A DNA stretch of 64,000 nucleotides from Botryllus schlosseri. Its lineage: Eukaryota. Both the position numbers and the translations under genes were made by a program. Under the pieces are notes generated by a model. The model saw nothing but the letters and a program-made list of their open reading frames with translations. It was not told where the DNA came from and searched no databases. Within the stretch, counting starts at the first letter, position 1, and every line of letters starts with the position of its first letter. Below are positions 1 to 64,000 of the stretch, piece after piece. The DNA is taken from contig CM119371.1 in assembly GCA_051294905.1 (NCBI GenBank), positions 19,966,001 through 20,030,000 on the forward strand. Direction: 5' to 3'.

Positions 1-288
1 AAAGGTGGGGGTATTTTTGCGAAGAGATCTGCTTCATATGTGCTATTCATATCTGCTATATATTTGGAAGCATTCCGAAAGGACCGCATTTTCAACTTGC
101 ACTGCACAGTGCACACATAATGTAAGGCACAACACCGATTCTCTTACTGATGCAGGTGGATTGAATGAAACAGATGATAAGAATTTGCAGATTTTATTCA
201 TCTCAATACTAGAGTCGCCAAAATACAATCATATACACGATATTTGTTTATAATTGATAATTTCAGTCACTTCCGCCTTTTCGCGACT

Positions 289-675
289 TCAGAGGCAGTA
301 CTCGCACACGTAGAAGTTGCTCCCATCCGGAGGAACGAACTGAATGGAACTATAAGCGCTCCCGATCGCAACCCCGTATTCAGAAGCATCTGCGTCTCCT
401 ATCAGAGTAGTGTCGCTGTCATCAAGAAAGTACGAAAGGCTGTTGGCGCCATATGTTGCTTCCACCCAGACAAGGCCGTCCGTCCCGAAGTAATCGAATT
501 CAAGCAAAGGCAACCAAACCGTCCCCGACAATCCCAGCAGATCCGCTAAGAGCGCTCTGCAATTGCAAGTATCTGGAAAAATTGCACCGAGGACCATCAA
601 ATTATCTCAGTACTCAGTTCGTCAGTAATGTATGGTATGGTCCACGGAAACATTTTATTCTGCCCAGAAAAGACC
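289..675 (-). pseudogene. C-type lectin-like terminal exon, probably pseudogenised
   Basis: ORF 289-600 has CTLD-like motifs (LGAI...VWLPL...LVWV...FYVCE*). Its upstream in-frame extension to a ttttcgtag acceptor near 676 is interrupted by three stops. Confidence 0.4.
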
Positions 676-908
676 TACGAAAAATATTGATAAATCCGTA
701 GTAAACTTTGAGCTACTGCTGTGACATAACAAAACTTTTCTCGATTTCTTTCACTATTTAATATTGATTAATTTTATTTTTGCAATAATATTTTATATGT
801 TAATGCTGGTGCATTGCATCTAGACCCACGCATACGCAAAGGTTTCGGTTGTTAAGCTCAAGGCAAAAAAGACTTCATTCGGGGAAGAGTTCATCATGCT
901 TATCACGT

Positions 909-1180
909 TTAAATAGTATATTCATATTGAAATGAATATCAACATCCGTATCACAAAATATGACGTCGCCAGCATGAAATATTGAATGAGAGAGCGTTCA
1001 ATGTACTATTTTTGGGTGGTACACGAACTCCTTTTTTGACAGAGTTTTGGGTGTTGTATTTTGATGAAATTCGACTCCAAGGCACACAAATGGAAGTGTG
1101 AACGGCCCCTCCGAACGACGCGAAATCTGTCGTCTCGATAATTATTCGTTAAAATCGGATTATCCAACAGATGTTTGCCA
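909..1180 (-). mobile_element. Penelope-like element 3' fragment (GIY-YIG C-terminus plus part of the pLTR)
   Basis: Close match to 36773-37118 (ttaaatagtatattcatattgaaatgaa...tcaatgtactatttt...tccaaggcacacaaatgg...ggattatccaacagatgtttgcc). The hammerhead segment is deleted in this copy. Confidence 0.8.
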
Positions 1181-1708
1181 GAAGTTGAGAGAACAAAAAG
1201 TCATTTTTAAACACCCCTAATGCTCACCTCAGGCCTAGAGAATGTAACGTAAGCAGGAAGGATATTGGAAGATCAGTATAGAATATACCATAAAATCATA
1301 TGTGACGTTATCATATCATGACGGACGTGATGTAACATAAGCCTGGATGCATATACTCACTTCCGATCGATAGCGGTCCTGACGTTCTTATGAGCAATTT
1401 GGGCGCCCTTACGGAAGCAATCCTGAGCTGCTTCTTCAATTGCCGAGGGTCCCGTTCCAACCAGATAGCGACATCCTTTATATTCTTGCCAATCCTTGTA
1501 ATATGCCTGGAATATCAAGGCACCAGGGAAAGACCATACTACGAGATATTGAAGGGTTCGCGGTCGCGGAAGTAAAAGAGAAATGCGAATACCACGAACC
1601 CGCCGCCACTAAGCTCCAGTTAAAAATTGGCAACAACAGAACAAATGCTGAGCACTTTTTGAACAAAAAGTATGCAATTCCTCTTGCAAACCATGTGATC
1701 CTCTAAAC

Positions 1709-2041
1709 CAGTGGTATTCAACCGGGGTCCTCGAAACCACTGAATTTAAGAAACGATTCATAGTTGGTAATTATCTAAATTATTGAATAAAGAAGCGGTT
1801 TTACTTCATAACGGCCAGCATTTCAGGACTCACATCAGCATAATGAGCGTCTGACAAGAAATATCATACCGTGTTAACTCATTTTAATTTTCAATTGTCA
1901 ATAGCTTATTAATACAGCGGCGCGGAAGAAGAGGAGCCAAGAATGATCTCCTACGCGGAATCGAAGCCGGGTTTGTCGGACCGCGGGGATCCGTGAAGGT
2001 TTGACTGGGGTCAGCGATGACAAAAAGGTTGAGAACCACTG
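1709..2041. mobile_element. hAT (Charlie-type) MITE
   Basis: TIRs CAGTGGTATTCAACC / GGTTGAGAACCACTG; degenerate 8-bp TSD CTCTAAAC/CACTAGAC. Confidence 0.65.
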
Positions 2042-2805
2042 CACTAGACTGTGTCTATGTTATCTCCATAAATCGTTGTCCTCCATTAGCGAATTGACGC
2101 TCATACATAGATTTGGAATCGAGATCGGTCAGTCCAGGTCTTTGTCATGTGTTTTAATCTTCACAATTTCAGCTATTAATGAATTCTATGCATTTATTAT
2201 CCAATATGGATTGAGCAGGTTACAACTGTAGAGTTTTAGATCAGAGGTGAATACATAAGGCTTAAGCTCAATGTATTTGAATATGGTATACGAACTCCAG
2301 TTTGCGCTGATAAGGTTGGCGAATTTCGGCGAAAGTCAACAGAGATTTGAAATGAATATTGCGTATCCACAATCGTATCACCCTATGTGCCGTTACCTTC
2401 ATCATAATCCGGGTAAATAATTAATATCTTGATATATCATTTAATTTCATGCTGAAGGTCTGTACCTCCGAGATATCTTTAAATATCCCGCCTTCGTGTT
2501 TTACAGTTAGGTGCCAAAGCGGAATATCTCAAGGGCACTTTTGGCAATTCAATTGAACAGAACTTTATCCTCGAATATTTATCCTACAAACCGGAAGAAG
2601 CGATTCGGTTGTCGACGGCACCGCCGCGGTCATCGGCTCCGTTGTCGTGCGTGGCGAAAGCAGGCCTGTATGAAAATAGAAGCAGTGGTTGGACGGGCGG
2701 GTTGATTTTAAATCGAATTTATTGGCGTCTTCAACTGGCGACGTTCTTGACTAACAACTTCCAGATTTTTCATGCACGAACCTTATTCGCAACGATAACC
2801 TAAGG

Positions 2806-5798
2806 CAGGGATTGGCAAACTTTTCTGCTCGCGGGCTGCATTCAACATCCTAATCCATTCGCGGGCCACATTATAGTATAATCGGAATCATCAGCCAATA
2901 CGAAAACTTTTAATTGATTACGCATTAGCCATGCATACGAGGATATAATATAGATAGATATGGATTAAAACAATTCAAACATTAATTTGATGATAACGCA
3001 CATCAGACATGGGGTGATTACTTCACGAATGTAATCGATTGCGATTACGATTACCTGCGAATCCCACGATTACGATTACGATTACGATTACAGCAAAATC
3101 AGGAAGTAGTCGATTACGATTACGATTACATTTCAAAAGTGATCACGATTACTCACGATTACATTTGTTTTGCTTCTTAAAACTAATTTCAGAAGAGATA
3201 TTGGAAGACAATATAAGACTTGCGATGAAAAAAGGTCTAATGAGATAACAACTTTCTTTATAAATCATACGTCATTTGCTTGTTACATCATAATGCACCC
3301 ATTGCCCAACTCTATGCAGGACTATTCGTCGCACCCACCCAACGATTTGCATTCTTGCCAGGTCCGTAACTGCCACACCCCAAACTCCCCAATAGGACTG
3401 GGAGCGAGCTCTAAGGGGGCTCAAAAGTATTTCGTAAATCAACATAAATTATTGTAGAGTATTTTCAAGAGAGTTAATTAACTTGAAAATTTTATTTGAG
3501 CTTCGGGATTTAATGTCTCTAAATAGCCTGATTTTGAAATGCATACCTCTCCCTCTCAAGAAAAAAAGCAAGCATAATTTATATGAGTAGGCATTTCGGG
3601 GGCGGTCATTACCCCGCCACGACACACCGAAAGACGTATGCAATTTCTGCCAACATGCAACTCCAACAAAGTGTGCTACCAAAGAATGACCTTTGTGCCA
3701 AAACTTTGGGTATGTGTCGATTGTCAGTAGCCGCGCTCTGTGGGCGTGACGAATAGTCCGGTCCTTCCAATCTGAGCCCCAACAATGCAAATGCCAAATG
3801 CCAAAGTTTTGTATTGACTCGACTTGTACTCGAGTAATTTTGCATGACTCGAGACTAGAGCGGCCAAGACAGACATTGCATGCAACTTCGAATAGTAAAG
3901 TTACCACATTATTTGTATTTCGTCTATCAGTCCTGATACTTGGAAATAGGGCCGTAAACTGTGAAAACTGATGAAAATCACTTTATTTATTTACTGGCTG
4001 ACTTGGCCTCGGAAATGACTCGGGGGTGAATTGAAAATGACTCGACTTGACTCGAGTCAAAACTATAAAAGTGAGATTGACTTGTGACTTGGAACATTGT
4101 GACTTGGTTACAACCCTACCAATAGCAACGTTGGGAGTGGGGAACGAATTGCTGTTTTGGTCCTGATTGTGCCTACAAGCGACGCTAACACGGTGCATAA
4201 GCGGATGGCTATGGCGACAGGTATAAATTTCGAGTGAAGTATTGTGAAATAACGATTGGTGCCCGTTTCAAGTAGAGTCATATGTGAATAAGATAAAATG
4301 AACTTAAAATTCTTACACTTAACACAGATAGGCTACTGAAAGCTGCCGTTACGAGGAACAGCAAAGAACGGCTCGGTTATATGATATATCAGCAGCAGGT
4401 GATTTTAACCATCGTAATGTTTTATTTGACGAGTACAAAATTTCAAATCTTTGTCCGGTGTACGTACAATACATACGTATACTACACAGATAGGCCTACT
4501 GCTCGCCAAGCATCAACGGTCAAACTGCGTTTAACTAAGCATAACCAAACATAAATACATAAGTTACTATTTGAAACTAGGAAGAGTGGTGATTATTATC
4601 TTGCTGCGAGGTAGTAGCGTCTGGGGTGTATTGATAACCTGATATACAGCATGGCTTATACTCTTCTAACAATCAAACAACAATGTACATCGAATATATA
4701 TTTACTACGTGTGGATACTTCTTACGAAAGGACGAGCAAAGCTAATACTTCTGACGTAATAATGAGCAGTGGCGTTTGAAAATCAACCGTTTGCGCTATC
4801 CATAACCTGGTATAATATCTCTTCCTTGTTCACGAATGTTCGGTTATGTCATATTCATTGTACATATAAAAAGTAATCGTTCTTTCACAAAGAAATCGAT
4901 TAGATATGTGAAGTAGTCGATTACGATTACGATTACTTTGGATTTTTCTCGAATGAAATCGATTGCGATTACGATTACTTGAAAATGCTGTAATCGTCGT
5001 AATCGATTACGATTACTAATCGCGATTACCCCATGTCTGACGCACATATGCCAGAATCATTATCGAGATTTTTTAAGCGGTTCTAAGGACGATTCTAAGG
5101 ATAGGATTGAAATTGGTATATGTGAGCAGCGATCGATCGATAGATATGCTGATTCTGCGTTTGGTTAAGCTTCAGAACGCACAATGCTGACATCATCATA
5201 ACCAGCCTTCTTCACGTTCTTAAGTGAGGACGACCTCAGCATAATTTACTGTTGTCCCAAACATTTGATTGATTCGTCTGATTTTTTCACCCAGCAGTTT
5301 GATATATTGGGTCTATAATTAGTATGTTCGGATTCAAGTTCTGTTGAAGCCGAAGTTATGACAAATTTACTACTAACTGCGCATATAGACTACGCATATA
5401 CCTAGCACATGCACGAAATGGATTTTCCGAGTACAGAACTGCAAGTTGGAATTCTAACCCAAAATCACAATAGTGATCCGAACTAATTCATTTATGTTTT
5501 GATTATCTTGGATGTTCAGTGGCCTAAACGTTTCAAAATGCGTGGGTCCTATCCCGAGGTCGGGCAACTGCACCAACCATAAAATTAAAAGAAAAATATC
5601 AATAGTCGATATCCAATTATCCATAGTCGATATCATGAGGAAATATCTTAGGAAAAAGGTTAACCAAGTCTCTCTGATGAATAGATTTGTACTGCGCATT
5701 TTATCAATTTCTATCACATATCCCGATGCTTTTGCGGGCCGCACAAAATGTCTTCACGACCCGTATGCGGTCCGTGGGCTGTAGATTGCCCACCCCTG
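2806..5798. mobile_element. hAT MITE hosting nested insertions
   Basis: TIRs CAGGGATTGGCAA / TTGCCCACCCCTG; perfect 8-bp TSD ACCTAAGG (2798-2805, 5799-5806). Confidence 0.85.
3004..5039. mobile_element. hAT MITE with GATTAC subterminal repeats, nested in the previous element; contains a truncated GACTC-family MITE (~3810-4118)
   Basis: TIRs CAGACATGGGGT / ACCCCATGTCTG; perfect TSD ACGCACAT (2996-3003, 5040-5047); (CGATTA)n arrays at both ends. Confidence 0.9.
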
Positions 5799-6195
5799 AC
5801 CTAAGGTATGAGTTCCTACTCACTGTTGAGCAGTAGAGCCATCGCATACGACCTCAAAATACGCTCATAACGGTCGCTCCGACGTGGAGCTGGGGTCGCG
5901 TAAGATCTTTGTCCGTAGGTCGAGATCCCCGTGTACTGTGATACGCGATACGTTGATTTATTGTGAATCAAAATGAAGGCAAAATTGTTTCCAAGCTTGC
6001 ACTAACATACTCACCACTCCCTGTTTCTTTGCCGGCGCATCCGATAGTGCTACAATGGAAAACATTTTCTATTATGATGATAATTCATGGACCGATTAGT
6101 GTGTTACACTCACCTCTAATACAGATCACTGTCAAAAGAAAAATAAAACTAGCCAAGAATCGCATCTCGGTCGAACACCTAACTACGGGTATAGG

Positions 6196-7467
6196 CAGGG
6201 CTTTGGAGCCGGAGCCGGAGCCCGGAGCCGGAGCCCCGGAGCCGTGCATTTTCACCGGAGCTGGAGCTGGAGCCGGAGCTCTACATAAAATTCAGCCGGA
6301 GCCGGAGCCGGAGCTGGAGCCCGTTATTTGAGGAGTAGCTCCGGCTCCGACCCATTTCATAAGATGCTATTATATATGCAACAACCACATCTACTGATTT
6401 ATCATAATTGAACAGCAGGCATAGATTAAAGTGCGTTCTAGTGCAACTACTGTATGATGTTGTCGACGATTGACAAGTATTCAGTATGACGTCACAAGCC
6501 GGCACGGCGGCACCTATATGTCTTCGTTGCTACATCGGATGTTACTGACGGCTGACAGGCTATAGATTATAATAGATAAATAACCTATGGGTAGATTAGT
6601 AATCTATATAGACCAGGAATGGCCAACCTTTTCGGCTAAAGGGGCACATGCAATTGACGAACGAGTGCGCGGTCCACTAGCCACGCCAAGCGGGTAAAAT
6701 TTTCTAAGTTTATAAATAAACAAGGTCAATAATATTATTACTTGTATGAGTATGGCGGGTCTATTGTATACCGCCCGCTAGGCTCAGTTTGCAAGGACAC
6801 GACTATTCGGCGTCTGGCCACATCGATATCGAAGGTCCCCGATAATATGCGACAATCGTTTTGTGCCTACATTTCACCGTCGACGATCTTTATGCGAGCG
6901 CTAACGCGAAAATACTTTCTCCCGTAATTGCGAATACAGTTACACTCAATCGGGTAAATTATGCGTTTTTTTCACTTTCAGTAGGGGGTAGGCTACCAAG
7001 CAAGAAATCGTGTGACAATTAAACACGCGAAGCGTGAAGAAAAATTTCGCTACTATTTTAGTTTATTGTAATGTACGACGATTTACTGAAAATGTGACTG
7101 GACCCTGGATCTGCCAATGCGTCGGAACTGATATTTTAGTCATCAACATCCCAAGTGTCGCAGCCAGAATTGTAATTTTTGGTTGGCATTGCAAGTTCAC
7201 AATCTGAACAATTCATTTTCGATAATATAATATGAAATTAGCTCGCGGGTCACGCAAAACCCTCTCGCTGGCCACATTTGGCCCACGGGTTGGCCACCCC
7301 TGATATGGACAGGCCCATTCGATAATTTCAGAGCCGGAGCCGGAGCAGGAGCCGGAGCAGTGGTAATAATGCGGCTCCGGAGCTGGAGCCGGAGCTAATG
7401 TATGATAGAAGAGAGCTCCGGAGCTGGAGATGGAGCAGTTTAAATCTACGGCTGCTCCAAAGCCCTG
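6196..7467. mobile_element. hAT MITE with GGAGCC/GGAGCT repeats, carrying a nested MITE
   Basis: TIRs CAGGGCTTTGGAGC / GCTCCAAAGCCCTG; TSD GGTATAGG/GGTGTAGG (one mismatch). Confidence 0.85.
6614..7302. mobile_element. hAT MITE nested in the GGAGCC element
   Basis: Ends CAGGAATGGCCAAC / GTTGGCCACCCCTG; TSD ATATAGAC/ATATGGAC. Confidence 0.75.
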
Positions 7468-8784
7468 GGTGTAGGTTAGGATCTGTAGTGAAATTGGAAA
7501 CAGATTGCATTGGATGATAACACCGTGAAACTCACATAGATAATCTCGGCCAGGTTTGTCTCCAGGCCCGGCTGGGACTGGCGACTGGCGAGCCGAAAAA
7601 TCGAGCTTATATGCCATGTTACTTTGTAACCCCAAATCTAACCCCGATCCCATCATAATCCCAAGATTTATCGCTGAAGTGTCATGCTTGATGGGTGAAG
7701 TCACCTATAGCCACAACCAGCCAATATTTACTTACAGAATAGTTCATCCTAATATCATAATTACCGCACATAGTTGTTAAATTGCTGATAAGAATTTTTG
7801 ACTACGTCCGTAAGCAGCGGGCGTTCGGGGGCAACTGATCCTCATCCAACCACTTCGTTTTTGGGGTGTGACGTAGTTATCCCTCGGAAACTTTCTCTCA
7901 AACACGCAGAGAGAGCGTACGTCACTAGGGAGAAGGTCACTAAATTAGTAAAGTTTCCAGCAACTAGCGATTTGTTAAAAAATAAGAAGAAATACCCGGG
8001 CGTAATTTCATACGGGCGTATACGCCCTATTAACTAGACAAGCATCACAAACCTGTAACATGAGGAGGTTCGTAACTATCGCAAGAAGGTAGCCTACATT
8101 TTTATCATTCTATGTCCTCGATTGCTGTTAAAGCATAGTCCGTGACACTCGACTTACTAGACATGACGAAAAGTCTAGTACTCGATTTGGAATCAATTCA
8201 GTCACACCCGCAATTTTGTCGAGCCCTTTCTATACGTCGACGGCTGAGGAATCATATTGTGGAAAATCAGCCTGCTGTAAAATGATCTTTGACGACTGAT
8301 GACGAAGAAACATGATTTCGACACAAATAATATTCAACAACATCAACAGCCAGATTTGAGTATGATTTTAGGCAGGAAATGTTGAATCGTTGATGATTTG
8401 ACTCGACTTAAACCAAAAGAATGTTCCGATTCCGAGCTTAAGAAGTCTAACCAAACTGGGCGGTGGCGCCAGGTCACATTAACCCCAGGCCAGACCGGTG
8501 CACTGACGAAAGTCACTTGATTTCATTAAAAAGGTACAACCAAAAACCAAGGTTACAATCCTGACATACAGCCAAACACGTAGGAGAACCTCGACTGCCA
8601 AACACACTCGCCGTCTAACTTGAAGCTGGAGAGGAAACATTATTAAGATATTAAGCTCTCTCGGTTTAGACACATTTCTTCGCGACTTTCTTTGCGATTA
8701 ACACAAAATATTATTACGGAAGGGGTGTTCAACCTTGTTCATCCTGTTTTTGAGACAACAGTCAGAATAGAACAGCGCGATCTG

Positions 8785-9100
8785 AAGTTGTACAATGATG
8801 CGACGAATTCCACGCAGACCGGAGTCGTGCGTTTGTGATATTGGTGGTGGTTGTCGAATACAATTGTCATTCACACCATTCCGCTTTTCATCATTTTGAT
8901 TCCGCATCTGCCCGTATATCACACCCCATGCACTTCCAGGCCTTTTAAGACATCGCTGGCGCAGTAGCGCGGATTAGATGGCGAGAAGGAGCTGCGATAG
9001 AGCCTTCCTCCAGCACATAGAAATCCTGGTTTTGTTACTGGTCGGACTGCAACCCTCAACCCATCAGTGTCCAAGATGTGGATCATACCACTACGCTATC
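8785..9100 (-). mobile_element. Diverged tRNA-derived SINE (family of 10409-10791)
   Basis: The reverse complement shares gctcc(t)tctcgccatct, atgtcttaaaa, gggcagatg and a tRNA-like head (gcgtagtggta) with the copies at 10409 and 31797. Ends are approximate. Confidence 0.55.
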
Positions 9101-10408
9101 TCGTTTATCGTAAGACGAAGAAGCTTTCGTCTTTTGAATCTCGGAATATTCATAACACGGATCGGTCATGACGGTGAAGTTGTTTATGAACACCGTTAGG
9201 GTATGGTATTATCAATATTAGATTACAAGAATATTGGTACTTCTATTTGTCATTAAACTTGACGACGTAGAACGAGTAAGGTAGGCTATATGTTCGGCTG
9301 AAATCAAATTCAGGGATAGCAAATATGGTCCAACTGTGATGATACGTGTTTTTCGGTGCACTTTGTACATCTGTTTTGATTGCGCAATCAAGTGGATTTC
9401 TGTTGTGCCCAAAGTAAACATTGCGCTGTATATCTCTTCTGAACTGATTCGACATCTCTATGGAATCTTCATGCATGCAATTGTACAATTGAGCGTACGA
9501 AATGAACGGGCATCACTTGCTTCGAGTTGCGAGCTTGCAAATACTTTCTACGGCGACGGCAATGCTTCGAAAAGTCGTAACATTACTTCGCTCCGTTCCT
9601 TTTGGTCTGGTTGGCTGTGAACTTATAAGCTCAATACCGACGTAGTCGGTGTTAGCTCAAGCATTAACTGTAACTGAGAACCGTTAGATGTGGATTACAC
9701 TACACAACAACGGCGTTTGAAATCAAATTAATAAAACACATTCGTTCAATCTTTCGTCAGATATAATCGAAAGCGAGCGCGGTGTGAATCAAAATTATTT
9801 TCTGTTATGTGTTGGTCTGTGAAGCACCGAAGAATTGTTTGAGCGGAACTTCTTTCACATTCATAAATATATTTCCGAGAGAAAATTGCTGAATGAGCAA
9901 AGTGCTTGTTGCTCTCAGTGCAAGGTTCTGGCGCTGGTGAGCATTTTGTGTTTGTAGATGCATCGGTCTTGAAATTCCATTACAGCTGATTTTAGGGGAC
10001 TATACCAACTAAGCATTTCCCCGAGTAAAAGGTATGCGGTAGTGAATTTAGTCGGGGTTTCAAAGTAAATGGTTGAATTTGGTTTATAATGTAGGTACGC
10101 TGGTCTAGGGCACCCCATAGGGCTATCGACCGAACTTCTAGGGGGCTTCGTCCACCATACCTCCATATCACGGCTACTCGACAGCCTGGCATTATTGTCA
10201 TGTAGGCACACCGTTTATGACTTGTCTAGAGGCGTGGGGAAATTTTGTCTAAATTTTGTCAATAATATTAGTAGTTAGATGTCATGTAATTGCTCACGTG
10301 TTCAGATTCTCCTGTTGAGCTAAGGGAGGTGGTCATCAAAGGGAAGGGCACGTTAAAATATACAATACAATACATTACAATTAATTAAGCATCCGTCTAC
10401 GAGTGATG

Positions 10409-10791
10409 GGGAAGCGAGTGGTGCACTTGGTTACGCACTGCAGTCACGACACCAATGGATGTGGGTTCGAATCCCGGTTCTGACCAACTTCTACGTGTCG
10501 GAGGTTTTTCTGGGCTCCTCATCGCCGATCTCTACTACTACGGTAGTGCATTGAAAAGCCCAGACCGAAAGTGAGCCGTGCTACAAGTCGGCAGCTGAGA
10601 CAATGTTGGGGGCGCGTGCTACTGAGGGTGACTGAAGACTGACTGGGAGAAGAGAATGAAAGCCGTCCCCAAGATTACGAAAGGCAAAGACGCTATGAAC
10701 ACTATCACAATTCATGTCGTGGCAGCACATAGCTTGAAAAAAAGCGATAAGCGCCACTGTGTTGTACCAATAATAATAATAATAATAATAA
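10409..10791 (+). mobile_element. tRNA-derived SINE, full length
   Basis: Pol III A-box-like TGGTGCACTTGG and B box GGTTCGAATCC; (AAT)n tail; 13-bp TSD TCTACGAGTGATG (10396-10408, 10792-10804). Confidence 0.85.
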
Positions 10792-13700
10792 TCTACGAGT
10801 GATGAGCGTTGTTATCAATTAATAAATTGCATGTTCGTATTTCGTGACGCTTCGGCTGCTATATGGGTAAAATATATCATTGGGATAGTACAAATATACA
10901 TGACTAAACAAAAAGAACTTCTGTCGTGAAACACGCTCGATTCCAAGTTGACATTTCATCTCGAGGCTGGGCGTTTTCTCGGATTGCCAAGACAGGACTT
11001 TTCGGTCATGACCATTTCGGCATGTATACAAACAACCGACAACTTGGGATTTATATACTTAGCGTACGCAAAGAATCCGAATTGAATGATATCCCAAATA
11101 AACTTCCTCAATTTTTGTGAAATTGGCTTAGTCTCAGCACCCCCGGTGCGGGCTACCATTATTTAAATAACTCAGGCTACCCTCCAGAGCAGGGACCCAA
11201 ACTCAAATGTCTTCACAAACCAATTCTCTGTTTTTTTTTATTGTGCCGCGGGCCGCATCACCAATAATAAAGCTATTCGATGTAAATCAATATGCTCCCA
11301 TTGTTCGCTCAAACGATCTCAAAATACGTTGCTAGAAGTTCTGACCGCACCGGCAAGTGGTGTGCTGTGAATTACAAGATGATATTCTTTATAGTATGGT
11401 ATCGTGAATTTGATGAAATCAGCACATCAACAGAACGCACCGGATACGAATTCAATGAACTCAATAATGTGGATTCAGACTATTGAAATAAGGAGATGCA
11501 ACATCGCATTTTTCCTTGGTGGTACAATAGTTCAGCTCGACCCTCATCCGATCGCGCTGTTTTAACCAGCAGTGCCGTTATAGCTGGTGAAGCAAGAAAA
11601 TCCGTATCCCAGAGAATAGACGCCATCGCTGGTTAAGTCTGGATTCGAACCAACGATCATCTACATTTGCAAGGCTGTCTTACTCACATCGAGACAACTT
11701 CGCTTTATCGCCTGGGGGCCAGTCGTACCGACACAGACTGATCTCAGCTGTTACTCGCGTCGCGGAACATGTGGCTGCAAATCACGCATCAATGAAATGC
11801 CTACGAACTTAATAACCTTGGTTCAGTAGGAACGTGTATCTATCGGTCTTCATCAGAAATCATGTTAGATATAACCAAAATGATACATTCATCGCGAACA
11901 CAATCATAAACAGCCCAGTTCTGATCACGTCACTTCGAATGTGAATTAAGGATTTCAATTTGATATTTAGGAATGAGCATGCGGCATGGAATTCTGTCGA
12001 GGATATAATGAATAAAAAAATTGAAATATCACAAAGAACCCAATTACAAATAGTTGGTTTGAAAATAGGTATCTTCCTAGGGAAAACTTGGGGGAAACAT
12101 GAGCATTAAAGTTCACTTCCTGTTCAATCTTCTTGACATATTTCGCGATCATCTCGCTGATTACAGCGAATAGCAAGGTTCCACGAAGATATGAAAACAG
12201 CAAAAGAAATAAATCAGGGCAGAGGAGATGAACAAATAATGGTAGACTATTGCTGGCACCTTTCGAGAGACTGCACGAAATTGCTTAAAAGCGAAATTGG
12301 TAAAGAAACAATTATGTTTTGAGATAAATTATTAATATCATATTGTTGGGTTACCATATGTTGGAAACCTGAAATGAATACTATTTTTCAAAATTTTTAG
12401 ACTTGCAATACCGGCAATACGGGAGGAAAATACTGAAAATGGTAGATTTTTCCACTTAGTGGTCGGCTGACTAAAAAAAGGTCAGCTTTCCGGCTGAGCT
12501 AACGGAATAGCCGCCGGAGGGTTACTTCAGTGCTTATTTACTGTATCTCAGTCGAAATTTGACATATATTGAACCAGAATTCTAAAAAAGAGGACAAAAT
12601 CTCAAAAAAGAGGATATTTTGGCGTCCTGCGAGGACACGTTCAAAAAAGTCAAAAATGAGGACAAACCCTCTTACAAGAGGTTGTGTGGTAACCCTATTA
12701 TATGGCAACGGACTATTACGAATTTACGATAGGAGAGTGAAATAAAACTGATTGAATTATTGCAACTTTATTGGGGTATTTAGATAGATACTTATATATA
12801 TACATAATTGAAGTTTATTTATGTACTGTACATGTACATTTACATAATATCCATGAAAATCTCCAACTGCGATAAATCGAATCCGCCTAAATATAAATAC
12901 GTTGCTGTAGTTTGTTTTAAAACAGTATTCAGCGTAGTAGATTGAATTTCAGAACATTATAATACCACTGGGCAGTTCCTTTTCTAGTCCAGGGGTTCTC
13001 AAACAGTAGGCCATAACCACAGAGGCTATTTGCAAAACTGTAGAATTGGTGAAACTTTAGTGATATTTGTTATGTTAATCGCTCAAAAATATATTCATGT
13101 TATCGAAATATATGTAGACGGAAGGTTTTCATCCGACTCCGAGGAGACGTAGTGGCACGTATGGAGTCGCGATGTACATGTCGAAAATGTTAGGGAAAAA
13201 GGCGGGTTTCGTCCTGCCGGCTATGACAACCTACGGCTAACAGCAACGAAAATAATTTTGATTTTATACCAAGTGGACGTTAATGCTCCAGTAATCAAGT
13301 ATTTTGGCGTGGTCGTATGTTGTTGAAAAGGGTGTGCAATACACTCGGACTGAAGAGTATTTGATGAGCATTTTCGGTGTACTTCAGCAGGTCGTATTAT
13401 TGTAAAATAAAAATACCCATTATTGCAATTTATTGTCAATTATCAACTTCCTGTGGAAGTATACGGCAATACGGCCACGAATCGTAATAAATGGACGATT
13501 TAGCGCAGAACATCAATCTATGGCAGGGGTGGGCAAACCACGACCGTGGGCTGCATGCCGCCCACAACATCGTTCTGTGCGGCCCGCGATAGTCTAAAGA
13601 AACTTATTAAAAATATTAATAAAATGCGTACTAAAAATCGAATTAATGCAGGGACTTGATTAATCTTTTTCGTGGTGTATTTCATCATGATAATACTAAG

Positions 13701-14009
13701 GCAGTGGTTCTCAAACTGGGGGTCGCGAAGCTGAGCTCAACTGAAATTTTTTACGCGATAGACGCGATTTACATTCCATTCATTATTATTGCTCTGTACT
13801 TAGCCAGAATTTCAACTTTCAAAATCTCTCATCCACATTCGTAACCTTCCATGTCACAAAACTATCCTAGGGTTGCCATACGTCCGGAATTTCTCGGACA
13901 TGTCCGGAATTTCACTGTTAAAATTGCCTCCGGGAGGAATTTCTAAAACATGCCTAAATGTCCGGAATTTTGAAGTAAGCTCATAATTTTTTCCCAAATC
14001 TCTAGGGTA

Positions 14010-14603
14010 ATGAAAAAATCGGATACAGCTCCAAAATATGGCCCTGAAAAATGCCCGGCATTTTTACACCTACCTTGGCTAGGTAACGTGTCTAGCCGAT
14101 TTGAAAAGCTTATTAAATCGGCTGTCCACCGTTGCTATTACAGCGTTAACACGCATGTAGTGTACACGACGAAACCCTTGTTACCCAACTCTCGAAAAGA
14201 TGTACTTCCTGCCTTTGATGCAAGTAATGTTGTTTACCAATGCAAGTGCCACTGTGATAGTAGGTATGTAGGACGTACATCTCAAAGATTGTTTGAGCGT
14301 ATTAAGCAGCATATCCCAAAATTGATTCGGTCAAAAACATGCGCAAATGATCGCACGGAGCTCGCACGTCAGTGCAAATTGGCTGCAAAAACAGACTGCT
14401 ATGATGATTACCAAGCATATGCTTCGTCAATCGGTCAGCATCTGAGCGAAAACCTTGCCTGTGCACAGCACTATGATGACAATATGTTCACTGTCATTGC
14501 GCGTGGTAGGTCTGTGTTTCATTTAAAAGTGTTGGAGTCTACTATTATTCAGTTGAGCAAACCTATTTTATGTAGACAGAAAGATTTCCTCTATAACCTA
14601 TAA
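14010..14603 (+). CDS. Penelope-like element linker plus GIY-YIG endonuclease, 5'-truncated (RT absent)
   Basis: LHLPWLG (end of the RT thumb), NVVY-x-C-x-C...YVGRT-x-QRL-x-ERIKQH, SSIGQHL, LKVLES...LCRQK: typical PLE GIY-YIG motifs. Confidence 0.85.
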   Translation: MKKSDTAPKYGPEKCPAFLHLPWLGNVSSRFEKLIKSAVHRCYYSVNTHVVYTTKPLLPNSRKDVLPAFDASNVVYQCKCHCDSRYVGRTSQRLFERIKQHIPKLIRSKTCANDRTELARQCKLAAKTDCYDDYQAYASSIGQHLSENLACAQHYDDNMFTVIARGRSVFHLKVLESTIIQLSKPILCRQKDFLYNL

Positions 14604-14815
14604 ATTTCTCATTAGTGCGTGTTGTTCCGTGCGTGTAATTGTTTATTTACAAATTGTGCTGCTACTATAGTACCGTATGTCCGTATACTTCGTAGTTTGT
14701 TATTGTTGCCATTGATACAATGCGAATTTCATGGTCTGTGATTTTGATTGTTGCGTCATACTTTGCCTTTTTGGTTTTGCTTTTAAATCTGTTTAAATCC
14801 CTTCAGTGTGCCGAT

Positions 14816-14852
14816 AACTCTTGAAAAGAGGCACCCGAAAAGTCTTCGAGTT
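14816..14852 (+). ncRNA. Minimal type I hammerhead ribozyme, core variant U3-A8, in the PLE pLTR
   Basis: AACTC-TTGAAAA-GAGGCACCC-GAAA-AGTCT-TC-GAGTT: stem I AACTC/GAGTT, core UUGAAAA in place of CUGANGA, then GAAA and UH=UC. It lies downstream of the GIY-YIG ORF, like the canonical copies. Confidence 0.6.
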
Positions 14853-15698
14853 TAATAAATATACTGCTACAATGGATGTTGTATTGAAAGCTATATTCAA
14901 GTTCTGTACCACGAACCAGCTATTTAATCAACACAAACAATATTATTTTTAGGCAGATTTATGCTACATGAAATTCTTCTTCGCGCGGCGCGCGATTTAG
15001 TATCACATTTATTGGTTTTAATATGGGGACTACTACCCTCGCAAAAACTGCGATCAAAAATAAATAACAATAGCATTCATTACAGAAAGAAGTCTAATTG
15101 TAATCGCAATTACAAGATAACAGTATATTCACAGAGTCGGTTTAGGCCGTTTCGATGCTTTATTCGTAAACCTGTGGGTAGTTTTCCGTTATTATGGGGT
15201 TCGCGAAGATGTTGAACGTAATCAGCTTCAAAAATAGGCCATGAGTAAGTCTGGGTAAATGTGCCGACCTTTAATTAGTTATCAGCTTATCAGATTCTGA
15301 GCTGGCCACGGAATATGCTCAAATTTGAAATGGAGTCGCGACCATTGAAGGCTGGGAACCACCGGATGTGCGGTGTTTATATAGGTCAGTGGTGCATTGG
15401 GCACCGGCATTAGGCTGATAAATAATCTTATCAGTGTGACATGAACGATGTACAATTACGCTCCTTGCATTTTCGAAGTCACCATCCTCCACCAGCTCTA
15501 CCGCTAACTCTAATCATGTCGGAGGAGAGAGGATCAAATTATATAGTAATATACGGAAGAACCAATATTATTGACATAATTCAATAAAATCATTAGACAA
15601 CCAGATGCATATAGAAACCAGATGCATATAGTAACCCCCCAGAAGTTGCATTGATTACCCTACGGCGGGCCCAAGATCAGTGTTTATTTGGGCATGAG

Positions 15699-15905
15699 CA
15701 CTGTAAACGAAAATGGTGTGTTTTCGCAATTCACACCTTAGCGTAGGGTGTGTTTTGAGTAATCACACCTATTGGGTACTAAATTTGTCATTTACACCTA
15801 AGCTAGTGGTTGGGAATAAGCCGAATACACCCCTATGCACACATACCATAAAATACACACCCCAAGCATTGGCATTTGGGGTGAATTGTTAGAGATTACA
15901 CCTTT
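15699..15905. mobile_element. Possible CACTA/CMC-type element left end
   Basis: Starts CACTGTAAAC, followed by repeated ACACC/GGTGT subterminal motifs. No matching right end was found. Confidence 0.3.
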
Positions 15906-16701
15906 TGTCAGACAAATATGAAGTTTGGGATTCAATCCGCGCTAACCGCTTCCCCAAAACTTGACTGTTGAAGTTTTAAGTCGGTGTCGGTCAGAAGCCT
16001 GGTTAAACAGGCAGGGGTGCGGCAAGTCTGCATTCTTGTTAAAAATACAGTCGAATCACTGTACTGATCACTGTATGGGCACCTGAGAACGTCTCTGCTG
16101 TGTCTAACTGTAGGTCGTGTAGGACATATTCTCTTTGTGGTTGAATTATCCACCGAAATGCGTGTTTTCGCCCACTTTATTGTTGTGCGTATATTCAAGG
16201 CTTCTTGGGTAGGCTTAGGTAATGTTGCATTGTTCAGTTTTTATGGATTTAACCCGGTTCGATCAAGTAAATTCACCTACGCATATAGCTTCAGTGACAA
16301 ATAAGCATTCGTTGTATTAGTTCGTGTGCTACATCGACATGAATGAATAATAGCTAAGACCGCAATATCACACATCACATCACACATCGCAATTCGCATT
16401 TATCGTACACTGCGGTACTCGTGCTTTGGCTGAAATTTCACCCTGGCTACTATAGTGTGACCGATGTATCTCAAGTGTGTGGCAAAAATACGACACATTA
16501 TGAAGTTGCCACGATATTGGTTTATAATTTCTTTCATGCCACGTCAAATGCACAATTGTACGTTTATGTACAAAATATATCGGGCCTATTCCGCACGGCA
16601 TTAGTGTATAACCACAGTATAATGCAGGTTAAGGGTATTCAGAGCTGGGAATACTAGAAGGAGTTAAATTTCAGCCACAAACTTACGTGAGCAGTACGCA
16701 A

Positions 16702-17684
16702 TAGGGATGGTGTGAACCTCTGAAAGGTTCAGGTTCGTGTGAACGCGAACCTTTTTGAAAGGTTCTGTGTGAACACGAACGTGAACTTCATGACGTCACG
16801 TGACGTCATATTGCTATTTCCAAGCAAATCAATGAAATGATAGCCTATATTAATGTACACGATACCTAGCGACGACTCATGCAGGCCACATCAAACTCCA
16901 TGTTGGCGTTTTCAACGTCGCTAAATGTATCAACTGAGGCAATCAAAGGATATAATAGGCTTACTCCTATAAAATCAATATCTTCTGTCCCTTTGCCAAC
17001 AATTTCAACGAGGACTTACCAGGGAATATAAGCTTACGCCTTAACGGTTTAGGCCAGACCGGACAATGTGTTCGGCGTTTGAGTATTGCTACATTAATAT
17101 TGAGCAGAGTGTAAAGCAGATTTCTATACTTGCTACCGATATTACCCCATTAACAAGTTATACAGCAGTAGCCAACACCTCAATCGCAAGGATTTGGTTT
17201 TAATGATGCAGTAAAGTTATGAAGTCAAGATTGACCTCGTACGCCAGCTAGATTTTTTGCACCAGAAAACGACATCACTCTCAATGATTGGTTGAATAAG
17301 CATCATTCGCTGACTACGTATTTCAATCGTGATGTTGTGTGATTGCGGGTCAAACTCATAGCAGAGAGTCACTAAATATTCACAAACGGAAAGCTGGATA
17401 TTTCGAGCAAACTTTTGTAACCAAGCAAGCATAACTTTTGAGATTGTCAAGGTGCATGCTCGTTTAGTGTTAATTTTTAATGCTGCCAGCGCCATGCAAA
17501 GAGTGGGCCGCAGTTGAAATGCAATAAACATGAACCAAAGATGTTATAATGAAGTGAAAATTATAATATATGAAAAGGTTCACAGTGCAGAACCTACCAA
17601 GGTTCTGTTGTGAACGCGAACCTCTAAATTTCCGAGGTTCACACACAGAACGCGAACGTGAACCTCATGTTCACACCATCCCTA
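16702..17684. mobile_element. hAT MITE with GTGAAC subterminal repeats
   Basis: 16-bp TIR TAGGGATGGTGTGAAC; perfect TSD GTACGCAA; second copy inverted at 45563-46353. Confidence 0.9.
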
Positions 17685-18210
17685 GTACGCAATATGGGCG
17701 TAGCAAGAATTCAAATTAGAATGGGACACGAGGTTACGTCACGGAACAATCCTTGCATTGGGCGAAAGGGGGACTAAATTATGGCATAGTTTCCTGGTTA
17801 TTTTCACATCTATATTGTTGTGTTATTCACTATTTGGTAGCTTTATGAATTGCACATTAAGCCTAACCGACATACAGCTTTCGGATCGTATCAATGGTTC
17901 GATCTATGAAGATAAATCTAGTACTGCCAGACTTTTTTAAAGGTCAACTGCATCTTCAAAAAGACTTTTGCTTATTTCATACATTATGTCGCTAGCAATA
18001 TGAATAAAATAATAAAAATTGTAATTTCTGCATAATTTTGAAGTAATTTAAATTATAAATCGAAAAGCCAAAAAACGGAAACGAAACCATTCAGCCATGA
18101 AATGACGTCATGTAACTGACACAGCAGAAGTCTTGATACCTGGTTTGCATAAGGTTATCCCTGTTGCTGTGGATTTGAGTATTTCAGTGTGATCATGAAA
18201 GCTGTTAAGA

Positions 18211-18549
18211 AGATGAGGAATGGAGGTAGACGTTATGTCGCGTATGGCTGCTACAATACGCAATATGCGGTACTCAAAGTGTCCATACATCGCTTTCACA
18301 AGCCATATGCCGGCAGCCGACCGGACGCCTATAGCTGAACCGTGCGGAACACCGTGAAGACCAAAATTGCGCACAGAATCATATTTATGCGCGGATCACT
18401 TCCAACCATCTTGCTTCAATGAAGTATCCGAGATACACAAGCTAGTTGACTACCGAACACAGGCAACTATCGCATGTACTCCCGTCCACACTTTATTTTC
18501 ACGGAGGAATACCGGTACTCCTCTGAAGCTACGTACTGTCCGAAATCGG
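18211..18549 (+). pseudogene. Decayed THAP-domain exon (transposon-derived, possibly Kolobok-like)
   Basis: RYVAYGCYNT...VSIHRF in one frame and SYLCADHF in another match the THAP signature. First Cys lost, frameshift and stop present; GTAAG donor near 18549. Confidence 0.55.
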
Positions 18550-20242
18550 TAAGTGAAAATGTATTGAGTCAGCTAGTACTATAAGAATGTAACTAACCGT
18601 TTCTATTAGTATTGACTGTGGTGGTAATGAAAGTAGTTATTGTTTGCACTCAAGTAGGCCTATACATGTAGAATTAAGTATATGCCTTCAAAAACTTTTG
18701 AAGTGGAAGTATTCTAAAATTAAGCCACTTCACTCATTGAATGAAGTAGTGGCATTAGTTACTGAAAAGGGAGTATGTAACCAGCTGACTGCATGACCTG
18801 ATGGTTACATCGCTGACCACCTTTTATGGACTCTGTGGATAATTGAAAAGGACGCGACTCGAGCCAAAACTATAGAAGTGAGATTGACTTGTGACTCTGA
18901 AATTTGCGACTTGGCTACAACCCTGATAAAATCATAGACTGATGAAGCTGTAGCCAATGAGTCAGGAAGCCTGCTTATCATGTAAGCAGCAAAAGCAACA
19001 AGATATTACCGATGATCCATTACTATATCGTAATCTATGTCCCTCTCAAGATGTTGGCAGCTCAGCGGAGATGAGAAAGTACCAGTATCACCATAACTGT
19101 CGTAAAGTACTGTGTTAACTGTTCAAAACAACCCTTATAAGATTTCACCATATTCACAAGCCATACGCATCATTGTAGGATGCAGTTCGCAATCCTTTAT
19201 TTATTGATACTTAAAAATACAACGTTTGGAATACTGCCTTCAATCTGACTGTGTTATACCACCTTGTGATATTTTTTTGCCTTCTCTAGATTACTGCAAT
19301 GAAGAAGTCAATGCACTCATCAAAACAAGACCAGGAACGGCATAGTTCATCAATTTTATTTGAGTAGCGGCATCGTCAAAATTAGCTCGGATGCTGGACA
19401 CAAAACCCGATATATTTCTCTTCCTGATGCAGTAGCAGTGTTGATGGATTAGTTTGTTGCGTTTACTATTTTCAATAAAACTATTTTCATTCACAATGCA
19501 GCATTTCAAAATTGAAATCCTTTGAAACTACTGGATGTGACTTTTGATCGGATGGCAGTAACGACATGCGCAGGCAGGATTTTCCGTGTTGTTTTCTGCA
19601 GAATCCCCATAGCAATCGGACGAAATTCCTGTGCAGTGTTTCTCAGCTTCCTGAAAAGTGTAGTTGTGTTAGGAAATTACTTGGCAACAGACTCGCAGTT
19701 TCATCTCAATGAGGCTCATTCACTCATGCATCAAACTAGATGTTATAATTCTGTGGCCATAATCCAGTTCATATCTATAGTAAGACATCTTCAATGCATC
19801 ACCATCCCAACAAGCTGATTGAAATCATGGTAATGCTGTGATTCACTCTTATTCTGTCAGCACAAACTCTCCCTGATAGTTGGCATTTAAGCTGGCAACC
19901 TCCATATTAACGCCTGTGATTGATTGTAGCAAGATTCCTAATTGAAACGAGGTAATCCACCAAATTATACATGGGCTGCTACCATACTGCATTTCATTTA
20001 GCTTTTATACGCTGATCACACTACAGATTACCAACCGACCCATCATTATACGCAGCTGATAGAGGTTCCACTGATGTGGGATCGAGCGAATCACCACCTG
20101 AACCGCGTCCGCATTTCATACTTACATTCAAGTACTCAGACTCAGTTTTAACACCATACAAGCGAGTCCTTCGCCATACAACTAACTCAAATATTCGCCC
20201 AGCGTCTTGGCGAACACACATATCCGCTGTGGTGAGAATAGA

Positions 20243-20940
20243 CAGGGCCGTAACAGCACTTCGCCAGCCCCCCCCAAAAAACTTTGGTCGTGGGCCCCCC
20301 ATAGGGTTATAGACCGAACGTCTGGGGGGCTTCGCCCCCAAGACCCCCCTCCAGCGATACCCTGTTTACCGCTATTTATGATGTGCGTTGGGAGTTTGTG
20401 TAGTGAAGCAGCTTTTGTCGCCTAAGCGCGCGAAGCGCGGGAAATTTCTAGAATTCATGACTAAATCGGTCAGTATGATCGGGAATTGCATATATATTGT
20501 TATCAATTTTCATCTTCTCTCTGCTCACGTAATCGGATTTGCCGGTAGAGCTGAGTGAGGTGTGTTTGAAAAGGTAGGACCACTCAATAATAATTAAACA
20601 TCTTCGGGCGTATACCCGTTGGTAGGGACGAAACAGCACCTCGTCAGGCCCCCCAAAACGTGGGTCTTGGGCTCCCATAGGGTGATGAAACGACCCCTCC
20701 ATCACGTTGTTCGCGTTTGTCACGAAATCATCTGTACTGTATTGTGAGTCAGCGCGAAGCGCGAAAATTTTCGATAATTAATGATAAAATCGGTCAATCA
20801 GATCGGCGATTGCATATATATTATGCTATCAATTTATTGCCCTCTCTACTCACGTAATTAGATTTACCGGTAGAGCTGAGTGAAGTGTCTTGAAAACGGG
20901 AGGGCCCGTAACTAATAATCAAACATCTTCGGGCGGGCGG
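20243..20940. repeat. Tandem dimer (~320-380 bp units) of a MITE-like left end
   Basis: Units start cagggccgtaacagcac (20243) and tagggacgaaacagcac (20622). Both contain gcgcgaagcgcg...ctcacgtaat...ccggtagagctgagtga...aaacatcttcgggcg. Confidence 0.7.
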
Positions 20941-23900
20941 ACCCGTTGATATGACTTCGTTACATGATGTTATTTCATGACTTCCAGTCTCCCAGTAAAC
21001 ACAGTACAGACCAAAGATGTAGAAAGCCGAGCCCGATATAGTAGATATGAGATCTCGGCAGGTCGTAGAAAGGGGGATTTTGTGTCGACTCAATTCAATG
21101 TCTTTTCCATGTCCTTCAATAATGTAAATATTATGCAGATGCTACAGCCTTTAAACATGGTGAGTAGAATGTAGATCCTACATTAAAAGAATATCCTGAT
21201 ATAATAACCTGTTTTCTACCACTGGGCATAACCTGATCACCGCTGCGTACACACACACACACACCCCATTATCTACTACATATTAATCACATTTGCGGTA
21301 ATTTAATTCAAAACGAATTGGCAAGTAAATAATGCCGGTGTAAAAATTGAAACGAACGAAATTACTTGTAGGGCCAAGTAGCAATGAATGAAACTATGAG
21401 AACAGTCAGTAATCAGAAGGTTTCATCGTCTGATGATGATAATCCCTCTGGCGTTTTCTTTTCAACACCCTGTAAAATAAAATGAAAATGACGATTATTA
21501 GCTAAGACATTCGTACTGCGAAAATGGCAGAGGTAGCGAGTAACGAATGACTCCTACATTTTTTTCACCCATACTTACTAAAATGGATTTGATTCTGGAC
21601 TATTTCCACTCAAGTTTTCAAGTTTTTATTATTATATTTTTTATTATTATATGACTAGAGAACTGACTTCAATCGCCACTTCTACTTGATTATCAAGATC
21701 GCCACTAACACAAAAAGAATTTTTGACTAAAATTTCTTCACATTCTGTCAAAAATGATCAATTCAACAATCCAAATGAATCAGTTATTTCACTTATTTGG
21801 CAGCTAGTTGGAGAGATATATACTCAAGTCTAGAAAGTGGAGTGATACTCTGCCCGGAAAGCTGAAGACCTAACAATATTGTGTACAGAGAACAAAACAT
21901 TTGAGTGGCGGCACTGGTATAGACATTAACAAATTATTAGAATTGACAGCAAGATAACCAGCAAGACATTAAAATGAGAATTAGTGCAGTTTCTTAGGCT
22001 GTAGTGATACTCAGCCAGTAATTGACCTAGCAGAGAGCAAAACGTTGTAAAAAAAGCGAGCGAAACCTCCGGCAAATGATACGATAAAACATTAGAATCG
22101 ACAGTCTTACTAGAAGCAGAATAACAATCATGAGGGGTTAGAGAACAGAAGCCTGGGAAGTGACCATCGGAAATTACTGCATACTGGCCGAACAAATCCA
22201 TGACCACTAACAAATGGTCTTTTAATAGTCAATATTGATACCAAATGACACCACCCCTATTTCACCGCAACATTTAGCAAATACAGCGCTGGAGTCAACT
22301 TATAAAGCGCTAACCAAACGCCCATTAGTTTTCGCACCTACTACTTCGCGCTTCGCGGATGGAAATACGCATTAAAGCGAATGGACGCGACTTGTCACAC
22401 TCTTGCTATTTCTGCTCCCTTTTTCTCTTCCTTACTCTTGAGGAGAGAAACAGTCGGCCGCGTTTACGGATCGTGAATTCCCGGCTTAAGGGTGATTCTT
22501 CCTCCAATGGTCAGCACCTTGAAAATTGAGAACAATGTTGTTGCAAAATGCATGACAATTTGAAAGTTACATCATTCTAATTATTCCAGTTATGGCCGTG
22601 AATCGTTACAAGTGCGGTAACCATAAGAATTATTACTATACTTCAACTACAAATACAATATATTGTATAAAATAATTACTAATTCTTTTACGTTAATCGA
22701 GTCCCAAATGGATGAAATATGTCAAAGAATTTGCTAAATTTTTTCGTATAATTTGACAGATTCCGAAATCTTCGCAAAGTGCACCTTTCAAAAATTTGAT
22801 ATCAAGACTCCCAACATTTTACAATTCGAAGTTGGATGGCTTAACCAATACAAGCGAGCAGTTTGTATCGCAATTGACAATTATGTTGAAAACGCTGCGA
22901 GACATGTGAGTAGGCCTACCCTAAAACGTTTCTCTGACATGGACATTAGGGCTCTTAAAAAATGACTTTTTTTCTCAAATCGTTCTTGCTACTTGATAAA
23001 ATTGTTAGGTTACCTAATTCAAGCCTACACACCAAATTTGGTTCAATTCCAACCAGTAGCCGCATTGCTACAGGAAAAGAAAGTTTCTATTTATTATATA
23101 AAAATAAATAGAAAAAATTTGAAAATTTTCTGTTCACCCCATGAAAGTGTTAGGTTATGTATAGAAACGATGTTCATCAAATTTGGTTCGATTCAAACAA
23201 GTGGAAGTGGAGTTATTTCCATCGAAAAATTTGGATTTGAATAAAATAGTATTTACGGTGGGCTCCCCTATAATAAACTAATAAAGAATTGTGTCACGCT
23301 GTCATACTGTTTTACGCAACCGTTGTTATGCACTGCATTGTTGCTGTGTTCTGGCTCCATTGATGTTATTTCTAAATTCGACATTAATGCGTCATAATTG
23401 TCCATCTGGTTTTGAATTCAACTCTGTTTTGCTTCCTTTATGGTGCCGGTAGCTCTTTAATACGCACGCGAAAAGTTCTTCGGGTTTCAATAACGTTTAT
23501 CATGAAGGTACTTTTGAAAGCAGTATTAAAATTTTGTACCACCAACCAGTTATTTATTTACTATTTATCTTCAAAGTAAATGCTCATTGCATGAAGCAGG
23601 GTTGTAAGACTCGAGTCAGGATTTTCTGTTGACTCGACTTGACTCAGGTCATCTTCTCAAAGTACTGAAATGACTCGACTCATTGCGCATGACTTGAGAC
23701 TCAGACGGCCAAGACCGACATTTCATTATTATTTCAAAGAATAGTACAGCAAATCGCTATTGGGATTTCGTCTATTGATACTGGTATTTGAAAATGCGGC
23801 CAGAAACTGCTAAAAGTAAGGAAAATTCGTATATTATAAATGCGACCCACTCGATATCAAAAAAAATATATAAAAAGTCGGTTTAACAAGACTTAAATTG

Positions 23901-24407
23901 GAAACTGAGCAGCTAACACAATGACTCTGGCTCGAGTCATAATACCATAACTCGGACTCGGCCCTCTGCTCGCTGACTTGGACTCGGACTTGACTCGGTG
24001 GTGAATTGAAAATGACTCGAGTCAAAACTATAAAAGTGAGATTGACTTGCGACTTGGAGCCTTGTGTAACCGCTTGGCTCCGGAGCCATATTGACTCCGG
24101 ACTATCTGGTTGCAAGACCAGTCATGCGTAGGGTAACACAGGTATTGAAAAGAGGAAGTGATTGGAGTCTTTTGTATGTAGTTGGATTGGAGTTGGGTTC
24201 GGTATGGAGTTGGTCTTGGAGTATCTTTGTGTGGAGTTGTTACTGTGTTAAGTCTTGGATTGGATCGGAAGTATTGATGTGTTTATTGTGCCTGCCTTTG
24301 TTGTAATATATCCGTCGAATCTGCAATGTGTCTCTGGTTCCAGACGAACCTGAAGTAATATAGCCGCATTCAGTTAGATAGCGAAGACTACGACCGAACG
24401 GCTACAA

Positions 24408-25079
24408 ATGGCGAGCACGCAGCCTGATGCTGGATCCGGTAGAGAGATGCCGCTTGCAGTAGGAGACGGATGCGGTGGACTTGAAGCATGGCAGTTGTTA
24501 AAGAGGAAAGAAGAAGTTGCACTTGCACGGTTTTTTAACAAGTTAGCAAAAGGGATGCTTGGGAAGGAAGCGCGACAAATTGTGAAGTTATTGGACACTC
24601 GTGCTGTTGGGAAAATGGATCATGTGGCACGTGGTGACTTGGAACAGGTGTCGGTATGCTCGTCTGTTGGAAACTCTGTTGTTGATGTGACCTTGCAAGA
24701 GGAGGATTTTGAAAAACCGCATGTAGAGGAAATCGTTCATGATAATGTGTTGGCATATGAGAATAAAATAAATTCAGTGACTGAAGAGATTTTTACTGCA
24801 CCTGTTAATGATGATACTGATACTGATGATGATGATGATGATTGTCAAGGTGAAGAAAGAGGTGTGATGGAGGAACAATTGGCTGAAGATTGTGGAGGTG
24901 AAAGTGCTACAGTGGCTTCGTCAATTGGGAACATGGGCTTGGTTGGTCGAGAAGTAAATGTATTGGATATATTTGGTATTTTGAAGTTGTTGGTGGACTG
25001 TAAGCTGGCCATTGAACGTGTCAATGTGAATGTAGCGGAGCCGTCGCACCGTAAAGCTTTTACTTCGAGAGATATTTGA
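24408..25079 (+). CDS. Acidic 223-aa ORF inside the LTR element, function unknown
   Basis: The ATG overlaps the PBS. The product is D/E-rich with a poly-Asp tract. No gag CCHC, protease or RT motifs were recognised. Confidence 0.35.
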   Translation: MASTQPDAGSGREMPLAVGDGCGGLEAWQLLKRKEEVALARFFNKLAKGMLGKEARQIVKLLDTRAVGKMDHVARGDLEQVSVCSSVGNSVVDVTLQEEDFEKPHVEEIVHDNVLAYENKINSVTEEIFTAPVNDDTDTDDDDDDCQGEERGVMEEQLAEDCGGESATVASSIGNMGLVGREVNVLDIFGILKLLVDCKLAIERVNVNVAEPSHRKAFTSRDI

Positions 25080-25840
25080 GCGATATGATGGGTCATTGGG
25101 ATTCGACACCGGACTTGGACTACGCCCCTGATATTGAGATGTTTGAACTGTTATATTGATTTGATAATGAACTGCGATTGTTGATGGGTATTGACACCTC
25201 GTGTTTTTGTTTGTTGTTGGCTTGGTTTTTTGGCGCACGGTGTTATGTTGTGGGAAACTGTCTGTCGCAAATAGTTGCTTTTACGTTGTTGGTGGATTGA
25301 GTATGTTGTTTTGTATTTTGACAGTTGAGTGAACTTTTGAAGATATTGGGATGGCTGTCTTTACGTTGTTGGAGGATATTATGAAATTTTGTATTACTGG
25401 CGGTTGTAGGACGTTGTAACTGGTTTTGCATGATCATATTTCTTTGTACATATTCTTGCCACTTTTATACTTATTTTTTATTTGTGCTCCCTCTTGTCGC
25501 TTGTGAGTGATCTTTTACTACTAGATCACTCAACTTGGGAACGGGGATGTGTAACCGCTTGGCTCCGGAGCCATATTGACTCCGGACTATCTGGTTGCAA
25601 GACCAGTCATGCGTAGGGTAACATGCGGTATTGAAAAGAGGAAGTGATTGGAGTTAAGGGATCGCCAGACAGGACGCCTATTGCCGAAAACCTAACCTAT
25701 AGCCGAAGCGCATCGGTTTTCGGCTATCGGCAGGCTTTCGGCTGGCTTTCGGCTTTCCGCTTCATTGGTGTGTATCGGACCGCGTTTTCGCGGGCCGAAC
25801 AAAATATGGTTGCGATCAAAACATTGTTGACTGACTGGAA

Positions 25841-26698
25841 ATGGACGCGCAAGGAGCATTGGAAATGGACGTGGAGTTGGAGGACGGTGACATTGAGTCG
25901 TTATTGGCAGCAAGAATATCAAAGGGATTCCAAGAGAAGTGGGATTGTCCAATGTGCCTTGGTGCCATTGATGGAAAACATATTACCATTGAGGCCCCTG
26001 CCAAGTCGGGATCAGAATTTTATAACTACAAGGGAAATTATAGTATTGTGCTTCTCGCTGCATGTGACTCACAGCTTTGCTTCACTCTGGTAGACATAGG
26101 TGATTCGGGGAGACATAGTGATGGTGGCGTATTTTCGAATTCGACCTTCGGAAGTAAGTTCATGAATGGTCAACTAAATGTGCCTGATGATGGCTGCCTA
26201 CCTGGGACAGATGTACGTGTTCCCTACGTCATAGTTGGAGATGCGGCATTTCCATTCCGCAGGAATCTGATGAGACCCTATCCCGGCAAACAATTACCAT
26301 CGCACAAATCTATTTTCAATTACCGATTATCACGTGCACGGCGTGTCATTGAAAACGCATTTGGCGTGATGGCAGCGCGGTGGAGAGTGTTCCGGGGCAC
26401 CATTACTGCCGAGCCCAAACTTGCCACTGACATTACGAAAGCTGCATGTTGTTTGCACAACTTCTTGCAGCTAAGATCCTCGTGCACACTCTCAAACCTT
26501 GGCATCGCACCAGCCACTTCCAGTGATTTTGGAGGCCCTACAACCACTTCTCAAACCGGGACCACGTCTCGAACTGAGAGACTGGGGTCCAATATGTACA
26601 GCAACGAAGCAAAGGAGGTGAGGGAGAAATTTACCAATTACTTTATGAGCAATATTGGCAGAGTTGCATGGCAAGAAGCAGTGGTAAATCGCGTGTGA
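25841..26698 (+). CDS. Harbinger DDE transposase (HARBI1-like, DDE_Tnp_4), N-terminal HTH region missing
   Basis: CLGAIDGKH, FYNYKG, GRHSDGGVF, VIVGDAAFP, FNYRLSRARRVIENAFG, CCLHNF. Only ~35 aa precede the catalytic domain. Confidence 0.9.
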   Translation: MDAQGALEMDVELEDGDIESLLAARISKGFQEKWDCPMCLGAIDGKHITIEAPAKSGSEFYNYKGNYSIVLLAACDSQLCFTLVDIGDSGRHSDGGVFSNSTFGSKFMNGQLNVPDDGCLPGTDVRVPYVIVGDAAFPFRRNLMRPYPGKQLPSHKSIFNYRLSRARRVIENAFGVMAARWRVFRGTITAEPKLATDITKAACCLHNFLQLRSSCTLSNLGIAPATSSDFGGPTTTSQTGTTSRTERLGSNMYSNEAKEVREKFTNYFMSNIGRVAWQEAVVNRV

Positions 26699-26842
26699 GC
26701 TCATCGACTCTGGTGGACCACAAATCTGCTTTGGATATTCTGGGACCCCAAATCTGCTTTTGAATATATTGCTAGACGAAATGACACTATCCGATGTACA
26801 TTTGATTGTTAACCACTGTTCCAAAACATTAATATTCTTTCA

Positions 26843-27130
26843 TTCACATTACTGGAACAGTTTTTATTAAAGAAAATATGAAAATTGCTTGTGTGAACAT
26901 AGTGTTAAGCAGTGTATAACGAAGTATAGTATATCACAGATCAAGAACGAGTACTATAGGGGCAAGTTAATGCATTCATATTGAAACAGTTTTTACTGAA
27001 GAAGATATGGAAATTGCTTGTGCGAACATAGTTTGACATTAGGGTATAACGAAACACATACAACTAAGTACAGAATATACAACTAAGTACAGAATATCAC
27101 AGATCAAGAACGAGAACTAGGGGCAAGTTA
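26843..27130. repeat. ~130-bp tandem duplication between the two Harbinger genes
   Basis: aacagttttta...aaattgcttgtg.gaacatag...tatcacagatcaagaacgag...ggggcaagtta occurs twice, with an internal duplicated atacaactaagtacaga. Confidence 0.75.
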
Positions 27131-27432
27131 CCGCATAAGAAAGGTAGAACCACAGCAAAAGACATGAAAAATGTCAAAAGCAAAAAATGCAGTGAAGAGA
27201 ATTTAGCATGTATCAACACAGAGGTAAACAACAATGTCAAAAACATACAGCCAGACTTGTGCAATCTACCAATTTAGTTAATTGACGTGGTGACTAAGTT
27301 ACGGATTTCGAAAACTGAGTAAGTCCTACTTCTAATTGCAGATTTTGAAAATTGAATCGTTCTAGTTTCCGATTTTCAAAAGCGAGTAGTTATAGTTCCA
27401 GTTGCACATATCCAGTCGTCATACAACATACA

Positions 27433-30245
27433 TCATTCTGCATCCTGTGCATCAATAACTTGTGTCTCGAGTGAAGACATCTGCTCACCCATGAATTGCA
27501 TAATACAGCTCATTGTAGAAATAGCTTTGACTGGTGGCAATTTCTCCAGCATCTTTGCAACCATGCTGCCAAAGTGGGCATATTCGTTTCTTGGACGGTT
27601 TGCAAGATGAGCAGTAAAGTCATTCATTGATTTAACGTTTTGGCTCATGAAGTCGGATATTGCGGCCTGCATATGGAAAATATAAGAATATCACCACTTT
27701 CAATAACTTTACTTGTACTATAAGCAGGGCTCTGGAGCCGGTGCCATGCATTTTTACCGGAGCTGGAGCCGGGGCTCTACATAAAATTCAGCCGGAGCTG
27801 GAGCTAGTTATTTGAGGGGTAGCTCCGGCTCCGACGTATTTCATAAGATGCTATTATGCAACAACCATATCTACTGAGTTCACATAATTCAACAGCAGGC
27901 CTTCGCGAAATCAAGATTATTTTCATCTTTGTTGCTGCAACCAATGTTACTGACGGCTGACAGACTCTAGATTACTATAGATAACTAACCTAATCTATAT
28001 AGACCAGGGGTGGCCAGCCTTTTCGGCTAAAGGGCCACATGAAATTGACGAACGAGTGCGCTGCCAACTAGCCGCGCCAGGCGCGTAAAATTTTCAAAGT
28101 TAATATTATTATTACTTGGGTATATTGCGGGTCGACTGTATACCGCCCACTGGGCTCAGTTTGCAAGGACAGGTCTATTCGGCATCTGGACATCTCGATA
28201 TCGAAGATTTCCGCTAATATACGACAATCATATTATTTTGTGCCTAATTTCATCGTCAACGATCTTTCTGCGAGCGCAGACGCGAAAAGACTTTCTCTCA
28301 TAATTGTGAATATATTTCGACTCAATCGGCTAAATCAGGCGTTTTGTCTATAAGCCTTCATCACATCCAACTCACCTGGAATTCTTGTTTATCAGCATAT
28401 TTCTTCCTCTTTCTAGAGACAACTTCGGTATGTGAGCTTGTTGGCTGATCCGCACACTCTACCTCATTTCTACCATCATCAGGCATAACCTGGCTTACAT
28501 CTTCTTGAGATTCATGAACTTGCATTACATCTTCTTCTTGGCTTGATTCTGCTGTTAACAAAGTTGCACACGTGAAGCAGACCAAACACATGAATTCATC
28601 CTGTGGCAGGTTACCAGTATTTGAAGAAACATCCAGTCTATCTCCATTCCCATCAGAATCTGGTGCAACATTTCCAATAGTTCTGATCGCAAAATAAGCA
28701 ATACCAAGTAAGAAATGTGGGCCATCTTGTAGTTATAGATATTTATATGATGTTAGGACTTACGGTTTATGCTTCAATTGATCAAGCAGAAAAGACATGG
28801 ACTGATAATGAGTAAACTCCTTGATAGTGCTTGCGGCAGAGCCACTGCTTTTGGCTTTCTTCAACTCGCCAACATATTTGCTGAACCTGTCTCGGAGTTG
28901 TTTCCAACGTTTTTTGCAGTTTGTCGCTGTAAACAATGTGAAAATTAATAAAAAACATCAATCATTATACTGTGACATAATACATTTATTTACAACTCCC
29001 TACCGGACAATTTTTGGTCATGTCGGTGTGACGAAATTGGTCACCGTAAATACTATTATTTCCAAAATAGCCGAAATGTCAATTCGACTGACCTCGGTTT
29101 CTCTGGTTGGAATTGAGTAAAATTTGGTGTGCAACGTACTTTTTTTAGGTAAACTCACGATTTGACAACTAAGTCTCGAAATATGAATAAAAAAAGTTTG
29201 TTTTTTGACACCCCTATTGCACATGCATAACAAGAGCAGTGTGTGTAGGTCGACAAATAGGACATTGCATAGACAATAGGATCAGTCTAGACTTCCCGGG
29301 GTGATACCACTGCATCCTCCGTTATGCATTGTTTACACAAATGGTAGGGGTGAGGAGGCCAAGATGAGACGTGCAATTTTTTCACAGAACAATTTTCTAA
29401 TGGACAGATTCCTTCAACTATGTTGTTCCCACAATGTCATTCTACAGTCCTACCATATTAACAAAGCAAACAGATTTGAGGTTGGGCAGAAAAATGACAA
29501 ATACTATATTTTCATGGTATGTGTAAGTTGCGTGAATTCATGTTTGTAAGGGCATAACTGTCATAGTATTTCATATTATAAAACAACATTACTGGAGCTG
29601 GGGTGGAGTGCAATATTAGCGGTGCAGTCATGCACTTACCTCTAAAAAGTAAGACATTGGGACAAATTAGGGAAAATACTTGAGGAAATTTTATGTTCGA
29701 CTGACATCTTTAAATTGAAAAGGTTTCGCAAACAATAAACTATCTCCTTACCAGTATTTTTATTTTTCCACAAACTCCAACAAAATGTCTCTAAACAGCA
29801 AAATGATTGTATCAGTAGGTTATTGGCAATTTGGCAATTAAAATGAATTTACACAGTACGATATTTCATGCCCGGCGATTATTCTGATGATGTGAGTCAT
29901 CAGGATTTAGTAGTTGGGGAGCAAAACTGCGTCGTGATTTCCCTAATTTAAAAAATTTGAAATTCGTTTATCAATCATTTTAAAAATTTATAGGTCTCGC
30001 GTCTCGCAGACCCCCTTAAATTGCTTCGCAGACCCCCGGTTGAGAACCACTGGGGCTATACCATACCATACACTCATAACCATAAACTCGTCATGCTTAC
30101 CTGTTGTATCGTATTTAGCGAGTTTTTCGCTGATCTTTATCCAAATATTATCTTTTCGTATTTTATCCAAAAATTTCGTATGTGTAGAGTCATAGAGCAC
30201 TGGGTAGTCCCGGACGCTCTCGATCAGATCCTCATTAAAATTCAT
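27433..30245 (-). CDS. Harbinger DNA-binding protein, MADF (Myb/SANT-like) plus BESS-like C-terminus, 5 exons, ~261 aa
   Basis: Exons 30245-30101, 28926-28764, 28682-28615, 28551-28376, 27666-27433 are all GT-AG and in frame. Motifs LIESVRDYPVLYD...IW...CKKRWKQLRDRF...SGS...MSFL; NLS RKRKK; EYAHFGSMVAKMLEKLP. Confidence 0.85.
27725..28350. mobile_element. Truncated copy of the compound GGAGCC MITE in intron 4 of the MADF gene
   Basis: Colinear with 6196-6970, including the junction atctatatagac|cagg..tggcca of the nested MITE. Confidence 0.8.
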
Positions 30246-31194
30246 ATCAAATGCACAGCATATAAATAGGCCTGTCACTGCATACAAGAAAATATGAGTA
30301 AAAACAATAGGGCCCTTTCCATCACAAGAACTGAGCCCCAACATATTATATCTACCGATCTATCTATCTATCTATATCTATCTATCTATCTGTATATTTA
30401 TCAATGATTCAATATACCAACATATCTGGTGCCATGATTGCCGACCATCTCATATTGTTCTCAACAAGTACCGGTATACAGTGCGGTAAACAATATTGGC
30501 ACTGTACTCCACTACAATTGAAGTAAATTAGTACTGTTATTTCAAACAACAACGCCACTGCCACAGCATCTCTTCTCCCTGCGATTCACAACACTCAACA
30601 AAACATCGCCCAGCAAGCCAAATACGACTGAAGCACACGGTGAACGACCAGCCGTCGGCGCCGATAGCCGATAAAGTTAAAAATATTTTAACTCGATTCG
30701 CGCCGGTAGGCTTTCGGCCAGGCTCGCGAAAAACGAGAGAACGCTTCTTCGTACGCGACCTGTCTGTATCGCATAGGTTTTCGGCTATCGGCTAGGTTTC
30801 CGGCTATAGGCTAGGTTTTCGGCAATAGGCGTCCTGTCTGGCGATCCCTTTAGTCTTTTGTATGTAGTTGGATTGGAGTTGGGTTCGGTATGGAGTTGGT
30901 CTTGGAGTATCTTTGTGTGGAGTTGTTACTGTGTTAAGTCTTGGATTGGATCGGAAGTATTGATGTGTTTATTGTGCCTGCCTTTGTTGTAATATATCCG
31001 TCGAATCTGCAATGTGTCTCTGGATCCAGACGAACCTGAAGTAATATAGCCGCATTCAGTTAGATAGCGAAGACTACGACCGAACGGCTACACTTGTGAC
31101 TTGGTTACAACCCTGGCATGAAGCCTCAATAGTTACATGAGTGGGGTGACTAGACAAAGAACACAGTGACATTTGCAGCATATTATGAATGTCT

Positions 31195-31670
31195 CTTACT
31201 ATATGTGATTTTGTTCAAATGGAGGTTGATGAAAGCGTGTTTCCCATTCTTTCCGACTCTGCTATAATTTCACCAGACTGGCAACCTTCTTCATGATGCT
31301 TTTTGCTGACTGACCAATATTGTCGCCGCCAACGGTACGAGTGCAAATGTCTGATATGTCAATATAGGAACAGAATTAGTTGACTGTTCATGACCGTCCA
31401 CGTTCAGAGTTGCATCTCAAAGATGCTAAAATAAGCCTAAATATAATCCAAGCAATACGATCGTCCACTTTGACTGACTGAATTTCTAAAAATAATAAAC
31501 ATAACACCTTGATAGCTTCCACATCTTACGTTTATATATACCGTCTGCTATCGGCAAGCATTTGAAAATAACAAAACAGATTCAACATACCACATCTCTT
31601 GCAAATGCTTTTGCTTTCATTCAATATGTCATCAAACTTCTTTAAATCCTCCTTTGTGGTGAGTGGCTTC
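31195..31670 (-). pseudogene. DUF4806-like (transposon accessory protein) remnant
   Basis: Translated fragments KPLTTKEDLKKFDDIL, RTVGGDNIGQSAKSIMKKV and, after a frameshift, YSRVGKNGKHAFINLHLNKI resemble the DUF4806 pattern from memory. Confidence 0.4.
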
Positions 31671-31796
31671 GTTTTATCATATACAATCTATGGCGGAATA
31701 AAAGTTTCGGATAAGTTCTAAAACGAACACAATTTTCCACACAAAAGTCAATTGCCACACGAAATGCCAAATGCTACGGTCCCATTTTACAAGGTA

Positions 31797-31987
31797 TGGC
31801 GAGGTGACGTAGTGGTACCATCCATTATAGCTAAACACCAATGAATTGCGGGTTCGAGCCTGACACGTCGACTCCATAATTCCTACCGAAGTGTTGGCCG
31901 TTTATCTAGGCTCCTCCTCGCCATCTGATCCGCATAGCCATGTCTTAAAAAGCCTAGGAGTAGGCCGTGCTATAAGTGGGCAGATGG
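31797..31987 (+). mobile_element. 5' part of a tRNA-derived SINE (family of 10409)
   Basis: B-box-like GGGTTCGAGCC; shares ggctcctc.tcgcc and gccgtgcta.aagt.ggcag with 10409-10791. Confidence 0.55.
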
Positions 31988-32100
31988 TTGCCGATGAACT
32001 CGGCACTTGGTGAATTCGGCCCTCGGGAAATTTTGTAATGAGGTGTATTAACAGCTATTAATATGAATTATTAAACTAATAATAGTATTATCAAGTGATT

Positions 32101-33568
32101 CGTCAATCTTGTAAGGAGGTCAGGGCATCCGTAGATCACGCAGTCACGGCGTGATTAGATCACGGATTGCGTAGCCGCGGGAAATAACGCAGCGCTCATA
32201 TACCAACCACGCGCGGTCTGCTTGGAATCGATGGCGTGAGTGACGGGCATGTGTCGTGTAAGTTTTGAGAAGATGGATCTTGGCGTTGTATGTGAGATCG
32301 AAAATGTGGAAGATCAAGCGGCGCTTCTTCGTTTATCGATCACGACAAGCCAGTGTTCCTCATCAACAAATGTTTCGCATGATCACGTCAAAATAAATTA
32401 TTTTTTTGCCTTTGGAGAGACGATTCCACTCTGGGGTTAGGGTGTCTCGATAACAGGGTTAAAGGATCCCAAGATTACGAGATCTACCGCGAGCCACGAC
32501 ACGTTTAAATTTCCTTTTTATACTGTTCATTCATATTAAATTCATTTCTAATGCGAAGGTGTTCTAGTCAGACGTGGTCAAAGTAGTCAAGAAAGCTACT
32601 CAAGTAGAAGTAGAAGTAGCGACGGAAAAATCTACTCAAGTACGAGTAGAAGTACTTCTTCCATAAGTCACCTAAAACTACTTGAAGTAGAAGTAGAATT
32701 GACTGACTTTAAATCTACTCAAGTAAGTAAGTAGTTTTGAAAACAGTCCCAATTCGTTCGCATGGACTGTCAAAAGCTGCAAATTGAGCTATGCGGAAGG
32801 TGCAAAGAGCTTGATTCGTATTGATGCATCCCAGGAGGTATCAATTTCCGACGGAATAAGCATTCTTTCGCATCATGGGATGCAAATTATAGTATTGATA
32901 TGAAAATTCGATATTAACCCTTTGTTTACTAGAAGACCGCATTTTAGAGAATATTATGGCATGGCGCCCTACCTCATATTATAAGGCCCCAAGTTTAGGC
33001 GAAGAGCAATACGTAGAAGTTGTATCGGATACGGTTTCAACACGATTAGCGCGATTAGCATACAAATATTTTATAAAAATTAGTATACAAATATTGTTGA
33101 TCGTAAAATTTATATTTAGTGTAGCGTTATTTTCGGAAAATAGAGGCATTACTACACTTGCTTTTATGCTTCAACATGTATGTACTGCAGACAAAATAAC
33201 TGAAAGTAATTATAACTCAAAGTATGATACTCCGAGTATCATATTCGGAATTGAAAGTGAAATACAAATACCACTTCTAAAAAGCGGAAAATATATTTGA
33301 TGTCTTTTGTCCATAAAGCTTCAAAGGTGATCTGCTAAAACAGGCAGATACTTGAGTAAGTAGCAGAAGTAGAGGAAAACTACTTGAGTACTTCCAAAAA
33401 GTATAAGTACTTCGTTACTGACCACCTCTGGTTCTAGTGCCAATTCCTCCAAGGGCCGAGTTCACCAAGTGAAGAGCGTCGCGTTATTTCCCGCGATTAC
33501 GCAATCTGTGATCTAATCATGCCGTGACTGTGTGATCTACGCATGCCCTGACCCCCGTACAACATTGA
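32101..33568. repeat. ~95-bp inverted repeat pair (32101-32197 / 33473-33568), with nearby GCCGAGTTCACCAAGT-type repeats
   Basis: gtcagggcatccgtagatcac...gcgggaaataacgc versus gcgttatttcccgc...gtgatctacgcatgccctgac. Confidence 0.7.
32569..33430. mobile_element. hAT MITE with AGTAG/CTACT repeats
   Basis: TIR CAGA(C/G)GTGGTCA; perfect TSD GTTCTAGT. Relatives at 38724-38989 and a partial copy ending at 56850. Confidence 0.88.
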
Positions 33569-34564
33569 CAACCACTCAAAGTGCCAAGTTCACCGGCAAA
33601 CATTCCAGTAACCAATCATGGCGACCGGTACCGCTACCAGATCTACCACGGCCGAATTCACCAAGTGCCGAGTTTGTGCGGCTGAATTCACTAAGTGCCG
33701 AGTTCACTGGTAATCGGGCAGATACGGAATGATAATAATAAGAACCGACCTGGGGTAAAATGACCAGTGTAGTCGAACCACCACCATGAACACCGCAAAC
33801 AAACAAACAAACATCTAACATGGAAAAGAAATTACCTTTACAGCCTTTGACAAACACAGTTACCATTGAAATCAGCAATTTAGGTCTTATTCGAAAGCAG
33901 AATAACAACTGTTTTAGCGGACATATCAAATCAAATGTTGGAAAGTTTATGTAAATTAGCCCAAAATATTATCTTACTGTGACCATATTCTATCAATATG
34001 GTCTGGCTAGCCAAATTCTCTGGGCCAACATAAACAAGCTGCGTTTGGTTTCAACGATTAATAATCTTGTCACTGGATTCGAGGTATAATTGCACTCAAT
34101 TATCAAATTTTGCTCCATTAATCAACATCAAGTTGAAAATGTCCATTATTGCACCAACTTTTATAAAATCACGAATCAGTGTTCTACAGGTATGTATCTA
34201 TATGACTTATATACCTAGAAAATTCAAGCATAAATATTATGATATACCGTAGGTATAGGTACCGGTAATTCAGATGTTTGAAGCGAATTGGACAACTAGA
34301 TAATTATAGTGGTCTAATTTCACTAAATTAGAGCGAAATGCCAGCAATATAATTGTAATCTAATTCGGAAAAAACGGTTTAGCTCTAATTCTAGCCTGGA
34401 AAAGCTGAAACTTTTCTATAGTTGTCTACACCTGTTTTGCAGAAAGTCAAACAGCTCTAGGCGTCATATACTACAGGCAATTTGAAATACCCCATAAGCT
34501 ATATGCTACTGCGTATATACCTTTAACCCGCTACCTCAGTCAGTCACAATTCCTATATATTTAC

Positions 34565-36506
34565 CAGTGGCGGCTCGTGACAATATCGGGTGGTGGGGAA
34601 AGGGCTGCAAGCGACTTTTATCAACATGACGTCACAATGGCGTTTTCCAACGTAAACAAGTAACTTAATGATGGTACGGTAACATGAATTTCCCGGCAAC
34701 AGTGATTTTAACGTATGTGCCACGAGAGGTCTGCTGGTGAGCTGTGACTTGAAGTGTGGTGACTGCGTAAACGGCGTACGGAACAAAGATTCAACACGGT
34801 TCATGTTCGCATTAGACCTGACTAATTATCTGCAGAAATGGAAATGACTATAACTCGAGAGATAGCGTAAGCCTAATTGGAAAGGTCAACGAATTCGGAC
34901 AGATACGCAATTGTTATCTCATAGATTGGGCCTGTCCTATTGAATCCAAAACATCATTCTAAAGAACTAAGAATAGCAGCCTCGGAAATTTGGTCTCGGT
35001 AGTCGGTACAGCATAAGAGATTTTGGCCTTGAAACTGGAGACTGTAACACGACACATACGTTTTTATTACTGTCTTATAGGTCTGCTGCGAAATGGCGTT
35101 TGGAAAATATATTACCGAATAAATACGTGGATGAAAGCCTTAAACTTGGTACACTGTTACATGACATTATCGAGAACTGGCCTCATGGCCCTTTTCGGTA
35201 TGGTACACTGTCAAAATTAATGCGAACAGACCAACACCGAATTTTGCGTAAAATTTACTGAGGAATAGGCTGATCAAGTGATCAGCTGTTAGCCGCCATC
35301 GAAAACGAAATAACTATCGCGCTTGACAGGGGGTTGTAAGCAAATGGCTTGAAGGCCACAATTTCACGGTGAAATTGACATTGGAGAATATAATATCAAA
35401 GTAAATATTTGAATGCAAACTGAGAATGATATCATTATCTCTGTTAACGTTACCGCAGATACACCGGCTTTTGCGTGAAATCCGCAATGTGTTGTAGGCT
35501 AAAGTGTCAGATCGGAGCACATCTTTACCACACTCGACCTTGATAACGAAATTACTGCCCTACTCATTGAGTGTCAACCTTTAGACTTGGCACAGCGTTC
35601 GATACTAAAATCAAGACATACCGTGCAAAAGCTTATGACGGATCTAGGTACGGAGCATCGTTAAAATCAATAGAGACCAATACCGGCTTTGCGTATAATC
35701 TGTTAGCGATAAATGACTAGTCAGCTCTCACTCGAATTAGGAAGCCAAATTACCACTAACACAGTTCAGTGACAAACTTAAAACTTGGTACAGCGTTCGA
35801 TACTAACATTAAGACTTTCCGTGCCAAATGTCATAACCGATCTCGGTATTGAACATCGTCAAAACCAATGGATACCAATACCGGCTTTTGAGTAAAATCT
35901 GTTTGCGATACATGACGGATCAGCACACACTCAACTTCGGAAACGGAATTACTACCCTAAACTTTAAGTAGAAACCCTGAAACTTGGTGCAGTGTTAAAT
36001 ACCACCATCACGACATGACAGAACAAGTTTCAAGAGTTTTCATGGTGTGAAACCCCATTAAAATCGACCTTTACCAGCAAAGGTCGACTAAACGCAGATG
36101 ACGGTAACAGAGTTCAGCTATAGATACGATTGTTACATCACACCTTAAGGGCACAGAGCTATCGTGCCCCGGTTGCTCCGTAATTTTATGAATAGGAGAG
36201 AGTAAATCACCGTTTCTTTATTGTGCGCGGCTTTGAGAGAATAGACAGTGAAAGCTTGTTATGAGCGCTACCGGAGCAAGCCCCGGCTAGGCATTCGCAA
36301 AGCGAAAACACAGAAGAGAATTCGATTATCGCAGAGACTTCGCTATATATGGGCATTTACAAGCGAAAGGACAAGAAGTATACGATTTTCGCTGTGATTT
36401 CGGTTTATATAGATAGGTGTGCGTCTATAAATGGTGAAGAATTGTTATTGAACAGAATTTTAGGTGGGGCAATGCCCCAGTTGCCCTATAGGACGAGCCG
36501 CCACTG
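34565..36506. mobile_element. Non-autonomous hAT element containing ~200-bp tandem repeats
   Basis: 14-bp TIR CAGTGGCGGCTCGT; perfect TSD ATATTTAC (34557-34564, 36507-36514). Confidence 0.88.
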
Positions 36507-36799
36507 ATATTTACGGCATTTACCATACAGAAAGAGCGAACTATGCCTGGCTGCGACCTAGCTGTTGCGCGTCAAATCTTTGTCCGGCGCGATGACGTAA
36601 AATTTGAATCGCCGAAATATTCTAGAAGTCACGCATCGATAATCATATTCCTAAACGTACAACATCTCACTTATTTAGTTATTCTCTGAATAAAACTATT
36701 AGCCATACTCGTTGAACATGCGAGATTACCGAAAGAGCGAATATATATATAATGAAGATCATATATATCAGATTAAATAGTATATTCATATTGAAATGA

Positions 36800-36833
36800 A
36801 CCCGAATATTTTCGGCTGACACTCGTCAGGGGT
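36800..36833 (-). ncRNA. Minimal type I hammerhead ribozyme
   Basis: Reverse complement ACCC-CTGACGA-GTGTCAGCC-GAAA-ATAT-TC-GGGT: canonical core and palindromic helix III region AATATT. Confidence 0.8.
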
Positions 36834-37273
36834 AATCGTCAGCAACTAGCAGAGAATTGGAAAGAACATTGTATGTCAACAATCGTATCACAAAATATGA
36901 CGTCACCAGCATGAAATTTCGAATAAGAGAGCGTTCAATGTACTATTTTTAGGTGATACACGAACTCCTTTTGTTGACAGAGTTTTGGTAGGTGTATTTT
37001 GATAAAAGTTGATTCCAAGGCACACAAATGGAATTGTGAACGGCTTCGACCTACGATTCGAAATCGGTCGTCTCGATAATTATTCGCACAAATCGGATTA
37101 TCCAACAGATGTTTGCCGATGGCAGAATTAATTGCCTTTGATCGATCAGCATCAATCTTAAGTGGATGAGTTAAGGGTGAGCTTGTCACATCGCGTGACG
37201 CACGTGTTCTGATAAATCTGGGGACATGTTGGTTTATGCGGTCCTGCAGACGTCTTGACGTTCTTCCAACGTA

Positions 37274-37306
37274 GCCCTGACGAGTGTCAGCCGAAAATAT
37301 TCGGGT
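37274..37306 (+). ncRNA. Minimal hammerhead ribozyme in the inverted pLTR (stem I shortened)
   Basis: CC-CTGACGA-GTGTCAGCC-GAAA-ATAT-TC-GGGT. Confidence 0.7.
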
Positions 37307-38175
37307 TCATTTCAATATGAATATACTATTTAATTGTATATTGAAGTTCTGTACCTCCAAGAAGCTCTTCAAATATATATCAGAAGAAAACAAAACTGTT
37401 CGACCTTAGAGCAACAACACGAATATACAACACCGGTGACATCCTCACGCAATAAAACGAAGGGAGAACATTGTTTTCTAATGGATAGACCGAAGCTACT
37501 GCATGAGATCGAACAAAACCGGATGGGAATTCATCGTGATTGAATGTACCGACAAAGTCATCCTTTCTACGTATTTTAGTCATACCAGCGAGAGATAGAA
37601 AATTTGCATTATTAGGTTAACTACCGGATATAACGAAGCCTAATGCATGAGATGGAACAACACCGAGTATGAATTTATTCTGATTGAATATAACCACAAG
37701 ACCATCCTACTACGTATTTTAGACATTCCCTCGACACTTAGAAAATCAGAACCTAATCGAGATGTTCCCGGATGATCCTTTTACGGTTTTGTGTTTGCTG
37801 GGGCTGTTATATCAAAAAATATAGAATCGCCCAAACGTAGGCTTCTAAACTAAGGCTGCGTTCATCGTTTGTTTTGATACCTACTGTGAAACCAGTCGTC
37901 AAAACCAACCCGTTCACATAGCATGAAGTTCTCGAACCAGTACGAAATTTTGGCGTTCACACTCGAGTGATTTTGATATCTTGGCCTCAAAACATGAGCG
38001 TTCATACTTCAGCGTGGTTACGAAGACTAGCCGTTTTGCGGGCTCGTTATCGGGCTATTTAACGCGACGTTACATCTGCGGTGGACGGTATTTTGGCGTT
38101 GGTGCGAGATTCGTCAAACCTGCTCTCCAACCTGGTTTGGGCGTGCGCTGACTATCCAATATCTTTACAGAGTAG

Positions 38176-39616
38176 ATGGAGGGTAACGTATTGCGTAGCC
38201 GTGGCATTTTGTGGAGACCGCAGGAAGTTGTAAAACTGGTGCAGGAGTGGAAGACTGAGAGACTTCAGGCCATGACACTCGTCGGAAAACCGAATAAAGA
38301 AATATTCACCATAATTTCGAATAGTTTGAACAAGCTGGGAATGGAAAGATCTCCAGATTGCTGCTTAAAAAAGTTACAGGCCCTTAAGCGGGAATTCAGA
38401 AAGTATAAAGACAAAGTTAACAGCAGCGGTGAAGCAGGCGACCTTTATCCTCCCGCGTCTATTGCTGATGTATATGAAGATTTGAATGAAACCATTGGGA
38501 AAGACCCACTGACTATATCATCGCTGATAACCTCGGATAATCTCGATGGTAAGTTTTTTTACAAGTGATGCAGTTGGACATAGATGGATCAGATATGTTA
38601 TTGGAATGGCAGAAGTGTAATGAGTTTGCTCTAAAAACAACACCGCTCTCATTTTTACAACTGTGACAAAGATGTGGTAAAAAGTGTGTAACACACACAG
38701 TATGTCATGTTACACAGTACGTCCAGAGGTGGTCAGTAACGAAGTACTTCTACTTTTTGAAATACTTGAAGTAGATTTTGCCTACTCACACTACTTTTTA
38801 AGTAGTTATGATTCTAGACTACTTCTACTTCTACTTGGCAGTTTTCAGTTTTGTAGGCAAAAATAAGCGTAGAATACCTACTTACTTACTTACTTGTGAA
38901 CCAACACTCCTACTTCTACTTGAGTGGAAATTCCGGCGTTACTTCTACTTCTACTTGAGTAGCGACAGTGACTACTTTGACCACCTCTGAGTACGTCACA
39001 GCATGTCAGTATGTCACAGATATGTCATTTTCCTTATAGAAGCCTTTAGATTGAGACAAACCAGCAAGCAGTCATATTATTTTATATTCCTTTAATTTCA
39101 AACCTAATATGTTGTTTCAGATTCTTATGCGAGTACTAGTTCGAGCAGCAGTGAAGTGAAGACAAGAAGAAAGAGGAAGTTAGATGCTTCAAGTAAATAT
39201 AGACCGTCTGATTGATACATAGTGACACTCTTATCTATAGGCAGCGGTATATAGTTATATGCAGTCATGGTTTTATGTGAAGCTTGTGTTATCATGATGT
39301 AATCACTATATAATCAGCTGACTTTCTTGCCATCAGTCTTGTGAGCAGTGTCATTTTATGCGGGTGAATCAATGCAGACAATGATCGAGAATGCTGAAGA
39401 CAGACAAGACAAGAGGTTTAAACAGTGGATGCAGTTTCAGGTGAGTCATTCATCAAAAGGCTTGTCATGAGCTGCCACGATACTTCCCATGATGAGTATG
39501 TAAAAAAGTTTGAAAATTTTCAGGCAGAAGAAAATGAGAAAGAGAGGAAGCACGATGTTGAGATGTTACGAAGCTTACTTGGCCTTGAAAGTCGAGCTGA
39601 AAGCTATTCAATGTAA
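38176..39616 (+). CDS. Harbinger Myb/SANT-like (trihelix) DNA-binding protein, ~4 exons
   Basis: Exons 38176-38548, 39121-39192, ~39349-39440, 39524-39616. Motifs WRPQEVVKLVQEW...NKEIFTIIS...RSPDCCLKKLQALKREFRK...SSG; NLS RRKRK; coiled coil ERKHDVEML. The exon 3 acceptor and the 3' end are less certain. Confidence 0.8.
38724..38989. mobile_element. hAT MITE (CTACT family) in intron 1 of the Myb/SANT gene
   Basis: TIR CAGAGGTGGTCA; perfect TSD AGTACGTC. Confidence 0.9.
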
Positions 39617-40219
39617 GTTGTCAGTGACTATAAACACTAACTTACTCCGGTACCCTATGCAGCTTTTGAACTATTCGTATGTAAATGATAGTGACAGGCA
39701 ATCAAAGTTGTAGAAAATATCAGCTCAGTGCTAGCAGTCACAAAGGGTTATTATTATTTCCAGTAATTGCGTTACCTGCTCTCCGAACAGATAAATGTTT
39801 TCTTTGCTGTGGATTTGCCAAATCTATAATTGTTTGTTGCAGCAGCAGACAAGAAAATGAAGAAGAGGCTTCAACTCCTGCTGTACATGTAGTGATCGAA
39901 AGTGAATAAGCATCTCATCTCTGAAGTCTTCGTTACCATATGTGGCATGTGCATAGGCTTAAATTGACTCGTGACGTTAGTGGACTCACCTATAATAACT
40001 GTTTTGAATCAGTCTTTCTAGGTCAATGAGCTAAAATGTGTAGAGGCATCTGCTTATGATTATGGCTGCTTGACTAGCCCTATTGCAATCTCTGGTCTTG
40101 CTTATGTCTGGTATGATAAAGTCCTATTCAGCCATTCACGAAAGTGTTTCATCGTTCATTTATTAGGATAAACTGCTTTTAGCAGGAAGCTGTATGCGCG
40201 TCAGCCGTGTCAAGTCCGA

Positions 40220-41935
40220 TCAAAACAAGGCATCTTTGAGCGTGTCGCGTACACGAATGCCAGACTCCAGATCACTTTCAATGCTGGTAGCTTCGATATC
40301 GTCATCCACTACGTCTGTAGGTGGCAACTCTGCGTAGTCCATGTTCTCTTCACAGAAGTTGTGCAATGTGATGCATGATGCTATCTGCAACCGAGCATTC
40401 TCGGGCAAAGCATCACACCTCTTCAACAAACAGCGCCAACGGTGCTTCAACCGTCCAAATGCCTGCTCCACTACTCGTCTTGCAGAACATAACTTCTATA
40501 AATATACTTTAGCTTATAGCCTAGTGAAACATAACAACATATCAGGCTTGTATTTACCTTGTTGAAATATTCCTCAGAGGGGCTACTGGGGTTGCTGTAA
40601 ACTTTCATCACCCATGGGCGCAAAGGATAGGCGCTGTCAGCAACTATGTAGTAGGGGATATTAACATCATTCAGAAAGAGGTCACTCTGTTTCAAAAAAA
40701 GATGATCAGTCCTGCGCAGGGCTCTTAATAGCTCAAGGTTAAAGGACCTACTGGTGCAAATAAATTGCCGTGATCTCCTTTGATGCAAATGGGCGAGTTC
40801 AAGAACATTCTAGCGTCATGCACCTTACCTGGATGTGTGATAAAATCAAATTGTATGATAAAATTGAAGAGTCAAATTATATAGCTAAATGTTCCTTTTG
40901 CACAGGCTAGGCTTCAAAAATAATTACTAGGACTTACCGGGCCATCCTATGACAACATCCAAGAATCTGAAAGTTTGGACTTGGCATAAATGGACAAGTG
41001 AACAAACTAAACATTATCAAGTTATTTCTCACCTCCCCTTGGAGTCTGTTACAGCTTGAATGTTGATTGAATATCTACCCTTGCGATTGAAATAGTCAGG
41101 TCCATTGACTGTTGGTTTGGGGATGCTTATGTGGCAGCCGTCTACGGCACCAACGCAATTTGGAATGCCCTTGTCAATACAGAATGCCATGGAGGTAGCT
41201 CTAGGGTTGGCAGGTATCCTCACGAAATCTTTCATCATATGATTTACAATGGTAACACACAAATCCATGGTTATCTGTTGTAGACAAAACATAGTTGAAC
41301 TATTGACTACCGTACTCCCGATGCAAAGATCAAATCATATTTACGTTGAAAACTGTGGACTTTCCAAGACCGAAGTATTCACCAACACTGCGGTAACTCA
41401 TGTCACTACCGAGACGACATAGGGCGATGGCAACACGACAAGACACTGACACCGGTTTCTTGAAATTGGTTTGCTTTTTTGACAAGCTTTCGCGTAGGTG
41501 CTCAACTAGTACGTTGAATGTGTCTCTGAAATGTGAAGTTATGTAGGCTCAGAACAGTCCCTTGGAATATTACTGTTGACTAATTCATCTTTATTGGATA
41601 TCTAATCGTACACCATAGGTATATATGTGCTTTTTGATGATAAAATATATTCACTTTCTCAGACGCAAATGGCGTTTGTAATCAGCCTCTTCCCATAAAT
41701 TGAGAGCTCTCTCCCAATAGCCACAGTTGGGCTTCGGTCGATCTCGGCGAAGCGACATATTATTTTTCATTGCAGCTAGGCGAGTTCTATTGTTCATGAC
41801 CATATCTTCGCTGCGAACAATTGATCGCATCCTTCTTCGTGATTTTTTACGAAAAATTGAATACAAGTATATTTTCTTACGACGACTCATAATCATAAAC
41901 ACTGTAACCTGTAAGTACATTATGCTCTGATTCAT
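40220..41935 (-). CDS. Harbinger transposase (HTH plus DDE_Tnp_4), 7 exons, ~404 aa, no stops
   Basis: Exons 41935-41655, 41525-41345, 41274-41033, 40966-40938, 40828-40752, 40686-40558, 40495-40220. Motifs RVAIALCRLG...FGLGKSTV, CVGAVDGCH, YFNRKG, GWPGKVHDAR, IVADSAYP, ARRVVEQAFGRLK, LHNF. Start codon uncertain. Confidence 0.88.
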
Positions 41936-43502
41936 TGCTTCGTAGCAATCATGAAGAGGTTCCTTACGCATACATTGATCAACAAACAAACGTGAGCAGA
42001 TCAGTTATCAGGTTCGCACAACTGCGCTGGGCTCTACCATACAGGCACTTTCCTTCATTAATAGAATTCATTCTTCCAATACTGTGATATGAACGGGGAA
42101 GCTTCACGCCAAACGACGTCAAACTTTTCTCCTCAAAACCAGTGCGTTCATTTACCCACCAATTGTGACGTCGACGTCAAAACCAATGCGTTCACCGTCA
42201 CGTTGCGAAGTTGGCTTGCGTTCACATTGCTGGTTTTCGTACCAGGTTTTCACTATCACTCGTGGCGAAACCACACCATGAACGCAGCCTAAGAGACGCA
42301 CACGATTTCAAATTGGTATTTCTTCACTGGCATAAAATTTTTTCCAGCGGGATGGTATTTGTCTTGTGAGGTTCAGATTGCAAAGACAGGAACATTCGGC
42401 GCCAGTCACTTGGGCGCCTATGGACAATTAAACCTATATTTATTTGTATATATAACGAAGAGTTTGGTCAGCATAAGGGCATAGACCCTTTCGGCCAAGG
42501 TTTTCTCGCTGCCGATCGTTCTTGCACACTTCCGGGAGTCGCATGTTATATGGCCTAAAACTTGCTTGTATGTCTTGGTGGGTCGTGGCGCGGTAATGGC
42601 CCAATACCCAATAATACAGGCACATGGCTACTTGAATTCGCGCGCAGCGCGAAAAATTTCTGAAATAATTGCATAAATTTTCAAAAAATACTCTATGATT
42701 TATGCTAATTCACGAAATAATTTTGGGCCCCCTTCGAGCTCGGCCCCCCCCCCAATTGGGGGGTTTGGGGTGCGGCAGTTACGGTGCTGATAATAGAGAT
42801 GTCATGTACTTGACGTCACAATGCACATTCTGCTTTTTCTGTAAACATGCCAATATTGGGACTTTCAGTCAAAATTACGGCAATTTCCGATTGAGTTGAA
42901 ACACGGAAAGTCGGTAATTCCGGTATAAAAAAAAGTTCTGAACATGATTCCGCAAAGTTGTCTATAGAGATGCAGTTGACCCCTAAGCTTATTATGATGT
43001 AATCTGTAGCTTCACAGCTATCAAATCCATATTTCCGATAAATCAATTATAGTATGCATACAAATATTCCGGAGATCTTTAACTTCGATATAGTTATTGC
43101 ATCAGTTAGTCAATTGTCACATCATAATGGAACATACAAATCGTCGTCACCAGAACAGCTGCTGCTATCTTTCGCTATAGCTATGTAAAATGTTTCGTTA
43201 TATGCCGTATTTCCGCGCTTACGAGACCAGACTGGCTATCGAGTGACCGTATTAGTTGTCGTGAATCGGTGAAGAAAGCCTCTTTCGAGATTGAAAATAT
43301 CTGGATGGTGAGTTACATTTCGTATCGGTACTATAGCAGTAAAGAACATTTGCTCCGTTGCGTTTTCGGTACAGATCCGATTAATGGTACTCAGTGTCGC
43401 AGCTCCACTGAACAGAATTATATGTAGCAAGTTGGAATTTTAAACGTACCGGTAGTGACGATACATTGAATCCACATACATTGTTGTATCACCAGTACCG
43501 AT

Positions 43503-44423
43503 CAGTGTTGGGATGACTCGAGTCATGACTTGACTCGAGTCAGACTCGAGTCACCTTTTTCGTATGACTTGACTTGACTCGAGTCACTTTGATAAAATGA
43601 CTTGACTTGACTTGACTCGGCGTATCAGAAATGTGGATTGACTCGTGACTCGGAGCAAAATTCACGAGTCAATTTCAAGTCATCAAGTAAAAACACCTTA
43701 TGTTGCTTATGTTCAGATTGTTCGCCAAACACTTGTGTAACCCATGAGAGCGATCGATCATTCAATGATCGTGCGTTTTACTGAGCCTCCAATATTCTCT
43801 CACAAATATATTGACCACAAACGAAGTGATCGAAGCTACAGCTTACGTTGTCGTAAACTAGTAGCAAAGGAATTTAATAGCGAAATATATATTTCTGTTC
43901 TTACCTTAAACAAACCTCTTATTTCACTGAAATTGAAATCGAACATACTTTATATACTCCTCAACCATTGGCACAGACTCGAATTGTATCATATCAATAT
44001 GTAAACATGGGTACTGTATTGCATCTTATCAATTCGTTTCTCGATTCTCTATCTTGGCTGGTAACTATAAAATGAGGCTATGCAATTACTTACGTAGTTT
44101 AACGGTTCTACGTATAAGTGAGCGATACAGCCCCTTATTGCATGCATAATTAACTCTATATTCGTTCATCGGTTCAGAAACAATGACCAATCAATCTGCT
44201 TTTCAGACACCTAGCGAAATGCAATGACGTAATCATGCTTCATACTTCGAAAAGGCAACTTGACTTGAATTTTGACTTGACTCGAGTCACCTCCAAAAAT
44301 CGAGTGACTTGACTTGACTCGAGTCACCTTCGAAAATCGATTGACTTGACTTGACTCGAGTCAAAATGTGCAATGACTCGAAATGACTCGTGACTCGAAG
44401 GTAGTGACTTGATCCCAACACTG
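43503..44423. mobile_element. hAT MITE with TGACT/GACTCGAGTC repeats
   Basis: TIR CAGTGTTGGGAT; perfect TSD GTACCGAT. Confidence 0.9.
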
Positions 44424-45562
44424 GTACCGATACCAATATCCAAGACACAGTAGCTTAATGGCTCCAATGGAGATACTGTTGACAGGTCCAGCATCAGCTA
44501 TGATTATAAACTACGGTAATCTGGGTTTGAGCAACATCGTTTGTTAGTGCATTGAAAAAAAATCGATTCGATTGTCGTTATATGAGTATTACGATTACAA
44601 AAGCACATCGCGACCTGTTTAAGTGTAAAGGGTAGCCTACCACTGACTTTGCAGAGTTATGTTATAAGTCTATCACCCTGTCATTATCACTGAGCTATAT
44701 AAACAAACATTATATGTTATGTTATGTTATGTTATGTTATGGTAGGAATATGAAGGTAAACATATTCTTTATTCTACTTCAGGCTTGGTCAAAGATCGCA
44801 AATGTGTGGCTTGAAGAATGAAATTATCGATTTCTCCTCATGAGAAAACAAGTGCAACATACAAACAGCAAAGGGTTGAAGCATATGAAGCAATGGTATC
44901 TGAGGTGAGCAATGGACATTTGATGAAAGCTTTCGATTCCCATAAATTGGGGCCAGTATATGTTAATGATATTATGACACGGGTGAAAATATGAGGATGC
45001 TATATTGCTATCACTATGAATATGAAAGACTTGACTAGGAACAGGCTTGCCTTATTGAACATATTTTGCAGTGGCCCCCTCAGACATCTGCTAAGAGTAG
45101 CCTATGTGACCCATCAACCAGACTACTTCTTTTGAAACTACTTCTCTGAGTTCTGTTCATATATTTATTTTCATTTGAAGCAGTTTGACATGGATTTGAC
45201 ATAGCCACTTCTATAGACTTGTCATTGAGTAGAAATTTACATCTATTGCTTGAGTAGCAATGCGCACTACTGCGGTCAACTCGGTGTGCAACAGTGCGCG
45301 GATTAGCTTGGTCTTCAATGTTTTTACCAATATGAAGAGGCAAACATAGCCTTGCCAAAGTTTATTAAACTGTCCTTTTGATCAATATAAACAAATCCTA
45401 ATATATGCACTTCTTGACTCATGATATGACATACACACGATCTGTGCATATGCACAAATCTGCTTCTTGTTAGATTCAAGGACTGATTGCTATTAGTGGC
45501 AGACTCTTACTCTGTGAATGTGAAATCAAATATGTTGTTGGTGAGTAATACACTATGCGTAG

Positions 45563-46353
45563 TAGGGATGGTGTCAACGTGAGGTTCACGTTCACAAACG
45601 AACCTTGGTATGTTCTGCATTGTGAACCTTTTTCATATATTACAATTGTAACGTCATTATAGCATCTTTGGTTGAAATTTTTTGCATTTCCACTGCGAGC
45701 CACTCTATGCATGGCGCTTGCAGCATAAAAAATCAACACTAAAAGAGAACGCACCTTCACGATCTCAAAAACTTTAACGGCTTTGTTACAAACGTTTGCT
45801 CGATATATCCAGATTTCTGTTTGTTAATATATAGTGACTCTCTGCTGTGAGCTTGACCCGTAATCACACAACATCAAGAGCGAAATACGCTACATGTAGG
45901 TACCAAGTAGTCAGCAAATGATGCTTATTCGACCAATTTCATTGATATCGTTGTCTGATGTAATAAATCTAGCAAGCGATCGAGGTCCATCTCGATTTCA
46001 TATGTTTATTGTATCGTAAAAAACAAATCCATGCAATTGGGGTGTTGGTTACTGCTGTATAATCTGTTAATGCGGCAAAAATCGTATGACACTCTGCTCA
46101 ATATCAACGTAGCAACACTCAAAAGCCGAATACATTGTCCGGTCTGGCCTAGACCGTTAGACCGCATTGTAGCATTATGTGGCCCGAGTCGTCACTAGGT
46201 ATCGTGTACATTAATATATATCACTTCACTGACATGCTGGGTTGAAATTAGCAATATGACGTCACGAGGTTCACGTTCGTGTTCACACAGAACCTTTCAA
46301 AAATGTTCGCATTCACACGAACCTGAACCTTTCAGAGGTTCACACCATCCGTA
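45563..46353. mobile_element. hAT MITE (GTGAAC family), inverted relative to 16702-17684
   Basis: TIR TAGGGATGGTGT / ACACCATCCGTA; perfect TSD ATGCGTAG. Confidence 0.88.
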
Positions 46354-46727
46354 ATGCGTAGGAGCGTTGCAAAATTGTATTTTAACTCGCTTATTTACAA
46401 GCATAAAGCAAGTCAAGGCTACAACATCAGTACACATTTCGGATGTCTTGGGCGTTTCGAATCTAATCCAAATTGTCAACTAAACGTTTATGCCTCATGA
46501 TTATTTTTTCAATCTTAGGATGCTGCTATACAAGCTAATATCAGGGAATTTCAACCAAATAGACGTCGCATTTACCGGTAGAAGCGTATGCTGCGAAACA
46601 GTAAAGGATCGTTATCAAACAGCTCATATTCCAAGGTAATCATTATCATCCAGCTAATTTGCTAATTTCGATATATAAGACAAGTCAACGTTTTCTAATC
46701 AAGACACACTCAGACGTGTATCTGTGG

Positions 46728-47260
46728 CGGGGTTGTAACCAAGTCACGAGGCTCCGAGTCATAAGTCAATCTCACTTATATAGTTTTCGACCACCGAGTC
46801 AAGTCAAAGTCAGCGAACAGAGGGTCGAGTCCGAGTCATGGTATTATGACTCGAGTCCGAGTCCAAGTCATTGTGTTGACTGATCAGTTTCCAGTTGCAA
46901 TCTTGTTAAACCCACTTTTTATAACTCTGTTTGGTGATATCGAATGGTTCGCATTTATAAATATACTAATTTTCCTCACTGGTCGAATTTTCAAGTACCA
47001 GTACCAATAGGCGTAATCCAAATAGTGTGGTAACTTTACTATTCTTCGAAATCTCAATGAATTGTAGGTCTTGGCCGTCTGAATCTTGAGTCATATGACT
47101 TGCCTCGAGTCATGCGCAATGACTCGAGTCCAAGTCGAGTCAATACACTGATTGACTCGAGTCGAGTCATTTCCATATTTTGAGAAAATGACTCGAGTCC
47201 AGTCGAGTCATCAGAAAATCGTGACCCGAGTCGGACTTGAGTCGAGTCAGTACAACCCTG
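46728..47260. mobile_element. hAT MITE (GACTC family)
   Basis: Ends CGGGGTTGTA / TACAACCCTG; perfect TSD ATCTGTGG. Confidence 0.88.
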
Positions 47261-48152
47261 ATCTGTGGTCCCTTTGAATCCATTCTGAAAGTCAATATTG
47301 CCTAAAGAGGAAACGTTTCAAACATGTTTTGAATCAATATTAAATTCATATTAAAGTCCATGCATCTCTTTCTCTGATTTTCTCTAAATTTTAGAGATCG
47401 CATGCATCAAGAGCAAGATTATATCACAGGAATTAACCAAGTTTAGGAGTATGCTGCGAAAACTGAAAGACTTGTTATCAAGCCAGCAGGTATTACAACT
47501 TTGTTAACGACACCTGATGTCAACTTTCGTAGTCGCATATATGAGGTAAACCAAAGCATAGATGGTCAAAGTTACTAGCGTTGCTACTCAAGTCGATGTA
47601 GAAATACCGCCGTCCATTTATACTCGATTACAAGTAGATGCAACAGTTCCCCATTAAAGTCGAAACTACTTTGAAAATTGCGATATGAATCTTCGCGACT
47701 AATATAAAATTACTAATGGCATATGACACTACTAACAGCAAGAATCTGCAAAAATATATTCAGTTATTCCTGATACAGGTGGTGTTGCCAGACTTGGACA
47801 ACTAGATATTCTAGTTGTCTATTTATACTAATTGAAGCTATTCTAATTTGTGAAATGTTTCTAAGCTCTAATTATAATTCTAATCGAATTTATGAAATCT
47901 TTCTATGGTCTAATTTTAATTCTAATCTAATGTATGGTTTTCCTGAAAAGGCTACAGGAGAACTGTATAGTGCGAAACGAGCCAAGCTTGATGTACAGTA
48001 GGGGTGTTCAAAAATGACTTTTTATTCTCAAATTCTACTGGCTACTTGATAAAATTGTTAGATTACCTAATTGAAGCTTGCACACTAAATTTGGTTTGAT
48101 TCCAACCAGCAGCCGCATTGCTACTGGAGAAGAAAGTTTTTTTATTTATTAT

Positions 48153-49372
48153 TAGGGCGATTTTTTTTTGACATGTCAAAAAAAGTCAAAATTAGGTCAA
48201 AATTGTAGCATTAGGTCAAAATTTGTCAAAATTGTTCACAAAGTCAAACATTTTTTGACCTCTGAATTTCGTTTGTATCGTAGATTTTGCGCTGTCGGTG
48301 AACTTATCACTTGATATTTTACAGCTTGTAGCCTATACTTTATAGGCCTGCCGTTGTAAACGACCCATCGTCTGCTCATTGTGAGTCATAAACGATCAAA
48401 TGAAACAAATAGTGACATGGTTTTATGGTCAACGTACCGCAATATCTTAACTGAAGCAAGACTGCTTGGACATTGCATGTTTCTTATATCAAGAAGCGCA
48501 AGCTGAAAAATTGTGATATAGACAACATTGTCAGAATGAAGCACCAGCAGTGTACACACAACTTCAGTGTTGTCAGCCAACAACCGCTGCTGTTTAACGT
48601 TCTTTCTCCATTCTTGGCAAGCTACTCAGTAAGGACAAACACTTTCTACCCGAGAATGTAGGAAAGTAAGATATATTTCGTTCGTTGTACTACAACAAAT
48701 TTTAATTATTTCCACCATAATACGTAATGTAACTACTGGAATTCTTCATAGGGCCAGATTTCGTTAAAATACTCGTTTTTTCATGGGCTTCTTGGAGGTA
48801 CAGAACTTCAATATACAATTGAATAGTATATTCATATTGAAATGAACCCGAATATTTTCGGCTGACACTCGTCAGGGGTAATCGTCAGCAACTAGTAGAG
48901 AATTGGAAAGAAAATGGTATATCAACAATCGTATCACAAAATATGACGTCACCAGCATGAAAGAGATAAAAGTCGACTCCAAGGCACACAAATGACGTCA
49001 TATTTTGTGATACGATTGTTGATATACCATGTTCATGACGATACCATGACGATTACCCCTGACGAGTGTCAGCCGAAAATATTCGGGTTCATTTCAATAT
49101 GAATATACTATTCAATAGTTTTTTCATGTAAAAATTTGCCAGTTTTTGCGCCCAAAACTTTTTTTCAGGCCAATCTACTTTTTAAGGACAGACAGTTCCA
49201 ACCAGAAATGAAGATAAGTAGTACAATTTTGACATTATGTGCGAAAACACCTAATTTGCATACGTAAGGTCAAAATTTGGTCAAATTTCAGTTTTTTTAG
49301 GTAAAAAAATGTCAAAATTTAGATTTTTTAGGTCAAAATCTTCCGTTTTTCAGGTCAAAAAAAATCGCCCTA
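48153..49372. mobile_element. hAT MITE with GTCAAA repeats
   Basis: TIR TAGGGCGATTTTTTTT(T)GAC; perfect TSD TTTATTAT. Confidence 0.88.
48786..49116. mobile_element. Palindromic Penelope pLTR remnant with two opposed hammerheads (48846-48879 minus, 49055-49088 plus)
   Basis: Near identical to 36773-36915 and 37275-37368; arms 48820-48887 / 49047-49116 and 48914-48951 / 48993-49030. Confidence 0.85.
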
Positions 49373-52074
49373 TTTATTATATAAAAATGAGTCAAAAAAA
49401 TTCAAAATTTTCTGTTCACCCATGAAATCGTTAGGTTGTCTATAAACGATGCCCACCAAATTTGGCTCAATTCAAATCAGCCGAAGCGGAGTTATTGATG
49501 TCGAAAAATTTGGATTTGAATTAAATAGTATTTACAGTGGGCACAACTGTAATAAATGATTAAAGAATCGTTCACCGTAAATACTATTTTATTAAAATCC
49601 AAAATTTTTCGACAGCAATAACTCTGCTTCCACTGGTTGGAATTGAGCCAAATCGGTTGAACATTGTTTCTATAGACAACCTAACAATTTCATGGGGCGA
49701 ACAGAAAATTTAAAATCTTTTTTTATTCATTTTCATATATTAAATAAAAAACTTTCTTCTCCTGTAGCAATGCGCCTACTGGTTGGAATCTAACCAAATT
49801 TGGTGTGCAGGCTTCAATTATGTAACCTACCAATTTTATCAAGTAGCCAGTAGAATTTGAAAGAAAAAGTCATTTTTGAACAACCCTACTGTACAGTAGA
49901 CATTTGCTATTCTCATGCTCATAAGATGAACTATGATTTGATATTACCGGAGTTTGATTCAACTTTTCGCGATTTCAGTAATTCTAATCTAATTTGAAAA
50001 AAAACTGTTAGCTAGAATTATAATTTTAATCTAATTTCGAACTGTGTAGCTATAATTTTAATTCTACTCTAATTCGAAAAAAAACTTGTGGTTGTAATTT
50101 AATTCCAATCTAATTTGGAAAAAGGGAACGTTTTCTAGTTGTCCAAGTCTGCCTGTTACATGTGGTTTTCATCAAAACTATCCATAAATTTTCATCTTGT
50201 CGATGCCTATTTGCCCACACATACAGTGATCGTGTGTGAATATGTTTCCTGTAGCGGTAAGTTCACCCTATCGGGTCACAGTCTGTGCTGCATTGCCTTA
50301 GCAAGTGAAACATCTGATTTTTTGTAAGTACTTTGTGAAAATATATATACTTCGTAACGGCTTCTATTTTTGTGGTCTTTCGTTAAGTTATGCATGTTAG
50401 CATATGTGCCTGTTAATTGGGTTGTGAATATGCATTTTGATTTCAGGATGATGCCACAAGTTCTTGGTGAAGATAGTGACTCAACCTTCGCCGTACAAGA
50501 GTGTTTTGCGGAAACCTGGAGGAAGCGACTTCCCAATATTACATGGGCAATGTTCTTCGAGCAGTATTTTCAGTGAATTTTTTTCTCCGTCGCTGGGATC
50601 TCTGTTTTTGTTATTTCACGAAATATGTTTCCATTTCATGTGATGATGGTTCAATTGATATCGAATATATGCAATCAAAACTGTTTATTTGCAATAGTGT
50701 GCCATTTGGAAGAAGATACAGGATTTCAAGTAGGGTTTATATATTGAAATTACATCCCTATCAATTCTAATGGTTCGGGTGAAATATCCGATGTACACCG
50801 CAAGGAATGGGGTGAATTCTGGTCATATACACCCGCAGGGTTACGTAAGTTCTGTTTTCGTGTACCACCTATTGGGGTGTGTATGACCGCTCTTTTCGCT
50901 AAGAGTGAGGGGACTGACAAAATGTGGCTTCGGCCTTGGTTACAACTTACAACACACAACCACATACTACTGAGCCGGATCGTGACCCCCTCTAGTCGAT
51001 AGACAAAGCTTTCCTGGTGTGACGTCAGATTGATCGATGTGCTCATACCTCATTATGAAATCCGCTAGTGGGCGATAAAGATCGTCCGGAATTTGTGTTA
51101 CAAAAATATGGTAACCCTAAACTATTTGTTACTAGCATACTGGTTGCGTATGTGATATGACGATAAGATGGCGCGAAATCTTCCACCATGATAAGGGGGG
51201 CGTGTCTTAAAAAGTTTGAGAACCACTCATCTAAGGTAAATAGTTCCTGTATTATTTATTATGTTTGATTTCTGGCGCGACAGCCCGATCTCAATTTCCA
51301 CGCAGTTTGAATGGGTTCAACTGCTGAACATCACAAAAATCCTAAACGAAATTGACATAATTGGGATCGCGAGTGTGATTTCAGATTGACCCCTCCAATT
51401 TTAGTTATTTCAGTGATGTGCTTATTAAAACGATTCCCGCGTGTCTTAGGCAGATTCGTTTTCTGTATGTGTAGAATTAGGGTATCTAAATTTTATCTAC
51501 ACATAGAAGCGTGTTTGAAGCTAAAATGGTTATGATTATGATGCTGCAGCATTGTGTGTCCTATAATTGAACCAAAAGTATAATTAGTAAGTCTATGAAC
51601 AGATCGCTGCTCACAGATTTGAATTTCAATCCTGTTCTAAGAGTCGGGACAATCTACTTTCATCTCTATAGTTTCGATAAATTCGTTATTGAGGTCAACC
51701 CGCCTATGAAACTCGCCACTGTTTCTGACGAGTGTACGATATCATCAAAGCAATGTTTGATTTGTTTTCAATAAGTATATATATTATCTCCATGTCCTCA
51801 CTATATAATCAAATACCAATGTACGTTTTGGTTTATAATCCCAATTTTATATGCGGCTCGCGAATGGATTCAGATGTTGAATGCGGCCCGCGAGCTCAAA
51901 AGTTTGCCAACCCCTGATCTATGGAGTCGGTTTGAAAGGTCCGGCATTGACATCATTGTACGTAATGTAAGAGTCAGTAGATATAATCATTTTTGTTTTG
52001 GCCGTAGCTTATTCACGTAACCCAGCTGTATTAATACGATATAGCACCACCATGGCAAGTTCAGTTAAAAGCAG

Positions 52075-52326
52075 AAAAGAGAGAGAGAGAGAGAGATATG
52101 ATATTCTTTTTCGCCTGCACCATCGAGATGCTTTGACGACGGAGTTGCGATACGGCCCCATGAGGTCATCTAGTCTGCGCCCCCGTTTTCTTTTCTCCTA
52201 CATGCTATCCGTGATTGCTGAGCGCCTAGCAGGATAGCTGCGGATACCATTTGGTATGACCCGGCCGGGGATCGAACCCACGACCTACCGCTCGAGAAGC
52301 CGGACGCATAACCATTACACTATCTC
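52075..52326 (-). mobile_element. tRNA-derived SINE, family 2
   Basis: Reverse complement has A box TAGTGTAATGG, B box GGTTCGATCCC, a body starting GGTCATACCAAA and a (TC)n tail; second copy at ~60818-61056. Confidence 0.8.
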
Positions 52327-53277
52327 TATCTCACTATCACTATCTCTTTATCTTGCGCTAAGAAGCAAAAGTGAGCAGTATGATCAAGTTACAACACAGC
52401 CAGAGATATTGCCGTTTCGAGTTCACATAAGAACGCGACCTCGGGTCCGGTATCATAACAGATTACACAAATGATAACGTCGAATGCGGAATCACTATTT
52501 GAGGATATTGGCGATGAATTAGCTCGGTCGCTGGAGTAACGACTGCCCTCCTTGCTAATCATTAGGTACTCGGGCCTCTATAACGCATCCCCTGATTGGC
52601 ATGGTTTAGTATCCACGCAAATACACCTTCGCCTTTGCTATGAATTTTTCACAGATCGTTTCTGCAGATTAATGCAATTAATGTTTTGATTCAACATTCT
52701 ATCGTTCGGTATATTGATGTAGCATTTTTCTCTGTTTGGAGAGTAAAGGCCAATGTGTGCGATACAATCGCCAATGTCGGTAGCCTGGTCTAGGCTCAGG
52801 CTCGAAATCGAAAAAGTATTTCCTAATTTAATTACGTCACAAAAGTGACAAACACATATTGTCCGGGACTATGTTTTCTCGTTATTACCACATTACATCG
52901 AACATTTATTGAACGCTATACATACCTTTTTTTCTCGCTCCCGATAGTCTACCTGTCTTTTTGGCTGAATGTGTGAAAGCAGGACAAGAGATATCATAGC
53001 ACTGAAAGGCGGACAGTTGTTTCTCACGCAACGGAATTATACCAAATTCATTAATGCATCCAGCAGATTACGCATTGGACATTTCATTTAAACATGGCAA
53101 GATATCAAGCCGGGCAAGATATCAAGCCGAGTCGCCAACTTATTTGAAACGCGAAATAGCGAGAGCTCCCTCCCGCTGTGTTGTAACATGATAGCTAAAT
53201 TGGCATTCTTATTATATATCACTTCGGTATATCTACTAGCGGTTATCACCTGATAGAGGTTTTTTAACATGTATGAG

Positions 53278-54564
53278 CAGGCCGTGTTATTTTTGGCATT
53301 TCAGGAGCCAGATGCCAAAACTGCCAAAAATAACACGGCCTGCCAATAGTGTATTTCGTTCATAGTGTTGTGTTAACAGGATCGCATTACAAGCGAGAAA
53401 AGCAAATGTGAAGGGCAGGTTTCTTACTCTATGGATCCAGCCACCCATTAGAGGTGAAAGCATGGTGTCCTAAATGGCGTGCGCACAGCGAGATTGAACG
53501 GCAGACTGCATTTGGTTTACGTCATACTTTCCATTTGTCCAAAGGCAATTTAACGGCCATTTTTGACCGGCTTGCCGAGCGCTAAATTTGATAAAACGGG
53601 TATCAATGGATAGCTGCCGCTGTACCGATTACTAATTTATCAATTGTGTTCTGCTCATGGATCTGGATCCCCAAAATCAACCACGATTTTTGCATTGTGA
53701 TCGAGTTGAACCTTGTGACGCAACAAACAGTCTGGCTATTTCTGAGCTGCAGTCTCGTTTTGCCATACAGTCTTGTTGCGCTAATGTTCTTAAACAAGCT
53801 AACTTTCCCAGGACTCTTCTATGTGAGTTGGTAATATCAAAGCCATCTGACGTGACAAAATTCCTCCTAAAATATATCGGTAGACTGATGGAGATGGGAT
53901 GGTCGGGCTACAAAATAGAATGTGTTGAGAGACAACACAGGGAACTCCTGGAAAAGTATCGGGGAGAAAATTCTTTCCGCGATGAGATCGATGGCACTAG
54001 CGCAGCGATCTCTTTTCATGATGCTTGGAAGCCGGTTCGGCCCTCCGAAAATTTTGAAGCTCTGAAAACCTTTTCTGGAGGACTGGCAACATTCTTTCCC
54101 TCAACTGTTACTTTTGAAGCCGATATTTCCTAGATTCGTTGGGTGAAAAATGAATTCAGACCTGAGTTTGGAAGCACTGTTACAGTGCAAACAATTTAAG
54201 TCTATTCAAAAGCTGTAACAATCAGGTGTTGAGCGTGCTTGTTAGGCTTCTCATTATTTTTCTTATTGGCACCGATTCCGAGTGGATACTGCACATTTTG
54301 TGGTTTCGTTTGATATTATCAACCTATGTAATCGCTAGGTTTTTTTTCTTGTTATTGTTTGTTGGTACTGATTATAAGTGGATGTTGCACATTTTTTGGT
54401 CTTTTCTAATAAACTGGCCCAAATAAAGCGTTTTTATGACTAATTCGAGTCTGAAACTATCTATTTTGAGGTCGATGCCAAAACTGCCAAAAATAAAAAT
54501 TGAAAAATGCCAAAAATAAGCTATTTTTGGCAGTTTTGGCATATGCCAAAAATAACACGGCCTG
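53278..54564 (+). mobile_element. Internally deleted hAT transposon with a transposase C-terminal remnant (~53400-54218)
   Basis: 22-bp TIR CAGGCCGTGTTATTTTTGGCAT; perfect TSD TGTATGAG. The remnant reads FEALKTFSGGLATFFPSTVTFEADIS*IRWVKNEFR...SLEALLQCKQF, with a stop and a frameshift. Confidence 0.85.
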
Positions 54565-57025
54565 TGTATGAGTAATGAGTATCCACGGCAAGTACAAAAT
54601 AGTTTAGATTAGTCGAGTCATGCCAAATTTTCATGTCATCAAATATGATAGTTCGCAAAGCATTCTGAACCTTTTCGCGGTACTCAAAAATAACCACATC
54701 ATCAATATCATCATTTATTTAATGTATCGATCGCAAATAATTTAATTCTGGGTCGCCACGGCCCCATAACGATCTGGTAATATGTAGGCTATGTAATTTT
54801 TGTTTAATTTCCTGCCAACAAGTTCTTCGCGTGATATCATGGGGATAGTTTTGCCAAGGCTACTATGTTGGGTACAATAGCCAATAAGGAAGAAAATATG
54901 GCTTGATCATGATATTCCTTGCTTACATTTTTATTACACAAATTGGTTTGAATTCATGATGAGATTTGTTCGAATATTACTTTAGAAAACACCGTCTAAG
55001 ACCGTTGGATTGCTTTGTCCAGGTGCGTGCAACTATAGCCAATGCGGGACACATTAATTTCGAAGCCAACCACTTCTGCGTCGGGACACATGAGGACGAG
55101 AAGTTTTAGGCAACATACTGCTTGGAATGTGCGTTGCCAAAAAGACAAAACCTTGGCCAAAAGTTACAGTAGTTGATTTTCCTAAACTTTTGATATTGAT
55201 ATGATCGGCGGTACGAACTACGAAGGAGTCGCGCAGAGCAAAATAATTCACCCCATTTTGATGTCGCGTGCGTCAGACATGCTTCGTAGAGCTGTGTTGC
55301 GTACAATTGTTGTGAGGGCGTTCTCATATGTTATACATAACATATACTATTATAAAATTAAAACTGCATTCTCTTTTGATGTGCGAGGCTGGGGTCGTGA
55401 GATGTCACTAACACTCAAGTTGGAGCAGCGTATCAAAAGCCAGCGAGCTCTAACGTGCCTATTAATCTTAATAGCTTTGGAGCTTACTTTCCAAGCCATC
55501 ATCAGGCAGAAGCGAAAAAAACTTATGGTGTTTCCACTCCTTCGACGAACCTATGTTCCACCCCACTCCTGTATACAGTCGATAGGCGAAATTTTTCTAG
55601 TGTGACTTCATATTGACTGACCATGTGTTCACAGTTGATATGTCACTGCAAAATCCGCTAGTGGGCGCTAAAGAGTGTCTGGAATTTGAGCAGCAAAAAT
55701 ATGGTATCCCTATTACATCATTGCAACCAGCATGTATTAATCTTGCGAAACTCCATGTTGTCCAGCTATAATGGTGGCATAACGGGCCATTTCACTGCAG
55801 ATACACACACAACAACAGTGGCGCTTATCGCCTGTGTAGGCCTTGTGCGCCACGACAATGCATTTGGTACAGTTCAGTATCTTTACTTTCGGTCTTTACA
55901 CTTTTTCATGCTCGCGCACTTCCACACTTTCATACATTCATTCTTGCGTTCCTTGCGTTCACTTCGGGTCTCTGCTGCCGACTTCGGAGCTCGGCTCACT
56001 CTTCCTCTGGGCTTTTTTTTATCGATATATTAATCCTATGTTTACTCAAGCAGCACGTTTTAGAAAATACCATAGTATGGGGCACTCCCACATATTATAA
56101 GGCCTGTAGTTTAGTCGAAGAGCAATACGGAGAAGTTGTATAGCATACGGTGTAAACACTTTGCGAGATTAGTAAACATTAATAAAAAGTATGGTGGATC
56201 GTAAAAATGCCATATTGTGCAGGTTTATTTCTGGAAATTGAAGTCATTACTACACTTGCTTTTACACTTCAACAATCAACATGTATGTTATCCAGACAAA
56301 AGAACTGATATTAATTAGAACTCAAAAGTATATGATAAAGGGAATTGAAAATGAAATATACATACTACTTCTAAAAGCGGAAAATGTATTTCAGGTCTTT
56401 GGTCCAGAAAGTTTCAAAGGTGGTACGCTAAAACAGCTCTAAAACTAAAAAAGTCAGAGTCCCCTTGTCCAGATTAGGACACGCCATGGACTGCTAGATT
56501 ACGATATGATAAGTAAATGCTTTCGTGAAATCATACTGGTTACTCCGTATCCACTGAGCGCGAAGCGCGACGAAAATTCTGAGCTTTAACTCAACTTTTA
56601 TGAAAACTAAATGTTGATACTCCGTGAAAACAGCCCTGAAATTCCTCAGCCTATCTTCCTGATTATAGTATTGAACTACTTCTACTTGACAAACTGAAAA
56701 TAGCGAAAAGTAAGTAAGTAGATCACAAACTATTACGAAGTAGAAGTAGAAGTAGTGAAAATCAGATCTACTTGAGTAAGTACCAGAAGTAGAGCAAAAC
56801 TATTTGAGTACTTCGAAAAAGTAGAAGTGCTCCGTTACTGACCACCTCTGTAAATAACTGTTCTGAATCTAAATTTAGCGAGTTCTTCCTTCCATGGAAA
56901 CAGTCGCAATCGAACCGTTTGGCGCCTTTATACGAGCATTATGCAAGTAAATTCATTGATAACGTGAATTATTACATAAGGACAAATGAAGTACATGCTC
57001 CCGCTCTGTCTAGTTGTGGCGTTCA

Positions 57026-58845
57026 TCAGAGTCCATTCAAAGTCGTCTTCGTAGGGCATACAGCTCTTTCGTAGTGACACAGCTTCTGCACAACGGCCTG
57101 GAATGAATATAATTGTTGTTATTCATACCAGTGAATTCCATTCAAAGACGAATTTGGTTCGCTATGAGGACAGAATTGCAAGTAAGCATGTGCAGCGCCG
57201 TAACTGAGCCAAAACCGACACTTCATTTTTTGGAGCTCAGAATGATTACCCAAACGTGTTTCCTAATTCAAAATAGATGCAAATTGGATAGACTGATAAC
57301 CTATACGGGATTAGAGACAATACCTATACTCGGGTGAGTACTCCTGAAACTAAATCTCATTTTGAAGGAGGGTTGGTGGTAACTTGATATTGTTCATGCA
57401 CCAAAATGTTTTAAACTTGAACTCGGCTTAAACATCTTATTAAGAAACACCTTGAGTGCGTCATTTTTAGCTGCTTGCCGACAACATTTCCCCAAACTTA
57501 CCACATCGGACTCTTTCATGCATTTGCCAGAATCTCCCAACATTATGAATTGCGCTGCCGGATCTTCACCGCATATAGGGCTGTCCACGCAGGTGAGGCC
57601 TTTATTGAAGTCACACATTCCTGCAAACCCGAACATCCCGCCGCAATCTTCGTAGAGTTGCTTGGAACACACATCGCAACATCTGGAACAAATATATTGG
57701 TAATTCCTGCATCGTTTTTATGTAATAAATTCAAGTCCCACAGCGAATACTTAACAAATCGAATAAATATTGGAAATTAAAAATATTTAGGTGTCCAACA
57801 ATTACAAATTCAAATTAAGCCACAGTCCTCAAATACGAATTTCGCAAATCCAAACGCAATGCGTTGTTCAATGATCATGTTACACTTGCTGCGAATCGTG
57901 AATTGGCGTTTCAACCTTTGAGCTAATTTGCACCAGACCCATTCGCATTCTTATTTCATTTACACGTTATTCAAATTCAAAGTGTTACGTTAATTTATTT
58001 TATGACTTTTAAATTATTTTATTTCTTACTTCGACCTTGGCACCACAATTAGGGGGGATGAGGTGCGGCAGTTACGACCCTACCATTAGATAAATGCTAA
58101 TAATTATTATCGTCGTCAGCAGTGCTTTGGAGCCGGAGCCTGAAATTCGAATGGAACTAGAACAGTGGCCGGGGTCAGTTGTTCAAAAAGTAGCTCCGGA
58201 GAATTTCATAAGATGCTATGCCACTAGTGGGCCTATTGGATGAATTCACATAATTTACCAACAAACCCTCTCTTAATTCGGATTTTTTGTCTCTTTGTGC
58301 CACCTTATGAGCTAACTAAGTTGGTGGTACTAACTAACGACTGATCGATTTCATAGTTTTCACATAGGTATTTTACAGGAGCCGGAGATATAGTCGGAGT
58401 AGTGATATCAAGCAGCTCCGGAGCTGGATTTCAAGCAAATTAACCTTTGTCTGCTCAAAAGCTTTGATCATTACTCACGATAGTAAGCTTATCACTTGAT
58501 TTGTAACAATTCTTCGTACATCAACGTGCAATACAAAGGTACTTCAATATAGTGTCGGTAATTTAAGGCACTTTACAGGAAAACTGCCGTAAACAAATAT
58601 CTCGCACGAATTTGGTCACTTTTGAACTACCCTTCGACTTGCAATTTTGCGGAAGACGGCAGAATAACTAAATCGCACCGAAGAGCATTTCGAACTTACC
58701 CACATACATCTTTCACGATCGTGACTCCTTCGGGGCAGTTGGCAGGACGACAATGACTTGTTTCCCAGCAAGGTAAGCATGACAGCGCGTTTACAGTGGC
58801 TGCTCCCATGGTCCCGAGTAGAAGAAACACCAAGAAGTTATTCAT
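57026..58845 (-). CDS. Secreted single IGFBP-domain protein (~132 aa, 3 exons)
   Basis: Exons 58845-58700, 57682-57502, 57097-57026 are GT-AG and in frame. Signal peptide MNNFLVFLLLGTMGAATVNA, then LSCLPC...C...C...DVCGCCDVC...EDCGG...C...GLTC (IGFBP motif GCCxxC). The last exon is less certain. Confidence 0.85.
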
Positions 58846-59534
58846 AATTCTGTCGCTTGAAACTACTCAAGAAATCTGTATCAAAACTTTACGGTTTACG
58901 GTCGTTTCTTCTAACAGTGATTACATCTCAGTTTGAAGCAGAAGAGTGGTTAATTATCTTATAATCTAGCATGAATCACGGAATAGGCATTTCTACAGAA
59001 ATTGGTCAGCAACACTTCACAGGTGTTCCGGTTCATTGCTGTTCTTCACTGTTCGGAAAGACGACTTCGAACGGTTCCACGAAAGCATACATATCTTAAA
59101 TGGTAGTTATAATAATAGATATGAGGAGTAAACGGGTGGTAATCGAACTTTTGTGATCCCAGCAAATCTCAAATGATCAATCCTTGCACGTCGTGATTTT
59201 AACAGAGCTTTATATAACCGAAAACGACATTTAATATGCGAGTATACTCATCCGAATATATTTGAAAATGGTCATTCTGATACGTTGTGTCACATAGTAC
59301 GGTATTCTTCCAAGATACACCATGCTTGACAGATAGACATGGGTGCAGATATGTTTGCAACAATGATATGCGTAACGGATTTAACTGATGATTTAATGAT
59401 GATCGCACAAGATATATTTAAACTTTTTAGTTTAATATTGTCGCTATTCAGAAGATCGTATTTGATTACCTAACGCTGGGCAATGTTCACGTGTCTCGAG
59501 CCATATTTGCCCAGCCCGAACTATTTGTGTAAAG

Positions 59535-60760
59535 CAGTGGTTCTTAACCTTGTCTCCAGCGCCCCCAGGGGGCAATTTGGATTTTGAAGGGGGCGGAAAC
59601 GCTCGGGGGCGAAATGGGGGGAGGGGCGCTGGGATCAGTGGGCGGTATGCAGGGGGGGCGCGGAAGAAAAATGGGCTCACAATAGATGATGTGGTAAGGA
59701 CACATGATTATAAAGTCGAACAATAGTTCTATAGGCCTAAATCCATGAGTTCTCACTGCAGACTAAGTCGACAAAATTTGCCAAATCACAAAAATGTTTG
59801 TTGCGCTCATCGCGAAATATCCACCGACGATGTTTCTATGAATGTAGAAGTTTATTTCAATTCATATAAAATGAATTTGGCGTACTTTTGGATTGCCAAT
59901 TCCCCGTAAAACACTCCCATCACGCTAGCTACTCCAAATCGTCTCGACACCTTCCTATCATTTCATTGTATCGCAGTTTTGTGGTGTTTTAAAACAATGA
60001 AAAGATTATTAAACTGATGCTTATACTGATAGCTCGGGTGGTTTTCCACAAAATGTTTTAAACTAGGTATCGTATCCTGCAGCGCACTGCGTGTCGAAAT
60101 CGAAAAGGCACCGTACTGTACAACTGCATTAAAGATGTTTTGAGCGTTTTGGCCAAAATGATTCTCTAAATATACTTGTATTCGAGAGCTAAAAAATTAA
60201 ATCGTCAGAATATTTCTTCATCGTATCATAAAGGATTAAGTGCTTAGTGTTGTCCCCCAATTCATGTTGAAGTTAAGAGCTTGGTGCATTACCAAATCTA
60301 ATGTGAGCAAATCTCTACCCACATTCTAAGTTGATTTAGTAGTCACACAAAGCAATATAACAAAACCCAATACAATTAACTTTCCGGTATTGCGAATCGC
60401 AGAGGAGAATTCGGGATATGTGTATTTGTCTCAAATCAAATGTTATGAGCCCGTACGCCTAACCCGATGTTTGGTATAATAATAGGATTACCATATTTTG
60501 AAATCGGGAAAGGAGGATACAGATTCAAAATTTTCGGAATCTAAAAACATGAGTAAAATCATGAAGAAATGGTACTGGATTTGATCCCCAAAATAGCACA
60601 CACAGTTATTCCATTAATTAGTCGCGTGGTCTATTAGTGAAGTCCCAACCCGAAACCGGATTTCGACCACTTACCCATTTGCTTTTACTACAGTCCTCTA
60701 CCTCGGGGGCGCCAGAACCAGGAAATTTTTGAAAGGGGGCGCTGGAGGGAAAAAAAAAAC
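59535..60760. mobile_element. Degenerate hAT (Charlie-type) element
   Basis: Left end CAGTGGTTCTTAACCTT..CTCCAGCGCCCCC; inverted GGGGGCGCTGGAG near 60735; right terminus and TSD not seen. Confidence 0.5.
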
Positions 60761-60817
60761 ACATTTATTTAGGGGTATCTACACAGCAATCAACTAACAT
60801 TACATGAGCAAATTTTG

Positions 60818-61056
60818 AGAAAGAGAGAGCCGTGATATTCTCTTTCGCCTGCACCATCGAGACGCTTTGACGACTGAGTTGCGATACGGCCCTGAGGTCA
60901 TCTAGTCTGCGCCCCCGTTTTTCCTCCTCCATGCTATCCGTGATTGCTGATTGCCTAGCAGGATAGCTACGGATACAAATCTTTGAGTCTTTGGTATGAC
61001 CCGGCCGGGGATCGAACCCACGACCTAGCGGGCGCATAACCATTACACTATTTCGC
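60818..61056 (-). mobile_element. tRNA-derived SINE, family 2 (second copy)
   Basis: Highly similar to 52075-52326. Confidence 0.8.
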
Positions 61057-64000
61057 TCACTTGAAACCAGCTCATTAAAACTACAGGCTTGTATATTGAA
61101 TATGTAAATATATAACAAGCTTTCTTCATTTGATATTTTATATGCAGTTGAATAAAGGAAGTGAAAAGTTGCGGTACCAAAATTATGCTTCTGGTATGTT
61201 CGGTCTGACCAACTATATATATTGATTATATGGTTGTTCAACTTTGCGAGGAATACATCAGTTCGAAGCTTAATTTTGTGATTCATGTGCTCGCTGTCTA
61301 ACTGCATTTGGTCACTTAATCAAGAGTCCTATGCAATACGAAAATAGTTTTAATTGGGGTCCAATGCTGGATTTAAGGAAACGACTCAGAATATGCATTT
61401 CGTTGAGTCGACCACAATCTACATAAACGCCCACATCACTAGGCCATCAGTTCCCTTCGCATATATGTTTTTTTGGTAGAATTCCGAATTGGGACATCTA
61501 GAAGGCGGGATATCGACCTAGTGGCACGTTACACAACTGAAGGTTACTGTAGGGGTAATTCGAGGTAGCCTGCACACACAGTTAGCGCTCATCTTTCGTG
61601 AAATAACGCTTTACTGTCGCAAAGATATCAGCGATCAACTCCGGAAAAATTGCAATGTTCAAGTTATTGCCAATCTTTACTCTTCCTTGCCTTAGATGAA
61701 TGCTCTATCGCTACTCCATCCAGTAACCTATATATATATACTATTGGATGGTCTTAAATTACAACTTTACATCAATAGGGTATTTTAATAGTACCTGTAC
61801 CTACTCGTCATAGATTTCCCCAAGCCTATGAACTTATAATAGGGAGTTTCGACGAAATAGTCAATATAGGTCAGAGGCTTTGTGTTTTCTCAGCGTTTGC
61901 GTTGTAAATCAGGTGGCTAACTGATAATGACTCGGATAGAAAAAGTACCAGGAAATCATTTTCAAGTTTGCTGTTGCCTAAACAACATGGGAAGTAGTAT
62001 TCAATTCACAAGACCAATAGAATGTTGACGCATCGTGTTTCAAGAGACTGACAAGGCGGTTCAACGTGACCAGCTGACACGAAACTCAGTAATCGAGATT
62101 TAATATGGTTACGAAGTATCACAACGCTACGAAATCAAGGCGAATAACAATACGGCAAATAACATTTTCATTTATTTCATTTCAGACTAAATTCGAGACC
62201 AAGTTGCCGCAATTGGTTAATTCACCGCCAACGACACGATAATCTCGGCTGTACGACGTTTCGCATCTGTATTTTGGCTTATACTTGCCGGCTTTCATAG
62301 CATAGCATAGCATACCTTAGCATTCATACCAAAGAACGACCCCTTGAAGGACGCATACAGAGAAAGAGAACGGAAGTGTCGAAGAAAGACGCCCGTCATG
62401 GTGAGATACACCAAAGACGCTGATATGTCGGCATTACCACTACATAGCCAATATTTGTGGTAAGGGAGATAAATGTTAGATCGCTAGACGTGGTCGTTTC
62501 AACACCTTCCTATGGGATGGTACACACTTGCGCGAATGACAAAAATGCAGTGCGGATTGCAAACGCGGTGCGAATGAGTGCGGATGAAAATGGTGTATAT
62601 TTCTACCTTGGGTGACGTGGGATAACTCAAATATACCTAATATGACATTGGGTACAGTGGCTCTCCCATTTTGGTCAGTGCATAGAATGTGTAAAAACTT
62701 GTTGGACGACGCATAGCTTTTACTTTAATTTTCTGTAGCACTATAGTCGGATTGAATTAATATTTGCGAACTATTAATATTAGGTAATAAAAAGTCTCAC
62801 CATCGCAGCATTAGAATCTCGAGTAGAAAACCTCACAACCTAATATTTGGCTTAAGTGCACTATAGTTGACATAATAACGAGGAAAGGAGTTGTCTTCTT
62901 AATTAGACACATGCTGACTCAATATTGGAAGATTTTGAACAAAAACTTACGCCAAACTGGCCGTAAATTGCGGGAAATGTTTAAACGTATTGAACATTTT
63001 ATTAAGAAAGCGTTACCTCTCCTAATTTTATTTTAATGTAATAATTTTCCGGAGGTATGTGCGGATGAAATTTTGCGGCAGGTTCTCGAAAATGTTGAAA
63101 AACACGGTTGTATTGTAAGCATGCGTTATAGCCAATATTCCCTTTAATTTTTCTAGAGTTTGTGAGCACTCACCTACTCACTGCGCGGTTCCTCGGGCAA
63201 CAGTGCGCAACTTAGATTTTCAGTGTGCAGAAACCGTGCCAGCACTGCGCAATTGCGCACGTTATAGCTGCAGCGAGACCGGTGAAACCGCGAGACCCAA
63301 CACCGAAAATATATATAATATATATTTTAGCTAAAGGCTCATTTCCATACTTCAGTTCAGAGCATATATATTTGAAAAGCTTTATGAAAATGAAATTTAC
63401 TATAGGTTGTGTCTGGGCACCAGTAGATTATGAGAAAAATTAATATTCTTAGTGTAGCATTCGCAGAACATAGTCTTCAAACTATCTATATTGCGTCGTC
63501 ACGAAAATTGGAGATGCTATTTTACTCTTGAGGGCCGATACCGATAATTCCTTCCAAGTTTGATATCGACGCGATATAATCGGCGAGCAGATAATCAAGT
63601 GGGCGATAGTTGGGACTCTGAATATGATGCGATTGGATATTATTTTTCAGGCCATTGCAGGATTAAAACTGTGGAGTCCTACACCCTTGCAATTCCGGTT
63701 AAGTTGGGTAAGCGAACTTTTCATGCTCTACACTAGTGGTTGTTAAATTTTTTTGACTACGACCGAAATCTAAGTTTAGTGGCATCCCGCTCATAGACGA
63801 AATAGAATGTTAATATGTTATGCTTTGCGGAAGGGGCGGGCAACATACGGCCCGAGGCAGGTAGATTTAATTCCCACGGAACAGCTCCTTACAAAATCCA
63901 ATACCATATTCCTGACCGAATACTACTAGGATTTCATGTATACGTTCAAGTGGTACTTTCAGTTCGAGGCTGGTTTTATAAATAAACAAGGCGGTCGTAA

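Follow-up and report, generated by a model that had tools for sequence, protein, structure and literature searches.

Sequence comparisons support the identification of a homologue of the Penelope-like element (PLE) pLTR hammerheads, a predicted ribozyme, at positions 14816-14852 of the window, the 64,000-nucleotide stretch of Botryllus schlosseri DNA analysed here. The reading that we favour, with moderate confidence, has four parts: the motif is a minimal type I hammerhead in the pLTR of a truncated PLE; its core carries U3-A8 family-wide; this state was reached via a U-G wobble; and the RNA is predicted to cut weakly.

Architecture of the motif

Unless a strand is given, all features lie on the forward (+) strand. 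The core, UUGAAAA at 14821-14827, spans hammerhead positions 3 to 9, with U3 at 14821 and A8 at 14826. It is flanked by stem I, which comprises five Watson-Crick pairs between a 5' strand at 14816-14820 and a 3' strand at 14848-14852. Stem II is a single pair, G10.1-C11.1, which closes a 7-nt loop (G14828 to C14836) and is G-C in 7/7 aligned sequences. Next come G12-A13-A14 and stem III, which is 2 bp long and capped by a near-palindromic loop (14837-14846, with GAAA at 14837-14840); this segment, which has a central U-U, is the predicted dimer interface. Hammerhead numbering places C17 at 14847, predicting cleavage 3' of this residue at the U14846-C14847 site.

The type I layout is present: stem I is open, and core positions 3-9, stem II, GAAA, stem III and NUH succeed one another in that order. 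The pairs G10.1-C11.1 and A15.1-U16.1 are in place, as is H17; stem I is perfect, and every core position other than 3 and 8 is intact. The canonical CUGANGA core is absent at 14821-14827. Positions 3 and 8 are Watson-Crick-compatible as U-A, and UUGAAAA is the published U3-A8 exception.

Several comparisons bear on whether this arrangement is a hammerhead. A loose descriptor gives UUGANAA-type matches at 6 window positions and, being so permissive, carries no evidential weight. A strict descriptor, drawn up after the motif had been seen, has 14821 as its sole match for the UUGAAAA core and matches none of 300 dinucleotide shuffles. A profile derived from loci of other organisms (4 rows) matches 14801-14911 with an E of 8.7e-10; it contains no window rows, its columns come from an alignment that had held them, and the matched stretch takes in the repeated ORF start described below. 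Finally, over both core and stem II, the motif aligns gap-free with the canonical CUGACGA motifs of the window. This alignment also led to rejection of a register with G14828-A14829 as G8-A9. A two-pair stem II (14830 with 14835), suggested by a decayed copy at 23458, fails in the other families. The Rfam hammerhead families match neither 14816-14852 nor the window's canonical motifs, making that test powerless here. Together, the sequence itself, the strict descriptor, the profile and the gap-free alignment confirm what the original prediction had read from the letters: stem I as AACTC/GAGTT, the GAAA, the UC, the UUGAAAA core and the placement in a pLTR.

A truncated Penelope-like element hosts the motif

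Sequence and loose read ends delimit the host as a 5'-truncated solo PLE of ~930 bp (13997-14929) inside another repeat. The two element ends share one four-letter sequence (13997-14000 and 14926-14929), possibly a target duplication or microhomology. In the public runs X1, X21 and X11, loose read ends before 14926 look like the 5' flank and represent the uninterrupted host repeat. The 5' end of this interrupted repeat (13867-13996 and 14926-15000) presumably resembles a terminal inverted repeat of the hAT type.

Of the PLE ORF, the copy retains the C-terminal portion for the GIY-YIG endonuclease (14001-14603), open to the stop codon within a stop-to-stop frame at 13974-14603, and has no RT. 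By itself this endonuclease fragment gives no significant Pfam match. The frame has 87 longer homologues, all RT + GIY-YIG proteins or C-terminal parts of such; many carry RT (PF00078), some carry GIY-YIG (PF01541), and the best is 87% identical. Judged from these homologues, the EN+ PLE trait of a C-terminal GIY-YIG on an RT-bearing ORF is present. So is a pLTR that repeats the ORF start downstream of the stop codon. Between the stop and this repeat lies the pLTR or 3' untranslated part bearing the motif (14604-14871), and related loci are laid out alike. The repeat itself opens with ATG at 14872 and covers codons 1 to 18 of this ORF (14872-14925), forming the end of the pLTR, or tail; 14/18 residues are identical to the N-terminus of P0009, a full-length RT-EN protein. 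As it holds one motif only and no RT, the solo copy is itself likely inert.

Other PLE copies occur in the window. A second family carries canonical C3-G8 hammerheads, detected by descriptor and profile, at 36800-36833 (- strand) and at core starts 37278 (+), 48875 (-) and 49059 (+). Its pLTRs stand as head-to-head pairs at 36756-37372 and 48797-49129, canonical at C3-G8 and with the same predicted pseudoknot as described below, and an endonuclease remnant of the family lies at 36950-37273 (-). Profile and alignment also identify a decayed pLTR of a related family at 23388-23556, which includes the decayed copy at 23458. It is 72% identical, keeps the repeated ORF start and has U3 in a damaged core whose position 8 is unscorable. 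A further PLE endonuclease remnant is found at 1030-1188 (-), with 43% identity over 53 residues. Elsewhere, a 241-nt exact direct repeat (24166-24406 and 30852-31092, 6,686 bases apart) encloses a G-skewed stretch; ORFs at 24378-26698 fall within it, and the whole may be a young element bounded by terminal repeats.

A covarying helix joins the 5' flank to loop II

The original prediction overlooked the combination of a one-pair stem II with a loop that pairs to the 5' flank. A flank strand at 14808-14812, ending three bases upstream of stem I, is complementary to loop II at 14830-14834 (-6.9 kcal/mol). Across four families, comparative analysis shows a covarying helix between 5' flank and loop II: of its 6 pairs, 5/6 have two-sided changes, and 95.2% of cells are paired. 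For the whole structure, the covariation score is 0.56 versus 0.18 in shuffled alignments; 0/500 shuffles reach it, and slid controls do not exceed 0.083. The set behind these values comprises 7 hand-picked rows, the structure was read from the same rows, and L063, together with the decayed and 37278 copies, was excluded for poor alignment. As the helix crosses stem I, it would be a pseudoknot if the hammerhead folds.

Energy calculations do not discriminate, since the canonical motif behaves similarly: folding recovers the hammerhead neither for 14816-14852 nor for the canonical window motif (z = -0.22). The minimum-energy fold (-5.7) is a core-sequestering hairpin at 14818-14830, and the hammerhead fold without the pseudoknot is at +6.0. 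The flank/loop II helix forms the main stem of the minimum-energy fold of 14801-14860. The near-palindromic stem III and loop give a self-duplex of -1.5 kcal/mol with the central U-U, against -0.2 in the canonical window family and -4.3 kcal/mol in the related U3-G8 family introduced below.

Reads place A8 in the family

The state of positions 3 and 8 beyond this one copy was read from four public runs (X1, X11, X21 and X23) aligned to 14400-14990 at 80% likeness. In DNA run X1, which may be the source sample (13,783 contigs aligned), G8 at 14826 accounts for 90/145,153 of summed contig depth, or 0.06%. G8 is likewise seen in 0/106 reads of RNA run X23 and in 0/17.3 in run X11. In single-cell RNA run X21, G8 occurs in 301/594 reads, alongside many other differences; these are probably divergent U3-G8 copies from few loci, and are taken as U3-G8 because no C3 row of similar weight is among the rows listed. 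A8 is thus the family state, not the decay of one copy.

For position 3, T14821C (C3) is absent among the 40 variant rows listed for the four runs, beyond which there are 153 further rows, and the decayed relative at 23458 likewise has U3. U3 as the family consensus is indirectly shown in this way. The proposal that UUGAAAA is the family consensus accordingly stands directly for A8, which dominates in X1, and indirectly, through the decayed relative, for U3.

The same alignments were inspected for signs of RNA processing. Over 14400-14990, molecule starts or ends are nowhere concentrated in the two RNA runs, as they would be in a cut-site pile-up, and the runs show no RNA splice joints. A pyrimidine tract at 14760-14806 ends in AG (14805-14806), ten bases before stem I, and resembles a 3' splice site; divergent RNA reads begin matching at 14805-14807, as loose ends. 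Some of this sequence recurs elsewhere: about 62% of sampled words from 14000-15000 are found in runs whose labels name three other organisms and a seawater metagenome. One contig of run X11 matches 14400-14898 with 4 differences, for which contamination, close kin and transfer are all candidate causes.

Relatives span a series of 3-8 pair states

A protein-based scan of metagenome contigs, with 21 of 64 parts covered, recovered at least 68 loci, and a profile search of these loci and the window gave 65 homologous motifs. At positions 3-8 the 65 profile matches comprise C-G (10), U-G (51), U-A (1), U-C (1) and U-U (2); C3-A8 is never seen among them. Setting aside the 14821 motif, 61/64 have C-G or U-G. 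C3-G8 is held by L005, L063 and the four window motifs, among others.

A related metagenome family provides 57 of the rows: 51 are U3-G8, one of these lacking 3 nt of its core; 4 are C3-G8, 1 is U-C and 1 is U-U, and none is U3-A8. After flank collapse, 45/56 usable rows are distinct, with two duplicate pairs left, and divide into 40 U-G, 3 C-G and 2 other. Members of this family (among L001-L068; for example L065:83-141 and L048:1335-1393) mostly have U17, and their start codon lies inside stem I. G5, A6, G12, A13 and A14 are kept in the family majorities. On its sequences, this is an abundant natural family of predicted wobble-core hammerheads.

With U3-G8 in 51/57 rows of this family and no U3-A8, U3 does not need A8. 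This bears on the original prediction that the two substitutions represent covariation rather than decay. The part of the claim that opposes decay is borne out by the family-wide A8 (G8 in 90/145,153, X1), whereas obligate coupling of the two changes is contradicted by these 51/57 rows and by Saccoglossus kowalevskii(1), a published PLE representative with U3-G8 (Fig. S3, PMC4209133). The absence of C-A, together with the C-G, U-G and U-A states among the 65 matches, fits a wobble path, and U3-A8 is likely the end of a stepwise route from C-G through U-G to U-A. We infer this order, since the endonuclease tree cannot order the families: in 35 rows and 113 columns, built without named PLE reference elements, the U-A, U-G and window C-G families sit in an open fork.

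Pattern scans for the U3-A8 family motif gave 0 matches both in viral contigs and in contigs of prokaryote genomes. Protein-based locus searches found 0 loci in viral contigs and 2 short loci in genome contigs, neither with a profile match; one of these, L069, stops 23 bases past its protein match.

Comparison with known hammerheads

The U3-A8 core in PLEs is already in print, and the motif belongs to a described class. Cervera and De la Pena (2014; PMC4209133) report ~1,300 U3-A8 motifs in the Cercyon PLEs of Schistosoma mansoni, found since their first descriptor had missed this core, and their S. mansoni(4) (Fig. S3) has the same seven core letters as 14821-14827. The expectation that CUGANGA searches miss the U3-A8 family holds here, given the UUGAAAA core and the lack of an Rfam match, and had been voiced for PLEs in that 2014 paper. 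Published PLE minimal hammerheads, which show weak dimer cleavage, share with the present motif the pLTR site, type I topology and a short stem I; their vestigial stem III is palindromic, and that of the present motif is near-palindromic (PMC4209133). In the set of Fig. S3, they mostly have a helix II of 3-8 bp plus an additional nucleotide separating positions 9 and 10.1 (PMC4209133); the present motif, in contrast, has a single G-C helix II, no extra base and a loop that pairs with the 5' flank. The long helix II and the unpaired base after position 9 are descriptive consensus traits rather than catalytic requirements.

Precedent for the unusual features comes from outside PLEs. Perreault et al. 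(2011; PMC3088659) report that U3-A8 is natural and active in vitro, with C3-G8 to U3-A8 covariation in nature, and that a one-pair stem II is active, the pseudoknot being essential. In those hammerheads a pseudoknot takes the place of the loop-loop contact, as is predicted here. The one-pair example tested was, however, a metagenome type II ribozyme, whereas the present motif is type I, resides in a eukaryotic retrotransposon and has a 2-bp stem III (PMC3088659). A deep mutational scan of a type III hammerhead reports that at 3-8 only a G:C swap is active, with all other changes low (PMC9901934).

The Poseidon element of Anolis carolinensis (PAc) resembles the present case in having a pLTR hammerhead that adjoins a start codon and, as reported, a cut site at which RNA-seq reads do not end (PMC11167929). 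It differs in its C3-G8 pair and in that protein-assisted cleavage has been demonstrated, whereas cleavage of the 14816 motif is predicted (PMC11167929). RNA-seq libraries also missed a proven PLE cut site (PMC11167929). Craig et al. (2021; PMC8557442) treat PLE hammerhead function as unclear.

As for the flank pairing, the abstract of Luense 2017 reportedly names interactions of loop II with the segment preceding stem I as a common feature. The literature searched, which did not include that paper, the likeliest source, yielded no description of a PLE hammerhead combining a one-pair stem II with a pseudoknot. Such a pseudoknot in PLEs, or rates for U3-G8, may have been covered by Luense 2017 and Przybilski 2007.

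Proposed mechanism and alternatives

If the favoured reading is correct, the element RNA would fold into a compact type I hammerhead and cut weakly after C14847. The flank/loop II pseudoknot would hold stems I and II together, substituting for a normal stem II. Such support could prop a weakened core, allowing C3-G8 to drift to U3-G8 and then to U3-A8. Two units might pair via the near-palindromic stem III to form a dimer, or the PLE protein may assist cleavage; the fold, its pseudoknot, the dimer, this assistance and the cut after C14847 are all drawn from precedent. Cleavage there would shorten precursor RNA at a point 24 nt upstream of the start codon.

The main alternative, itself unlikely, is that the motif is a dead or dispensable relic throughout the family. 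The C3U and G8A changes would then be common transitions that relaxed selection allowed to become fixed in a master element, and would be complementary by chance. Such a history would suit the related family, which has proliferated with U3-G8 (40/45 flank-distinct rows) and mostly U17, as well as anole PLE hammerhead mutants with unimpaired insertion in vitro (PMC11167929) and Naiad PLEs that thrive without canonical hammerheads (PMC8557442). It would also suit the missing cut signal in the RNA runs and the competing hairpin at 14818-14830, which covers the core. The remaining core positions, however, are intact, as are stem I and G10.1-C11.1. Moreover, the pseudoknot helix still pairs through many two-sided changes across families with widely differing endonuclease C-termini (at most 57% identity in the case of the second window family), and pairing kept despite such divergence argues for continuing selection on the fold. 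That selection could itself be non-catalytic, the fold serving PLE protein binding, marking of a splice acceptor or start-codon control, with flank/loop II an ordinary hairpin and 3-8 loosely constrained. The helix is indeed the main stem of the minimum-energy fold, divergent RNA reads begin matching at the AG of the pyrimidine tract (14805-14806), and the related family has its start codon inside stem I. The RNA runs show no splice joints, however, and the catalytic G5, A6, G12, A13 and A14 are retained in family majorities, and we regard this explanation as improbable. Mutation of a single copy, in a family whose core is canonical CUGANGA, has very little probability left. The second window family is C3-G8 and position 3 is not directly readable from the variant rows listed, but the 0.06% share of G8 in X1 largely refutes this explanation for position 8, and the decayed relative also has U3.

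Implications

The favoured hammerhead reading has a broader, tentative extension that we consider possible though doubtful: the PLE clade may hold an evolutionary series on one scaffold, defined by a one-pair stem II, a flank pseudoknot of 5-6 bp and a dimer stem III, in which the core is buffered by the pseudoknot and the 3-8 pair moved from C-G through a viable U-G to U-A in spreading families. Natural homologues with C-G, U-G and U-A at 3-8 on one compact pseudoknotted scaffold offer a direct test of core tolerance. The same set of homologues lets one ask if cutting is required of PLE hammerheads in the first place. If true, the wobble-path series would provide a natural system, already in place, for testing how fitness valleys are crossed by a catalytic tertiary pair.
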